Assembly (NCBI GenBank): GCA_001788565.1
Contig: MGCX01000043.1
Span: 1 to 44,126, forward strand
Reading direction: 5' to 3'
Origin: Candidatus Saccharibacteria bacterium RIFCSPHIGHO2_12_FULL_49_19
GTDB taxonomy: Bacteria > Patescibacteriota > Saccharimonadia > Saccharimonadales > UBA10212
DNA length: 44,126 nt
Shown here: positions 1 through 44,126 of the stretch, piece after piece
Position numbering within the stretch: the stretch's first letter is position 1
How the letters are laid out: each line of letters starts with the position of its first letter
Made by a program: the position numbers and the translations under genes
The notes under the pieces: model-generated
The model's input: the letters and a program-made list of their open reading frames with translations, nothing else
Told to the model about the DNA's origin: nothing
The model's database searches: none

Positions 1-35
1 AGTGGATATTTATAGCATAAGCGGAGGGTTCGAAA

Positions 36-455
36 ATGGAAGTTGAGGTTAATTGGCTGGGCGTCGGCTCCGCCACGCTGACCAGTATGTTAGTGGGCTG
101 GGCTTGGTATTCCAAGCCGGTCTTTGGCGACATATGGACGAAGATCGTTAAGCTGGACGACAAAAAGAGCCGAGAGGCCGCCCCTAAGGCTCTAATTGCC
201 GCTCTTTTGATGAGTGCGGTCACGGCCTACGTCTTAGCACATGTTACCTACCTGTCCTTTATCTTTTTTGATGTTTCATACCTTAACGCCGCCCTGACAA
301 CAGCTTTCTGGCTGTGGCTGGGGCTGGTAGCCACCCGCTTTATTGTCCATGATGCTTTTGAAATGAGACCGCCCAAGCTTACTTATCTGAACATCGGCAA
401 CGAACTGGTGACTCTACTAGCCATGGGTCTCGCTATCGGCTGGATCGGCCTCTAG
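36..455 (+). CDS. DUF1761-family small integral membrane protein
   Basis: 139-aa ORF with several hydrophobic helices. N-terminal GWAWYSKPVFGDIW motif is typical of DUF1761. GGAGGG Shine-Dalgarno lies 8 nt upstream of the ATG. Confidence 0.6.
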   Translation: MEVEVNWLGVGSATLTSMLVGWAWYSKPVFGDIWTKIVKLDDKKSREAAPKALIAALLMSAVTAYVLAHVTYLSFIFFDVSYLNAALTTAFWLWLGLVATRFIVHDAFEMRPPKLTYLNIGNELVTLLAMGLAIGWIGL

Positions 456-1808
456 GCTCAGGTCACCGTTTTCGTCTCCTAGCTTAAGCCAGCCATTGTA
501 ACCAAGCTGCCTAAGCATTTCAGCTAATGGAGGCGGGTTGCTGAGTCGTTTTTCTAGTTCCTGAATCTCCCCTAAGAAACCAGGAGGAAAAGCATGTTGT
601 GCGTACTCCTCTTCGTAATCGAGGTAAACTACTTTTTTCATAAGCGTATTACCCATTTTGACTAGGACCTTGTCAGGCCGTCGTGGACTATCAGACTTCA
701 AGTTTCTTAAGTAGTCCACTCTAGGAAAAACATAGTAGAAGCACTCCAACTCGCGTGCCTTAGCCTCGATGCTCTCCCAAGATAATTGTGGATCAAATGT
801 CTGGATTGCTCTTACTAAATCCGAAGCTCTTTGACCGGTCCTGACTAGCTCCACTTTTAGGCCTCTTTTTATATGGGGTAGCAAGGATTCCAATAAATTA
901 TATGTCTCATAGCGCACGAGCACATCGGCGACTGAACTGGCACTTATGAAAAGTCCGGGATGTACCGTGTCTTCATCTATGGCACTTTCTAGTTCAGTTA
1001 GCCTAAACACCAAAGTATCCCGCACCGCTTCTTTGTATGAACTCATACCGCCAAATTTATCTCGCACTGCCTTGGCCGATGGGCCGTGATGTCGTGCAGA
1101 CAAGATGTCCATTCTGGGTCGGTCGGGTAGGCGCATCCCGTTTACCATTGCATAGTCAGCACCCCAGTTCAGATATTGGTGGTCTTCCCAGAACGCGACA
1201 TCAAGAAACCCTAAATGCTCAAGTGCCTTATTGACTCTAATCTTCCGGTTTATTGTTCGGCGCGGGATTTCATCCTTTTTCTCAACCTGAATACGGCGTA
1301 GTAATATATTATTCGTTGGTTTCTGGCCCTCTTCCTCCGTTACCTTTTGCAGGTGATCGATAATGTCCTCAATTGAATAGTGAGAAAATCTATTTCTTAC
1401 GTCCACACCGTATAAACCCACAGCTCGCTGTAACTCTCTCAGCGAGCCGAACATACCAAGTTTCCTTATATGATGTTCGCTTGCAAGAAGGTCTAGAGCA
1501 ATCGCCCTTCTGGCGATATGCAGCCGTAGTGATTTGGCTGAGTTTCCCTTTTTCATAAGGCTACTGATAAATTGAGCCTCGGCGAGTACTTCCTCCCTAG
1601 ACTCTTCTCTATAATGCCTGGCTTTAGGCAAATCAATAGACTTATCGTCGAGGACCTCCGCTAAGGGCATAATATCCAGCGGGTGGCCTCCGCTCTCTAT
1701 ATGAAGATCTATAGCCGCTCTACCAACGAGAGTATCTCCACTAGTGATATCCACCCAATGCCTGTTATCACGGGAGTCAGCAGATGACTCTTTTTCAACT
1801 GAACTCAT
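417..1808 (-). CDS. hypothetical protein (orphan, helical, with homing-endonuclease-associated-repeat-like units)
   Basis: Long 463-aa ORF with no catalytic motif recognised. Units such as GPSAKAVRDKFGGMSSYKEAV resemble the HNH-associated repeat pattern. A TATACT -10 box lies 10 nt upstream of the ATG. Confidence 0.5.
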   Translation of the reverse strand: MSSVEKESSADSRDNRHWVDITSGDTLVGRAAIDLHIESGGHPLDIMPLAEVLDDKSIDLPKARHYREESREEVLAEAQFISSLMKKGNSAKSLRLHIARRAIALDLLASEHHIRKLGMFGSLRELQRAVGLYGVDVRNRFSHYSIEDIIDHLQKVTEEEGQKPTNNILLRRIQVEKKDEIPRRTINRKIRVNKALEHLGFLDVAFWEDHQYLNWGADYAMVNGMRLPDRPRMDILSARHHGPSAKAVRDKFGGMSSYKEAVRDTLVFRLTELESAIDEDTVHPGLFISASSVADVLVRYETYNLLESLLPHIKRGLKVELVRTGQRASDLVRAIQTFDPQLSWESIEAKARELECFYYVFPRVDYLRNLKSDSPRRPDKVLVKMGNTLMKKVVYLDYEEEYAQHAFPPGFLGEIQELEKRLSNPPPLAEMLRQLGYNGWLKLGDENGDLSLEADPADSETHG

Positions 1809-1880
1809 CTCTATAAAAAGTATACTAGAAACATCATGTAGCTAAAAAGGCAAAAAGAGGTCAGAAAAGAGCGCTATATA

Positions 1881-2729
1881 ATGGATAGTATGAAGGGGTC
1901 AGATACAGTTGAGCTTAATTCGGGTCTGGAGATACCGGCGATTGGGTTCGGGACGTGGAATATTCATGGCCGCGAAGCCGTAAGCTCAGTCGGAACAGCT
2001 CTGGATGCAGGGTACCGTTTGGTTGATACTGCCCGGATTTACGGTAACGAGCGGGAAGTAGGGCAAGCTGTTGGGCAAAGCAAAGTACCGCGCGGTGACA
2101 TTTTCGTGACTACCAAACTTTGGACCAGTGACCAGGGCCATAAGAACGCCTTATCAGCTTTTGATGAAAGTCTTGAACGGCTGGAGCTGGATTACATCGA
2201 TTTATACCTAATTCACTGGCCGGGGCATGACACGCAAAGGAGACTGGACTCCTGGCACGCTCTGGAAGAGATTCACGGCTCTGGAAGAGCCAAATCCATA
2301 GGGGTCTCCAACTTTACGCCTGAGCATCTTAGGGAGCTGGCCAAACATAGTAAGATAACACCGGCGGTTAACCAGATTGAATTTCATCCTTTTATCTATG
2401 ACCGGCAGATTCCGACACTGCAGTACTGCAAATCCCGTAGTATCGCTGTAGAAGCCTACAGCCCGCTGTCAATGGGCAAGCATATTAATAACTCCACCAT
2501 CTCAACAGTCGCTGAGCAGGTAAAAAGAACCAATGCCCAGGTAATGCTTAGGTGGGCAATTCAGCACAGCACAGTTCCGATACCCAAGTCGGCTCACGCA
2601 GAGCGTATCAGGGAAAATTTAGGGGTGTTTGATTTTGAGCTCACCAGTAAGCAGATGCATGCCCTCGACGCTCTAAGCGGTCATGACGGCAAAAGTACAT
2701 TACCTTTTTATGTGCGGCTGTTAGAATAG
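1881..2729 (+). CDS. aldo/keto reductase (2,5-diketo-D-gluconate reductase-like)
   Basis: AKR signatures GFGTW, LVDTARIYGNE, LYLIHWP and IPKS. Length is 282 aa. An alternative in-frame ATG is at 1890. Confidence 0.85.
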   Translation: MDSMKGSDTVELNSGLEIPAIGFGTWNIHGREAVSSVGTALDAGYRLVDTARIYGNEREVGQAVGQSKVPRGDIFVTTKLWTSDQGHKNALSAFDESLERLELDYIDLYLIHWPGHDTQRRLDSWHALEEIHGSGRAKSIGVSNFTPEHLRELAKHSKITPAVNQIEFHPFIYDRQIPTLQYCKSRSIAVEAYSPLSMGKHINNSTISTVAEQVKRTNAQVMLRWAIQHSTVPIPKSAHAERIRENLGVFDFELTSKQMHALDALSGHDGKSTLPFYVRLLE

Positions 2730-2734
2730 GGGCA

Positions 2735-4006
2735 ATGCAAGAAGACGCCATTGGCGCAAAAGTTGGCTTTCCTAAGGGATTTATGTGGGGAGCCTCAACT
2801 TCCGCTCATCAGGTAGAAGGGGGCAACCACAACCACTGGACGGTATGGGAGCTGGCACACGCCGCCGAGCTAGCCAAAACCGCCCAGAAACGATATGGGC
2901 ATTTGATAGATTGGGAGGAAATCAAAACTAAGGTAACAAATCCCTCCAACTATATTTCGGGCCGCGGCGTCGACCACTATAAACGTTATGAGGATGACTT
3001 TAAGGTGCTCAAACAGCTTAACCTTAACTCGTACCGCTTCTGTATTGAGTGGTCCCGGCTGGAACCCGAAGAAGGCAAGTGGAATCAATCGGCCATAGAC
3101 CACTACCGGGAATATATCGAGAAACTGATAGAGATGGATATCGAACCGGTTCTTAATATCTGGCACTGGACCATGCCGGTTTGGTTCACCAACAAAGGCG
3201 CCTTCGCCAAGTACTCTAACATCAAATATTTTGACCGATTGGTGCAAAAAATCGCTGATGAGTATGGTCACCAGCTCAAATACGTCATCACCCTAAATGA
3301 GCCCAATGTCTATACTAGCTTTAGCTATTTGATTGGATTATGGCCCCCACAGGAGAAAAGCTGGTTCAACGGCCTGCAAGTTTACTGGAATTTGGTACAA
3401 GCCCACCGACGGGCATACAAGATACTTAAAAAAGCTCATCCCCATCTGCAGATAGGTATCGCCACCCAGCTGGCCAACATTCAGGCTAAACGGCCCCATA
3501 ACCTCTTTGACGAGCTGTCCACCAAGATCATGCGCTACGGCTGGAACTGGTGGTTTTTGACCCGCATCCGCCGCTATCAGGATTTTGTGGGCTGTAACTA
3601 CTACTTTACCGACCACTACACCGGATTAATGAAGCGGATTAATCCCAAAACGCCACTATCAGATTTGGGCTGGTATATGGAGCCGGAAGGGTTATATCCG
3701 ATACTTCTACGAGCTTGGGCACACTATAAAAAGCCGATTATCGTGACCGAGAACGGAGTGGCCGACGCTAAAGACGAACATCGGCGCTGGTGGCTGGAGG
3801 AGTCAATCATCGCCATGGAAAGGACTATCAGCGAGGGCGTTGAGATCAAAGGCTACTTCCACTGGAGTTTACTGGATAACTTTGAGTGGGCCGACGGCTG
3901 GTGGCCCAAGTTCGGTCTGGTGGCCGTGGACAGGGAGCATGGTATGAGACGGACTGTGCGCCCCAGCGCCAAGTGGTTCGCCGCCAAAATAAAAAGCCTT
4001 TCCTAG
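2735..4006 (+). CDS. glycoside hydrolase family 1 beta-glucosidase
   Basis: TSAHQVEGG, ITLNEPN (acid/base Glu), IVTENG (nucleophile Glu) and FHWSLLDNFEW. It starts 5 nt after the AKR stop. Confidence 0.9.
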   Translation: MQEDAIGAKVGFPKGFMWGASTSAHQVEGGNHNHWTVWELAHAAELAKTAQKRYGHLIDWEEIKTKVTNPSNYISGRGVDHYKRYEDDFKVLKQLNLNSYRFCIEWSRLEPEEGKWNQSAIDHYREYIEKLIEMDIEPVLNIWHWTMPVWFTNKGAFAKYSNIKYFDRLVQKIADEYGHQLKYVITLNEPNVYTSFSYLIGLWPPQEKSWFNGLQVYWNLVQAHRRAYKILKKAHPHLQIGIATQLANIQAKRPHNLFDELSTKIMRYGWNWWFLTRIRRYQDFVGCNYYFTDHYTGLMKRINPKTPLSDLGWYMEPEGLYPILLRAWAHYKKPIIVTENGVADAKDEHRRWWLEESIIAMERTISEGVEIKGYFHWSLLDNFEWADGWWPKFGLVAVDREHGMRRTVRPSAKWFAAKIKSLS

Positions 4007-4007
4007 C

Positions 4008-4088
4008 TAGGGTTGTAGGGGTGTAGGGTTGCAGTTCCGGTATGGCTGACTTATTATCTATTACCCTCTAACCCTAAAACCCTGTTCT
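4008..4088 (+). repeat. GGGTT/AACCCT palindromic intergenic element, copy A (terminator-like)
   Basis: The 5' arm TAGGGTTGTAGGGGTGTAGGGTTGCAG pairs with the 3' arm TACCCTCTAACCCTAAAACCCT and ends in CCCTGTTCT. It lies directly after the GH1 stop. It is related to the sequence at 17075-17140. Confidence 0.6.
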
Positions 4089-4097
4089 CATATAAGC

Positions 4098-4126
4098 TTG
4101 ACCATTTTAACAATCTGTGTTAGTAT
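4098..4126 (+). promoter_or_regulatory. sigma70-type promoter (TTGACC-17 nt-TAGTAT) giving a near-leaderless mRNA
   Basis: -35 at 4098-4103 and -10 at 4121-4126. The ATG at 4136 is only 9 nt downstream and has no SD. Confidence 0.5.
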
Positions 4127-4135
4127 ATACAGGTT

Positions 4136-4513
4136 ATGCAAAGACAAACAACGGACACACCACCTCAACTTTTATCACCCCTTGATCGACCTCTCGACAG
4201 AGCGTCTGTGGACACTCGCATGAAGAGCGACTTAGCTGTCGAGGGTCCAGGCAGAGTAACCCCCCGACTGTTTAGCCTGGAAGACGACTCTCAAGAACAA
4301 GGAAAGGGCTTTTTCACTAAGGGCAAAATCTTAGGCGCTGCAGTCTTAGCCGCCATAGGCTTGGGAATCTCCCAGACGGACGTATTTAGAAATGCTAATT
4401 CGCCGAACGGGCGGGCAATACCCATGCACCCAGTCAAACGAGGAAATGCTAATGGTATCCAGGGTGGCGTCTACACTTCTGAACAGGGCAACACTCCAGC
4501 TAAAAACCCTTAG
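4136..4513 (+). CDS. hypothetical small membrane protein
   Basis: 125-aa ORF with one central hydrophobic helix (ILGAAVLAAIGLGI). It has its own promoter and terminator. Confidence 0.45.
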   Translation: MQRQTTDTPPQLLSPLDRPLDRASVDTRMKSDLAVEGPGRVTPRLFSLEDDSQEQGKGFFTKGKILGAAVLAAIGLGISQTDVFRNANSPNGRAIPMHPVKRGNANGIQGGVYTSEQGNTPAKNP

Positions 4514-4590
4514 TAACTATAGTGGTCTGCGTCAACAGCCAAACACCATATATTGTGGATAATCTCTAAGAAGTAACAAATTGTGGAAAA

Positions 4591-4618
4591 GTCTCCGCGC
4601 CAACGGAGGCTTTTCTTT
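4591..4618 (+). terminator. rho-independent terminator
   Basis: 7-bp stem GTCTCCG/CGGAGGC with a 6-nt loop, followed by TTTTCTTT. Confidence 0.6.
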
Positions 4619-4628
4619 ATAAAACCTC

Positions 4629-4681
4629 TTGTCGTGGGTCATTGTGGGTAGTACTATGCATGTTAGTGGGTAACAGTGGGT
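4629..4681 (+). promoter_or_regulatory. mraZ/dcw promoter with four GTGGGT direct repeats (putative MraZ operator)
   Basis: TTGTCG (4629-4634), 17-nt spacer, TACTAT (4652-4657). GTGGGT occurs at 4634, 4644, 4666 and 4676, as two pairs with 10-bp phasing. Confidence 0.55.
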
Positions 4682-4734
4682 AGAGCAAAATAGTCTATCC
4701 GCACAAAATAAAAACCACTAGCAGATCCACAACT

Positions 4735-5097
4735 ATGGGAGACTACTTCGAACGTAAACTAGATGACAAGCGGAGGCTGACAGTTCCAGCCGAGCTTCGC
4801 ATGGAATTTACCAGCGGGGTAGTGGTGACTCAGGGATTTGGGAAATATCTGCACCTATACCCAAAGTCTGTCTGGGACGAACAGGTTGAGCCGGGGCTTC
4901 AAGGAAACATCCTTGATGAGCTAACCGCCGACCTCAACGTGCGTTTCCGGATGGGCAAGGTAGAGAGCGTGATAGACGGCAAACAGGGCCGAGTCACGCT
5001 GGAACAGCATCTCTTAGACTACGCCGGCATTAGCCGCGAAGTCGTAGCGGTGCGGGCGGGACGGTACTGGCGTCTGTCAGCCAAGCCAAGGGTATAG
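4735..5097 (+). CDS. mraZ: transcriptional regulator MraZ (short form)
   Basis: Two SpoVT/AbrB-type half-domains (DDKRRLTVPAELR and DGKQGRVTLEQHL). It sits at the head of the dcw cluster. Confidence 0.85.
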   Translation: MGDYFERKLDDKRRLTVPAELRMEFTSGVVVTQGFGKYLHLYPKSVWDEQVEPGLQGNILDELTADLNVRFRMGKVESVIDGKQGRVTLEQHLLDYAGISREVVAVRAGRYWRLSAKPRV

Positions 5098-5533
5098 AAC
5101 AGTCGAAACCTTAACAATCTGGTTTAGCAAGCCATTAGACACCTCACCTGAGGTTTCTCATCGCGCGGGCGCGGAATAAATCCGACGCTAGGGCTGCGTT
5201 TCCCGAGAAATCTAGAAGGAACGGTTAGCTCAAGATCAGCTAATTGGCAGTCAGCCGGTGGACTCATAAGGGTAACCACCGTTAAAAAACCTTAGCACCT
5301 TTTCTTTTGTAACACCTCCCAAAACTCCACCTCACTAAAAAGTCTCTCACAAGAACTTTTAAGGAACGAAAAAGCAAGAATCTCTCACCTCGGTGAGACA
5401 AAAACTCGCGCTTCTTCGCTTCCTTTTACTCCGAGTACTGCTCTCGGAGCAAACAAAAACAAAAAACCCCCAAAAACAAAAAGCTGGCTGCTGATTAGGT
5501 GACCTTGACACCAAAACAAACACAAAAACAAAA

Positions 5534-6412
5534 ATGCCAAAATCGTCACCTCACGTGGCGGTGCTCACACACGAAGTATTGCGTCTGCTGTCTCCGAATG
5601 CCGGAGACAGTTATCTGGATGTGACTGCCGGTTACGGCGGACACGCCCAGGCAGTCCTGCAAAGTACCAAAGCGCCGCTAAAAGCCGTTTTGATTGATCG
5701 TGACCGTCGAGCCGCAGACTATCTCAAGCAGAAGTTTGCCGGTTCCGGGGCGAAAGTCATCAAGAGCGACTTTTTATCTGCCAGCCGGCAGTTGGCGAGG
5801 CAGGGAAAGACCTTCAATTTAATTTTGGCCGATTTGGGTGTTAGTTCACCGCACCTTGACGACGCCCGACGAGGCTTTTCGTTCGAAAAACCGGGGCCCC
5901 TGGATATGCGAATGGACCAAAACCAGGTCCTGACCGCAGCTCAGATAGTAAATGAGTGGGACGGGCCCGAGCTGTCAGCAGTTATTGCCCGCTATGGCGA
6001 GGAACCCAGAGCGGCTCACATAGCCGAAGCCATTATCGCTTCTCGACCGGTAGGCGATACCAGACAGCTGGCCCGAATCGTTGCCGCGGTCATGCCAAGG
6101 CGCCAAAAGCTTCATCCGGCCACCAAAACCTTCCAGGGCTTGAGAATTGCCGTTAACGCCGAGCTGGTCCAGCTGGAGGAATCTCTGCCTATCTGGCTGG
6201 GACTCTTGACCCCCGGCGGCCGTATGGCCGTGATCAGCTTCCATAGCCTGGAGGACCGTATCGTAAAGCATTTTTTTGCTCAATTCGGCGGCAATACCTA
6301 CGATGCCGAGCTGACCGTCCTAACACCCAAGCCAGTCACCGCTAAACCAGACGAAATAGTGCATAATCCGCGAGCTCGCAGCGCAAAACTTCGAGCTTGC
6401 CAGCGAAAATAA
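5534..6412 (+). CDS. rsmH: 16S rRNA (cytosine1402-N4)-methyltransferase RsmH
   Basis: HVAVL..EVL, YLDVTAGYGGHA, LADLGVSSPHLD and ISFHSLEDRIVK. Confidence 0.92.
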   Translation: MPKSSPHVAVLTHEVLRLLSPNAGDSYLDVTAGYGGHAQAVLQSTKAPLKAVLIDRDRRAADYLKQKFAGSGAKVIKSDFLSASRQLARQGKTFNLILADLGVSSPHLDDARRGFSFEKPGPLDMRMDQNQVLTAAQIVNEWDGPELSAVIARYGEEPRAAHIAEAIIASRPVGDTRQLARIVAAVMPRRQKLHPATKTFQGLRIAVNAELVQLEESLPIWLGLLTPGGRMAVISFHSLEDRIVKHFFAQFGGNTYDAELTVLTPKPVTAKPDEIVHNPRARSAKLRACQRK

Positions 6413-6524
6413 AAACAAAAAGAGAGGAAAAACAAAAATCTGATGCCAATTAAGGTACAGAGTACATCCCGCGCATACAAAGTACACGTTAGAGTATTGT
6501 AACGAGTGATTTGAAGGGAAGAAC

Positions 6525-6556
6525 GGTGTATCAGCCGGTATGCAGGCTGATACACC
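6525..6556 (+). other. perfect 12-bp stem-loop in the rsmH-ftsL spacer
   Basis: GGTGTATCAGCC, loop ggtatgca, GGCTGATACACC. No T-run follows. Confidence 0.6.
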
Positions 6557-6573
6557 ACCAAGAAAACAAAAAT

Positions 6574-6918
6574 ATGACATACTCAAGCTCAGTTGCCACC
6601 CAATCCCGTCCACAAGTTCGACGTAATCAAAATTCCGTAGCTTTTGGAGCTGCTGCAAAAAGTTTGGGTCCGGTAAGTAACACCATCATCCTACTTTTTC
6701 TATTCGCGCTTATTGGTTTGCTCTATCTTACGCAAGTTACTAAGACCAATAGCTTCGGCTATAGCATAAATGAACTTCGTCAGCAGCGGTCTCAACTGCA
6801 GGACGAAAAAGCCGACTTAGAGATAGCCTCTGCTCGCTTACGATCACTTGATCGTGTTGCCCAGAGCGAGGTCGCCAAGTCACTGGTTCCAACAACACCG
6901 ACCGGAACAGTTCAATAG
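6574..6918 (+). CDS. ftsL: cell division protein FtsL-like
   Basis: Single TM (IILLFLFALIGLLYL) followed by a coiled coil (LRQQRSQLQDEKADLEIASARL). It lies between rsmH and ftsI. ATG 6574 is preferred over the track start TTG 6511, which would read through the hairpin. Confidence 0.6.
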   Translation: MTYSSSVATQSRPQVRRNQNSVAFGAAAKSLGPVSNTIILLFLFALIGLLYLTQVTKTNSFGYSINELRQQRSQLQDEKADLEIASARLRSLDRVAQSEVAKSLVPTTPTGTVQ

Positions 6919-6934
6919 CTATGAAGGGTGAGTA

Positions 6935-8713
6935 GTGGCACCCCGTAAATTGACAAATTCCAGCTCCAGCGGCTCGTCAAATCGTCGAGTCCAATTTTGG
7001 TATGCTGTCCTGATTATTATCCTGGCGGTAATGGTTGGACGGCTATTCTATCTGCAAGTTATCAGACATGAGCACTACCGTATAGCCGCCCTGGCTGATC
7101 AGCAGAAAGAGTACGCCATTGCCGCAGAGCGCGGGATTATCAAAGTTCAAGATGGCGGTCGCCAGACGCCGATAGTTCTAAACGAGAAGCTTTATACTCT
7201 ATACGCCGACCCGGTCTATGTAAAAGATGTCGGTGACACTGCTGATAAACTGGCAACTATTACCAAGGGTGATGCCAAGCAGTACGCCAGCAGCATAAAG
7301 TCGAACAGCAGCCGCTACGTGGTCTTAGCTAAGCGATTAAGCGAAGAACAGCAAGGGCAAGTTCTAGCTCTTAAGTTACCGGGAGTTGGAGCTCAAGCGA
7401 TTAATTACCGGACCTATCCACAAGGCTCATTAGCTTCACAGGTTCTAGGATTTGTGAATGACGAGGGGAAGGGGAGTTACGGGGTTGAACAAGCCCTGAA
7501 TAATGACCTTGCCGGACGAGCCGGGAGATTAAAAGCCATAACTGACGTCCAAGGTGTTCCTCTGGCGGCCAGCGAAGATAATGTCGAGATAAGTCCCCAG
7601 AATGGTGATAATGTAATTTTGACAATTGAGCTGGCTATGCAGAGGCAGCTGGAGTCAATTATGAAAGCTGGTCTGGATAAAGCCAAGAGCGGCTCGGGTA
7701 GCGCGCTGATTATGGATGCCAATACCGGGGCGGTCAAAGCAATGGCTAACTTGCCAACATATAACCCGGCTGATTTTTTCAATGTTACTGACCAAGGCGT
7801 ATTTAATAATGCCTGTGTTAGCTCGCCTCTGGAGGTTGGTTCGGTCATGAAAGTAATGACCGCCGCGGCGGCGCTGGATTTAGCTGTTATAAAGCCGGAC
7901 ACTGCTTTCTATGATCCGGGGCATTGGAAATTGAATGACCACGAAATTACCAACATTGAAGAAGTCGGAGGGCCCGGTACCCGAACTATCCCTCAAGTGC
8001 TTGATAGATCAATAAATACCGGGGCCGCTTGGATGTTAATGCAAATGGGCGGTAAAACCGGCTCTGTAAATAAACAGGCCCGGGAGCGCTGGTATGACTA
8101 CATGGTTAACCGCTACCAGCTGAGTAAGCCGACGGGGATTGAGCAGGGCTATGAATCGGGGGGAACTGTTCCTGATCCCAATGAGGGCTTCGCCCTGGAG
8201 CTAGCCTATGCCAATACATCATTCGGGCAAGCTATGACCGCCACGCCCTTGCAAATGGCCGCTGCTTTGGCTAGTGTCGTCAATGGCGGTACTTACTATC
8301 AGCCTCGACTGGTTGATGCGGTGGCCAAAGCAGACGGGCAGACTAAGAAGATTACTCCCAAGGTTGTCAAAAAGGGGGTAGTGGCCGGCCATGTCAGTGA
8401 TGAAGTCCGACAAATGATGGAATTCGTAGTAGCCAATCACCGTCCTCAGCCGCCATTCGCCAGCCAATACAGTGTAGGCGGTAAGACCGGAACGGCTCAG
8501 ATAGCAAACCCCAGCGGCGGCTATTACAAAGATAAATATAATGGGATGTATATCGGCTTTGTAGGTGGCGATAGACCACAGTACGTAGTCGTCGTACGCG
8601 TCAATGAACCTAAGATCGGCGGCTACGCCGGTTCAGCGGCGGCCCAGCCGATTTTTTGGCAGCTGGCGCATATGCTGATCAATAACTTTAATGTCCAGCC
8701 AAGAAGCCACTAA
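6935..8713 (+). CDS. ftsI: penicillin-binding protein 2/FtsI-type transpeptidase
   Basis: N-terminal TM and PBP dimerisation region. SVMK (SxxK), SIN (SxN) and KTGT motifs. GTG start. Confidence 0.9.
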   Translation: MAPRKLTNSSSSGSSNRRVQFWYAVLIIILAVMVGRLFYLQVIRHEHYRIAALADQQKEYAIAAERGIIKVQDGGRQTPIVLNEKLYTLYADPVYVKDVGDTADKLATITKGDAKQYASSIKSNSSRYVVLAKRLSEEQQGQVLALKLPGVGAQAINYRTYPQGSLASQVLGFVNDEGKGSYGVEQALNNDLAGRAGRLKAITDVQGVPLAASEDNVEISPQNGDNVILTIELAMQRQLESIMKAGLDKAKSGSGSALIMDANTGAVKAMANLPTYNPADFFNVTDQGVFNNACVSSPLEVGSVMKVMTAAAALDLAVIKPDTAFYDPGHWKLNDHEITNIEEVGGPGTRTIPQVLDRSINTGAAWMLMQMGGKTGSVNKQARERWYDYMVNRYQLSKPTGIEQGYESGGTVPDPNEGFALELAYANTSFGQAMTATPLQMAAALASVVNGGTYYQPRLVDAVAKADGQTKKITPKVVKKGVVAGHVSDEVRQMMEFVVANHRPQPPFASQYSVGGKTGTAQIANPSGGYYKDKYNGMYIGFVGGDRPQYVVVVRVNEPKIGGYAGSAAAQPIFWQLAHMLINNFNVQPRSH

Positions 8714-8750
8714 AGATGGTATAATAAGCCCCTAGCCACCTAAAACAGAC

Positions 8751-9791
8751 ATGCATAATTTACAAATTGTCATTGAAACCAGCACCGTAGAGCAGATCCT
8801 GACCTTTGGTTTTTTGGGCTTTTTGACCGCTATGGCTCTGACACCGCTATATACTACTGCGGCCTATGCCGGCGGCTGGTGGAAGAAACCCAGAACTAAG
8901 ACCATAACAGGTGAGGCGGCGAAAGTTTATCAGAAATTACACGCTGCCAAGCACATCCGCAATATCCCGACCATGGCCGGCATTATCTTTATTCTGGCGA
9001 CAGTATTAGTAACCATCGCTGGAAACTTAAGCCGCTCAGAAACCTGGCTGCCACTGGTGGCCATGGCCGGAGCGGGGACTATCGGTCTTTTTGATGACAT
9101 TTTAAATATCAGAGGCTTTGGTAATGGCATTGCCGGCATGCGGGCCAAAGTTAAATCAGCGCTTTTGATCGGGGTCGCCTCTATTGGCGGCTGGTGGTTC
9201 TTTGCCAAGCTGGAGGTTGAGGCTATTAACATTCCGTTTTACGGCAGTCTTGATATCGGTTGGCTGATAATCCCACTTTTTATACTGGTGGTTTATGCGA
9301 CGGCTAACGCTGTTAACATTACTGATGGGCTGGACGGCTTAGCCGGCGGGCTGGCCGCCTCGGCCTTCGGAGCGTATGCCGTAATCGCCTTTATAGAGGA
9401 GAAGTACGGTATTGCCGGCTTTTGCATGACGGTTACCGGTGCGTTACTTAGTTACACTTGGTTTAATATTCACCCGGCCCGTTTTTTCATGGGTGATGTC
9501 GGGTCGTTCGCGCTGGGGACGGCGCTTGGCGTGGTGGCATTGCTTACTGATACGGTTTTACTACTGCCGGTGATCGGTTTTGTTTTTGTGATGGAAGCCG
9601 GTTCATCTCTACTGCAGGTGCTTTCCAAGCGCTTACGAGGCGGCAAGAAAATTTTCGAGATTGCTCCGATTCACCACCATTTTGAGGCCGTCGGTTGGCC
9701 GGAGACTAAAGTAACTATGCGTTTTTGGGTAATCGGTCAGGTAGCAGCCTTTATTGGAATAATCCTGTTCATTTTAGGTGGGCCGCTGTGA
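8751..9791 (+). CDS. mraY: phospho-N-acetylmuramoyl-pentapeptide transferase MraY
   Basis: NAVNITDGLDGLAGG and PIHHHFE. Polytopic membrane protein. Confidence 0.93.
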   Translation: MHNLQIVIETSTVEQILTFGFLGFLTAMALTPLYTTAAYAGGWWKKPRTKTITGEAAKVYQKLHAAKHIRNIPTMAGIIFILATVLVTIAGNLSRSETWLPLVAMAGAGTIGLFDDILNIRGFGNGIAGMRAKVKSALLIGVASIGGWWFFAKLEVEAINIPFYGSLDIGWLIIPLFILVVYATANAVNITDGLDGLAGGLAASAFGAYAVIAFIEEKYGIAGFCMTVTGALLSYTWFNIHPARFFMGDVGSFALGTALGVVALLTDTVLLLPVIGFVFVMEAGSSLLQVLSKRLRGGKKIFEIAPIHHHFEAVGWPETKVTMRFWVIGQVAAFIGIILFILGGPL

Positions 9792-11077
9792 ACGACCGAC
9801 CCCGCCGGACGCTGCGGTCTAAACTGTTAACCGTCGGCTCAAACGCCGCCTCTGAGTCGGTCGGTCGCCGGCACAAACCTGATTATTGGATTCTCATCTT
9901 GGGCTCGGCACTTTTAGTCCTCGGTCTGGTGGTAGTTTATTCGATCAGTCCCGGTTTAGCGGCTTCGCAGGGCATCAGTCAGGGTTATTTCATAACCAAA
10001 CAGCTTATTGATGTCGGCTTAGGTTTAACGGCTTTTCTAGTAGCCGCCTATTTACCCGCTGGCTGGTGGTGGAGGGTGGCTACACTGTTGGCAATTCTGG
10101 CGGTCCTGGCTTCACTGTTAGTTATGATTATGCCTACCGATGCTCTGCATCCAGCCCACCGTTGGATTAGGGTCGGTAACTTCTCATTCCAAGTAGTGGA
10201 GTTAATAAAGCTAGCTCTACTGGTTTGGACAGCTCGTTTTCTGACCTTAGCCTGGCGATCCGGCAGGATTGCCGATAATAAAGCCACCTTGCGGCCGCTC
10301 CTGATAGTAACGATTATCGCCGGAATGGTAGTGGCTATGCTGCAAAGTGATTTTGGATCTGCGGTTGTGGTGGTGTCCATGGTAGGTTTGATGGCCTACG
10401 TTGCCGGCATCCCGCTTCGTAAGATTGGTCTCATCGCCGGCATTATTAGCATACTTTTAGTGCTGGCTATCGCCAGCACACCCTACCGCCGCGACAGACT
10501 GGCTAATTTTTTGAATCCCGGAGCATCGTGCGAAACAACCGGCTACCAAGCCTGCCAGGCCCTGATATCAGTAGGGTCGGGCGGGGTGTTTGGACTAGGT
10601 TTGGGCCACAGCGTTCAAGCCTACGGCTATCTACCGGAAGCCGGTAATGACTCAATCTTTGCTATTATTGCCGAGAAGTTCGGCTTTATAGGCACTATCT
10701 TAGTACTAGTTCTTTATGGGGGGCTTATCTTTAGGCTCAAACTGCTAATCACCCACACTTCAAACCAATTCAACAGATTACTAGTGGTTGGAGTATTAGC
10801 ATGGCTCAGCACTCAAATTATTATTAACACCGGCGCCATGCTGGGGCTGTTGCCCCTAAAGGGGATAACGCTGCCGTATATTAGTCAGGGTGGCACTAGT
10901 TTGATCTTCATGACTGCCGCTTTGGGGCTGGTTTTTCAGATTTCACGATATACTAATTACAGTAAAACTGAACCGAAATTAAACCTTAGTGAAGCAACAA
11001 ACAGTTACTATCGTTCTGACGGGCGGGGGATCAGGCGGCCACATAACCCCGCTTTTGTCGCTCGCCCGCGAGCTTAA
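9788..11077 (+). CDS. ftsW: SEDS-family peptidoglycan polymerase FtsW
   Basis: About 10 TM helices, LPLKGITLPYISQGGTSL. GTG 9788 overlaps the mraY stop (GTGA) and is preferred over the track start ATG 9725. Confidence 0.85.
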   Translation: MNDRPRRTLRSKLLTVGSNAASESVGRRHKPDYWILILGSALLVLGLVVVYSISPGLAASQGISQGYFITKQLIDVGLGLTAFLVAAYLPAGWWWRVATLLAILAVLASLLVMIMPTDALHPAHRWIRVGNFSFQVVELIKLALLVWTARFLTLAWRSGRIADNKATLRPLLIVTIIAGMVVAMLQSDFGSAVVVVSMVGLMAYVAGIPLRKIGLIAGIISILLVLAIASTPYRRDRLANFLNPGASCETTGYQACQALISVGSGGVFGLGLGHSVQAYGYLPEAGNDSIFAIIAEKFGFIGTILVLVLYGGLIFRLKLLITHTSNQFNRLLVVGVLAWLSTQIIINTGAMLGLLPLKGITLPYISQGGTSLIFMTAALGLVFQISRYTNYSKTEPKLNLSEATNSYYRSDGRGIRRPHNPAFVARPRA

Positions 11078-12155
11078 AAAAGCCAACAAAGCCTGTCGCG
11101 TAGTATATATAGGCCTTCGTGGCGAGAAGGTAGAAGAACTATCTTCGCGTTACGAAGTTTTCGATGAAGCATACACCATAGCCGCCGGCAAATTCCGCCG
11201 CTACCACGGTGAGAGTTTTTTAAGGCAACTGCTTGATATCCGAACACTGCTACTCAATATTCGTGATTTCTTTAAAGTTAGCGCCGGAGTATTCTCGGCT
11301 CGCCGATTGCTAGGGCGTATTAAGCCGGATGTTGTATTTAGCAAGGGTGGTTTTGTAGTAGTACCTGTAGGTATTGCTGCTCGATGGCGTAAGGTTCCGA
11401 TAATCACCCACGACTCAGATGTCACGGCTGGCTTAGCCAATCGAATACTGGCGCGCTGGGCGGTGGTGAGGACTAGCGGGCAGCAATCAGCTGCCGGAGA
11501 TTCCCGTTTTGTTGGCATACCGGTGGGTGAACGCTTAAAACCTGTTACTGATAGTTCCCAGAGAGGCTTCAAACGTCTAATTGGTATTCCATCTAGAGCC
11601 GAACTCCTGCTAATCGCTGGCGGCGGCTTGGGGGCAAGGGATATTAACGAGCGGATGGTCTCTATCATGCCAAGATTGCTGATGAATAACCCCAATCTTT
11701 ACGTGGTACATATAACAGGCAGTCAAAATGAAAAGGAGGTACGCGATGCTTACCAGATATCAGCCGAGGACGCCCATCGCCTGACAGTTATCGGTTTCTC
11801 TAACGAGTTTGATAAGTATAGCGCCGCCGCCGATCTAATCGTTAGTCGGGCTGGGGCTACAGCGCTGGCGGAATTCGCCGCTCAGCATAAAGCAGTTCTG
11901 TTGATTCCGGCAACGCATTTAGCGAGTGGACATCAGCTGGAAAACGCCAGAGATCTGCAAAAACGCCGGGCAGTTAAAGTTTTAGATAATGAGGTACCAA
12001 CTCAAAAACTGTTTAATACAGTTGATGATTTGCTTAATAATAAAACAGCCTTACGTGATCTGGGCACAAACTTGGGTAAGCTAGCTAATCCAAGCGCAGC
12101 TGCTGATCTGGCAAAGATAATTCTTGATGTCGCCTACCGCTATAAAAAGAATTAA
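10989..12155 (+). CDS. murG: UDP-GlcNAc:lipid I N-acetylglucosaminyltransferase MurG
   Basis: TGGGSGGHITP G-loop at residues 11-21, and GHQLENA. GTG start. It overlaps the ftsW 3' end by 89 nt. Confidence 0.9.
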   Translation: MKQQTVTIVLTGGGSGGHITPLLSLARELKKANKACRVVYIGLRGEKVEELSSRYEVFDEAYTIAAGKFRRYHGESFLRQLLDIRTLLLNIRDFFKVSAGVFSARRLLGRIKPDVVFSKGGFVVVPVGIAARWRKVPIITHDSDVTAGLANRILARWAVVRTSGQQSAAGDSRFVGIPVGERLKPVTDSSQRGFKRLIGIPSRAELLLIAGGGLGARDINERMVSIMPRLLMNNPNLYVVHITGSQNEKEVRDAYQISAEDAHRLTVIGFSNEFDKYSAAADLIVSRAGATALAEFAAQHKAVLLIPATHLASGHQLENARDLQKRRAVKVLDNEVPTQKLFNTVDDLLNNKTALRDLGTNLGKLANPSAAADLAKIILDVAYRYKKN

Positions 12156-13027
12156 TGCTATTAAATCGGCGAAAAAATTCAAAGAGTAGCGCCGGCCGAC
12201 AGGGCACCTCGGCAGCTGGTCGGTTTTATCGTGCCGGAAATAGCAATTCTTCTCGCGTAAGTCCATTCGGTAACAAACAAGCGGCCCAAAGCAGATCGCG
12301 CCGTTGGCTGGCCAGACTCACCGACATTACTATAGTGATAGCTGTGCTAGCGGTAGCCGTTTATAGTTTGATGGTTAGCTCGCCACCCGACATTAGGGTG
12401 GTAAATAATTTTTACAACACTAAGGAAGTGTACTCAAAGGCCGTGATCGAGCAATTTGATAAAATAAAAAATTCCAACAAAATTACATTTAACGAAAAAG
12501 AGATGGAGAGCCAGCTTAGGAAGCAATTTCCGGAGATCTCTAAGGTGATTGTTGATTTACCGCTTGTTGGGCAAAGGCCCAAAGTAACCATTGAAATTGA
12601 TGAACCAGCCCTTCGACTGGCTGGCGGCAGTGGAGAGTACGTAATAAACAAAGCCGGCGTGGTAGCTGCCAAGAGTGATGGACTGGCCGCCGCCTCGTCA
12701 CTTGTTTTAGTCAGAGATGAGAGCGGTTTTGATTTACAGGCCGGTAGTCCGGCACTGGATAAACAGGCTGTTATCTTTATCGAAGCTCTAACTGCCCAGC
12801 TCAAAAAAGCTAAAGTACCGATTGAGTCACTGACCTTTCCGCCGCGTGCTCAAGAGCTTAACTTAAAAACAGCCGATCAGCCTTACTATGTCAAATTTTA
12901 TCTTGGCGGTGACGCCGCTAGCCAGATCGGCCAGTTCCTAGCGGCCCGCCAACAGTTGACTAGCGAAGGCATTCAACCTCATGAGTATCTAGATGTAAGG
13001 GTAGCGGGTAAGGTTTTTTATAAGTAG
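12155..13027 (+). CDS. ftsQ: FtsQ/DivIB-like cell division protein
   Basis: Basic N-terminus, single TM, then POTRA-like and beta domains. It takes the dcw position after murG, with a TAATG stop/start overlap. Confidence 0.6.
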   Translation: MLLNRRKNSKSSAGRQGTSAAGRFYRAGNSNSSRVSPFGNKQAAQSRSRRWLARLTDITIVIAVLAVAVYSLMVSSPPDIRVVNNFYNTKEVYSKAVIEQFDKIKNSNKITFNEKEMESQLRKQFPEISKVIVDLPLVGQRPKVTIEIDEPALRLAGGSGEYVINKAGVVAAKSDGLAAASSLVLVRDESGFDLQAGSPALDKQAVIFIEALTAQLKKAKVPIESLTFPPRAQELNLKTADQPYYVKFYLGGDAASQIGQFLAARQQLTSEGIQPHEYLDVRVAGKVFYK

Positions 13028-13058
13028 CCTCGGTGCTATACTTAAGCCAAATTAGTGG

Positions 13059-13811
13059 GTGGGCAGGAGACATCTCACCTTGAGCTCTAGGTCGCCGGTA
13101 GAACTGTCAATTGGCCTCTATGAAAGAGGTGCGGTAGGCTACGCCAGCTCTATTGGCGAATTCATTAGGCTAAGGTCCGAACGAATGTCACCGGCCTATG
13201 TGAATCTTCGTCCCATAGCCTCATTCTCCGAGAATCACGCTATGCCCGTGGAGGAGCAGAGAGAGGTAAGGGACTTGGTAGTTAGTTCTTTTTCAGACTT
13301 GCTGGATATCAGCCCTCATAACTACGACCATATTTTAGGAGTCCCGCACGCAATGACAGCTGTAGCGGGGTTAGTGGCTCAGGCCCGTGGCGATTCGCTA
13401 TTAACGATGCGATCTAGCGCTGACAAAAAATATGGGGTGCATAAACCCATCGAAGGTGACTATCGGGAAGGTGATGTTGTTATAGCTCTAGATGATGCCA
13501 TTACCGACGGCGGCGCCAAACTAGATACCATAGCCAGAGCCGAAGAACTCGGTTTGGTTATTCCGGAGGTAGCCGTATTAGTGGATCGTGAGGAAGGCGG
13601 ACGCGAGGCTTTGGAGGAAATGGGGTATGGATTCAGCTCGGCTATCGGACTCGGCGGAATCACTTATGTATTAGCTGAGCAGGGAATAATAACATCGCAA
13701 CAGCGGAACTGGATGGAGAAGTACTACGTTAGCCTGGTAGAGGGTGGAATAATTCCGGCTATCCCGAAGAGCTTAGTTGAAGGTCCGGAAGACTGGTCTC
13801 TCCCCTCCTAG
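13059..13811 (+). CDS. pyrE: phosphoribosyltransferase, orotate PRTase-like
   Basis: PRPP loop VVIALDDAITDGGAKL and SPAYVNLRP. The likely true start is TTG 13080, preceded by AGGAGA. Confidence 0.6.
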   Translation: MGRRHLTLSSRSPVELSIGLYERGAVGYASSIGEFIRLRSERMSPAYVNLRPIASFSENHAMPVEEQREVRDLVVSSFSDLLDISPHNYDHILGVPHAMTAVAGLVAQARGDSLLTMRSSADKKYGVHKPIEGDYREGDVVIALDDAITDGGAKLDTIARAEELGLVIPEVAVLVDREEGGREALEEMGYGFSSAIGLGGITYVLAEQGIITSQQRNWMEKYYVSLVEGGIIPAIPKSLVEGPEDWSLPS

Positions 13812-14422
13812 TTCGTATTTTGTTCTTCTTTTTGATTTAGCTTGCTGGGCAGGGAAAAACTATACGATACTACCGAATTGCTAAATGTCAAATCAACCTG
13901 TCTAGGAAAAAAGTAGGGGAAACTTAGGCAAAACATAGAATACCCAAAAAGCAAACATGGTTGTGGATAACTTTGGATATTCACAAATTTTACGACACGT
14001 CTAGGAACGAGTACGTACCAATAAATGGGTTGCTAGCCTGCCTACCGGCAGGCAGGCGCCACAGGCTTGAGCAGAGCGAAACCGGCAAGCACACACACTT
14101 TTTGGTATGTACGAGCAATCGTCCCCTGTTAGGGGGGTATTGTGACACATCACCCTTAAGCTAATATATACAGTCGTAAAATATACATTGTGCGACATGA
14201 CGCGTTGAGCCTGGTTGCTATTCTCCAACCCGCGGCTGTCGGTATCTAATCCCGGATTTTTTATTTTTTATTATTTCCCTCGATTGACTCGATACCTTGT
14301 ACCCTTACTGGATTAGTGTGCGCTCCATCACACTACCTATATACCTAGTTCGTAAAATGTTCAGTATGTAAATATGAACGATCATCAACATAAATGAAAG
14401 TAGATATAGGCTCTTTCGTTAT

Positions 14423-17035
14423 TTAGCGTAACCGGATGACCATCTCTTGGCTATCGGCACTAATGGGAGCTTGGGGCTTGGCCTGCCCTGTAGGACTGGT
14501 AGAGCTTTGAGCCGGCGGTTTCCTACGGCTGCGACGCCGACGCCTCTTAGTAGCTGACTGCGGCTGTTCAGCTGCGCTCAAACTACCAGCCGCCAGTTTG
14601 CCGATATCGGACGGTCTTTCCGGATGCGCTGGAGGGGAAGCACTTTTGGGGGCAGGTGCAGCTGGGGGTTGGGGTTTTTTGGGCTGATTTTGCTGACGGT
14701 CCATTGCCAGACCGGCGGCGCGGCGAACAATATCTTCTACCACCGGTCGCTCTTGGGCGTAGCGCTGGCGGGATAATTCGATTATCTGGGTTGAGGAATC
14801 TTGTGCCGGTAGTGGCAAGTTCAAGGTCTTGGCCGAAAAAGGCGGAGCCTTTTCGCCATTGATCATCATGGTGATCACAAAATATCGTGAGTGCTGGGCT
14901 ATCAAATCGGCCTCTTCGAATTGTGGTTCAAAGTATTTTTTCAAAAAAGGCGCGTCATCCGGACTAACCCTAAAAGTTATAATGGTGCCGACGTTGCCAA
15001 ACACCGCATCGCGGACCGGCTCACTCATCTGTGAGATGTATTGATTAGCAACTGTAAGAAAGAGATTATACTTTCGGGCCTCCGATAGGATAGCCGCGAA
15101 ACTGTCAGTGGCAAAGTTCTGGAACTCATCGACATAAAGATAAAACGGCCGACGCTGCTCCTGAGGCACGTTGGCTCGACCCATAGCGGAAAGCTGGATT
15201 TTAGTGACCATCATGGCGCCTAAAATACCGGCGTTGTCCTCGCCCATTAGTCCGCGGGAAAGATTGACGATCAAAATCTTACCCTGGTCCATAATCTGGC
15301 GCAGATTGAAGGTGCTTTTGGGCTGGCCGATAATGTTTCTAACCATCGGATTGGCCGTGAAAGCACCCACTTTGTTCAGCACCGGAGCCACTGCCTCGGT
15401 AGCAAACCTTTCATTCCAGCTAGCAAATTCGGTTATCCAGAAGTTCTTAACTACCGGGTCATCGATATGAGTGATGACCAAGTCGCGGAACTTTCGGTCA
15501 GTCAGCATCCTGGTGATATCCAGCATTGTGGAGTTGGGGTAATCCAGAAGCGCTAGTAAGGTGTAGCGCAGGATGTATTCCAGACGCGGTCCCCAGCTTT
15601 CGGCAAACAAGCGTTTGAGTACCCCGACTAACTCTGAGCTGACATGGCCTTTGAGCGATGGGTCGCCAACTTCCAGGGGATTAAAGCCGATTGGGTAATC
15701 GGAGTCCGCCGGGTTGAAGTAAACCACGTCATCAACTCTACGCGGCGGAATGAAGCTTAGCACGTTCTGGGCGTAATCGCCGTGCGGGTCAATGACCGCG
15801 AAGCCCTGATCATAGTAGATATCAGACAGCGTTAATAGCTCTAAAGCGCCGGATTTACCAGTTCCGGTTTGACCAAGGAGGTAAACATGTCGGCCGCGGT
15901 CTTCGCGGTTAAGGCCAAAGACGGTGTTATCACCACGGAAATTGGTCACTCCAAACAGACTAATGTCGCGTTCGTTGCCGACCACTTGCACTGGAATATT
16001 GGGCGGCGGTTCAGCCGTTTTGGTAGTAGCCCAGACGATATTAGGTGTTTCCACGGTGGTGTGCGGCAGGTGGAAAAGACTGGCTAACTCCTCAATATTT
16101 AAGATAAAGCCGTGATCGATGAAGAAGCGGGCCTGATATTCCAGCTGCTTATCACGGTCAAAACTCTGATGCTTAACCTCAAAGCCGTTTAGATTGGTGG
16201 TATTAAACTGCTTGAAGGCGCCAACCAGAGCCTGCATGCGCAATCGGGCGGTGTGTTGATCATGACCGGCGTACATTATTCTGATTTTGACTTGGTAACC
16301 AAGCTTGGTGCTCTTTTCCTGGATGGCGGTTATGCGGCTTTTGTCCCGCTCAGGGAGTTCTGCCGGGGTCCCGGGGACCCCCAAGCCGGCTTCCGGTGGT
16401 TTGGACAACGCTCCGAGCATCTGGGCGGCGTAGCTGACTGCGGAGCCTCCGCTGCCTCCGCCCAAGACTCCCCCGCCCCTTTTAATTCGATCTACCATTT
16501 TTTGGCCGCGCCTATGCCAATCATCGGGTATCGGCCGGGTAATCATCTGTATCCACATCTCTTCATCCTCTTTATCGAGTTTGGCTAGAGTGGCCGTGAT
16601 AGCCGCCAAGGGGTCTACCTCGAAGTTGGGGAAAGTCTTAATCGGCAGAGTCTCGTTGTCGGTTAGCGTCAGCTCACTGGAGTGGATGACACTCTGGTGC
16701 AGGCGGCGCTCGGAGTAATCCTCTTCCTGCTCGTAAATCTGCACCGTGGGGTATTGAGCATAGATCTGCCCTTCAACGAAGGCCTGTAATTGCTTGGGCG
16801 CCCAAATATAAAAGCGCAGACGCTGTCCAATAGCGGCTACCTCCAGGCTGATATGCTCCTGCAGCGAACTGGACCGCCGTAGTTCCTTCTTGGAGCGCAA
16901 AATCCCATGCAGGGAGGCCAGCATCTGCTCGGCAGCCAACTCTTTTTTATCATTGGTGCGCGGTACCTCCAGCAGCAGCAAAGTATAGTCGTGGCCCGGA
17001 TGTACGCTAACCTTACCTCTATTCAGTAAGCCCAT
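14423..17035 (-). CDS. VirD4/TraD-like (type IV coupling protein family) P-loop ATPase, soluble form
   Basis: Walker A GQTGTGKSG, Walker B FYLYVDEFQNF and TraG-D_C-like ARKYNLFLTVANQYISQM. The ~380-aa N-terminal domain is of unknown type. No TM helices. The C-terminal tail is Pro/Ala-rich and poly-Arg. Confidence 0.7.
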   Translation of the reverse strand: MGLLNRGKVSVHPGHDYTLLLLEVPRTNDKKELAAEQMLASLHGILRSKKELRRSSSLQEHISLEVAAIGQRLRFYIWAPKQLQAFVEGQIYAQYPTVQIYEQEEDYSERRLHQSVIHSSELTLTDNETLPIKTFPNFEVDPLAAITATLAKLDKEDEEMWIQMITRPIPDDWHRRGQKMVDRIKRGGGVLGGGSGGSAVSYAAQMLGALSKPPEAGLGVPGTPAELPERDKSRITAIQEKSTKLGYQVKIRIMYAGHDQHTARLRMQALVGAFKQFNTTNLNGFEVKHQSFDRDKQLEYQARFFIDHGFILNIEELASLFHLPHTTVETPNIVWATTKTAEPPPNIPVQVVGNERDISLFGVTNFRGDNTVFGLNREDRGRHVYLLGQTGTGKSGALELLTLSDIYYDQGFAVIDPHGDYAQNVLSFIPPRRVDDVVYFNPADSDYPIGFNPLEVGDPSLKGHVSSELVGVLKRLFAESWGPRLEYILRYTLLALLDYPNSTMLDITRMLTDRKFRDLVITHIDDPVVKNFWITEFASWNERFATEAVAPVLNKVGAFTANPMVRNIIGQPKSTFNLRQIMDQGKILIVNLSRGLMGEDNAGILGAMMVTKIQLSAMGRANVPQEQRRPFYLYVDEFQNFATDSFAAILSEARKYNLFLTVANQYISQMSEPVRDAVFGNVGTIITFRVSPDDAPFLKKYFEPQFEEADLIAQHSRYFVITMMINGEKAPPFSAKTLNLPLPAQDSSTQIIELSRQRYAQERPVVEDIVRRAAGLAMDRQQNQPKKPQPPAAPAPKSASPPAHPERPSDIGKLAAGSLSAAEQPQSATKRRRRRSRRKPPAQSSTSPTGQAKPQAPISADSQEMVIRLR

Positions 17036-17074
17036 TTAACCTCTAGCTTCTTTCACCTAATAATTATACACCTT

Positions 17075-17140
17075 AAAAACAGGGCTGGAGGGATGTAGGG
17101 TTGTAGCGAAACTGTAACCCTTTGACCCTATAACCCTCTA
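17075..17140 (-). repeat. GGGTT/AACCCT palindromic intergenic element, copy B (terminator-like)
   Basis: The minus strand reads TAGAGGGTTATAGGGTCAAAGGGTTACAGTTTCGCTACAACCCT...CCCTGTTTTT, directly after the stop of the 17144..18178 gene. It has the same orientation relative to its upstream gene as copy A. Confidence 0.6.
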
Positions 17141-17143
17141 TTT

Positions 17144-18178
17144 TTATTCAGCCAAACCGTAGGTGGCCTTAGCCACTCGCTTGAACTGCGGTTTACCCTG
17201 CAGGTTTAATAGCACCGTGGTTTCTTTAACATGGCGTGTCTTGAGCACGCGCCGGACAATCTCGTCGCGGTGCAGCGGACCACCTTCTTTTCGAAGAATT
17301 TCAGCGATTACGTCAGCAACGGTTCCCTTTTTATAGCCCCACTCTTTAAGAGCATAGATACCTCTGCCGATTAAAACGAAACGCTCATCTTTTATAAGCT
17401 CGTTATGGATCGCTTGGGTAGTGACATCCTTGCGCTTGAAGTTGCTCTGCTTGATGCTATCCGCAATTTCCGAAAAGTGCATCGGTTTTTTGTTGTCATG
17501 TAAAATAACGTAAATCTTATCGCGGATATTCTTAGGGTTAACCATCGGCCACTTAACCAGTCCCCAGCGACCGCTTAGTGTCGCGACCTGCTTGGAAATA
17601 CCAGCTAGTGCTTCAACGTGCTTGATGTCACCGCTGCCAATGCTACCAGCGATTGATTCAATGGTCGTAGGTTCACCAATTCCCTTGATAGCGTCGATAA
17701 TCTTATTGACTGATTCGCGGATAGCTTTTTCAGTATGGCGGCTAGCCAGACCAACAGCGTGGAAGAAATGGTCATTGTCGTCAATGACTGCCAGCTTGGG
17801 CGCCAAGTGTGCTAAGAACGCTACCTTGGACTGATCGGTCTTGTTATTGGCCGGTGCCAGTTTAGCGGTTAGATCGGAAACCCTGGCAACATTGCCCATA
17901 TCTTTTAAGTGCGTCGATATTACTTCTTCGGCATGTCCAATATGCGGCAGATCCTTTTTGGCACTTTCTTTTAGGCGGTTGACTACCGCTTTTTCCAGCT
18001 GACGAACTCGTTCACGGGTGATGCCCAGAAGCTCGCCTATCTGTTCCAGAGTCTCTTTTCGGTCGAATAGCCCAAAACGCCGGGCTACGATTTCCCGCTC
18101 CCGCTCCCGGTCAATAGTACTCAATATGTCGTTGACGACATTATCGATATTAAGCTCCGAAGTAGTTATTTCTGCCAT
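17144..18178 (-). CDS. DNA-binding protein with a sigma-70 region-4-like HTH and tandem HARE-HTH-like winged helices
   Basis: ETLEQIGELLGITRERVRQLEKAVVNRLK. C-terminal units are MHFSEIADSI...GRGIYALKEW and TVADVIAEILRKEGGPLHRDEIV. Confidence 0.65.
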   Translation of the reverse strand: MAEITTSELNIDNVVNDILSTIDREREREIVARRFGLFDRKETLEQIGELLGITRERVRQLEKAVVNRLKESAKKDLPHIGHAEEVISTHLKDMGNVARVSDLTAKLAPANNKTDQSKVAFLAHLAPKLAVIDDNDHFFHAVGLASRHTEKAIRESVNKIIDAIKGIGEPTTIESIAGSIGSGDIKHVEALAGISKQVATLSGRWGLVKWPMVNPKNIRDKIYVILHDNKKPMHFSEIADSIKQSNFKRKDVTTQAIHNELIKDERFVLIGRGIYALKEWGYKKGTVADVIAEILRKEGGPLHRDEIVRRVLKTRHVKETTVLLNLQGKPQFKRVAKATYGLAE

Positions 18179-18223
18179 AAAAAATACCTGTTAGCCCTGA
18201 ATTTAAAGCTATTGGTTAATATA

Positions 18224-18252
18224 ATTATAAAACCTATTATTTTAAAAGTCAA
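18224..18252 (-). promoter_or_regulatory. near-consensus sigma70 promoter (TTGACT-17 nt-TATAAT) for the HTH gene
   Basis: On the minus strand the -35 is plus-strand 18247-18252 and the -10 is plus-strand 18224-18229. The ATG at 18178 is 45 nt beyond the -10. Confidence 0.55.
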
Positions 18253-18387
18253 GTTTCAAGGGAACTGCTAATATTGTATCAGAAGTTAGACGCCTCGGCT
18301 ATAATCCGGTTATGTATATCTGGCAGTATAATATTTTGCCAAGGTGAAAAAATTGTGGAAAAACATAGCAAAAAACACGACGGACCT

Positions 18388-20676
18388 CTATTTTTTCGGC
18401 TTGGCCCAACGCCTTTGTGTCGGAGGATTCTCTAGAAGCTTGGTTGCGACCTTTTGGGATATCTTCTTGGGGTTCTCATCTTTGGGTATACGGACATTGT
18501 GCTTACCATCGCTTACATACGGACCGTATGGGCCGTTGAGAATCTTTATTTTGCCGAAGTCAGCAATTACCCTTTCCTTTTGGGCTTTTTTCTTCTGAGC
18601 GATTAACTGACGGGCTTGAGCTTCCGTTATCTTGAAGGGGTCATTATCTTTAATGCTGACAAACAGCTTTCCAACCTGTACATAGGGCCCAAAGCGTCCG
18701 ATATTGGCGGTTATCAGCTCGCCATCAGCTGCCTTGCCTACCTGCCGGGGTAGGCTAAACATCGGCATCGCCTGCCCCAGAGTAACATCTTCCAGTGAGA
18801 CTCCTTCTGGCATTGGTGCGAACCGGGGGGCGGCCGACTTATCATCCTTGTCCTTGGCGCTTTCCCCCATTTGAAGCACCGGTCCATAACGACCAAAGCG
18901 GGCGATGATGGGCAGGCCGGTTTTATTATCTTTACCAAGGGTGCGGGCTTGTGAAACCTCAGCTCTGGTAGCCTTCTCGGACTTGGACATTAACGGATGG
19001 AATTGCCTATAGAATTTGTTGAGCATCGCTACCCAAGCAAGTTTACCGGAGGCAATATCATCCAGTTCGTCCTCGGCCTTGGCGGTAAAGTTATAGTCTA
19101 CGATATCAGCGAAGTACTTTACCAAAAAGTCGGTGACGATCTCTGCCAGAGTGGTCGGTATCAGCTTATTATTGTCGGCGCCAACAGTCACATCGTTCTT
19201 ATTTTCAGTGATTTTACCAGCCCGCAAAATAAGTTCACTAACTTGTCGTACTTCGCCTTCGATATCTTTCTTCTCGACGTACTCACGATCCTGGATAGTA
19301 CCTATGGTCGGCGCATAAGTGCTGGGCCGGCCGATACCTAACTCCTCAAGCTTTTTAACCAAGCTTGGTTCGCTATAACGAGCTGGCGGTCGGCTAAAAC
19401 CTTCAGCGGCGCTTATTTGCACCGGTTTGAGGGACTGGCCTTCTTTTAACTCTGGCAGTATGCGATCATCTTTGCCGCCACCATAGATTTTTAAATAGCC
19501 ATCGAATTCGAGGGTTTCGCCAGTGGCTATAAATTCCTCTTTCTTACTACTGATATCGATAGCGACTTCTGTCCGCTGTATCTGGGCCGATGCCATCTGG
19601 CTGGCAACTGCCCGTCTCCAGATAAGCTCGTATAACTTTACTTGTCGCGGGTCACTTCCGGCTCCGAGCTTGTTAAGATGTGTAGGACGAATGGCTTCGT
19701 GGGCTTCTTGTGCCGTTTTAGATTTTGTTTGATACTGACGGCTCTTCAGATACTTTTCGCCTAGATTCTTGATGATATAGTCCTTGGCTGCTCCGATGGC
19801 CAGTGGGGACAGATTGGTGCTGTCGGTACGCATATAGGTAATGTGCCCGGCTTCGTATAATCTTTGGGCTAAGATCATGGTCTGGCGAACCGAGTAGCCC
19901 AAGCGTCGTCCGGCCTCCTGCTGGAGCGTACTGGTAGTAAATGGTGGTGCTGGTGATCGGCTGCCCGGTTTTTGCTGGATATCAGAGACCGTGAAGCGGG
20001 CGTTCTTTACATCACTCAGCCACTTTTTGGCTGTATCTGCATTGGCGATCTTTTTGGATAGCTCCGCCGGGAATTCCTTCTTGGCGTCAAAGATGGCGGA
20101 GACTTTGAACTCGCGCTCGGCCTTGAAGGACTTGATCTCACGCTCCCGCTCTACAATTAGCCGAACCGCTACACTTTGGACCCTCCCAGCGCTCAAACCG
20201 GTGCGGACTTTACGCCACAGGATGGGGCTAAGCTCGTAGCCAACCAATCTATCAAGAACGCGGCGGGCCTGCTGGGCTTCAACCAGCTTCATATCAATGG
20301 ATCTGGGATGGGCAACCGCTTCATTAATAGCCGGCTTGGTAATTTCATGAAATACAATCCGCTTGGTGCTAGATGGCTTAACTCCTATAGCGATACAAAC
20401 GTGCCAAGCTATCGCCTCGCCCTCTCGGTCACCGTCGCTAGCCAGCCAGACTTGAGCACCTTTAGCGGCAGTTTTGAGAGCTTTAATAATTTTTTGCTTA
20501 TCTTCGGTTATCTCGTAGGTCGGTTTGAAGTGGTTTTTGATATCAACGCCTAGGTCTTTTTTAGGTAGATCACGGACATGTCCGTAGCTGCTCTCTACCC
20601 GAAAGTCAGCTCCTAAGAAGCCGGCGATGGTCTTCGCCTTAGCCGGACTCTCCACAATGACGAGATTTTTAGGCAT
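18388..20676 (-). CDS. topA: DNA topoisomerase I
   Basis: Toprim LVIVESPAKAKTI, DGDREGE and active-site ITYMRTDS. C-terminal Cys-less GRFGPYV/GPYGPYV repeats. Confidence 0.95.
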   Translation of the reverse strand: MPKNLVIVESPAKAKTIAGFLGADFRVESSYGHVRDLPKKDLGVDIKNHFKPTYEITEDKQKIIKALKTAAKGAQVWLASDGDREGEAIAWHVCIAIGVKPSSTKRIVFHEITKPAINEAVAHPRSIDMKLVEAQQARRVLDRLVGYELSPILWRKVRTGLSAGRVQSVAVRLIVEREREIKSFKAEREFKVSAIFDAKKEFPAELSKKIANADTAKKWLSDVKNARFTVSDIQQKPGSRSPAPPFTTSTLQQEAGRRLGYSVRQTMILAQRLYEAGHITYMRTDSTNLSPLAIGAAKDYIIKNLGEKYLKSRQYQTKSKTAQEAHEAIRPTHLNKLGAGSDPRQVKLYELIWRRAVASQMASAQIQRTEVAIDISSKKEEFIATGETLEFDGYLKIYGGGKDDRILPELKEGQSLKPVQISAAEGFSRPPARYSEPSLVKKLEELGIGRPSTYAPTIGTIQDREYVEKKDIEGEVRQVSELILRAGKITENKNDVTVGADNNKLIPTTLAEIVTDFLVKYFADIVDYNFTAKAEDELDDIASGKLAWVAMLNKFYRQFHPLMSKSEKATRAEVSQARTLGKDNKTGLPIIARFGRYGPVLQMGESAKDKDDKSAAPRFAPMPEGVSLEDVTLGQAMPMFSLPRQVGKAADGELITANIGRFGPYVQVGKLFVSIKDNDPFKITEAQARQLIAQKKKAQKERVIADFGKIKILNGPYGPYVSDGKHNVRIPKDENPKKISQKVATKLLENPPTQRRWAKPKK

Positions 20677-20727
20677 GAATTAGTTTCAAGAGTTCAGTGT
20701 AATTAGCTTAAGCTGGGAATGCAAACT

Positions 20728-21603
20728 CTATATCGCTATCCAGCGGCCGGCTCCCTGTGGCCGGACAGCGCCAGCTAGCTCTAAGTCGGTCAAGGTCGAA
20801 TACAACTCGGCCGCATCAAGCTTCGCGGTGCGAGCTATCTCATCCTGATCAGACACACCCGATAGTATCAGCTCCAAAACAGACCTCTGCAGAGTGCTGA
20901 AGCTCTTACTTTTGGCGACCGATATTTTTTTAGTTGGCTTAATACCCAGTGCCAACAGTACATCGCTAGTGTCGGTAACCGGAACAGCGCCGCTTTTTAT
21001 AAGATTATTGCAGCCCTCCGATCCGGGCTGGTTAATGTTGCCGGGAACGCTCATTACAGTCTTTCCCTGCTCTAGGGCGAACCGGGCGGTGTGCATGGTG
21101 CCGCTATTGGCAGCAGCTTCAGTTATTAACAGTACGTCTGCTAGTCCGCTAACAATCCGATTGCGGGCAATAAAATTCTCTTTATAGACCATGTCTTTAG
21201 CGGAGTACTCGCTGATAAGTGTGCCACCCTTGCTTAGTATCTGATTGGCTAGGTTGAAATGGGAGGCCGGGTATATATTGCTGAGCGCTGTTGGCAGGAC
21301 AGCGATTGTACAGCCTTCAGCTTCCAGGGCTGATTGATGGGCGATTGAGTCAACCCCTAAAGCCAAGCCGCTGATAATTACAACTCCCTGCGCAGCCAGC
21401 TCGTAGCTCAAGCGCTGACTTACAAATCGGCCATAGGCGCTATTTTTTCGGCTGCCGACAATTGCGACCTTTGGCAAAGCGAGCCAATCGACAGGTGATT
21501 TTCCCGCCCAAAAGAACTGCTTAACTGGAGGGTCGGTGTACTTTAAACTATCCGGAAATAAGGGGTCGTTAAGCGAAAGCGTGTTGACATTATTTATAAA
21601 CAT
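20728..21603 (-). CDS. dprA: DNA processing protein DprA
   Basis: VAIVGSRKNSAYG, GLALGVDSIAHQ and a C-terminal winged helix. It lies upstream of topA, a common pairing. Confidence 0.9.
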   Translation of the reverse strand: MFINNVNTLSLNDPLFPDSLKYTDPPVKQFFWAGKSPVDWLALPKVAIVGSRKNSAYGRFVSQRLSYELAAQGVVIISGLALGVDSIAHQSALEAEGCTIAVLPTALSNIYPASHFNLANQILSKGGTLISEYSAKDMVYKENFIARNRIVSGLADVLLITEAAANSGTMHTARFALEQGKTVMSVPGNINQPGSEGCNNLIKSGAVPVTDTSDVLLALGIKPTKKISVAKSKSFSTLQRSVLELILSGVSDQDEIARTAKLDAAELYSTLTDLELAGAVRPQGAGRWIAI

Positions 21604-21612
21604 GTAGCAGCA

Positions 21613-21641
21613 TTGACATTAAGACATTTTTTTGCTAGAAT
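21613..21641 (+). promoter_or_regulatory. near-consensus sigma70 promoter (TTGACA-17 nt-TAGAAT) facing away from dprA
   Basis: -35 at 21613-21618 and -10 at 21636-21641. It sits back-to-back with the dprA start region. Confidence 0.55.
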
Positions 21642-21648
21642 TGCAATT

Positions 21649-22118
21649 CGTAAGTCCAATATATGGATCTTACGCACCTTATACCCCCCATTTCTAACAT
21701 CTTGTTAGATTGTTTAAGAGACTTGGTCAATCGGTTAGTCGTACCCTCCACTAACTATCTGACCCCAGCCTCATTCTTGCCTCTTTGCAGTATAGGCCGA
21801 CTTTAGCCCACTGGCAATTGGTTAAGCTAAAAGAGGTAGAAATGAGGCTGGGTGCTCTTAAACAAACTAACCCCTTTAACTTCCACACCCGTATAAACTT
21901 TCCTAGAAAGTTTATACGGGCAAGTCCCATTCAATGTGGGTGAGCAGGTCCGTCTCACGGCGGACGATCACCTCGGTGATCGACTCGAGCACTCAGCTTA
22001 TTTAGCAGTCTTCGAAGTTTTGCTTTGGTGGGGTTGAAGGGTGTTTCCAGGGCTTGACTATTAAGGCTCAAGCCTCGAAATGAGCTCCATAGGTGCCCAC
22101 CCCCTCTGGAGCTCTTTT
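21649..22118 (+). ncRNA. candidate structured non-coding RNA of unknown family (~470 nt)
   Basis: Runs from the promoter at 21613 to the terminator-like hairpin at 22082-22118. Contains a 22-position helix (21765-21786 with 21830-21851) in which 21 positions pair, two of them G-U pairs that work only on the plus strand. Also has a 10-bp closing helix and a 14-bp perfect hairpin. No ORF of 60 aa or more lies within it. Confidence 0.35.
22082..22118 (+). terminator. terminator-like hairpin
   Basis: GAGCTCCA / TGGAGCTC 8-bp stem followed by TTTT. The 17-nt loop is large for an intrinsic terminator. Confidence 0.4.
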
Positions 22119-22304
22119 CGTATCAAGAATATCAAGTTTTGGCTGAGCCGCGAGCACCGTTTCTAAAAAGTGGGCTGCTAGCAACTATTATTTACTGGAG
22201 CACTGCGCACGATCTTGTTCAAGGCACCTCGGAAGCGCCAAATGTGTTAAAGTCGAACATATTTGGTGACCCGCAAGTGCCGAGAATGAGATTGTATGCA
22301 GGAC

Positions 22305-22940
22305 CTATACCACTGTTCGGGTATCGTGTGGCAGCTGCCCGCCAAAAATATACTCGGTTATTAAAGCCGCTGCTTCACGTAAAATTTTTGGTAAGCTGCC
22401 CTGCTCCTCTTTAGTGAACTTAGCTAAAACAAAGTCAGCGCTGTCTCTGGAGCTGGATTCTGCATTACCGACCCCAATACGTACCCGTCCGAAGTCGTCA
22501 CCCAAATGTTGTATTAACGACTTCACTCCGTTATGTCCGGCGTCGGAACCTCCCGCCCTGGTTCTAATTTGGCCAAACGGTATCGCCAATTCGTCATAAA
22601 CCGCTAGGGTCTGTGGATTATATATTCGATAGAATCGCTGGATTGCTCGGCCAGCCTCACCACTATTGTTCATGTAGGTATCCGGTTTTGCGAGTATCAC
22701 CCTACTCTCTCCCAGATCCTGCATACTTAGGTCGGCCATAAGATCTTTTTTACTAACCCAATTCGGGAAATCGTTGATTTTAGCGAATTCATCAATCACT
22801 TTAAAACCGACGTTATGGCGGGTGTCACGGTATTTGCTCTCAGGGTTTCCCAGTGCGATCACTAAAATGGTTCTACGCGTACCAATGGTATAAGCTGGGG
22901 CGCCAGAAGTAAGTATTGGTCTTTTCTCGAATAATGCCAC
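22305..22940 (-). CDS. pth: peptidyl-tRNA hydrolase
   Basis: ALGNPESKYRDTRHNVGF and GHNGVKS. GTG start with a ~25-aa N-terminal extension. Confidence 0.9.
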   Translation of the reverse strand: MALFEKRPILTSGAPAYTIGTRRTILVIALGNPESKYRDTRHNVGFKVIDEFAKINDFPNWVSKKDLMADLSMQDLGESRVILAKPDTYMNNSGEAGRAIQRFYRIYNPQTLAVYDELAIPFGQIRTRAGGSDAGHNGVKSLIQHLGDDFGRVRIGVGNAESSSRDSADFVLAKFTKEEQGSLPKILREAAALITEYIFGGQLPHDTRTVV

Positions 22941-22949
22941 AGTCTAATT

Positions 22950-24272
22950 CTAACCTCTAGTTTCGTTATCAATAAACCAGAACTTGATCGGAGTACCGGC
23001 AAATGGCCACTTCTGGCGGAAACTACGCTCCAAATATCTGCGGTAGCTAAAGTGTAGCAGCTTCGTATCTTTACCAAAGATTTTGAAACTGGGCATGGTC
23101 TGGTCATCTTCCTGTGTCATGTAGTTTAATTTCGGCTGGCGGTTTCTCAATCCTGCCGGCGGGTGGATATTTACAGCATCTGACAGCCACTTATTAAGTT
23201 CAGGGGTTGAAATCTTAGCTGACCGGGTTTTGCTAATATCTAAGATTAATTCGAACAGTTTCGTTACATTTAGACCGTTTAGCGCGCTCACAAATACGAG
23301 TGGCGCCCAAGGTGCAAAGGCAAAATCAGCAACGACTTGGGCCGATAGGCTCACTTTATCAAGGTCGTGACTTTCGCTTAGGTCCCATTTATTGACGACG
23401 ATTATTAGCCCTTTTCCGGCATCCTTGATCATCTGGGCGATTTTCTGGTCCAGCTGCACACTAGGCTCTTGAGCGTCCATCACCAGCAGGCAGACCTGCG
23501 ACTGTTCGATAGCGGCTAAAGAACGTAACACACTGAATTGTTCGGCCCCTTGGGTCACCCTGCCACTGCGGCGGATCCCAGCTGTATCAAGAAATTCAAG
23601 AGTTCGGTCATGATACTTCACACTCAAGCGATTAATATCACGGGTGGTTCCCGCTCGCGGTGACACAATGGCCTGCTGCTTTTTGCCTAGAGCATTAAAA
23701 AGCAATGATTTACCGACGTTTGGACGACCAAGTATCGCCGCAGAAGTAACGTCAGTCGGGTCTTTGATAATTGCTTTAGGTAGCTGAGCGGCAGTTTCAG
23801 CCACTAGTTCGTCCAGTCCTTTTTTTTGAGTTGCGCTGGTGGCGAAAATGATTCTTAGACCTAGCTTGGACCACTCGTTTGCCGCCTTGCGCTTCTTAGC
23901 CTCAGATTTGTTGACCACCAATATGACAGGCTTCTTGGTTTTAAGGGCCAGTCTAGCCACCGATCGATCATCATGATTTGTACCTCCGCCAGCCTCGACT
24001 ACTACCCAGATCAGCGACGCAGCTTCAGCGGCTTGTGAGATCTGATCCTGGATAGTCATTTCGAATTCATCGGCTGCCGGCTTGACGCCCGCCGTATCAA
24101 CCAGCCAGAAGTCTTTACCGCCATAGGAAACTTTTGCCGTGACACTATCTCTTGTAGTACCGGCTTCTCTGGCCACGACAGCCTCACGCCGTCCCAGAAC
24201 GGCGTTATATAGACTGGATTTACCAACGTTAGCCCTCCCGACGATAGCAACTATGGGAGCTGATTGATTCAT
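22950..24272 (-). CDS. der: ribosome-associated GTPase Der/EngA
   Basis: Two G domains (GRANVGKSS...DTAG...NKSE and GRPNVGKSL...DTAG...NKWD) plus a KH-like C-terminus. ATG 24272 is preferred because the track start 24320 lies inside the upstream terminator. Confidence 0.92.
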   Translation of the reverse strand: MNQSAPIVAIVGRANVGKSSLYNAVLGRREAVVAREAGTTRDSVTAKVSYGGKDFWLVDTAGVKPAADEFEMTIQDQISQAAEAASLIWVVVEAGGGTNHDDRSVARLALKTKKPVILVVNKSEAKKRKAANEWSKLGLRIIFATSATQKKGLDELVAETAAQLPKAIIKDPTDVTSAAILGRPNVGKSLLFNALGKKQQAIVSPRAGTTRDINRLSVKYHDRTLEFLDTAGIRRSGRVTQGAEQFSVLRSLAAIEQSQVCLLVMDAQEPSVQLDQKIAQMIKDAGKGLIIVVNKWDLSESHDLDKVSLSAQVVADFAFAPWAPLVFVSALNGLNVTKLFELILDISKTRSAKISTPELNKWLSDAVNIHPPAGLRNRQPKLNYMTQEDDQTMPSFKIFGKDTKLLHFSYRRYLERSFRQKWPFAGTPIKFWFIDNETRG

Positions 24273-24303
24273 AACTTGCCGTATTATAGCGTGCCAGTCA
24301 ACT

Positions 24304-24339
24304 ACTAAAAACCCGCACAAAGGCGTTCTTGGTGCGGGT
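24304..24339 (-). terminator. rho-independent terminator after the response regulator gene
   Basis: The minus strand reads ACCCGCAC, 13-nt loop, GTGCGGGT, followed by TTTTTAGTAGTT. Confidence 0.65.
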
Positions 24340-24361
24340 TGTTAGCTGAAGGTTAAGTTCA

Positions 24362-25099
24362 TTATGCACCAGTGGGTGCAGCTGGCCGATCGCCAGAGGG
24401 TGGTGCGTCTGTTGGCGACGCGGGTGGTTCGGCCGGGGGTTCGGAAACCGGGGCATCACTGCCAGAGCCGGCATCGCCGGCATCAGGTGCCGGAGCCGGT
24501 GAACTCGAAGCAAAATCACCTATCTGTTGATCAACATTCTTTTTTTCTTCGTCGGTGCTCATCTGACCGCTGTCTGGCGCTCCGCTATCGGAGCCAACAA
24601 CTGGATTAGCTGACGCGTCTGTGTCGTCAGCTGGCGCACCTGGTGCTGGTTGGTTAGTTGCTGATGTATCTTCTGGTGGCATGGACTTCTCGCTTTCTTG
24701 CTTGTTAGTTGTTGAAGACCGTTCTTCTTTACCTGGTGGTAAAATCCCGCGGACGACCCTGGCAAAATCTTCCAAAGTGACTTGGGACTTCACTAAATAC
24801 TTTATCACGCCTAGCTTCTCACCGCGAGCCTGATCTTCAGCTTGGCCAAGCGCCGTCATCATTATAACCTTTATATCCCGCATCTCGGGTGCCGCCCTAA
24901 GGGTTTCAAGCATTTCAAAGCCGGAGAGTTTTGGCATCATAACGTCGGCGACTATCAAGTCGGGTTTCTCTTTCATGGCTGTCGCTAAGGCATCTTCACC
25001 ATCGCTGGCCGTGACCGTTTGATAGCCTTCAGCCTGCAGACGCATCTCAAAAATCTCGCGAAGATTATTGTCGTCTTCAACTAATAGAATCTTTGCCAT
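24362..25099 (-). CDS. response regulator: receiver domain plus low-complexity acidic Pro/Ala/Ser tail, no recognisable output domain
   Basis: REC motifs LLVEDD, DLIVADVMMP, MMTA and KYLVK. The last ~120 aa are P/A/S/D/G-rich. Confidence 0.85.
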   Translation of the reverse strand: MAKILLVEDDNNLREIFEMRLQAEGYQTVTASDGEDALATAMKEKPDLIVADVMMPKLSGFEMLETLRAAPEMRDIKVIMMTALGQAEDQARGEKLGVIKYLVKSQVTLEDFARVVRGILPPGKEERSSTTNKQESEKSMPPEDTSATNQPAPGAPADDTDASANPVVGSDSGAPDSGQMSTDEEKKNVDQQIGDFASSSPAPAPDAGDAGSGSDAPVSEPPAEPPASPTDAPPSGDRPAAPTGA

Positions 25100-25169
25100 C
25101 AGAGTCTATGCTCCCGCCTATTTATTAATGCTTATGCTATGGCAACATTGTAACATGATTTATCACGAT

Positions 25170-26516
25170 CTAAAGTTGATGAGTCGGCTCTAAAGGACTT
25201 ATTTGCGAGGCCTGTCGCTTCTGGATTTCCAGCGCCTTGGCGGCAGTTAAGCGCGGGAGGTTAATAAAAAAGGTACTCCCCTTACCCAGTTGGCTTTCTA
25301 CCCAGATGCGGCCATTGTTCATCTCGATAATCTGCTTACAGATGTATAGACCCAGACCAGTGCCGCCGACGGTCCGGGTCATCGAGCTGTCAACTCGGTA
25401 AAACTTCTGGAACAGGTGCGGTATATCTTCTGATGAGATCCCAGCCCCGGTATCTTGTATCTGAATTTGGACAACTGTGCTGTCGCCGGTTAGGCGCACA
25501 GTAATTGTCCCCTCGGATGTGTACTTAATGGCGTTATCTATCAGATTTTGTAGTACCTCGCGCAGGCGGTTGGGGTCAATATAGATGTAGTAGAGTGGCC
25601 TCATAACCTGTCCGCTAGCCCTTTGCTGATCATGGCTGACGATGTAGCGCATACCCAGTTCTTTTTCTTTAGCTTTTAAGCGCCCAGCGTCGGCTACTTG
25701 CTCGACGATTTCTCCAGCCTCCACGACTACCGGGTAGTTAGCCAGCCGGCCATCCTCCGCCTTGGAGCTGGTTAGCAAGTCGGCAAAAAGTATCCCCAAT
25801 TGCTTAGTGGCATCACTTGCCTTCTGTAGGTATTTGCGGGCGTTAGGGTCAATCTTGGCGACTTTTTCGTTTAGCGCTAAAGCTAGATAGCCCTCGATTG
25901 CGGCAATTGGCGTTCGCATCTCGTGACTGGCAGTACTAATGAATTCAGATCTTTTAGCTTCGTCCTCCCTTTCTTTGATGGTGTCGGCAAAAACACCGAC
26001 CACACTACTTACTGTTTGGCTGGAAGGATCGAGTATCGGTGAAACTATAAGCGATATAGGTACGCGCTTACCGCTGCGGGTTGCCAGCCAGAGATTGCTG
26101 TCCCTAACACTTTGTTTAGTCTGCAGTGCTTTAGTGAAGGGGTTCGCCTCAGTGGGCAGCTGTTGACCTCCCTCATTGAGCAGTTGCAAGACATTAGCGA
26201 CATTCAACCCAATGGCTTCGTCGGCTGGCCAGCCGGTTATTTTGCTGGCGGCCGGATTAAACAAGTGCAGGACGTTATCCTTACCGACCATTACCACACC
26301 GTTCTGGATAGCACCCAGCACAAAACTGGAGCTGAGCTTCTGATCTTGGATGACATTGTCGCTGACTGCTAACCCGGCAAACTGGGCCATTCGTCCAAGG
26401 CCCCTCCTCTTTCTGTAGCGCCAAAAAAGCACTGCCGAAAAAGTAATTATCACTGCCAGTAAAACAGCGGCGACTACCGAGATTTCCGCAAGCGTCAGGT
26501 CGTAGCTTTTCTGCAT
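25170..26516 (-). CDS. sensor histidine kinase (TM, PAS, HisKA, HATPase_c)
   Basis: H-box SHEMRTP, N-box NLIDNAIKY, and G-boxes DTGAGI and GGTGLGL. Confidence 0.88.
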   Translation of the reverse strand: MQKSYDLTLAEISVVAAVLLAVIITFSAVLFWRYRKRRGLGRMAQFAGLAVSDNVIQDQKLSSSFVLGAIQNGVVMVGKDNVLHLFNPAASKITGWPADEAIGLNVANVLQLLNEGGQQLPTEANPFTKALQTKQSVRDSNLWLATRSGKRVPISLIVSPILDPSSQTVSSVVGVFADTIKEREDEAKRSEFISTASHEMRTPIAAIEGYLALALNEKVAKIDPNARKYLQKASDATKQLGILFADLLTSSKAEDGRLANYPVVVEAGEIVEQVADAGRLKAKEKELGMRYIVSHDQQRASGQVMRPLYYIYIDPNRLREVLQNLIDNAIKYTSEGTITVRLTGDSTVVQIQIQDTGAGISSEDIPHLFQKFYRVDSSMTRTVGGTGLGLYICKQIIEMNNGRIWVESQLGKGSTFFINLPRLTAAKALEIQKRQASQISPLEPTHQL

Positions 26517-26628
26517 CAGGATCCAGTCATCTGTATGTGATAATGCTTATCATTATCTGAGCTAAACTGTTTTTTTTCAATCAGCAGTTGGTTATGCTAT
26601 GCTTTTCCCGCAGATCAAACACCTCTAA

Positions 26629-26703
26629 GGTCCCATCGTCTAGTGGTTAGGACACCAGGTTCTCATCCTGGCAACAGGGGTTCGACTCCCCTTGGGATCA
26701 CCA
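26629..26703 (+). tRNA. tRNA-Glu (anticodon CTC), CCA encoded
   Basis: Cloverleaf folded by hand. Acceptor GGTCCCA/TGGGATC, anticodon stem CCAGG/CCTGG, loop TTCTCAT, T-arm GGGG-TTCGACT-CCCC. Confidence 0.93.
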
Positions 26704-26712
26704 GGTGTTTTT

Positions 26713-27909
26713 TTATGGGGCGTAGCTAACCCGGCCGGCATCTTGTGCCAAAGTAACCCAGGCTTGGCCGGCGTTCAGCTTTAGAGGGGCTCCAGCGCTA
26801 TCTGTAAACACAAACTGACTGTCTCGCCCGGCCTTACTCCAGCTGCCAGAGATTACTCCGCCGTCTTGGAATGCCAGCAAACCCCCACCAGTGACACCAT
26901 AGACGCTGTACTTACCGCTGATTGAGTAGGTCGTGATAAGTACGATTACTACCTTGGGCGTAAGCTGTTGGTTGGGGCTGCCATTCTCGGCGCCGGTCGA
27001 GATATGGGGCTGGCCTCCTTGGCTGCGGCTGTAGCTATTGGTAGCCGGGTCGTAATCATAGTGAGAGTTATAGGGTGCGCTGGATATCTTCACGTCAATT
27101 ACCCGGGCGGTTGGTGTAGCCAGCTTAGCCTCATCCTTGCGCGGCCACGGAGTGAACTGACTGTTTGTGTAACCCTTCTTCTGGTTGAGTTCATCCAACC
27201 TGTCAAAGCTGGTGTAAACGTTATGTGGAGAGCGTCGGCTGGATACCCGCCAGTAGCTTCCGGAATTAAAGAACTGATCAAGATCCCGGCCTCCGCTACG
27301 GATTTGATTCAAAGCATCAGGACTGCCGCCAATGTGGGCAACCGATGCCGCGAAAGCTGAGGCAAAGTCAATATAATAAGGTCTCAAAGAACGGACCGGT
27401 CCGACATAGGCCGGTCTGGCTTCCTGGAATAAGGCTATGAAACGTGTTATCCCCCCTTCGGCAATAGCTTCAAAGACAACGCCGGCCTCATGTAGAGCTG
27501 ATTGTGGACGGGCGTCCTGACTATTTTCAATCATTATCCCGGTGACTGGCCTTTTAGCCTGTTCAGGGTCAACCTGTATGCCGGTTAAGGGTGACGCCAC
27601 GGTAGTTGGCTTGGGTGGTGTCGAGCGGGTGAACTCTATAGAGGGGTCGGAGTGGGGCTGATTAAGGAAGAAAATGCCTATAGAAATAGCCCCAAAAACC
27701 AACAAGACTAGAGCGATGATTCCAAACCGCAGGTTTCGGTTTAGCCCATTCCACCAGTTAGTGAATTTTTGCAGGATCCCGGGCTTCTTCAGTTTCTTGA
27801 TTATTGGCGCACCAAAGGCTGTCGCCAGTTCCTGTTCAGTTGCTGGGGGTTTGCGGTTAGTCGTTTTTTTGTTTAACCGGTTAGGAAACCGGAAATCGCT
27901 TGAGTTCAA
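26713..27909 (-). CDS. DUF3048 (YerB-like) domain protein, membrane anchored
   Basis: N-terminal TM. GIMIENSQDARPQSALHEAGVVFEAIAEGGITRFIALF is characteristic of DUF3048. TTG start. Confidence 0.7.
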   Translation of the reverse strand: MNSSDFRFPNRLNKKTTNRKPPATEQELATAFGAPIIKKLKKPGILQKFTNWWNGLNRNLRFGIIALVLLVFGAISIGIFFLNQPHSDPSIEFTRSTPPKPTTVASPLTGIQVDPEQAKRPVTGIMIENSQDARPQSALHEAGVVFEAIAEGGITRFIALFQEARPAYVGPVRSLRPYYIDFASAFAASVAHIGGSPDALNQIRSGGRDLDQFFNSGSYWRVSSRRSPHNVYTSFDRLDELNQKKGYTNSQFTPWPRKDEAKLATPTARVIDVKISSAPYNSHYDYDPATNSYSRSQGGQPHISTGAENGSPNQQLTPKVVIVLITTYSISGKYSVYGVTGGGLLAFQDGGVISGSWSKAGRDSQFVFTDSAGAPLKLNAGQAWVTLAQDAGRVSYAP

Positions 27910-28099
27910 ACTATATCCTCAGTCTGTTAAGTGAAAGATATGCAGGCGAGTAACCTGTGTTTGTTATTGTGAGAAAGTGTATCTGTAAGATACATTGACG
28001 AGCAAAACATAGACAGGGTGCCGCCTGGATAGTTTGAAGCTGGAGTGAGGGTATAGGTTGAGCTCTTAGCATCGCCGACTATTGTACCAGTTGTGGTGT

Positions 28100-29536
28100 T
28101 TATTTTTCTAGTAACACTATTGCTTTATCAATCCTTTGCAGGCACTTGTCCTTCCCCAGTAGGTTCACGGTGTCAGCTAGTCCGGGGCTAGCTGGCGCCC
28201 AAGTAGTGGCGATTCGGATTAGACTAAACAGAACAGCTGGCCTCTGGCTGGTTTGCTCCAGCAAAGAGTTCAGAGTGGAATTCAGATGATCTAATGAAAA
28301 GTCGCTGGACTCTATAGCACCGCGGCTTTTGACCAGCAGCTCTCTTAGAAGCGGTTTCTCAAGCTTTCCGAGAACCTTATCACTATTGATCAGCTCAATA
28401 TCGGCGGGTAAGTCCTCAAAGAAAAAGTTGGTCAGTTTGGGGATCTCAGCTAGGTATTTTAACCTCTCCTGCACCAGTGCTAAAATCCGTTTTTTGTACT
28501 CATCAGGGGAGTCTTTGGCTGGCGGCGGCCAGAAGTCCTTCGATAGCTCATGGAGCGTATCAATCGGCTTGTGCCGGATGTAATGACCGTTCATCCAAAT
28601 CAGCCGCTGTTCGTCAAAGCGTGCCCCGCTACGCTGGACCTGATTTAGCCGAAATTTTTGTATCAGCTCATCACGGCTGTATATTTCCTGGTCGGTACCA
28701 TCATTCCAACCGAGTAAGGCAATAAAATTCACTAATGCATCTGGCAAAAAACCGTCCCGGACATAGTCCAGAACGTCTTTAGCCCCATCACGCTTCGATA
28801 GTTTTTTGTTACCGCCCGGCCCTAAAATATGCGGCACTGTTGCCATTTTTGGTCTGTCCAACTCCAGGGCTTCGTAAAGATTAAGGTAGTTAGGCACGCT
28901 GGCAAGAAATTCTTGCCCGCGAACTATATGTGAAATTTCCATCTCGGCATCGTCAATTATGTGAGAGAAGTTATACGTAGGAAAACCATCAGACTTTATC
29001 AGAATAAAGTCATCAACTACCTCTGGACCAGTTGACAAATCACCCATGACCTCATCATGCCAAGTGTAGGGCTTGGGGTCAGATTTAAGACGTAGGGGTT
29101 GTGACCCGTCCCACTGTGGCGGCCTGGTTGGACGATGCTCGCGATATAAAAACGGTTTTTTGGCTGCCTTAGCGACTTCGCGTAACTGATCCAAATCTTC
29201 CTCGGAAGTCGGGTCAGCGTAGGCTCGGCCCTTCTCAATTAGTTTCTGAGCCCATTTTCTGTAGCTTTCTAGTCTCTCGCTCTGTCTGTAGGGGCCGTAT
29301 GTACCACCGACGTCAGGTCCTTCGTCAAAATCCAAACCAAGCGCTCTCAAGCTTTGCATTAAGTGCTCATCAGCTCCGGGTACTTCTCTTTTTTTGTCCG
29401 TATCTTCCAGCCTGAGAATAAATTGACCCTTGTTCTGGCGGGATAACAACCAGCAAAATAGGGCTGTTCTTATTCCGCCGACGTGTAGGTAGCCGGTGGG
29501 ACTGGGAGCGAACCTTGTTCTAACTTTGTAGGGCAT
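28100..29536 (-). CDS. gltX: glutamate--tRNA ligase
   Basis: RFAPSPTGYLHVGG (HIGH) and KLSKR (KMSKS). ATG 29536 is preferred over the track start TTG 29548. Confidence 0.93.
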   Translation of the reverse strand: MPYKVRTRFAPSPTGYLHVGGIRTALFCWLLSRQNKGQFILRLEDTDKKREVPGADEHLMQSLRALGLDFDEGPDVGGTYGPYRQSERLESYRKWAQKLIEKGRAYADPTSEEDLDQLREVAKAAKKPFLYREHRPTRPPQWDGSQPLRLKSDPKPYTWHDEVMGDLSTGPEVVDDFILIKSDGFPTYNFSHIIDDAEMEISHIVRGQEFLASVPNYLNLYEALELDRPKMATVPHILGPGGNKKLSKRDGAKDVLDYVRDGFLPDALVNFIALLGWNDGTDQEIYSRDELIQKFRLNQVQRSGARFDEQRLIWMNGHYIRHKPIDTLHELSKDFWPPPAKDSPDEYKKRILALVQERLKYLAEIPKLTNFFFEDLPADIELINSDKVLGKLEKPLLRELLVKSRGAIESSDFSLDHLNSTLNSLLEQTSQRPAVLFSLIRIATTWAPASPGLADTVNLLGKDKCLQRIDKAIVLLEK

Positions 29537-29612
29537 TACTAGTAACAAGTATATATTCTGAAACGCAATCTAAAAAACCACCTTTGAGGCGGCTGTCAAT
29601 TTATTGGATTTC

Positions 29613-30713
29613 CTAGAGGCTTTCGGCTATTTTGATTAATTGATCAGATGTGAGGTTCGCTTGGTCCTTAATGGTGTACCAGGTGCCATTGTTTATCCAG
29701 GTGGCATCGCTGCCTTCACCGTAAAAGTAGACCGTGCTTCCCTTGACTGCTGAAGTTTGGTAGGGCTGTTTAGCTGGCTCAAGATAGTTGGAGACCAATG
29801 ACGCGCTGTCCCAGTCGGTCCTTTTTTGAACTACGGCGTAACTACGGCTTGGATCGGCATTGGACCTAAAGTTCATGGTCACAGTATTGTCGTTAAACTG
29901 CAGTGGTCCCTCAAAGCTAAACCCCGATGGGCTATAACTTGGCACACTGGCATTGACATCAGAACCTATAGAGGCAACCCGAACGGCCAGCTGGGGCATG
30001 CTCTGCCAGGCAAACAGACCGGTTGTGACTAAAACTACCAGCACGGCAGCCGAGACGGCCGCCCAACTCGGGACTCTCTTGACTCGTCGCCAGCCGCTAT
30101 AAGCGCCTTGGCGGTTCTGCAGAGCCAATTTGTGCGCTTTAGCATTTGTCAGAGCTAGATCTAAAAGACGTTCCAGCTGGTGATGTGAAGCGCTGGTAAC
30201 CATGCTCGGCATAGTATGGACCGCACTCGATGCCACGGTAGCCTTGGCGGGTTGGCGTTTTAGACTATGTGTCTTGGGCACAGGTTTTTTCTCAACGGGC
30301 TTAGTGGTATTAAAAATCCCAAAACGGCTAACCCGCTCGTCTTTAGCGACTGAATTAGCACGGGTTAGGCGTGAGGTATTTACAGCAGCGGTGCTACGAT
30401 TCACTTTTGGAGGTTCAGGGTGAGGATTTTTATGGCCTGGAGGCCGTCTGACTAGATTCCTCATCAGTGTTCGCGAGCGCTGCGCCCCTTGATGCACGTG
30501 CTGGGCAGGACTTCCCTTCTTGGCAGAACTGTTATCGCCGGGTGAATCCTTGCTAGCGCTAAAGTGGTAAGCTGGTACCCGGACAAATCCGTCGATAGTT
30601 TGATAAGGTTTTACCGCTTTTTCGGCTAGTTTTTTTACTGATACAATTAACTGCCCGGTTATTGCGTCGTACTGATGACCGTTTATCTCTATGACCTGGG
30701 CGTTTTTTGCCAC
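29613..30713 (-). CDS. hypothetical single-pass membrane protein
   Basis: 366-aa ORF with a basic, low-complexity N-terminal half, a TM (AAVSAAVLVVLVTTGLFAW) and a ~130-aa extracytoplasmic C-domain. GTG start. Confidence 0.5.
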   Translation of the reverse strand: MAKNAQVIEINGHQYDAITGQLIVSVKKLAEKAVKPYQTIDGFVRVPAYHFSASKDSPGDNSSAKKGSPAQHVHQGAQRSRTLMRNLVRRPPGHKNPHPEPPKVNRSTAAVNTSRLTRANSVAKDERVSRFGIFNTTKPVEKKPVPKTHSLKRQPAKATVASSAVHTMPSMVTSASHHQLERLLDLALTNAKAHKLALQNRQGAYSGWRRVKRVPSWAAVSAAVLVVLVTTGLFAWQSMPQLAVRVASIGSDVNASVPSYSPSGFSFEGPLQFNDNTVTMNFRSNADPSRSYAVVQKRTDWDSASLVSNYLEPAKQPYQTSAVKGSTVYFYGEGSDATWINNGTWYTIKDQANLTSDQLIKIAESL

Positions 30714-30924
30714 TTATACCAGTCCAAATTTAATATACGCTGACCATAGTACACCCTGTAGCTTATGCTTGCAAGGGCTCTTCTACCCCTGTGTGGATAA
30801 GCGGCTGCACAGAGGTGAGGGTCAGCCTAGTCTCAGCTACTTGAGCAATCCTATTAATATGTGCGAGAATACCACAGGCAGGAAGCACTAAGCTTTAAAT
30901 AAAGATCCCCATTACATCTACAAC

Positions 30925-32418
30925 ATGGATTTTCTAGATCCGCGTAAACGACGCGCCCACCGCAACAGACTAATGATTGGCTATGTCTTGGTGGCATTAG
31001 CGGTAGGCTTGGGCACAATCATTTTGGTTTACGATGCTTATGGCTATGGAGTGAATACCAAAACCGGCGATATCATCCAAAACGGGCTACTGTTCGTAGA
31101 CTCTAAGCCGGGGGGCGCCCGGATCTATCTGGATGGTAAATACCAGGATGCGGATACCTCCTCCAGACTAATTCTGCCGGCTAGGACCTATCAGCTTAGT
31201 CTGAAAAAAGAAGGCTATCATGACTGGGTTCGTAATTTTACCCTTAGTGAACACTCTATATCCCGATACGTCTATCCCCTGCTGCTGCCCTCTGAGCCTA
31301 AGCCGCAGCTTCTAAAAAAGTACACTACGTCACCGGGATTGATGACCCAAACGCTGGACCGGCGTTTACTACTCGTACAAGCACCCCGCCCTCAACCCGG
31401 CGACTTCGTTTTTGAGGAGTTCGATCTTGGTGATCCTCAAAAAGAGCCAATCGTCAGAACTCTCTCGGCTGGTTTGTTAACTAATGCCAGCCAAGGCGGT
31501 GACAGCCTGACTGAAGTAGAATGGTCAACCGACAACCGTCACGCACTGCTGCGCCATGACTACAAAGGCGGCTTCGAGTTTATTATTTTTGACCGCCAGG
31601 ACCCGGCCTCGTCAGTGAACATTAACCGCTTGTTTAAACTCACTCCATCTCAAGTAGCACTGCGCAATAAACGCGTTGACCAGGTATACATTTACGGATC
31701 GGCTGGCGGTACCCTGCAGGTCGGTAATACAGGGGATGGCCAACTAGCGCAGCCCTTTCTGCGCAATGTCATCACTTTTAAGTCGCATGGTACCACTTTG
31801 TTGACATATGTGACAGCCGAAACTGCTCCAGCCGGCCAAGTTGATGCCCGAATCTGGGATAATGGGCAGACTTATCAATTAAATCAGTTTCCAGTTGGGT
31901 CCAGCTACCTCTTGGATGCTGCTCAGTTTCAAGGTCATTGGTATTATGTCGCGGCCAGCAATACTACTGAACGCATCGGAGTATATAAGGACCCGCTCAG
32001 CAGCCTAAAAGACCCGGCTAACAAAAGAGCCAGTCCGATTGTTGCACTTCGTATCACTGGCGGCGAAAAGGTCACTTTCTCAGCTAATACCCGTTTTATA
32101 GGCGTGCAAGCGGGCTCAAAATTCGCTGTCTATGATCTAGAAGTTAAAAACAGCTTTAGCTATAGCTTGGATCCAGTACCGACTGGTACTTTGCGATGGA
32201 TAGACGGTCACCGCTGGGTGGGCTTGTCTGGAGGCAGCGTAACTATTTCCGATTACGACGGCATCAACAGCCATAACTTGGTACCAAGTACTTCAGTAGG
32301 CGGAGCCTTCTTTGATCGTGATTACGAGATCTTTGTCAGCACTGCGCCGCCTGATAGCTCAGGAGCAGTTAATCTGCAGGTAACCGATCTGCGTGCCGGG
32401 TCTGACCTGCCCCGCTAA
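30925..32418 (+). CDS. PEGA domain-containing membrane-anchored protein
   Basis: N-terminal TM, a PEGA motif region (LFVDSKPGGARIYLDGKY...YQLSLKKEGYHDW) and a large beta-rich C-terminal part. Confidence 0.7.
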   Translation: MDFLDPRKRRAHRNRLMIGYVLVALAVGLGTIILVYDAYGYGVNTKTGDIIQNGLLFVDSKPGGARIYLDGKYQDADTSSRLILPARTYQLSLKKEGYHDWVRNFTLSEHSISRYVYPLLLPSEPKPQLLKKYTTSPGLMTQTLDRRLLLVQAPRPQPGDFVFEEFDLGDPQKEPIVRTLSAGLLTNASQGGDSLTEVEWSTDNRHALLRHDYKGGFEFIIFDRQDPASSVNINRLFKLTPSQVALRNKRVDQVYIYGSAGGTLQVGNTGDGQLAQPFLRNVITFKSHGTTLLTYVTAETAPAGQVDARIWDNGQTYQLNQFPVGSSYLLDAAQFQGHWYYVAASNTTERIGVYKDPLSSLKDPANKRASPIVALRITGGEKVTFSANTRFIGVQAGSKFAVYDLEVKNSFSYSLDPVPTGTLRWIDGHRWVGLSGGSVTISDYDGINSHNLVPSTSVGGAFFDRDYEIFVSTAPPDSSGAVNLQVTDLRAGSDLPR

Positions 32419-33638
32419 AACAAGAGGTTGACCAAACGAGACCATAAACTTGGAGCGTTACCGGGAATTGTTGTAACTTTACTGGTCAATTCTTCGCTGG
32501 TGTCCTTAGCTATATTAGTATTCGGATCAGGATTGATTTGTCTTCCGACTACGACCAGACGGTTGATAGTTGTGCCTGGCGGATCGCAGGTTATCAGGCT
32601 GATCGTAGCTGGCTCGTCACGTGCGCTAAGAACTGATACATCTGTTGGTTTGACTACCTCTCTTTTGTAGACTTCATAGGTATAGCGTTTGCCGTCCCTG
32701 TCCAGGTAAAAAATGTCGCCGTTTTCCAGGCGTCTAAGCATAACGAACGCGAATTTATACTTGCCTTTATTGAAAATATTATTAGAAGAATGCCCCACAA
32801 TTACCCCGTTACCCACTTCACCCGGGAGCGGTGTATTAGCATAGTGCACCACCCCATTTTCTAAAGCTTGATTAACACTGGCCTCATCCACGGTCTTGAC
32901 GCCGTATACCACTGGTATTTCAACGTTAATCTTGGGAATAATAACCTGAGAGTTAGAACCACTAGCCACACTGCTACTGATGATCGGAGTACTGGTAACG
33001 TTACGACTAGGCTGAATAAAGGGAGCAATAAAACGCTCATTAAAAAATCCAAACAGAAAGATCAAAAGCACGACCGACCCAACAGCTAACCCGAATAATA
33101 AAGACTGGAAGTGTTGAGCGGGCTTAACTCTGACTTTAGACTTGTCGCTTGAACGACCAAACAGAGAATCTTTCAAATCGCCGATACTGTGGGCTACAGC
33201 GCTTGGTCTTTTAGCTTCTTTTCTGGGTATCGGCGGTTCCTCCGGCAGAGTCATTGGCCCGGCTTTTGGGGCCAGCGACGGAGCGGCTGCTGCGAACTTA
33301 GAAGTTCGGGCGTGAGCTTCGTAGAATTCTTCCCAGATCATATGCTTCTCTTTATCGGGTAGCCCCGCATAATACTCGTGCCAGGCGGTCTGGATATCAG
33401 CCAAGGATCTGCCTGAGGTGGTCAGATTATAAATAAATTCTTGATGCTGTGACTTGGGAGTGCCTAGCTCGGCCACATCCAAGGCTTCTGTAGCCGCGTC
33501 AGGCTCTTGGCCGTAGGCTCGCCGTACCTTTTGGCGTACCAACTCAGCCGCCGGATCGGGCTGGCTCGGTTGAGCCCGGTCCGGAATTGGCAGCATAAAA
33601 CTTAAGTTATCGTCAACAGGTGGTTCGTCTGGTTTCAT
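32415..33638 (-). CDS. sortase-family transpeptidase with a ~190-aa N-terminal extension
   Basis: Catalytic His (VIVGHSS), Cys (LITCDPPGT) and Arg (VVVGRQ), with a TM before the catalytic domain. Confidence 0.8.
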   Translation of the reverse strand: MKPDEPPVDDNLSFMLPIPDRAQPSQPDPAAELVRQKVRRAYGQEPDAATEALDVAELGTPKSQHQEFIYNLTTSGRSLADIQTAWHEYYAGLPDKEKHMIWEEFYEAHARTSKFAAAAPSLAPKAGPMTLPEEPPIPRKEAKRPSAVAHSIGDLKDSLFGRSSDKSKVRVKPAQHFQSLLFGLAVGSVVLLIFLFGFFNERFIAPFIQPSRNVTSTPIISSSVASGSNSQVIIPKINVEIPVVYGVKTVDEASVNQALENGVVHYANTPLPGEVGNGVIVGHSSNNIFNKGKYKFAFVMLRRLENGDIFYLDRDGKRYTYEVYKREVVKPTDVSVLSARDEPATISLITCDPPGTTINRLVVVGRQINPDPNTNIAKDTSEELTSKVTTIPGNAPSLWSRLVNLLF

Positions 33639-33701
33639 ATTGTTTCATATCTTATACAACGCCATGATTTATTGTACAATAACTCCTGTAATCCCGCTTA
33701 T

Positions 33702-33786
33702 GGGCGAGTGGCGGAATTGGTATACGCGCACGACTCAAAATCGTGTTCCGCAAGGATTGTGGGTTCGATTCCCACCTCGCCCACCA
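33702..33786 (+). tRNA. tRNA-Leu (anticodon CAA), long variable arm, CCA encoded
   Basis: Acceptor GGGCGAG/CTCGCCC, anticodon stem CACGA/TCGTG, loop CTCAAAA, T-arm GTGGG-TTCGATT-CCCAC. Confidence 0.93.
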
Positions 33787-33823
33787 AGCTATTACAATCG
33801 GAATAATAGGTACTTTGTAGTTT

Positions 33824-35218
33824 ATGTTAAGCCATCAACAAAAAATCAATCGTGTGGCTGATCGAGTTCTCTACCTCAGTTCTGCAGGTACAAAGATACG
33901 TGTTTATCACGGAAGTACCAACACTACGCGCACACTCCGACGCAGAAGAGATGAAATTGTAGATGTTTCTGACCTAAATAGAGTACTTGAGGTCAACACC
34001 AAAAAACGAAGCGTCATTATCGAACCGAATGTGCCAATGGATAAACTCGTTTCTACGACAATAAAATATGGTCTGGTGCCCCCTGTTGTCCCGGAATTTC
34101 CGGGTATTACTGTAGGTGGTGCTGTTGCCGGCGGCTCCGCAGAATCTGCTTCGATTCAATACGGTCTCTTTCACAACCTGGCACTCTCTTATGAGATTGT
34201 TCTTGGGACCGGAGAGGTTATTAAGGCATCATCAAAAACGCACCCTGATCTTTTTTACGGTACGGGCGGCACTTGCGGGACTCTAGGTATTATTACCGCT
34301 ATTGAGCTTAATCTTGTTCCTGCCACAAAGTATGTTCGTCTTGAGTATATCGTTGTCAAAGACCGGGGTGATCTATTAAAAAAAGTAACTGCTAACTCCG
34401 GTTCAAAAGCAGATTTTGTAGATGCAATACTTTTTGAAAACGGCGGCGTTGTTGTACTGGGTTTCCGTACTGACAACCGTGATGGTATCCCTGTCCGCCG
34501 TTTTTCACGACCGTGGAGTGAGTGGTTTTACCTCCACGCGAAAAAGATGGCTGAAAGCGGCGGTGGTAGCGAAGTTGTTCCACTCCAGGTTTATTTATTT
34601 CGGTACGATCGCGGCGCTTTTTGGATGGGAGATTACGCCTTTCAAACTTATCCTTATCATATTCCAAACAACAGATTTACAAGGTTTCTATTTAATCCAT
34701 TATTGAAAACAAGAATGTTGTATAGAGGACTTCAGGAGTCCAACATTGCGCAACAATACATCATCCAGGATTGTTGCGTACCAGGCGAGCGCGCGGCAGA
34801 ATTTTTAGACTATATAGACTCTTCTTTTCAAATTTACCCGCTTTGGGTACTGCCAATAGCTCCGGAGGCGTTTTCAGATACCAATATCCGGACGAAAAGT
34901 TTTGTAATCAATGTCGGTATTTGGGGGCCTTTAGGCCTGCCTTACGAAAAGTTCGTTGAAAAGAATATTGAACTTGAAAAAGTAGTTGCTCAACTAGGCG
35001 GCTGCAAAGCCCCTTACGGGCACTTCTATGGAGATAAGAATATTTTCTGGAAAAACCTCAAAAAAGAGACTTACGAAAAATTAAGAAAGAAATACCACGC
35101 CGATAGAGCATTCCCGTCATTTTATGACAAGATACGTGTGAACGAGCGCTACACGCCGACTGTAACAAAAGGATTTTTCCGAGCTCTTAGGCCTTTTTGG
35201 CGGCTACCCTTGTCTTAA
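33824..35218 (+). CDS. FAD-binding oxidoreductase of the DHCR24/DWF1 (delta24-sterol reductase-like) family
   Basis: Collinear by eye with eukaryotic DHCR24. Matching blocks are ITVGGAVAGGSAESASIQYGLF, SYEIVLGTGEV, DLFYGTGGTCGTLGI, PATKYVRLEY, YPLWVLPI and RAFPSFYDKI. Confidence 0.8.
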   Translation: MLSHQQKINRVADRVLYLSSAGTKIRVYHGSTNTTRTLRRRRDEIVDVSDLNRVLEVNTKKRSVIIEPNVPMDKLVSTTIKYGLVPPVVPEFPGITVGGAVAGGSAESASIQYGLFHNLALSYEIVLGTGEVIKASSKTHPDLFYGTGGTCGTLGIITAIELNLVPATKYVRLEYIVVKDRGDLLKKVTANSGSKADFVDAILFENGGVVVLGFRTDNRDGIPVRRFSRPWSEWFYLHAKKMAESGGGSEVVPLQVYLFRYDRGAFWMGDYAFQTYPYHIPNNRFTRFLFNPLLKTRMLYRGLQESNIAQQYIIQDCCVPGERAAEFLDYIDSSFQIYPLWVLPIAPEAFSDTNIRTKSFVINVGIWGPLGLPYEKFVEKNIELEKVVAQLGGCKAPYGHFYGDKNIFWKNLKKETYEKLRKKYHADRAFPSFYDKIRVNERYTPTVTKGFFRALRPFWRLPLS

Positions 35219-35228
35219 CTAAACAACT

Positions 35229-35269
35229 TTCCGCGAGCATTGTGGGTTCAAGTCCCACCTTGCTCACCA
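35229..35269 (+). repeat. partial tRNA-Leu copy (variable arm, T-arm, acceptor 3' strand, ACCA); att-like direct repeat of 33746-33786
   Basis: 35 of 41 positions are identical to the 3' half of the tRNA-Leu at 33702-33786, with the T-stem GTGGG/CCCAC intact. No 5' half is present. Confidence 0.75.
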
Positions 35270-35272
35270 CTA

Positions 35273-35301
35273 TTGACAATTATCCGATACGACTGTTTAC
35301 T
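35273..35301 (+). promoter_or_regulatory. possible promoter (TTGACA-17 nt-TTTACT)
   Basis: Consensus -35 with a weak -10, immediately after the tRNA fragment and 37 nt upstream of ATG 35339. Confidence 0.35.
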
Positions 35302-35338
35302 TAAAACAGATAGACAAAAACAAAAACAGTTCACAAAA

Positions 35339-36097
35339 ATGAGTACAACTCTTGAAGCCAGCCCAGAGGTAAAGGACAAATACGCGAAGCATGAAGCCGC
35401 CGCTGGTTTTTTAGGCCGTTTGGCTGACTCAGAGTTTGGCTCGCAGTTTAGTGAAAGAACGATATCCAACTGGGGGCAAGCTTTAAGGGTAATATTTGAA
35501 GTTGATAATATCTTTGATGGTCGGGATGATGAGGCTAAGGCGCGTGCCATAATTGCCCTGAGGTCTTTTTTTGGTTCTGGCGGCAATAGTGCTTCTGTTC
35601 AGGAAGGAGACCTCACTCCTGAAACTCTCCAGGAAGCTACGAAGCTTCGGGCAATGATATCGGATAAACAAGCCCAAAATTTTGTTAATACGGGTCTCCA
35701 GGTAATTTCAGTCAGCCAATCTATGAGATCGGTAGGATCCCCGAGAGAATTAGCTCGTCTGACCATGCTTGAAGGCCAAATGACCGCGACGATGCTGGTG
35801 CATCTCATTGAACCAGAGGATAGAGAACAGCCCGGCTGTAACGACTTTATACGTTTTTTGAGAGTAGCATCTAGGGCTGCTAACGTGGTTGACAGTATTG
35901 CCGACTTAAAGACTGACTATTCAGAGGGTGTATCAGTCGTTAAGCCGACTCTTCCTAATAGATTGATTATGCTATGGGAGTGCCTACCAGCTGTTAAAAG
36001 AAGTGTAGACACCTTGGGGGCATTGGCGGTAGTCAGAAAGATGCCTCAAGCGGCTTGGCAGGTAATCCGTGACCGAAGCAGGACCGCGGAGCAATAG
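35339..36097 (+). CDS. all-helical protein with two Asp-rich motifs, squalene/phytoene synthase-like (class 1 isoprenoid synthase fold), tentative
   Basis: RVIFEVDNIFDG and ANVVDSIADLKTDYSEG resemble the two DxxxD motifs of SQS/PSY enzymes. The track start 35240 lies inside the tRNA fragment, so ATG 35339 is preferred. Confidence 0.4.
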   Translation: MSTTLEASPEVKDKYAKHEAAAGFLGRLADSEFGSQFSERTISNWGQALRVIFEVDNIFDGRDDEAKARAIIALRSFFGSGGNSASVQEGDLTPETLQEATKLRAMISDKQAQNFVNTGLQVISVSQSMRSVGSPRELARLTMLEGQMTATMLVHLIEPEDREQPGCNDFIRFLRVASRAANVVDSIADLKTDYSEGVSVVKPTLPNRLIMLWECLPAVKRSVDTLGALAVVRKMPQAAWQVIRDRSRTAEQ

Positions 36098-36099
36098 TA

Positions 36100-36816
36100 A
36101 TGCTGCCAGAATCCATTACCACCCATATGTATTTTTGGGGTTCTCTTGTACTGCTGGGACTCTTTGCAGCCATATTCTATTACCGACCCGATCTTCGCCG
36201 TCGAATGATACGAATGGGCATCGCGGTTGGAATACTTGGAGTCTTATCTGAAGCTGTATTCTTTCAGGATTATTGGCACCCACCGCTGGTTATAAGATTT
36301 GGTAGATTTGGCGGCATTGAAGACTTCTTCTTTGGTTTTAGCTTTGGGGGTATATGCGTAGCTCTCTACGATGTCGTATTCCATAAAAGGCTCAAAAAAA
36401 AGGGCTACCCCCACTACTGGATTATTCCTCTTCTTGTTGTATCAGAGGTACTTTCAATACTAATACTCAGCCAGTACATGAATAGCATTTATGCCAGCGC
36501 GATTGGCTTTGTATTACCTGCAGCGGCGGTCATAGCTGTCCGCCGGGATTTGATTGTGGAAACTGTTTTCTCGGCAATCCTAGGAGCTTCACTGCTGATA
36601 CTAATGGAGATGATCTTGCTGCTGCTGGCGCCGAATTACTTGCGGCAGTACTTTTTGCTGTATGGAGAGGTCCCTCTCATTTTTGGCGTTGTACCGATTA
36701 CTGAGTTTCTGTGGGGAGCTGCCTTCGCTGCAATTGTTGGCCCACTTCGTGACTTTGAGTTCGGCTACGCCCCTGTCCGGATCGAGCAGAAGAAGTCAGC
36801 CAATTCTAGAAGATAA
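36100..36816 (+). CDS. lycopene cyclase domain-containing membrane protein (fused two-half type), tentative
   Basis: About 7 TM helices. Two halves each carry an h-I-E/T-D/E-F motif (GGIEDFFFG and VPITEFLWG), like the PxEE motif of CrtYc/CrtYd. It starts 2 nt after the preceding stop. Confidence 0.5.
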   Translation: MLPESITTHMYFWGSLVLLGLFAAIFYYRPDLRRRMIRMGIAVGILGVLSEAVFFQDYWHPPLVIRFGRFGGIEDFFFGFSFGGICVALYDVVFHKRLKKKGYPHYWIIPLLVVSEVLSILILSQYMNSIYASAIGFVLPAAAVIAVRRDLIVETVFSAILGASLLILMEMILLLLAPNYLRQYFLLYGEVPLIFGVVPITEFLWGAAFAAIVGPLRDFEFGYAPVRIEQKKSANSRR

Positions 36817-36820
36817 TGGT

Positions 36821-37618
36821 CTAAGCTGTGTTTCTCGAAGCAAAATAGACGGCGGAGGTTAAAGCTTCGAAAGGCTTAGAGGGGTTCTGGAGCCACCAGA
36901 CTCCAGTATAAGCTGCTAGCTCCGGAAATCTGATTGGTTCAACAGAGGTGGTACTAACTTTCCCATCTGTCGCGACTGCTACGCTCCCCTGGTGATAAGT
37001 TATCAGGGAAGCTTCAACCTCCCCTGACCATGCCGCTAGTGCTTTTACAAGCTCGTATAGGCTCATATCATGTGTTAATGGACTAGTTCTACGGCTGTAC
37101 TTAGCAAGGGCCTGCAAACGCCCAAAATCGGCCAAAATCACCGTTTTTTTGCGGTTAAGGGGTTTATCGGATACGTGTAAGAAGTAATCAATGCTATCAC
37201 CACACATCGTCACTTGACCGTCGAACTTCTCTAAAAAGGCTTCCAAGAGGATAGCGGTTTCGCTGTTTTTGCCAAAGTCCCCAGCCAGTAGCACGCCGTC
37301 TGCCCAGCTAGCTTGGTCGATCAGCTGAGCTAATGCACTTTTAGAAAAACTGCCCACCGAAGTGCTTGAAGCAAATTCAGCCTCAGCAAACAACCTGCTG
37401 ACTGTCGCTCGCAGCTTATCTGGTAAAACCACTCTTACTGAGCCGGATCCAGCTTTTTCAGCAGCCGAGAATGCCTTAGCAGCTGCCGTAAAGCCGTGCA
37501 GGTTACCACCGACTATCAGAAGTTTTCCGGCTTGAGCTTTATTCTCCGGCTGGCTCCAAATCAAGTCCTCGAAGAGTGGTTTATCGGCCGTTTGTTTTAA
37601 CCAACTGGTATTTTCCAT
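36821..37618 (-). CDS. YjeF-C/NAD(P)H-hydrate dehydratase-like carbohydrate-kinase-fold protein (divergent)
   Basis: GKLLIVGGNLHGFTAAAKAFSAAEKAGSGSVRVVLP resembles the Nnr N-terminal signature. The C-terminal GSGD motif was not recognised. Confidence 0.4.
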   Translation of the reverse strand: MENTSWLKQTADKPLFEDLIWSQPENKAQAGKLLIVGGNLHGFTAAAKAFSAAEKAGSGSVRVVLPDKLRATVSRLFAEAEFASSTSVGSFSKSALAQLIDQASWADGVLLAGDFGKNSETAILLEAFLEKFDGQVTMCGDSIDYFLHVSDKPLNRKKTVILADFGRLQALAKYSRRTSPLTHDMSLYELVKALAAWSGEVEASLITYHQGSVAVATDGKVSTTSVEPIRFPELAAYTGVWWLQNPSKPFEALTSAVYFASRNTA

Positions 37619-38315
37619 TCACCTGCTCGAGTTCGTACCTTACGTTTTTGCGCTCAAGCGCAATCTTCCAGCCCTTACTCTGGGCGTAGTCGAAGAGTTC
37701 TTTCTCCGGATTAAAGGCGATCGGATTCTCTACTAGATTGAGCATCTTAATATCGCTGGCGCTGTCACCCACCCCGATACTTTCTTTAAATCCGACCTTG
37801 TACTTTTTAGCTAAATCTCGAAGAACAGCATCTTTCTTGAAAATTGGTGTCGTTGATTTGCCGGTAAATCTGCTATCAATATACTCATCTTCTCTAGCCA
37901 CGAAGTCGTCAAAGCCATAGTAATCAGCCATTTTCGAGACAATCCCTGCTTGCGACCCGGATATGGCAAAAAGGATAATCCCATCTTTTTTAAGCTGTTT
38001 TAATAGGTCGCGGGTATAGGTATAAACCTGGTCTTTGTATTCATCAAAGACCGCTTGAGCGGTCTGCTCAAATTGCTTGACGGTTATCTCCATCAGGATA
38101 TTGGTGTAAAGCTTCACCAGCTCCAGTTCGTACTGCTTGAATGATTCACTGCTCTCGCGGCGTTTCCAGACCATCCGCGCGTCCCTGATACCTTGGAATT
38201 TCACGGGCGCGATAAAGCCAAGACCTACAAGCTTATCAGCGATAGCGTGGTAGAGCTGCCACCTAATTAATGTCCCATCAATGTCGAAGACGGCGAATTT
38301 TTTCCCTGTTGCCAT
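37581..38315 (-). CDS. HAD-superfamily hydrolase, subfamily IB (SerB-like)
   Basis: Motif I FDIDGTL, motif III K, and motif IV GVGDSASDIKML. Confidence 0.8.
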   Translation of the reverse strand: MATGKKFAVFDIDGTLIRWQLYHAIADKLVGLGFIAPVKFQGIRDARMVWKRRESSESFKQYELELVKLYTNILMEITVKQFEQTAQAVFDEYKDQVYTYTRDLLKQLKKDGIILFAISGSQAGIVSKMADYYGFDDFVAREDEYIDSRFTGKSTTPIFKKDAVLRDLAKKYKVGFKESIGVGDSASDIKMLNLVENPIAFNPEKELFDYAQSKGWKIALERKNVRYELEQVNGKYQLVKTNGR

Positions 38316-38322
38316 ACCCCAA

Positions 38323-38886
38323 TTATATGTGTTTGAGGAGTAAATCTATATAGGGCTGGGGGTTAATCCACCAATCTTCGTGTCCACCGGGCAGTTCAAC
38401 GAGCTTGTATTTTTTGGTGGTTGGCAACAATTTTTGGATTTTAGGGTGTGTAAAGGGGTCTAGCTGATTACGCACCATAACAACCTGTCTGTTGCTCGTT
38501 AGAGTAGGTAGTCTTGGGTCACCTTTGGTTCGCCCCTTTAGAGTTTTGTAATTGGTTCGCATTTTCTTTAAAACGTAAAAAGTAGCCCAGGCTGAACGAC
38601 GTAGCCACCAAATCAGGCTATGCTTCATTGAAGCCTCATGCCTTAGATTCATCTCCATACTCTTGAGAACTGACCGACCAGGCCAATACGGCACGCCTAT
38701 TAACAAGATCAATCCGGCCGTTGTCTTTTCAGGGACCATTAGAGCGCCTAATGAGTGGGCGATAATTACATCTGCTTTCTCGACCTGCTTTATGACTTCC
38801 AGGCCTTGCCCTTCTAGCTCTTTGACAAGCTGCCTAGTATGCCACCTCCCTTCCGACCAACCGTGAAGGATGGAAACGGTTCTCAT
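38323..38886 (-). CDS. small alpha/beta hydrolase (YdeN/RBBP9-like)
   Basis: Nucleophile elbow IIAHSLGA. 187 aa. HGW near the N-terminus and GGHED near the C-terminus. Confidence 0.55.
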   Translation of the reverse strand: MRTVSILHGWSEGRWHTRQLVKELEGQGLEVIKQVEKADVIIAHSLGALMVPEKTTAGLILLIGVPYWPGRSVLKSMEMNLRHEASMKHSLIWWLRRSAWATFYVLKKMRTNYKTLKGRTKGDPRLPTLTSNRQVVMVRNQLDPFTHPKIQKLLPTTKKYKLVELPGGHEDWWINPQPYIDLLLKHI

Positions 38887-39683
38887 ACGTCCAAGGTAAT
38901 ACTTACCGGGGCGTGGTCGGAACCCATGACATCGGCATGGATTTTGGCCGATTTCAGCTTAGGCTTAAGGCTTTCTGACACCAAAAAATAATCTATCCGC
39001 CAGCCCACGTTTCGAGCCCGGGCATTAGCCCAGTGTGTCCACCAGCTGTAATGACCGTTACCTTTGGTGAATATCCTAAAAGTATCCACAAACCCCGCGT
39101 CGATATACTTTTGGAAACCTTTACGCTCCTCTTTAGTGAAGCCTTTTTTACCTTCGTTTTCTTTGGGTCTGGCTAGGTCATCTTCGGTGTGGGCTACATT
39201 CAAATCGCCGCAAAATATTACCGGCTTTTTCTCTCCCAGCTCACTAACATACGCCAAAAACGCCGGGTCCCAATGTTTATGCTTCAAATCCAGACGGGTC
39301 AGGTCATCTTTAGCGTTGATTGTATAAACTGTCACTAGCCAGAACTTATCAAACTCGGCGGTGATTACCCTGCCCTCGGTCCCCGAGTCGCGGTCCTTAT
39401 CATCAACCAGGTTAAACTTTTTGGCATATCCATCAGGAAAGCCGTTAATAACTTTTATTGGTTTAACTTTGGTAAAGACCGCTGTGCCTGAGTATCCCGG
39501 CTTGTGCGCTGAATTCCAATACTCTTCGTAGCCCTCAAAATCAATTTCAGCCTGCTCACGGGCGGCCTTTGTCTCCTGAAGACACAGAATATCGGGCTTA
39601 TGCTTGGCCATAAACTCTTGCAAGGCGCCCTTTCTAATAACCGCCCTAATGCCATTCACATTCCACGAATAAATTTTCGTCAA
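38883..39683 (-). CDS. xth: exodeoxyribonuclease III
   Basis: SWNVNGIRA, CLQETK, GDLNVAH and GSDHAPV. Confidence 0.92.
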   Translation of the reverse strand: MTKIYSWNVNGIRAVIRKGALQEFMAKHKPDILCLQETKAAREQAEIDFEGYEEYWNSAHKPGYSGTAVFTKVKPIKVINGFPDGYAKKFNLVDDKDRDSGTEGRVITAEFDKFWLVTVYTINAKDDLTRLDLKHKHWDPAFLAYVSELGEKKPVIFCGDLNVAHTEDDLARPKENEGKKGFTKEERKGFQKYIDAGFVDTFRIFTKGNGHYSWWTHWANARARNVGWRIDYFLVSESLKPKLKSAKIHADVMGSDHAPVSITLDV

Positions 39684-40144
39684 TTTCTTGCCTCTCTGTC
39701 GATGTCGCGCTGCTGCTGACGTTTTTTAAGGACCTCACGCTTATCCCAGCTTTTCTTACCGCGAGCCATGGCGATCTTGAGTTTGATAAAGCGACCGGTG
39801 GTGAGTAGCTCGATTGGCACGATTGTCAGTCCGGCCTTCTTTTGAGTTATTAAGCTACTGATCTCATTCCTCTTGGCCAGCAGTTTGCGACTGCGGGTCT
39901 GGCCAGACTCGGTAATGGGAACTCCTGAGCTGGGGCTTATCGTGGCATTGACTAGCCAAAGCTCGTTGTCTTTGACGGTTACGTAAGCTCCCTGGAGTTG
40001 GCCGTGACCCAGTCTAAGAGATTTTGTCTCCGCGCCGGTAAGCTGAATGCCGACCACTTTAACTTCCCCCAATTCATAGTCGAAACGGGCTCGCCGATTA
40101 AGGATACGTTTGGTCTGTGATTTAACACCTCTCGCCGACATCAC
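39680..40144 (-). CDS. smpB: SsrA-binding protein SmpB
   Basis: NRRARFDYEL, GIQLTGAETKS and a basic C-terminal tail. Confidence 0.93.
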   Translation of the reverse strand: MMSARGVKSQTKRILNRRARFDYELGEVKVVGIQLTGAETKSLRLGHGQLQGAYVTVKDNELWLVNATISPSSGVPITESGQTRSRKLLAKRNEISSLITQKKAGLTIVPIELLTTGRFIKLKIAMARGKKSWDKREVLKKRQQQRDIDREARN

Positions 40145-40174
40145 ACCCCCATTGTAACCCCAAAAAGCTATTTT

Positions 40175-41332
40175 TTATTGAGCCTGAGCCCTTAAGTTCT
40201 CTACTTCAGTTTCTTGAACCGTAGCTTTGACCACATCCCAAACACTACCGTCACCTTTCTCAGTCATCAGCCAGTACCACCACTCTGCCCCCCACAGGTT
40301 GATTTCACGCATGCCGGTGTCGATCGCGTAACTTATCCGGTCATCCATCCTTTTAGCATTCATCGACTTGAACTGCTCTTCAACTGAAGTCTCGGTTACC
40401 AGCAGTCCGTTAGGTGTCCAAGGTTCGGCTTGAAGCTCGTGGATAAACATGGTTTTTCCGGTTAAAATCTCCCCCCAGCCGGCCAGCATCCCATAGAACC
40501 AGGCCGGTAGTGGGTATTCAAAGTAGCGCTTGGTAAAGGTTGCATCCCAAACCCTCTTATATATTGAGATTCCAAACTGGTCCGGAGTAGGCTGGCGGAC
40601 AGGTATGCCGACCCAGTTGTTGCTCCGGCTGATGATTATACTGTGACTGGGGTCAAGTTTCTCGACCATCTCAAACTCTTCTATAAGGCGCTGGCGATTA
40701 AAATTCTTACACTCCCCAAAAACCTTCATAAAGAATTCATTTTCCAGCTGGTAGCTCTCTAGCGAGGGGTGATTTTTGTAACGCTCGACCACCGCCGTGA
40801 GGTACTTATAAAGCTGAGGCTTCCACTGACTTTCGGGTGCGGCTATATCGGCCCATTTAGGCTCATGGCATTCCGGCCAGCGGGGCTGTCGCAGGCCGAT
40901 AGCCAGCGATACCCTCGCGTCATATTTTTGAGCCATCGCGAACTGCCAGTCCAGACTGGAAAAGTCATATGTTCCCGGTGTTGGTTCGATATCTTTCCAA
41001 TAGCTGACCAGCCGTATCTTTCTTATGCCCAGGTCTGAGAAGATAGCGTTCAGGGTTTCTTCAGGCGACAGTGAGAAGCTTTCAGCGTAATCAGAAATGA
41101 ATGTCGTACCAATAATTAACGGCTCGTCGCTGTGTTTGGCTTTGTACCACTGTGCCACGCCGTACTGTACACAAATCCAGAAAATCACAAACGCCGCCGT
41201 AGCAACTAATATCTTACGGCGGCGGGAGCCGCACCAAAGAAAATTCTTTGATTTTACGAACATCCTTTTGAAACCGGTGTCACTGGGTTTTGATTTTTCT
41301 TTTACCCCACCGCGCTTATACTTATCGGCCAT
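40175..41332 (-). CDS. membrane-anchored TIM-barrel glycoside hydrolase-like protein (clan GH-A-like)
   Basis: N-terminal TM. YQLENEF is a candidate acid/base NE motif and FIHELQAEPW a candidate nucleophile Glu. The family is not assigned. Confidence 0.45.
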   Translation of the reverse strand: MADKYKRGGVKEKSKPSDTGFKRMFVKSKNFLWCGSRRRKILVATAAFVIFWICVQYGVAQWYKAKHSDEPLIIGTTFISDYAESFSLSPEETLNAIFSDLGIRKIRLVSYWKDIEPTPGTYDFSSLDWQFAMAQKYDARVSLAIGLRQPRWPECHEPKWADIAAPESQWKPQLYKYLTAVVERYKNHPSLESYQLENEFFMKVFGECKNFNRQRLIEEFEMVEKLDPSHSIIISRSNNWVGIPVRQPTPDQFGISIYKRVWDATFTKRYFEYPLPAWFYGMLAGWGEILTGKTMFIHELQAEPWTPNGLLVTETSVEEQFKSMNAKRMDDRISYAIDTGMREINLWGAEWWYWLMTEKGDGSVWDVVKATVQETEVENLRAQAQ

Positions 41333-41362
41333 TTCCTGCTATTCTAATTGTCGTACTGATTT

Positions 41363-42205
41363 ATGAAAAATAAAAAGCTAACGCTTAGTTTAGTTATACC
41401 AGTATTTAACGAAGAAGGCTACCTTGACGCTTGTCTGGGGGCGATAGCCGGTCAAACGGTTCAGCCGGATGAAGTAATCGTAGTTGATAACAGATCTACA
41501 GATAAAACTATTGCTGTCGCCAAACGCTACCGCTTCGTAAAAATCATTAGCGAGAACCGTCAAGGAGTTATATTTGCTCGAAACCGGGGATTTAACGTGG
41601 CCAAGGGGCAAATCATCGGGCGCATTGACGCCGATACCGTCTTGCCGCCCCGGTGGGTCGAGCACATTAAACAACTATTCGCTAACTGTCAGGTTTCTGC
41701 GGCCACCGGCCCGGTCAGCTATTACGATATGCCCCTGCCAGCAATCAACCATTATCCGGATCATCTAATGCGTAGCTCTATTTATAATTGGTCGCCTAAG
41801 AGTCCGTTCCTTTTTGGTTCTAATATGGCGATTAGGAAAAGGTCCTGGAATGCCCTGCGGACTGAGTTATGTCGTCATCAAGATATTCACGAGGACCTGG
41901 ACTTAGCAGTTCATCTCTATCAGGCTGGCCAAAAGATTCTCTATGACAAGGCGCTGCTTGCTGGCGCATCCGGGCGACGCTATAACGATCGTCTAGCTCA
42001 ATTTTACGGCTATATGTCGATGTACCGACGTACCTACTTGAGTCACGACCTTCACAGCTTAGCCGGCTATGCCGCGGTCACTGTTTACTGGGCCGGCTAT
42101 CTGGTTGTTCACCCCATTAGATATTTATGGTTAAGATCCGCGGGAGCAGTTATGCCGCTTGAACCGCTAAGTCGGCAAGCCCGCAAAAATCCCATGAAGA
42201 GTTAG
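41363..42205 (+). CDS. family 2 glycosyltransferase
   Basis: SLVIPVFNEE, VIVVDNRSTDKT and RIDADT. Confidence 0.8.
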   Translation: MKNKKLTLSLVIPVFNEEGYLDACLGAIAGQTVQPDEVIVVDNRSTDKTIAVAKRYRFVKIISENRQGVIFARNRGFNVAKGQIIGRIDADTVLPPRWVEHIKQLFANCQVSAATGPVSYYDMPLPAINHYPDHLMRSSIYNWSPKSPFLFGSNMAIRKRSWNALRTELCRHQDIHEDLDLAVHLYQAGQKILYDKALLAGASGRRYNDRLAQFYGYMSMYRRTYLSHDLHSLAGYAAVTVYWAGYLVVHPIRYLWLRSAGAVMPLEPLSRQARKNPMKS

Positions 42206-42795
42206 TTAGCAGAGTTGGTTTGTCGGATACCATTGGGCAAGGTTGTCACCTGACAGGCTGACCATAACCCTTTACCGCCCTGCTTGGCGGTCTCTTCCAG
42301 CGCCTTGAACTCTATAGCTTTGACCATTGGAAAAGAAGTATATGCGAAACCATAACCTTCGGCTATCAGCTTTGACTCGACTAAGGTGCCATCGGGGAGG
42401 TAGATGTAGCGCAGCAGGCGCTCATATCGGTCGCGGTTGGTATTAAGCGGGTCCGCTTCCAGGCGTACGGAATGATCGCCAATTAGCCGCTTAGTGTAGT
42501 CAGCGGCGGCCACGCCGTAACATTGAACCGGCGTGTCAGGACGATGGGTTTCCGGCGTATCAACGCCTATCATGCGGATGATTTCCGTACGTCCGTCCAT
42601 ATTTACCGATATGGTGTCGCCGTCAATGAACTCCTCAACTTTATAAAACCCCGGAGATATGCCGTTTGTCAGCTGGGGGCTGAACTCTAACCCATCACTG
42701 CGCGCATAAATCACCACGGCAATAGTCACCAGCAAAATTATCAGTAGGCCCAGACGTACATCACCTCTTCGCAAAAAACGTCTCATGGTCGGCAT
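42202..42795 (-). CDS. thermonuclease (staphylococcal nuclease fold), membrane-anchored or secreted
   Basis: N-terminal TM, GDTISV, IGVDTPET, RYERLLRYIYL and EGYGFAY. Confidence 0.85.
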   Translation of the reverse strand: MPTMRRFLRRGDVRLGLLIILLVTIAVVIYARSDGLEFSPQLTNGISPGFYKVEEFIDGDTISVNMDGRTEIIRMIGVDTPETHRPDTPVQCYGVAAADYTKRLIGDHSVRLEADPLNTNRDRYERLLRYIYLPDGTLVESKLIAEGYGFAYTSFPMVKAIEFKALEETAKQGGKGLWSACQVTTLPNGIRQTNSAN

Positions 42796-42833
42796 TGTAG
42801 CAAAAGAAGAGTTGTCGAGGTAATCTAGGGAGT

Positions 42834-43589
42834 ATGAAATCGGTCCTGCCGGTCGTTTCTGTAGTCATCCCGGCTTACAACGAGGCTACCTACATCGATC
42901 GTCTGCTGGAGGATCTGACCAAACAGAGCTTTGCCAATTTTGAAGTTATTGTTTCTGACGCTGATTCCAGGGATGGCACCGATAAAGTCGTAAAAAGCTT
43001 TAAGGGCAAGCTGGATATCAAGATGGTCGTCTCGCCGCCCAAGGGTCCGGGGGCTGGCCGCAATCTCGGGGCGAAATCAGCCCGTGGAGGGTGGCTGCTG
43101 TTCCTAGATGCCGATGTCGATATTGATGACCCGAACTTTATTGGAACGCTGCTCGCGAGAGCGAAAAACAGCGGCTGGGGAACAGCTTCCGCGAAAATGA
43201 GAATGAACAAAGCGCCTATCTACAACCGGCTGGGTCTGAGCATGTTTTACAACTACCAAAAACTTCTATCACACACCAAGCATCCAGTAGCCCAAGGGTA
43301 TTGCATACTTACTCGGAGAGATATCTTCAGGGCAAATAACGGTTTCAACGAAAAGATCTTTTACGGTGAAGATAATGACTATGTATCAAGAACCGGGAAT
43401 CACGGCTTTGGCTTTGTCGAGCAAACTTATTATTATGTGGACCCGCGGCGCAACCAGCAGGAAGGAGCCATATGGTTCTCAATTAAAAATTTACTTCACG
43501 AGATGTACCGGATAACCCATCTGTCGGGTCTTGAGAGTCAGCCGTTTAAGTACGAGTTCGGTAAACACCAGCCTCGCAAAAAGAAATGA
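42834..43589 (+). CDS. family 2 glycosyltransferase (polyprenol-phosphate glycosyltransferase-like)
   Basis: VSVVIPAYNE, VIVSDADSRDGT and LFLDADV. ATGA overlap with the downstream gtrA-like gene. Confidence 0.85.
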   Translation: MKSVLPVVSVVIPAYNEATYIDRLLEDLTKQSFANFEVIVSDADSRDGTDKVVKSFKGKLDIKMVVSPPKGPGAGRNLGAKSARGGWLLFLDADVDIDDPNFIGTLLARAKNSGWGTASAKMRMNKAPIYNRLGLSMFYNYQKLLSHTKHPVAQGYCILTRRDIFRANNGFNEKIFYGEDNDYVSRTGNHGFGFVEQTYYYVDPRRNQQEGAIWFSIKNLLHEMYRITHLSGLESQPFKYEFGKHQPRKKK

Positions 43590-43993
43590 CCAGACGCCAG
43601 CTCATCAAGCAATTCATCAAGTATATGATTGGCGGCGGCGTCTATTTTTGGAGCGGCTACGCCGTTTTTGCCCTTTGCTACAGTGGGCTATCGTGGGACT
43701 GGTTCCCGGCTAAAGTCGCTGCCGACGTGGTGGGCTGGACGCTGGGCTTCTTCGTCCAGCGGTATTGGGCTTTCCACCACCCGTCACTGGCCGGCAAAAC
43801 CGTCAAAATCACTGGTAAATACATCCTGGTAAATGCCACCAATTTCATAATCGACTACCTGATAGTTTGGGGGCTAAACAGTGCTGGTGTCACACCATAC
43901 ATTGGCTTGTTTGTAGCCGCCGGCTTCTTCACGGTTTGGAACTACGTGTGGTACCGCTTCTGGGTTTTCAGCCCGATCAACCCCAAAGGCTAG
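43586..43993 (+). CDS. GtrA-family membrane protein
   Basis: 135 aa with four TM helices and a FIKYMIGGG N-terminus. Translationally coupled to the GT2 gene. Confidence 0.8.
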   Translation: MTRRQLIKQFIKYMIGGGVYFWSGYAVFALCYSGLSWDWFPAKVAADVVGWTLGFFVQRYWAFHHPSLAGKTVKITGKYILVNATNFIIDYLIVWGLNSAGVTPYIGLFVAAGFFTVWNYVWYRFWVFSPINPKG

Positions 43994-44126
43994 AAATCAA
44001 TGCCTTTGTTGGCTAGATATCTTTGATCGAAATGATGGCGCAGCTTCGTCATACTAGTGGCTATATCTGCGCTAGACAGAAGATCTTGGGGGAAGTTTCG
44101 CCCAGTCAGGCACAAGCTGGTTTTAG
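43990..44126 (-). CDS. cob(I)yrinic acid a,c-diamide adenosyltransferase (CobO/BtuR family), C-terminal fragment cut by the window edge
   Basis: The minus-strand frame ends ...LTGRNFPQDLLSSADIATSMTKLRHHFDQRYLANKGIDF-stop. This matches the TGR...AD...KH.FD.G..A..GI(D/E)(F/Y) C-terminus of BtuR/CobO. Confidence 0.55.
   Translation of the reverse strand, partial: KTSLCLTGRNFPQDLLSSADIATSMTKLRHHFDQRYLANKGIDF

Follow-up and report, generated by a model that had tools for sequence, protein, structure and literature searches.

The locus between dprA and pth

The window, i.e., the whole stretch of DNA analyzed here, comprises 44,126 nt of a Saccharibacteria genome (687 kb, 92% complete). Between dprA and pth it contains a gap of about 700 nt (21604-22304) in which no open reading frame exceeds 59 aa, so that an earlier reading made from the letters alone (the sequence-only reading) was right in seeing no credible ORF there. 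That reading had proposed a free-standing noncoding RNA some 470 nt in length, served by a promoter and a terminator of its own, oriented antisense to its neighbors and of unknown family, and every point of it that could be tested agreed with our results. The features of the locus are listed in Table 1. In relatives, an oppositely oriented pth is likewise the downstream neighbor in 84 of 106 loci.

Table 1. Positions of the genes, signals, and structural elements at the dprA-pth locus
Feature	Positions	Strand	Remarks
dprA, divergent upstream neighbor	20728-21603	-	ATG 10 nt from the -35 box of the RNA
Sigma-70 promoter	21613-21641	+	TTGACA, 17-nt spacer, TG-extended TAGAAT; 11/12 matches
Predicted RNA, ~470 nt	21645-22118	+	Inferred ends (5', -10 box; 3', U-tract)
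P1, 5' hairpin	21649-21674	+	CGUAAGUCCA / UGGAUCUUACG; all 6 outer pairs changed on both sides
J1/2, near-invariant single strand	21675-21692	+	CACCUUAUACCCCCC
P2, hairpin	21693-21709	+	UCUAAC / GUUAGA; 99% paired
P3, long-range helix	21710-21865	+	21710-21720 with 21855-21865; closes the 5' domain
P3a, hairpin	21734-21755	+	Loop (U)UACCCUCC(AC), contains CCUCC
P3b, long variable hairpin	21763-21852	+	Absent or short in many relatives
Antisense promoter-like site in P3b	21789-21817	-	TTGCCA-17-TATACT; candidate dprA promoter
Conserved junction between P3 and PX	21866-21871	+	ACUAAC
PX, long-range helix	21872-22041	+	CCCUUUAAC 21872-80 with GUUGAAGGG 22033-41; closes the 3' domain
P4, perfect 14-15-bp hairpin	21888-21920	+	Variable among relatives
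P5, local hairpin	21926-21940	+	CCCA-UUCAAU-GUGGG
P6, four-way junction	21943-22024	+	P6 = AGCAG 21943-47 with UUGCU 22020-24
P6a, enclosed by P6	21948-21965	+	
P6b, enclosed by P6	21966-21981	+	
P6c, enclosed by P6	21982-22019	+	
Sole conserved G-rich strand	22027-22033	+	GGUGGGG (GGGUGGG in most relatives)
P7, hairpin	22047-22077	+	In about two thirds of relatives
P8, intrinsic terminator	22082-22118	+	8-bp stem, 17-nt loop UAGGUGCCCACCCCCUC, then UUUU
pth, downstream neighbor	22305-22940	-	

The plus-strand promoter named in that reading is indeed present, and at the same position a promoter with at least 10 of 12 matches was found in 105 of 106 homologues; TTGACA is retained in 97 of the 106, the 17-nt spacer in 96, and the TG before the -10 box in 103. 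The GAGCTCCA/TGGAGCTC stem followed by TTTT, taken earlier for the end of the RNA, is the terminator hairpin P8. All 8 of its pairs covary, and at least four T residues fall within 8 nt after the stem in 104 of 106 homologues. An automated terminator scan missed P8 solely because its 17-nt loop exceeds the limit of 8 set in the scan. The RNAs of the relatives are about 290 to 520 nt long. What we required of a stand-alone RNA gene, namely a promoter and a terminator framing a conserved structure at the same place in the homologues, is found here, and in the absence of transcript data we regard it as almost certain that the plus strand of 21613-22118 is a real stand-alone gene for a structured RNA.

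Distribution of the RNA

The RNA was found in about 65 of 67 Saccharimonadales genomes, with one copy per genome. Its conserved blocks were detected by blastn, in collinear order, in 58 of 61 genomes of the order to which the source genome belongs; a covariance model of the 5' domain added two of the three blastn-negative genomes, whose other blocks are visible by eye, and also detected the RNA in five of six genomes from further families of the order. A pattern scan of GTDB, with one genome per species, gave at least 120 further loci. Among the matches listed, nearly all are labeled Saccharibacteria, Saccharimonadales, or Saccharimonadia, and almost all carry the 5' domain too. A few contigs labeled Bacillota, Dormiibacterota, or Parcubacteria also carry a typical copy; these are probably misbinned.

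Outside the order, blastn on 160 Patescibacteria gave no homologue, and the 5'-domain model, run on 150 genomes, gave no real match in 143 Patescibacteria; the sole out-of-order match of the model (in genome G104) lies within an ORF of 758 aa and was rejected. As far as searched, the RNA family is confined to Saccharimonadales (Saccharibacteria, TM7).

A two-domain fold supported by covariation

For 21645-22120 the computed fold of the plus strand has an energy of -199 kcal/mol (z = -12.7), which bears out the dense structure noted earlier downstream of the promoter; for the minus strand of the same interval, z was -9.4. The RNA is built of a 5' and a 3' domain. A long-range helix closes each of them, P3 the former and PX the latter, in which P6 lies. 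This fixed core is decorated by the variable hairpins P3b, P4, P6b, and P7.

Most of the helices had been picked out by the sequence-only reading, not always with the right weight. Its two 5' hairpins (21651-21672 and 21693-21709) are P1 and P2, and both are conserved and covarying. The loop of P2 has inserts in some relatives. The 10-bp closing helix (21711-21720 with 21855-21864) is P3, which has 11 to 13 bp and shows compensatory changes in 10 of 11 counted pairs. The loop of P3a is identical in all 60 aligned sequences. The 22-position helix that P3 encloses (21765-21786 with 21830-21851) does pair at 21 of its 22 positions, with two G-U pairs, but it is a lineage-specific insert (P3b) and not part of the core; similarly, the 14-bp hairpin at 21888-21920 is real (P4) but is a variable decoration.

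In the 3' domain, the long-range helix PX was missing from the earlier list; it holds a conserved U-G pair. The local hairpin P5 is replaced in most other families, where CCCCN pairs instead with N'GGGG just 5' of PX. The GATCAC-CTCG-GTGATC hairpin is P6b and is real, though in a variable position. As for the interleaved GTGAG/CTCAC and GTCCG/CGGAC segments (21939-21965), they are present in the window, but the pseudoknot arrangement read from them is not conserved: GUGAG/CUCAC and GUCCG/CGGAC interleave only in the window sequence and a few relatives, and the relatives keep P6 and the P6a hairpin in their place. The loop of P8 reads GGUGCCCACCCCCUC, and the CCCACCC core is the sole portion of it that even the most divergent families retain.

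The sequence-only reading had suggested looking for conservation and covariation in relatives, and both were found, by blastn, by the covariance model, and by pair counting. Taken together, P1, P2, and P3a are paired at 93.7%, against no more than 45% when the partners are slid, and 12 of their 16 pairs show compensatory changes. For P3, PX, and P8 the corresponding values are 95.8%, no more than 61%, and 21 of 28 pairs. None of 500 shuffles reached the observed values in either set. Over the six helices, pairing was thus 94 to 96%, with compensatory changes in 33 of 44 pairs, and the RNA shows the covariation that distinguishes a structured RNA from shuffled and slid controls, as judged by pair counting rather than by R-scape. 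As far as sequence comparison can prove a helix, compensatory variants of four kinds prove PX: UUUAAC/GUUGAA becomes UUUAAG/CUUGAA or UUUAAA/UUUGAA, CCC/GGG becomes GCC/GGC, and UUCAAU/AUUGAA also occurs. All 39 sequences counted have canonical pairs at each of the 5 positions of P6, with variants that include GCGAG/UUCGC, GUGAG/UUCAC, and ACGAG/UUCGU, and one pair of P6c is split between GC (21 sequences) and AU (18 sequences); the counts for P6 and P6c are our own, from a MAFFT alignment. RNAalifold on MAFFT alignments recovered only P2, P3, PX, and P8, and the other helices were set by hand. A scan for tertiary pairs by mutual information found nothing beyond the known helices and register shifts.

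The U-G pair of PX is retained in 108 of 114 sequences, and P3 contains many U-G and G-U cells. Since such pairs would be C-A mismatches on the minus strand, they identify the plus strand, together with the promoter and the terminator, as the RNA strand; the earlier use of G-U pairs as a mark of the plus strand is upheld by those conserved in PX and P3.

Search against known RNA families

A search of the whole window with Rfam 15 at gathering scores returned two tRNAs only, neither of them at 21613-22118. With permissive filters and E ≤ 10, the 4,227 models gave only chance matches of the microRNA hairpin type on 21450-22450, and nine diverse homologues had no match in Rfam at E ≤ 0.5. The Rfam search with all models, proposed earlier as a check, has therefore matched no family, and the statement that the family is unknown stands. 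OLE, raiA, ROOL, GOLLD, and HEARO were rejected as identities, there being no Rfam match to them in the window (E ≤ 10) or in the nine homologues (E ≤ 0.5). The UGCUCUUAAACAA segment in the 3' strand of P3 resembles the rrn boxA; as this strand is base-paired and covarying, we read the likeness as coincidental. We found no description of the dprA-pth RNA in the literature that we searched on Saccharibacteria and on ncRNA discovery, and according to a TM7x transcriptome preprint TM7x has no validated small RNAs. The RNA family is new, in that it matches no catalogued RNA family, and its job is unknown.

C-rich single strands and a possible pseudoknot

Three single strands of the RNA are C-rich and nearly invariant: J1/2 (ACCUUAUACCCCC), the P3a loop (UACCCUCCAC), and the terminator loop (UGCCCACCC). 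Outside the helices there is a single conserved G-rich strand, GGGUGGG, just 5' of PX, and it is a perfect 7-nt complement of the CCCACCC in the P8 loop. The complementarity suggests a pseudoknot within the RNA, which for now is putative. Both sides are nearly invariant and show no covariation, the pairing overlaps P5 in most families, and in one divergent homologue (L179) GCUGGA replaces GGGUGGG without compensation. A pairing of GGUGC in the P8 loop with GCACC in J1/2, where C/U variation fits a G partner, was also considered and was dropped since one family (f26) has GAUGC with J1/2 unchanged.

Possible functions of the RNA

We favor, with a probability of roughly 0.4, the interpretation that the RNA acts in trans as a ribonucleoprotein scaffold, in the manner of the 6S, OLE, or CsrB-type RNAs; no partner has been identified, and the interpretation is an inference from the comparative analysis. 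The long-range helices, the conserved junctions, the wobble pair, and the fixed multi-helix architecture point to a defined three-dimensional fold, which favors a scaffold or RNP, and among the further grounds is the absence of any extended complementary RNA target in the genome. One protein or several would dock on the C-rich loops and conserved junctions that the rigid fold exposes, and a pseudoknot of GGGUGGG with CCCACCC in the terminator loop may lock the 3' domain in place. Proteins are the partners of most of the large conserved RNAs known from bacteria (RNase P, tmRNA, SRP, 6S, OLE, CsrB, Ms1). Like the 6S and CsrB-type RNAs, the dprA-pth RNA is probably abundant, stable, and trans-acting, which is inferred, and it repeats a single-stranded (U/A)ACCCC-like motif in several of its loops; unlike them, it shows neither the 6S rod and its central bubble nor GGA repeats, and it does not match RF00013. 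Nor does it have a conserved adjoining gene that would point to a partner protein, as OLE has in oapA: its neighbors are dprA, pth, topA, and der. A further point against a scaffold is that the C-rich loops, including CCUCC, fit RNA-RNA pairing equally well.

The main rival is a trans base-pairing regulator, whose invariant C-rich loops would act on the G-rich or Shine-Dalgarno-like tracts of a few mRNAs; we consider this possible, though doubtful. C-rich loops of Staphylococcus aureus RNAIII (hairpins 7, 13, and 14) and of RsaE/RoxS pair with mRNA targets. The RNA described here resembles RNAIII (RF00503) and RsaE/RoxS in its size of about 0.5 kb, its own promoter, and its C-rich loops, one of them in the terminator hairpin, and its CCUCC could pair with Shine-Dalgarno sequences. 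This motif, in the P3a loop, is similar to the anti-Shine-Dalgarno sequence, the 3' tail of 16S rRNA in this organism being GGAUUACCUCCUUUCU. Shine-Dalgarno use is rare in the genome, GGAGG occurring upstream of 23 of 528 long ORFs and GAGG upstream of 63, so that an RNA that binds Shine-Dalgarno sequences could be selective. The commonest words directly upstream of start codons are -10 boxes, and many mRNAs of the genome appear, from this feature of their sequences, to be leaderless. One candidate target, hsp20, carries AGGAGG, but the match of the C-rich loop there is limited to the 5-nt core GGAGG, and the base that follows GGAGG in the 23 genes is unbiased (G in 5, T in 5), with no preference for the RNA loop over the 16S tail. 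No complement of at least 10 nt to the C-rich elements exists at any start region of the genome. The sole 10-mer complement is inside a coding sequence of the FtsA/PilM type, and a search for exact and one-mismatch complements of the three elements gave no extended RNA target in the genome, the other matches being on the antisense strand of the gene itself, in a Gly-rich coding stretch, and on the antisense strands of tRNA genes. The RNA also differs from RNAIII in having no homology to it and no embedded peptide gene, and in its long-range helices, which RNAIII lacks, and its order-wide conserved architecture; a conserved architecture of 10 helices exceeds the needs of a seed-bearing sRNA.

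A machine made of RNA only, be it a ribozyme or, like ROOL, GOLLD, OLE, or raiA, a multimer that assembles itself through loop-loop contacts, seems distinctly unlikely to us, even though the extreme conservation of the loops and junctions would suit it. Candidate contacts would be an intermolecular GGGUGGG-CCCACCC pairing, these being perfect 7-nt complements, or the GGUG..CACC self-complementarity in the P8 loop, GGUGCCCACC being partly self-complementary; the proposed contacts show no covariation, and the mutual-information scan gave no extra pairs for them. No known ribozyme-class cleavage-site motif appeared in the Rfam search. With OLE, raiA, ROOL, and GOLLD, the RNA shares a large size, restriction to a lineage, a stand-alone gene, and an unknown role, as well as covarying helices on an invariant core with variable hairpin decorations; it differs from them in having no match to an Rfam model and in its host lineage, Saccharimonadales. 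The raiA motif RNA, too, tends to adjoin a competence gene, comFC.

We give little credence to the proposal that the RNA is mainly a cis-antisense or transcription-interference device for dprA-topA. In 88 of 106 loci a divergent dprA lies upstream, its ATG keeping close to the same distance, about 39 nt, from where the RNA starts; with the dprA start codon so near the -35 box of the RNA, any leader on the dprA transcript would have to run antisense to the RNA gene. Moreover, the promoter-like site within P3b (TTGCCA-17-TATACT) recurs in 14 of 107 homologues, in all of them in P3b. Against this, the RNA gene lacks a sigma-70-like antisense promoter in 86 of the 107 homologues, and the many apparently leaderless genes mean that dprA may need no long leader. 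A cis-antisense device could do without a conserved fold, whereas this RNA has covarying helices and invariant loops. Any antisense effect may be incidental to what the RNA does.

It is very improbable that the RNA is a highly divergent SRP RNA, 6S RNA, RNase P RNA, or tmRNA. The idea is attractive insofar as neither SRP RNA nor 6S RNA was detected anywhere in the source genome. The RNA is like RNase P RNA and tmRNA in its size, its highly conserved housekeeping style, and its pseudoknot-like long-range helices. It lacks, unlike these two, the P4 motifs, a tRNA-like end, and a tag reading frame; the sequence-only reading had found no RNase P P4 motifs, tmRNA end, or SRP motif, and consistently the RNase P, tmRNA, and SRP models all remained unmatched at the locus. 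The genuine genes are elsewhere: RNase P RNA (RF00010/RF00011), which gave no match at the locus at gathering score or E ≤ 10, is encoded on another contig (G000:C28:8959-9383, 222.6 bits), and two tmRNA genes are on contigs C20 and C8 (97 and 93 bits), while at the locus neither Rfam (RF00023 and permuted forms) nor ARAGORN, which found nothing there, gave a match, and the RNA ends in a terminator hairpin. An SRP RNA (RF00169/RF01854) was ruled out since there is no model match, at E ≤ 10, and no protein to receive it. The source genome has no real SRP54-type GTPase, neither Ffh nor FtsY, and no DTAGR or TKxDG GTPase motif in its six frames; none of 41 genomes examined within the order, and none of 151 Patescibacteria, has the Ffh M domain (PF02978). 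RF00169 exceeded its cut-off in none of 41 relatives, a lone sub-threshold match (in genome G038) appearing to be within coding sequence. The loss of SRP in these bacteria has already been published (PMC4508563, PMC8080830). The 6S RNA model (RF00013) likewise scored nothing at E ≤ 10, and with separate 5' and 3' domains the ends of the RNA form no 6S-like end-to-end rod.

Finally, that the stretch is not an RNA gene at all but codes for protein or acts at the DNA level can practically be dismissed in spite of its short ORFs of 31 to 59 aa, as its conserved blocks are split by inserts of arbitrary length, its changes are compensatory in helices rather than placed at third codon positions, its G-U pairs are strand specific, and a promoter and a terminator frame the unit.

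Significance for Saccharibacteria

The Saccharibacteria live as ultrasmall epibionts, and their genomes measure some 0.7 Mb. These small, SRP-less genomes nearly all keep an RNA of 300 to 500 nt with a near-consensus promoter and with loops that are unchanged across the order, and the RNA is probably an important and abundant component of the cell. To our knowledge, large conserved RNAs with unknown function are rare, and such RNAs, once solved, have repeatedly given new biochemistry: HEARO turned out to be a guide RNA and OLE a membrane RNP. With a family model, annotation pipelines could name what is at present an unlabeled gap in hundreds of genomes. Two members of the group, Nanosynbacter lyticus TM7x and Southlakia epibionticum, are now culturable and transformable (PMC10633639), and the function of the RNA is therefore directly testable.

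Beyond the scaffold that we favor, it is conceivable, though rather unlikely, that the RNA is the core of an unknown RNP or ribozyme essential to the Saccharibacteria way of life. One form that this could take is a machine for translation or RNA processing, with the anti-Shine-Dalgarno-like loops engaging the ribosome or mRNAs. If this were true, the RNA would rank with RNase P RNA, tmRNA, and SRP RNA among the housekeeping RNAs and would define its lineage, which has lost SRP and initiates translation mostly without Shine-Dalgarno sequences.

A candidate dprA promoter within the RNA gene

The start codon of dprA, the divergent neighbor of the predicted structured RNA, lies just 10 nt from the -35 box of the RNA (window 21603-21613), and the spacing between dprA and the RNA is almost fixed (~39 nt) across more than 60 genomes. 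The gap is so short that it leaves no space for a conventional dprA promoter. A promoter-like site on the opposite strand of P3b, the variable hairpin of the 5' domain, is a candidate for a dprA promoter set antisense inside the RNA gene (see the table).

Location of the promoter-like site and of the tmRNA genes of the same genome
Feature	Location	Strand	Remarks
Promoter-like TTGCCA-17-TATACT	window 21789-21817	-	within P3b; kept in 14 relatives
tmRNA gene 1	C20:6514-6924	-	97 bits; outside window
tmRNA gene 2	C8:8965-9369	+	93 bits; outside window

Shine-Dalgarno motifs are rare in this genome, GGAGG standing upstream of 23 of the 528 long ORFs, and the most frequent 7-mers 4 to 21 nt upstream of their ATG are -10 boxes (e.g., TATAATT and TATACTT), which together suggest that leaderless mRNAs are widespread.

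Sequence likenesses of the RNA

The rrn boxA sequence is UGCUCUUUAACAA. The 3' strand of P3, the long-range helix closing the 5' domain, is similar to it (UGCUCUUAAACAA, window 21854-21866); since this strand is base-paired and covarying, the likeness is probably coincidental. Another sequence-only reading had placed the 12-mer TCACCTCGGTGA at two window sites, 21966-21981 and 5383-5398. At the former it forms the tip of P6b. Since relatives differ freely in this 3'-domain hairpin, a function common to both sites seems unlikely.

tmRNA and SRP in the genome

The two tmRNA genes, neither of which was detected by ARAGORN, are distinct (~77% identity, with differing tag regions), have unusual T-loops (GCAAUUC and GCAGUAC), and each lie within ~400 nt of a contig end. 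Their presence could mean that the bin mixes two strains, or could mark a site of island integration. Neither SRP-type GTPase motifs nor SRP RNA was found in the genome, and no Ffh M domain was found there or in 151 Patescibacteria genomes; SRP is lacking throughout this phylum sample. Earlier papers already describe this loss in Parcubacteria and in many CPR bacteria (PMC4508563, PMC8080830).

Copies under other taxon labels

Typical copies of the RNA occur at three loci (L109, L107, and L057) on MAG contigs labeled Bacillota, Dormiibacterota, and Parcubacteria. As these contigs are most likely misbinned or mislabeled Saccharibacteria, finding the RNA could help to flag such cases.

Follow-up and report, generated by a model that had tools for sequence, protein, structure and literature searches.

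In the genome of Candidatus Saccharibacteria bacterium RIFCSPHIGHO2_12_FULL_49_19 (G000; 687,546 bases, completeness 92%), a single oxidoreductase gene lies between an intact gene for tRNA-Leu(CAA) and a partial copy of the same tRNA, which raises the question of how the gene reached this position and by what process the tRNA piece came to be duplicated. We addressed this question for the window, that is, the whole stretch of 44,126 nucleotides of contig MGCX01000043.1. A first-pass annotation had explained the repeat by the integration of an element with its own tRNA-like attP at the tRNA 3' end; here, we weigh this proposal against the evidence from the locus, its counterparts in related genomes and the other tRNA genes of the organism.

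A repeat of the tRNA-Leu(CAA) 3' part brackets one gene

The relevant features of the window are the following:

33653-33680, + strand: promoter-like site of tRNA-Leu(CAA), with TATACA, a 16-nt spacer and TACAAT (consensus scan)
33702-33786, + strand: tRNA-Leu(CAA), intact, CCA encoded (ARAGORN; Rfam tRNA, 61.8 bits)
33746-33786, + strand: left repeat copy, comprising the variable arm, T-arm, acceptor 3' strand and ACCA of the functional tRNA (35/41 against 35229-35269)
33787-33823, + strand: 37-nt spacer from the tRNA to the reductase start, with a -10-like TACAAT at 33793-33798
33824-35218, + strand: 464-aa FAD-binding (VAO/PCMH-type) oxidoreductase (Pfam FAD_binding_4, 5.7e-18)
35229-35269, + strand: right repeat copy, a displaced or duplicated tRNA-Leu(CAA) 3' part that begins 10 nt past the reductase stop codon
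35235-35265, + strand: hairpin or imperfect 12-7-12 palindrome within the right copy (RNA fold)
35273-35301, + strand: promoter-like site native to the unk252-LycCyc operon, TTGACA-17-TTTACT, conserved at homologous loci
35339-36097, + strand: unk252 (no family match), a resident accessory gene of the slot
36100-36816, + strand: lycopene-cyclase-domain protein (LycCyc), a resident accessory gene of the slot

The repeat of the tRNA 3' end is real. Recomputed by ungapped comparison, the last 41 nt of the tRNA recur on the same strand and in the same register with 35 of 41 identities, in agreement with the first-pass annotation. A match of at least 35/41 is expected by chance about 1e-8 times per genome under a binomial model, and a scan of all 687,546 bases for 41-mers matching at 30 or more of 41 positions otherwise returned true tRNA genes only. 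The four other leucine tRNAs of the genome match the right copy (hereafter, the fragment) at 22-28 of 41 positions, below the score of tRNA-Leu(CAA). The two copies differ at 6/41 positions, and their longest identical block spans 11 nt. As originally described, the T-stem (GTGGG/CCCAC) is unbroken in the fragment and the acceptor strands of the two copies read CTTGCTC and CTCGCCC; in addition, the T-loop is TTCAAGT in the fragment and TTCGATT in the intact tRNA, and the variable-arm stem of the fragment is broken. In a gapped alignment, there are weak signs of a longer repeat. On the upstream side, it may continue for some 13 nt, which would take it into the anticodon loop and over the stop codon; on the downstream side, it may continue for some 12 nt (CTATT-ACAAT versus CTATTGACAAT). 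The two copies are spaced 1,483 bp apart, repeat to repeat, and enclose a single credible gene, again as first annotated.

Since the TTCAAGT T-loop of the fragment also occurs in the tRNA-Leu(CAA) genes of the relatives L159, G014, G015, G008 and G012, we considered a reading in which the fragment is native and the intact tRNA, with its TTCGATT loop, was brought in by the element through a crossover in the 11-nt identity block. This reading was withdrawn because the tRNA of L216, a relative no more distant than L159, matches the intact gene at 85/85 positions, and because the genome's own tRNA-Leu(TAA) has a T-arm and acceptor nearly identical to those of the intact gene. The tRNAs of G014 and G015 are 98% identical to the intact gene.

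The locus in related genomes

In about 17 genera, the locus shows the synteny EEP, abhydrolase, HAD, unk265, a slot of variable content, tRNA-Leu(CAA), sortase and PEGA. The slot measures just 20-165 nt in representatives of six genera (G014, G008, G036, G020, G034 and G009). In L159 (metagenomic) and G004, the unk252-LycCyc pair follows directly after tRNA-Leu(CAA), without a reductase. The L159 proteins are 74% (LycCyc) and 54% (unk252) identical to those of the genome under study, and the 69 nt past the fragment align with the 61 nt past the L159 tRNA, promoter and leader included. The empty site that the first-pass annotation had proposed to look for is thus found in L159, G004 and the six genera. 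Compared with these relatives, the stretch from the tRNA to the fragment is shown to be an insertion behind the tRNA.

Other relatives carry different material at the same place. In L216, L218 and G023, the slot is occupied by another gene, of 191 aa, and a clear fragment is missing; a candidate relic behind this gene in L216 was marginal (p ~0.03-0.05) and was rejected. No fragment was found in L159, G004 and L218, the nearest relatives that have the unk252-LycCyc operon. G033 and G035 possess 3' fragments of tRNA-Leu(CAA) 50-100 nt downstream of that tRNA, the one in G035 with a compensatory T-stem change, and the contigs of G005 and G011 end within tRNA-Leu(CAA). On this comparative evidence, tRNA-Leu(CAA) is a recurrent target. 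Within the species, no empty site occurs among 12 contigs (99.8-99.95% identical): the insertion is present in 12/12, the fragment is invariant and neither repeat copy contains a SNP. The genus comprises no other genome.

The transcription signals around the insertion are partly shared with these relatives. The promoter-like sequence that the first-pass annotation had placed behind the fragment is present (TTGACA at 35273-35278, a 17-nt spacer and TTTACT at 35296-35301) and is followed by an A-rich leader that ends in AAAAACAAAAA. A layout of ATTGAC, a 17-nt spacer, a T-rich hexamer and TAAAAACAAAAATG precedes the homologous operon in L159, L158, L216 and L218, and in L159 it comes directly after the tRNA. 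The consensus scan did not list this site because TTTACT lacks an A at position 2. At the other border, a TTGTACAAT block upstream of the tRNA is conserved in L159, and we infer that the site at 33653-33680 acts as the tRNA promoter. The 37 nt that separate the tRNA from the reductase yielded no terminator-like site, which suggests read-through from the tRNA promoter; an alternative candidate for a reductase promoter consists of TTCCCA, an 18-nt spacer and TACAAT.

Origin of the cargo gene

Pfam, PDB and NCBIfam models cover the N-terminal FAD_binding_4 domain of the cargo protein alone, and the PDB and NCBIfam matches (DprE1, glycolate oxidase, cytokinin dehydrogenase) concern this FAD domain only. 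The label of a DHCR24-like reductase rests on the source names of homologues ("delta24-sterol reductase" or "FAD-binding oxidoreductase"). Its GC content of 43.9%, compared with 49.6% for genome ORFs of at least 200 aa, bears out the direction of the AT-richness noted at first, although the difference of about 40 versus 50% given there was overstated. The proposed check of codon composition gave a divided result: GC3 is 39.0%, compared with 52.3% +/- 5.8, and falls into the 1st percentile (5th lowest of 412), whereas the synonymous-codon likelihood lies at an unremarkable 24th percentile.

The gene is present in 2/49 genomes of the family. G015, the sole carrier of a homologue among the 48 others, has a protein with 39% identity, at a different locus and in a different clade. 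The nearest homologues, P0002 (64% identity) and P0003 (62%), reside on contigs of 40% GC, and the P0003 contig is placed in another Patescibacteria class via its ribosomal protein S2. The reductase phylogeny that had been suggested as a test thus supports a foreign origin, with the closest placeable homologue in another class of the phylum. No reductase was found in the genomes of the class nearest to the P0003 contig, and the tRNA-Leu(CAA) of this class fits neither repeat copy specifically. Distribution, phylogeny and GC3 together show the cargo gene to be foreign.

The fragment is predicted to form a hairpin

The fragment is predicted to fold into a hairpin with an outer stem (GAGCA/TGCTC), the inner T-stem (GTGGG/CCCAC) and the loop TTCAAGT; the palindrome lies 16 nt past the reductase stop codon. 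The folding energy of the 41-mer is -17.0 kcal/mol, compared with -11.2 for the 3' half of the intact tRNA, and the fragment in its 96-nt context has a fold z-score of -2.6. Four of the six substitutions make the outer stem, an outcome with a frequency of 1e-4 among random variants with six substitutions, of which 1-3% fold equally well. The arms of the palindrome are complementary at 10/12 positions in the fragment versus 6/12 in the intact tRNA. Because four of the six substitutions yield the 12-7-12 palindrome, the changes appear to have built the hairpin, and plain decay is an unlikely source of them. An imperfect 12-7-12 palindrome is, in its arrangement, the layout expected of a recombinase core site.

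Recombinases and brackets at other tRNA genes

Pfam searches detected no integrase in or near the 1.48-kb unit, consistent with the absence noted at first. The genome encodes one Xer-like tyrosine recombinase (contig C25; the single PF00589 match) and one large serine recombinase (contig C38). Additional tyrosine recombinases are rare among 40 relatives, none of them near tRNA-Leu(CAA), and integrase-like ORFs in the slot of relatives gave no Pfam integrase match.

The arrangement at tRNA-Leu(CAA) has smaller counterparts. Behind at least nine other tRNA genes of the genome, a short, mostly non-coding and structured insert is followed by a copy of the tRNA's own 3' end, with copies of 16-18 nt. 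One family of inserts has a covarying 66-nt core that occurs in 32/41 related genomes, and tRNA-Lys(CTT) is associated with a GIY-YIG gene. The trailing inserts have no match in Rfam 15 at E <= 1 and no counterpart in the paper describing 224 motifs, and the covariance model of the core finds no copy near tRNA-Leu(CAA) in this genome.

Two candidate origins of these structures were rejected. The 18-nt copies might have arisen by reverse transcription from tRNA position 59, an idea that rested on analogy with retroviral primer sites and the stop at m1A58; the genome contains neither RVT_1 nor TrmI. A TnpB/omega-RNA reading of the core and its tail was likewise dropped, as no TnpB-type domain is present.

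The recurring brackets point to a process more general than one decayed island. It is conceivable, if improbable, that Saccharimonadales place DNA at tRNA 3' ends by a general, integrase-independent route that duplicates the last 16-18 nt or more; that the covarying core RNA of about 66 nt, which occurs behind many different tRNAs and is always followed by an exact copy of the 3' end of the tRNA in question, is part of the machinery; and that cargo-bearing products of this route lie at tRNA-Leu(CAA), in the form of the reductase, and at tRNA-Lys(CTT), in the form of the GIY-YIG gene. The core could then work in the manner of a guide or external guide RNA, with its tail specifying the tRNA.

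How the gene may have entered

We regard it as probable that the repeat is the mark of an insertion and that this insertion, whatever its catalyst, duplicated the 3' part of the tRNA. In the model that we prefer, the FAD-oxidoreductase gene would have arrived as the only gene on a small piece of foreign DNA that also contained a stretch similar to the 3' part of a tRNA-Leu(CAA). This piece, presumably as a circular intermediate, would have entered by a single Campbell-type recombination within the resident tRNA-Leu(CAA), in its 3' half. On the left, the event would leave the tRNA complete; on the right, it would leave a copy of the tRNA's 3' part, 41 nt or possibly 55-65 nt long, which abuts the native unk252-LycCyc promoter. 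The catalyst would be a site-specific recombinase; supply in trans is favoured because the segment encodes none. The reductase would then be expressed probably by read-through from the tRNA promoter, as part of a common transcript, or from the weak TACAAT in the spacer, and the hairpin of the right copy may mark or stabilise the 3' end of the reductase transcript just before the next promoter. The model in full, including the trans-acting recombinase, is a tentative one, with a likelihood a little short of even. The points against it are the lack of an integrase, the rarity of additional tyrosine recombinases among relatives, the 6/41 differences between the copies, the conflicting indications of L159 and L216 as to which copy is native, the size of 1.48 kb, the lack of a strain with an empty site, and the loci of L216, L218 and G023.

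Of the original proposal, the insertion itself is upheld by L159 and G004, whereas an element with its own attP and an integrase is no more than a candidate, given the rarity of recombinases, the 1.48-kb unit, the hairpin and the L216 and L218 loci. The near absence of non-coding DNA from the unit also argues against a decayed larger island.

Capture by homology alone would require no recombinase. Donor DNA with a tRNA-Leu(CAA) followed by the reductase, circularised or joined illegitimately at one end, would recombine through its conserved tRNA sequence with the resident tRNA, and the tRNA part that it carried would end up duplicated. Such a donor order is plausible since reductase homologues are found in excess next to tRNA genes: they lie at most 170 nt behind a same-strand tRNA in 10/83 other genomes, compared with 3/206 in a neighbouring-ORF control (Fisher p = 3e-4), and involve at least nine tRNA species. 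However, these other loci lack a duplicated tRNA piece (none above shuffled controls). With 89-98% identity across the nearer genera, tRNA-Leu(CAA) offers a possible anchor, but the copies now share no identical run longer than 11 bases, and the duplicated part measures only 41-65 nt, which is short for RecA-type recombination. The missing integrase and extreme compactness of the unit suit this explanation; the brackets at other tRNA genes, by contrast, are too short for homologous recombination at 16-18 nt and suggest a dedicated mechanism. Overall, we consider capture by homology unlikely.

A comparably low probability attaches to the possibility that the fragment predates the gene, as the 3' tail of a small tRNA-trailing element into which the reductase was later inserted or most of which it replaced. 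The nine or more tRNAs with trailing inserts and 3'-end copies, together with the covarying core family in relatives, provide a precedent for such elements, and G033 and G035 have tRNA-like ones behind tRNA-Leu(CAA) itself, whose tRNA-derived part begins in the anticodon arm; the repeat studied here, in its extended form, may begin there too. The minihelix-like fold of the hairpin, moreover, looks as if functional. However, the fragment is missing from L159, G004 and L218 and is marginal at best in L216, so that two events would be needed in the lineage under study. In addition, no scaffold or terminator of a trailing element is left, the ORF stops 10 nt before the fragment with a C-terminus that is conserved among homologues, and the core model finds no copy at this tRNA.

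The notion that the fragment is what remains of a second tRNA-Leu(CAA) gene in tandem, whose 5' half was lost on insertion of the reductase, appears close to refuted: the T-stem of the fragment is still intact, its T-loop is canonical and its ACCA is present, and tRNA gene pairs exist in the genome (such as a duplicated Arg pair on contig C3), but 17 relatives as well as L159, L216 and L218 have a single tRNA-Leu(CAA) at the locus, the variable-arm stem is broken and the fragment starts exactly at the end of the inserted gene.

Comparison with known systems

An intact tRNA at one end and a 3' fragment at the other are the signature by which Islander identifies islands and prophages that tyrosine integrases have inserted into tRNA genes; island sizes peak at 13.6 and 39.9 kb (PMC4383910). 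The locus under study shares with them the same orientation of the fragment, a patchily distributed cargo of foreign composition, an empty site in relatives and the reuse of the tRNA in related genomes. Unlike typical islands of 10-40 kb, however, the unit comprises one gene in 1.48 kb and no integrase gene, its repeat copies are just 85% identical, the fragment has turned into a hairpin or palindrome, and the order to which the host belongs is nearly devoid of integrases.

There is also a possible resemblance to integron cassettes. A cassette consists of one promoterless ORF and an imperfectly palindromic attC site, with the integrase encoded elsewhere. The unit described here is a single ORF with scant flanking DNA and apparently no promoter of its own, probably expressed from an upstream (tRNA) promoter; an imperfect palindrome that is predicted to form a hairpin lies directly 3' of it, any recombinase involved would act in trans, and relatives have different genes in the same slot. 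However, neither an integrase of the IntI type nor an attI site nor an array of cassettes was found in the genome, the next genes have a conserved promoter of their own, the 3' site appears to be a tRNA-derived sequence and not an attC with R and L boxes, and the insertion point lies within a tRNA gene.

Finally, the slot between tRNA-Leu(CAA) and unk265, whose content varies by genus, resembles tRNA-adjacent accessory hot spots that are filled by homologous or illegitimate recombination, with the tRNA potentially serving as a conserved anchor. Yet such hot spots involve no inherent duplication of the tRNA, whereas here a 41-nt duplicate edges the extra gene.

Implications

The tiny genomes of Saccharibacteria and other members of the CPR contain very few genes that can be recognised as parts of mobile elements, although gene exchange clearly takes place in these bacteria. 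The locus provides a base-pair-resolved case in which a single metabolic gene without an integrase of its own appears to have entered a CPR genome, through the 3' half of a tRNA gene and from a low-GC donor whose closest traceable relative belongs to another CPR class. The brackets at nine or more other tRNA genes and the widespread core suggest that this lineage may gain DNA mainly through tRNA 3' ends, by a process not yet described. Its mechanism, if found, would account for gene flux in the CPR and could give rise to a natural system for targeting tRNA genes.

A tRNA-bounded segment carrying a foreign gene

The genome studied here comprises 687,546 bases in 45 contigs (49.1% GC), of which the window is contig C43. 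As reported in the first-pass annotation, the 3' part of its tRNA-Leu(CAA) gene is repeated downstream, with 35 of 41 identities in an ungapped alignment:

33702-33786, tRNA-Leu(CAA), called by ARAGORN and Rfam
33746-33786, left copy, the last 41 nt of the tRNA
33824-35218 (+), FAD-binding "DHCR24-like" oxidoreductase (reductase) gene, Pfam FAD_binding_4 domain
35229-35269 (+), right copy (fragment)

This repeat is genuine. About 1e-8 such matches are expected per genome by chance (binomial), and a search of the whole genome for other non-tRNA 41-mers with at least 30 of 41 matches to the tRNA end found none. The fragment is nearest to the CAA isoacceptor, with the four other leucine tRNAs matching at 22-28 of 41 positions. 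The annotation was also right that the copies enclose a single credible gene, the reductase, which starts 37 nt past the tRNA and ends 10 nt ahead of the fragment.

The six differences between the copies do not amount to simple decay. Four of them change AAGGA...CGCCC to GAGCA...TGCTC, thereby setting a 5-bp outer stem around the T-stem and generating a 12-7-12 imperfect palindrome. The folding energy of the fragment is -17.0 kcal/mol, versus -11.2 kcal/mol for the intact 3' half. Among random 6-substitution variants, 1-3% fold as well as the fragment, and the outer stem arises in 1e-4. The palindrome would fit either a core-type recombinase site or a selected RNA hairpin ending the reductase transcript.

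The cargo gene is foreign. Its GC (43.9%) and GC3 (39.0%; fifth lowest among 412 ORFs) lie below the genomic ORF means of 49.6% and 52.3%, so that the earlier estimate of around 40% versus around 50% GC had the direction right, if not the values. A homologue is present in just one of 48 other genomes of the family, G015; it shows 39% identity and belongs to a different locus and clade. The protein family is widespread yet patchy across Patescibacteria, and in the tree the window's reductase clusters with the metagenomic proteins P0002-P0005 on a starred branch. P0002 (64% identity) and P0003 (62%) are both encoded on contigs of 40% GC, in tightly packed neighbourhoods unrelated to the window. 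Ribosomal protein S2 from the P0003 contig is 76% identical to that of a genome from another class of the phylum and matches the S2 of the studied genome with E = 1.3e-42, roughly level with matches phylum-wide. In another Saccharibacteria genome, a reductase homologue comes directly after a lycopene-cyclase-domain gene (L068:2269-2856; 30% identity to that of the window), a pairing that may indicate a functional connection between these two kinds of gene.

Elsewhere in the phylum, a same-strand tRNA lies right ahead of the reductase homologue (start at most 170 nt from the tRNA end) in 10 of 83 loci, compared with 3 of 206 neighbouring ORFs (Fisher p = 3e-4). These loci (L066, L070, L082, L094, L095, L097, L104, L115, L129 and L136; also L117 and L143) involve at least nine different tRNA species, and no duplicated tRNA piece was found downstream of the homologues.

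Empty sites in relatives

The order EEP, abhydrolase, HAD, unk265, variable slot, tRNA-Leu(CAA), sortase, PEGA is kept in some 17 genera that belong to this family and order. In six genera the slot is 20-165 nt long, and in others unrelated genes occupy it; in the window it spans 3.03 kb, with the reductase, the fragment, unk252 and a lycopene-cyclase-domain gene (LycCyc). The empty-site comparison proposed earlier does reveal reductase-free sites: in G004, the tRNA is followed by unk252 and LycCyc, and the metagenomic contig L159, closer than G004, has the same layout (LycCyc 74%, unk252 54% identical). The DNA past the fragment can be aligned with that past the L159 tRNA: in each, 17 nt separate ATTGAC from a T-rich hexamer, and the leader TAAAAACAAAAATG comes next. 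Contigs L158, L216 and L218 also have this promoter and leader ahead of the unk252-LycCyc operon. Either copy may be the native one, as the L159 tRNA has the T-loop of the fragment and the L216 tRNA matches the intact gene at every position. The alignment with reductase-free relatives thus places the fragment at the position that the tRNA 3' end takes in an empty site, and the additional DNA coincides exactly with the segment from one copy to the other. The reductase was added to an unk252-LycCyc pair that already stood there.

A recurrent target

The slot is a recurrent target, with the following other occupants:

L052:8290-8393, trailing element behind tRNA-Leu(CAA) in G033
L054:8120-8309, trailing element behind tRNA-Leu(CAA) in G035
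L216:3503-4078, 191-207-aa protein in place of the reductase
L218:3587-4162, the same
L053:7873-8496 (-), the same

G033 and G035, from families other than that of the studied genome, have 3' pieces of tRNA-Leu(CAA) 50-100 nt past that tRNA. Both elements consist of a GC-rich hairpin, GGA(G)ACGAACAAAATC and a tRNA-like 3' part. The G035 piece shows a compensatory T-stem change, and its element has a full T-arm and, by forming an acceptor stem, could yield a tRNA-like RNA; ARAGORN makes no call on it. That the window's fragment is the tail of an older tRNA-trailing element, in which the reductase gene landed later, appears unlikely. The 191-207-aa protein has the motif KVD..AE.E..MWR.YYNH.F.RL...LELEWWDIHRYP and no Pfam match. 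In L216, L218 and G023, a conserved 191-aa gene lies directly past the tRNA, and no clear tRNA fragment was found in these slots.

In two further genomes, contigs break within tRNA-Leu(CAA) with overlapping ends (G005, end of C4 and C3:125511-125579; G011, C20:5-52 and C24:1-53), as would be expected if a repeat or differences between strains made the tRNA a branch point. In two genera, the tRNA is reversed relative to the conserved sortase and unk265 flanks (L030 of G009; L035/L055 of G021), an arrangement that suggests a local inversion at the site.

Possible mode of insertion

The first-pass annotation envisaged an integrating element with its own tRNA-like attP, of which no integrase remains. 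The data lend no support to an integrase-bearing element, and no integrase was found within the bracketed segment. The genome encodes a single Xer-like tyrosine recombinase and a single large serine recombinase, both located away from the segment; further tyrosine recombinases are rare in a set of 40 relatives, and in no case was one found near tRNA-Leu(CAA). Moreover, tRNA islands are typically far larger than this unit. Our best model, tentative and at slightly less than even chances, is a Campbell-type insertion at tRNA-Leu(CAA) that would be catalysed by a recombinase in trans. Homologous capture anchored on the tRNA appears unlikely. The serine recombinase (C38:10373-10831(-); open frame of ~507 aa) adjoins tRNA-Asn (C38:9296-9370) and possibly represents an integrated element and a candidate for action in trans.

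Brackets at other tRNAs

Behind at least nine other tRNAs of the genome, at a distance of 35-370 nt, the 3' end of the respective tRNA is repeated, usually over 16-18 nt and in most cases from tRNA position 59 on. Eight of these copies lie 35-190 nt downstream, and a ninth follows a longer insert at tRNA-Lys(CTT):

C24:176-193, Thr(TGT)
C31:748-765, Phe
C39:2259-2276, Leu(CAG)
C45:619-638, Met
C14:6850-6876, Ile
C2:2863-2880, Ser(GGA)
C24:~456-473, Tyr
C25:~19940-19951, Asp
C3:13799-14259 (-), tRNA-Lys(CTT), 366-nt insert with a small GIY-YIG ORF, 16-17-nt copy of a tRNA-Lys 3' end

The tRNA-Lys(CTT) locus is a second protein-coding bracket. Two more small GIY-YIG ORFs are located at C21:4910-5110 and C7:1395-1604. 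A tRNA-Arg(CCG)/tRNA-Arg(TCG) pair is present twice on the same strand, 5.4 kb apart (C3:15625-15790 and C3:21115-21276), and may likewise bracket a duplication or an insertion.

Several tRNA-trailing inserts share a 66-nt core (R1; GGGTTCGGTG..CACGCGCAGAAGCTTGCTTCGAGCATG..) with a 12-pair hairpin, nine pairs of which show compensatory changes, and no match in Rfam:

C2:2907-2972 (-), core
C24:358-423 (+), core
C31:778-843 (-), core
C39:23095-23160 (+), core
C25:17379-17416 (+), partial core

With a covariance model, about 130 copies were detected across 32 of the 41 related Saccharimonadales genomes (loci in relatives, L180-L209), a few of them with no tRNA. When the best match per genome is considered (n=30), 25 sit 60-98 nt past a same-strand tRNA, of 15 types, and 20 of these are followed by a copy of the last 16 nt of the tRNA with at least 13 matches, most of them perfect; past the core there is typically an exact copy of the last 16-18 nt of the tRNA. 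A second insert family (TGAAAAGTG, hairpin, TTTTTCA ... GGTTAGCYCCGCGCG) lies behind Leu(CAG), Asp and Met. Reverse transcriptase, TrmI and TnpB were not found in the genome. The inserts may be miniature mobile elements that duplicate their target, or else functional RNAs whose tails mimic tRNA. On C39, a 253-aa ORF (23132-23893 (+)) whose GC3 of 34% is the second lowest of the genome begins 49 nt past tRNA-Gln(CTG), with a core copy between them that overlaps the ORF start; it is a candidate for another tRNA-adjacent acquisition. Under either reading of the inserts, the tRNA-Leu(CAA) bracket exemplifies a habit seen across the lineage.

Follow-up and report, generated by a model that had tools for sequence, protein, structure and literature searches.

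Does a run of three neighbouring genes in a tiny symbiotic bacterium (Saccharimonadales) encode one isoprenoid pathway, or has the locus been put together from parts with separate histories? The three predicted proteins resemble a delta24-sterol reductase, a terpenoid synthase and a lycopene cyclase, families that all work on isoprenoid chains or terminal isopropylidene groups, and an earlier note on this DNA read them as a single unit. The window, meaning here the whole stretch of 44,126 nt that was analysed, was compared with homologous loci in relatives (numbered L001 onwards, together with a contig designated P0167); only about a dozen loci were examined. Many homologues exist for each of the three ORFs, so none of them is a chance ORF. 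The slot that holds them and its flanks are laid out as follows.

32415..33638, minus strand: Sortase-family gene, conserved, bordering the slot on the left; the syntenic gene has Pfam Sortase in L001 and L016
33702..33786, plus strand: intact tRNA-Leu(CAA) (ARAGORN; Rfam tRNA, 61.8 bits)
33824..35218, plus strand: gene 1, DHCR24/Diminuto-like FAD-dependent oxidoreductase (Pfam and BLASTP)
35229..35269, plus strand: tRNA-Leu 3'-end remnant of 41 nt, a repeat of the 3' end of tRNA-Leu(CAA)
35339..36097, plus strand: gene 2, protein of 252 aa with a predicted class I terpenoid-synthase fold (AF2/Foldseek, conserved Asp)
36100..36816, plus strand: gene 3, lycopene-cyclase-domain membrane protein of 238 aa (transitive homology)
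36821..37618, minus strand: Carb_kinase-like gene, conserved, bordering the slot on the right; the syntenic gene gives a weak Carb_kinase match in L001, L016 and the P0167 contig

The window copy of the Carb_kinase-like gene has no Pfam match at E<=1e-3. Around the slot lie housekeeping genes (the dcw cluster, TopA, DprA, Pth, Der, GluRS, SmpB and others), as the earlier note had described; the tRNA scar that it placed at the edge of the module is real as well, but lies inside the module, and it is the intact tRNA that abuts gene 1. The notion of the tRNA slot as a defence island was rejected because PADLOC gave zero matches. The reading favoured here, with moderate confidence, is that of a lineage-specific two-gene isoprenoid-tailoring operon (genes 2 and 3) in a variable tRNA-side slot, to which a reductase cassette (gene 1) was added by independent acquisition.

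Gene 2 is a soluble, all-helical protein in its AF2 model, and an alignment of homologues backs its start at ATG 35339, both as first proposed from the sequence; a longer ORF from TTG-35240 passes through the tRNA remnant and is an artefact. Neither the single sequence nor a 100-sequence profile gives a significant match in Pfam, NCBIfam, PDB or PADLOC. The family, which has neither a name nor a Pfam model, is nevertheless large: a profile search collects at least 218 representative clusters at 50% identity, and Levybacteria have it as well. Across 100 members, four Asp residues (D56, D185, D189 and D193) never vary and a fifth, D60, is conserved in at least 90%, which defines two motifs of putative metal-binding type, D56xxxD60 and D185xxxD189xxxD193. 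In the model these acidic motifs, about 129 residues apart, each lie at the C-terminus of a long helix (39-59 and 167-195), a spacing that we take to match the DDxxD/NSE or DxxxD/DxxxD arrangement of class I terpene synthases and squalene-synthase-like enzymes. An initial AF2 run on 3 sequences was poor (pLDDT 63.8), although its low-confidence model indicated the same fold as the model built from 100 sequences (pLDDT 91.8, pTM 0.87). Foldseek searches of the PDB with the latter return terpene synthases, prenyltransferases and CrtM-like enzymes as 47 of the 50 best matches, mostly with probabilities of about 0.9-1.0 and TM scores of about 0.45-0.51, the E-values being weak (no better than 0.018). 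Gene 2 is thus predicted, on its structural model, to have a class I terpenoid-synthase fold like that of TaTC6 (7w5h), LvqB4 (7vws), pentalenene synthase and the CrtM-like 8isa, class I terpene synthases or squalene-synthase-like prenyltransferases from which it differs in its small size and in lacking any sequence-level similarity to them.

The likeness to squalene and phytoene synthases claimed for gene 2 at the outset stands for the paired, conserved Asp motifs and the predicted fold and fails at the level of profiles. SQS_PSY (PF00494) does not match the window protein, a scan of 100 family members yields just 1 match to it, at E 0.017, and hhalign of the family against Staphylococcus aureus CrtM (a hand-entered reference sequence) gives a non-significant probability of 1.7%; no sequence profile connects gene 2 to any terpenoid-synthase family. 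The same hhalign run paired the second Asp motif of gene 2 with the RDVGED region of CrtM.

Gene 3 has about seven hydrophobic segments and is internally duplicated, in agreement with the earlier description of a ~7-TM protein bearing an acidic motif in each half. Its N-terminal and C-terminal halves are homologous (hhalign E 1.5e-5), each being a repeat of about three TM segments with a conserved acidic motif; GGIEDFFFG aligns with PITEFLWG, so that IED is matched with ITE and E51 with E170, and the invariant residues of the family are E51, E74, D75, E170, T201 and E202. Direct searches with lycopene cyclase models, by which the assignment was to be checked, do not carry it: TIGR03462 gives no match to gene 3, and Pfam Lycopene_cyc (PF18916) gives 23.3 bits, below its GA threshold of 27. 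The assignment holds by a transitive route, as 23 of the 26 gene 3 family members match PF18916 at E<=0.01 and the gene 3 family HMM matches (2.9e-27) a neighbouring paralogue that itself scores 79.3 bits on PF18916. Gene 3 is thus, by transitive homology, a divergent CrtYc/CrtYd-type lycopene-cyclase-domain protein.

Do genes 2 and 3 belong together? In five distinct Saccharimonadales loci, gene 2 is followed immediately by lycopene-cyclase-domain coding sequence: a fused gene in the window, in the genome that contains L001-L003, in L005 and in L006, and a split pair resembling CrtYc/CrtYd in L016. The two genes are separated by a gap of 2 nt in the window and overlap by 1 nt in L001, a tight spacing that suggests translational coupling, and the pairing is kept down to 34-36% identity between gene 2 proteins. 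This recurring link is confined to one Saccharimonadales clade. Scanning GTDB with close relatives of gene 2 gave no matches, and a metagenome scan recovered L001 again and nothing further; two alignments of the gene 2 family (A3 and A4) contained too much diversity for locus scans. Elsewhere in the same slot, relatives carry a UbiA prenyltransferase gene, an ACP-like gene, a methyltransferase gene or an extra cyclase-domain paralogue.

The alternative that best survives these comparisons, which we nonetheless consider unlikely, is that the adjacency is incidental, gene 3 being a conserved core membrane gene and gene 2, like gene 1, one among several unrelated cargoes of a tRNA-Leu hotspot, with two proteins that do not cooperate. 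Each gene can indeed be found without the other: L009 retains gene 3 and its paralogue with an ACP-like gene where gene 2 would be, the P0167 contig has UbiA adjoining gene 2 and no cyclase-domain gene, and both the gene 3 homologues in L010-L012 and the distant gene 2 relatives in L007, L008, L017 and L019-L021 are singletons. Against this stand the association of gene 2 with two cyclase-domain architectures, the survival of the pairing through the divergence of gene 2, the spacing of the two genes, and the fact that a class I-fold enzyme beside a CrtYc/d-type protein mirrors a known functional pairing, crtB being found adjacent to or fused with crtYc/d in carotenoid producers (PMC10016063).

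Gene 1 encodes a soluble protein of 464 aa in which the search proposed for an N-terminal FAD_binding_4 domain (PF01565) was positive (residues 8-135, 65.4 bits, E 5.7e-18). Its claimed collinearity with delta24-sterol reductase is borne out by BLASTP, with 29% identity to human DHCR24 (a hand-entered reference sequence) over 459 aa at E 6e-60; the alignment contains the blocks TVGG...ES.S..YGLF, DLFY...CGTLG and AFP..YDKI and extends through the family-specific C-terminal half as far as AFPxxYDKI. In comparison, other VAO-family proteins in the PDB align only to residues ~10-260 of gene 1, and mostly to 45-220. Like eukaryotic DHCR24 and DWF1 (Diminuto), gene 1 is therefore collinear over its full length, with the FAD-binding domain and the C-terminal half; unlike them, it has no N-terminal membrane anchor, as the alignment begins at residue 67 of the human protein and residue 4 of gene 1 and a hydrophobic N-terminus is absent. 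It is also widespread in Patescibacteria: there are more than 1300 homologues, all the named ones are Patescibacteria, and several have been annotated by JGI as 'delta24-sterol reductase'. We know of no sterol pathway in these bacteria, and the window contains no sterol genes. Literature searches yielded nothing relevant tying either DHCR24 or lycopene cyclase to Patescibacteria or Saccharibacteria.

Several observations set gene 1 apart from its two neighbours. With a GC content of 0.438 and a GC3 of 0.389, the lowest among the 36 genes of the window, it is a compositional outlier and compositionally foreign. It is bounded by tRNA sequence on both sides. The intact tRNA-Leu(CAA), which holds the same syntenic position in L001, L005, L009 and L016, bounds the slot on the left and provides the attL-like side of the gene 1 cassette; the downstream remnant (35229-35269) comprises the variable arm, the T arm and the 3' strand of the acceptor and, aligned over 41 nt with positions 45-85 of the live tRNA, shows 85% identity. 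With the tRNA of the relative L005 it shares 93.5% identity over 31 nt; the two have the same T arm, GGGTTCAAGTCCCACC, from which that of the live tRNA of the window differs. No tRNA model (ARAGORN, Rfam) matches the remnant, and no second functional tRNA or other RNA family was found at the scar. It represents the displaced end of the ancestral tRNA and serves as an attR-like repeat. In L005 gene 2 follows tRNA-Leu, and gene 3 follows gene 2, with nothing between; gene 1 is absent at the locus in seven of seven syntenic relatives and in every fetched gene 2/gene 3 locus, the syntenic loci without it including L001-L003, L005, L006, L009, L016 and the P0167 contig. Context was examined for three homologues of gene 1 (L004, L014 and L015). 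These are singletons in unrelated places, near Y1_Tnp (a faint match), rve, toxin-antitoxin and restriction-modification genes, and without gene 2 or gene 3 around them; they are stand-alone and mobile-looking. Taken together, the repeats and the synteny mark gene 1 as a separate, recently inserted cassette outside any conserved three-gene pathway. A cassette of ~1.4 kb with gene 1 as its sole cargo would have inserted at the 3' end of tRNA-Leu(CAA) and rebuilt the tRNA with its own DNA, while the ancestral 3' end was displaced 1.5 kb downstream, where it would persist as the 41-nt remnant. As gene 1 stands alone between the repeats, with no integrase, the element would be either decayed or mobilised in trans.

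The pathway first imagined, in which genes 1, 2 and 3 together make, cyclise and saturate the end of a C30/C40 isoprenoid, becomes improbable in the light of this insertion. It draws on real features: the three family resemblances hold, the three families share isoprenoid-type substrates, the genes lie on a common strand with short gaps, and the slot gathers lipid- or isoprenoid-related genes (UbiA, ACP-like, methyltransferase) in relatives, so that an insertion of gene 1 could have been selected. The tRNA remnant nevertheless divides the foreign gene 1 from gene 2, the syntenic relatives lack it, its homologues in the three contexts stand alone, and the trio is seen in this organism only; what recurs in the survey of co-occurrence is gene 2 with a cyclase-domain gene, and never with gene 1 elsewhere. 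Nor do the window genes include a desaturase or a C15/C20 synthase to feed a C30/C40 route. The check for polyprenyl diphosphate supply was likewise negative, with no polyprenyl synthase in the window or the fetched loci and no prenyl diphosphate synthase or IPP pathway within the window; an IPP pathway is also missing from at least one Saccharibacteria genome (PMC6031116).

Genes 2 and 3, considered as an operon of their own, invite comparison with carotenoid systems. Operons of crtB with crtYc/crtYd, and CrtB-CrtYc/d fusions, occur in Actinobacteria, Halobacteria, fungi and some protists (PMC10016063). As in those systems, the gene of a predicted class I-fold prenyl-diphosphate enzyme stands beside a lycopene-cyclase-domain gene, and the cyclase is either a single fused protein with two repeats or a pair of small subunits (L016). 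Unlike those systems, gene 2 is not detectably SQS_PSY and has DxxxDxxxD as its second motif, gene 3 falls under the curated cyclase-domain thresholds, no crtI desaturase or GGPP synthase is nearby, and the host is a reduced symbiont; to our knowledge it is not a carotenoid maker. In Corynebacterium, the C50 carotenoid cluster combines crtB, crtYe/Yf and the UbiA-type elongase crtEb. The slot, viewed across relatives, also has a class I-fold enzyme, a split cyclase-domain pair and UbiA, a likeness by protein type; unlike in Corynebacterium, the three types never occur together in one of the loci examined, and crtI and crtE are missing. That genes 2 and 3 are a decayed crtB-crtYc/d operon from an actinobacterial host, now with no defined product, is very improbable: Actinobacteria do have crtI-crtB-crtYc/d operons (PMC10016063), and crtI, crtB and GGPP synthase were found neither in the window nor in the fetched loci, but the gene 2 family shows no significant likeness to SQS_PSY, and its breadth, its members in Levybacteria and its strictly conserved Asp residues of catalytic type argue for a maintained function of its own.

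The two-gene operon with an added reductase cassette remains the preferred reading, and a mechanism can be outlined for it. Genes 2 and 3 would be the older, lineage-specific operon downstream of the cassette. The DxxxD and DxxxDxxxD motifs of gene 2 would hold Mg2+, bind a prenyl diphosphate, probably one that is scavenged or drawn off the undecaprenyl pool, and ionise it, the product being released to the membrane; the paired conserved Glu/Asp residues of gene 3, an intramembrane protein, may then protonate a terminal isopropylidene double bond, so that the isoprenoid end would be cyclised or hydrated. The gene families, the fold, the motifs, the architecture of the insertion and the co-occurrence pattern are what the analysis shows; the substrate and the product are what we infer, as is any part that gene 1 might play in this chemistry. 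The pair occupies a variable slot running from tRNA-Leu to the Carb_kinase-like gene, in which relatives carry other lipid-related cassettes. A broader proposal, speculative and on balance doubtful, is that Saccharimonadales keep a dedicated, modular isoprenoid-lipid locus by tRNA-Leu, where a core of unrecognised small class I synthases and CrtYc/d-type intramembrane cyclases, with swapped accessory cassettes (UbiA, DHCR24-like reductase, methyltransferase, ACP-like), might build membrane terpenoids of a new, cyclised or saturated class from prenyl diphosphates that are scavenged or taken from the undecaprenyl pool, in organisms believed incapable of making their own lipids.

For lipids and for most building blocks, Patescibacteria (CPR) are believed to rely on their hosts. 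If the reading is correct, a conserved terpenoid-synthase-like enzyme together with a membrane cyclase would mean active isoprenoid remodelling by Patescibacteria, which would bear on how ultra-small episymbionts build or adapt their membranes. The class I terpenoid synthases would gain a new and sizeable sequence family, and lycopene-cyclase-domain proteins in organisms without carotenoids would receive a first functional handle. As for gene 1, the locus shows that a DHCR24-like reductase widespread in Patescibacteria can come as an inserted cassette.

The window is Patescibacteria housekeeping DNA, with a dcw cluster (MraW, PBP, MraY, FtsW, MurG), TopA, DprA, Pth and Der, further genes for a two-component system, GluRS, glycosyltransferases with GtrA, and SmpB, and a gene order shared by contigs labelled Candidatus Saccharimonadales. 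Amid these housekeeping genes, an 870-aa protein encoded on the minus strand at 14423-17035 gives weak matches to VirD4/TraG/TrwB coupling proteins and HerA-type ATPases and is a putative type IV secretion-like component; the GtrA-family gene at 43586-43993 (plus strand) has a GC3 of 0.706 (z = +3.2), unusually high for the window. The three genes under study lie in a variable slot that runs from tRNA-Leu(CAA) to a Carb_kinase-like gene, with five features between the flanking genes.

Features of the slot and its flanks in the window
32415-33638, minus strand: sortase gene, left flank
33702-33786: tRNA-Leu(CAA), first of the five features
33824-35218: gene 1, DHCR24-like reductase, second
35229-35269: tRNA remnant of 41 nt, third
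35339-36097: gene 2, terpenoid-synthase-like protein, fourth
36100-36816: gene 3, lycopene-cyclase-domain membrane protein, last
36821-37618, minus strand: Carb_kinase-like gene, right flank

The P0003 gene call in a relative's locus (L005, 43-1005) and the longest window ORF here (35240-36097) each reach back through tRNA-Leu sequence; the N-terminal extensions that result ('GEWRNWYTRTTQNRVP...' and 'WVQVPP...') are artefacts of ORF calling.

The assignment of gene 1 to the DHCR24 family in the earlier note is borne out: against human DHCR24 (reference sequence entered by hand) it shows 29% identity over 459 residues (E 6e-60), and the sequence blocks listed for it are reproduced. A FAD_binding_4 domain occupies its N-terminus (E 5.7e-18), and the match to solved VAO-family proteins is confined to this N-terminal part. 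Since the alignment begins at residue 67 of the human protein, gene 1 lacks a membrane anchor, whereas human DHCR24 has one. Homologues are numerous (more than 1300 matches, with 41-64% identity among the best 120); those named come from Kaiserbacteria, Levybacteria, Kerfeldbacteria, Nomurabacteria and Saccharimonadales, and several carry the JGI name "delta24-sterol reductase".

The position of gene 1 bears the marks of an insertion. The remnant behind it is a copy of tRNA positions 45-85 at 85% identity, and its T arm is identical to that of the live tRNA-Leu of L005 and unlike that of the window's own tRNA. What survives in the remnant is thus the ancestral 3' end, displaced, for which the insert brought a substitute. 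In L005, gene 2 and then gene 3 come straight after the tRNA. The GC (0.438, z = -2.35) and GC3 (0.389) of gene 1 are the lowest among 36 window genes, a comparison in which genes 2 and 3 are ordinary. No integrase lies between the tRNA repeats, so the cassette would have decayed or been mobilised in trans. Homologues of known context (L004, L014 and L015, loci from other Patescibacteria) are singletons, and their surroundings (L014 4332-5303, L004 4381-5046, L015 1-3427) hold an rve integrase and a YafQ toxin (toxin-antitoxin), a faint Y1_Tnp (Y1 transposase) match, or a type I restriction-modification system. The reductase gene thus seems to be carried frequently by regions that are mobile or variable. 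Gene 1 is also missing from every slot-bearing relative compared (L001-L003, which are one genome, L005, L006, L009, L016 and the contig of database protein P0167), where its co-occurrence with genes 2 and 3 had been sought. With a remnant in between, an outlying composition, absence from relatives and singleton homologues, gene 1 falls outside the single three-gene isoprenoid-end module that had been proposed.

Slot contents in relatives
L001-L003: 191-aa unknown protein, gene 2 (36% identity), gene 3 (68%), cyclase-domain paralogue
L005: tRNA, gene 2, gene 3
L006: methyltransferase-like gene, gene 2, gene 3
L016: gene 2, then a CrtYc/Yd-like pair in split form (110 and 126 aa; motifs PWEEVFF and EIETYLF)
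P0167 contig: UbiA followed by gene 2; cyclase-domain gene absent
L009: ACP-like gene, gene 3 and paralogue, without gene 2

Several of these slots have occupants of their own. In L001 the 191-aa protein, which has no family match, takes the place of gene 1 after tRNA-Leu (6587-7162); in L009 a 121-aa ACP-like ORF (7482-7847; TIGR00517, E 4e-14, below cut-off) follows tRNA-Leu where gene 2 would be expected; and on the P0167 contig (JGI 3300056388; genes 5004-5846 and 6001-6747) a UbiA-family prenyltransferase lies directly upstream of the gene 2 homologue. A second cyclase-domain gene of ~255 aa stands straight after gene 3 in L001/L002 (8719-9486) and L009 (8723-9484), with 79.3 and 68.7 bits on Pfam Lycopene_cyc (PF18916); it is not in the window, where 4 nt separate the end of gene 3 from the convergent Carb_kinase-like gene. 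In L016, from a Saccharimonadales MAG, two small membrane proteins after gene 2 replace the fused gene 3 (6803-7517).

Gene 2 has no sequence match in Pfam, NCBIfam or PDB. A word-index search returned only three relatives; an exhaustive profile search at E<=1e-3 yielded 218 representative clusters, with lengths of 240-270 aa in almost every case. Those that the sources name are listed as "hypothetical protein" and come from Saccharimonadales and Levybacteria. Across an alignment of 100 sequences there is no variation at D56, D185, D189 and D193, and conservation is at least 90% at W45, D60, E145, G146 and P203. From this alignment AlphaFold2 gave a confident all-helical model (pLDDT 91.8, pTM 0.87), and an earlier, poor model had the same fold. 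The top 50 Foldseek matches in PDB are almost all of isoprenoid-synthase fold (only three are unrelated) and include TaTC6, LvqB4, the hydropyrene, pentalenene and aristolochene synthases, a CrtM-like enzyme, MoeN5, UbiA homologues and trans-prenyl synthases. With probabilities of ~0.9-1.0 for most, TM-scores of 0.44-0.51 for the terpene-synthase type and E-values no better than 0.018, these matches agree with one another, but their E-values are weak. The two acidic motifs of the model are separated by 129 residues, one at the C-terminal end of helix 39-59 and the other at that of helix 167-195, which is the geometry of DDxxD/NSE or DxxxD/DxxxD motifs. A class I fold is thus quite probable for gene 2, and of the earlier claim the helical build and paired Asp motifs hold. 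For SQS_PSY as the specific family there is no support: neither the family profile nor an hhalign comparison with CrtM (sequence entered by hand) gave a significant match.

Gene 3, taken alone, reaches 23.3 bits on Lycopene_cyc, under the gathering score of 27, and has no TIGR03462 match. The family-level evidence is stronger than this single-protein score: 23 of 26 family members match PF18916, and the family HMM matches the neighbouring paralogue of relatives (79.3 bits on PF18916) at 2.9e-27. About seven segments of the protein are hydrophobic, and its N half is homologous to its C half (hhalign E 1.5e-5), GGIEDFFFG aligning with PITEFLWG and E51 with E170. On the family-level matches, the strong paralogue and the homologous halves, gene 3 is therefore a divergent, fused CrtYc/CrtYd-type protein, so that the lycopene-cyclase reading survives at the level of the family and of the acidic-motif repeat.

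In a context sample of about a dozen loci, a cyclase-domain gene lies directly downstream of gene 2 in five distinct loci. The two genes are 2 nt apart in the window and overlap by 1 nt in L001, and the cyclase partner is either fused or split. Because of this recurrence, the tight spacing and the two partner architectures, gene 2 and the cyclase gene appear functionally linked, and genes 2 and 3 make a plausible two-gene core. The link is restricted to one clade; distant relatives of gene 2 (L007, L008, L017, L019-L021) and of gene 3 (L010-L012) stand alone. The arrangement resembles that of carotenoid producers, in which crtB and crtYc/d are adjacent or fused (PMC10016063).

No prenyl synthase is found among the window genes, which include users of undecaprenyl phosphate (MraY, MurG, FtsW, GT2/GtrA), and a rhizosphere Saccharibacteria genome has been reported without an IPP pathway (PMC6031116). 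The Asp motifs of gene 2 would probably hold Mg2+, which would bind a prenyl diphosphate, with ionisation to follow; the intramembrane Glu/Asp pairs of gene 3 would probably protonate a terminal double bond, leaving the end cyclised or hydrated. Gene 1, tied to the pair by its present position alone, may have a comparable isopropylidene end as its target.
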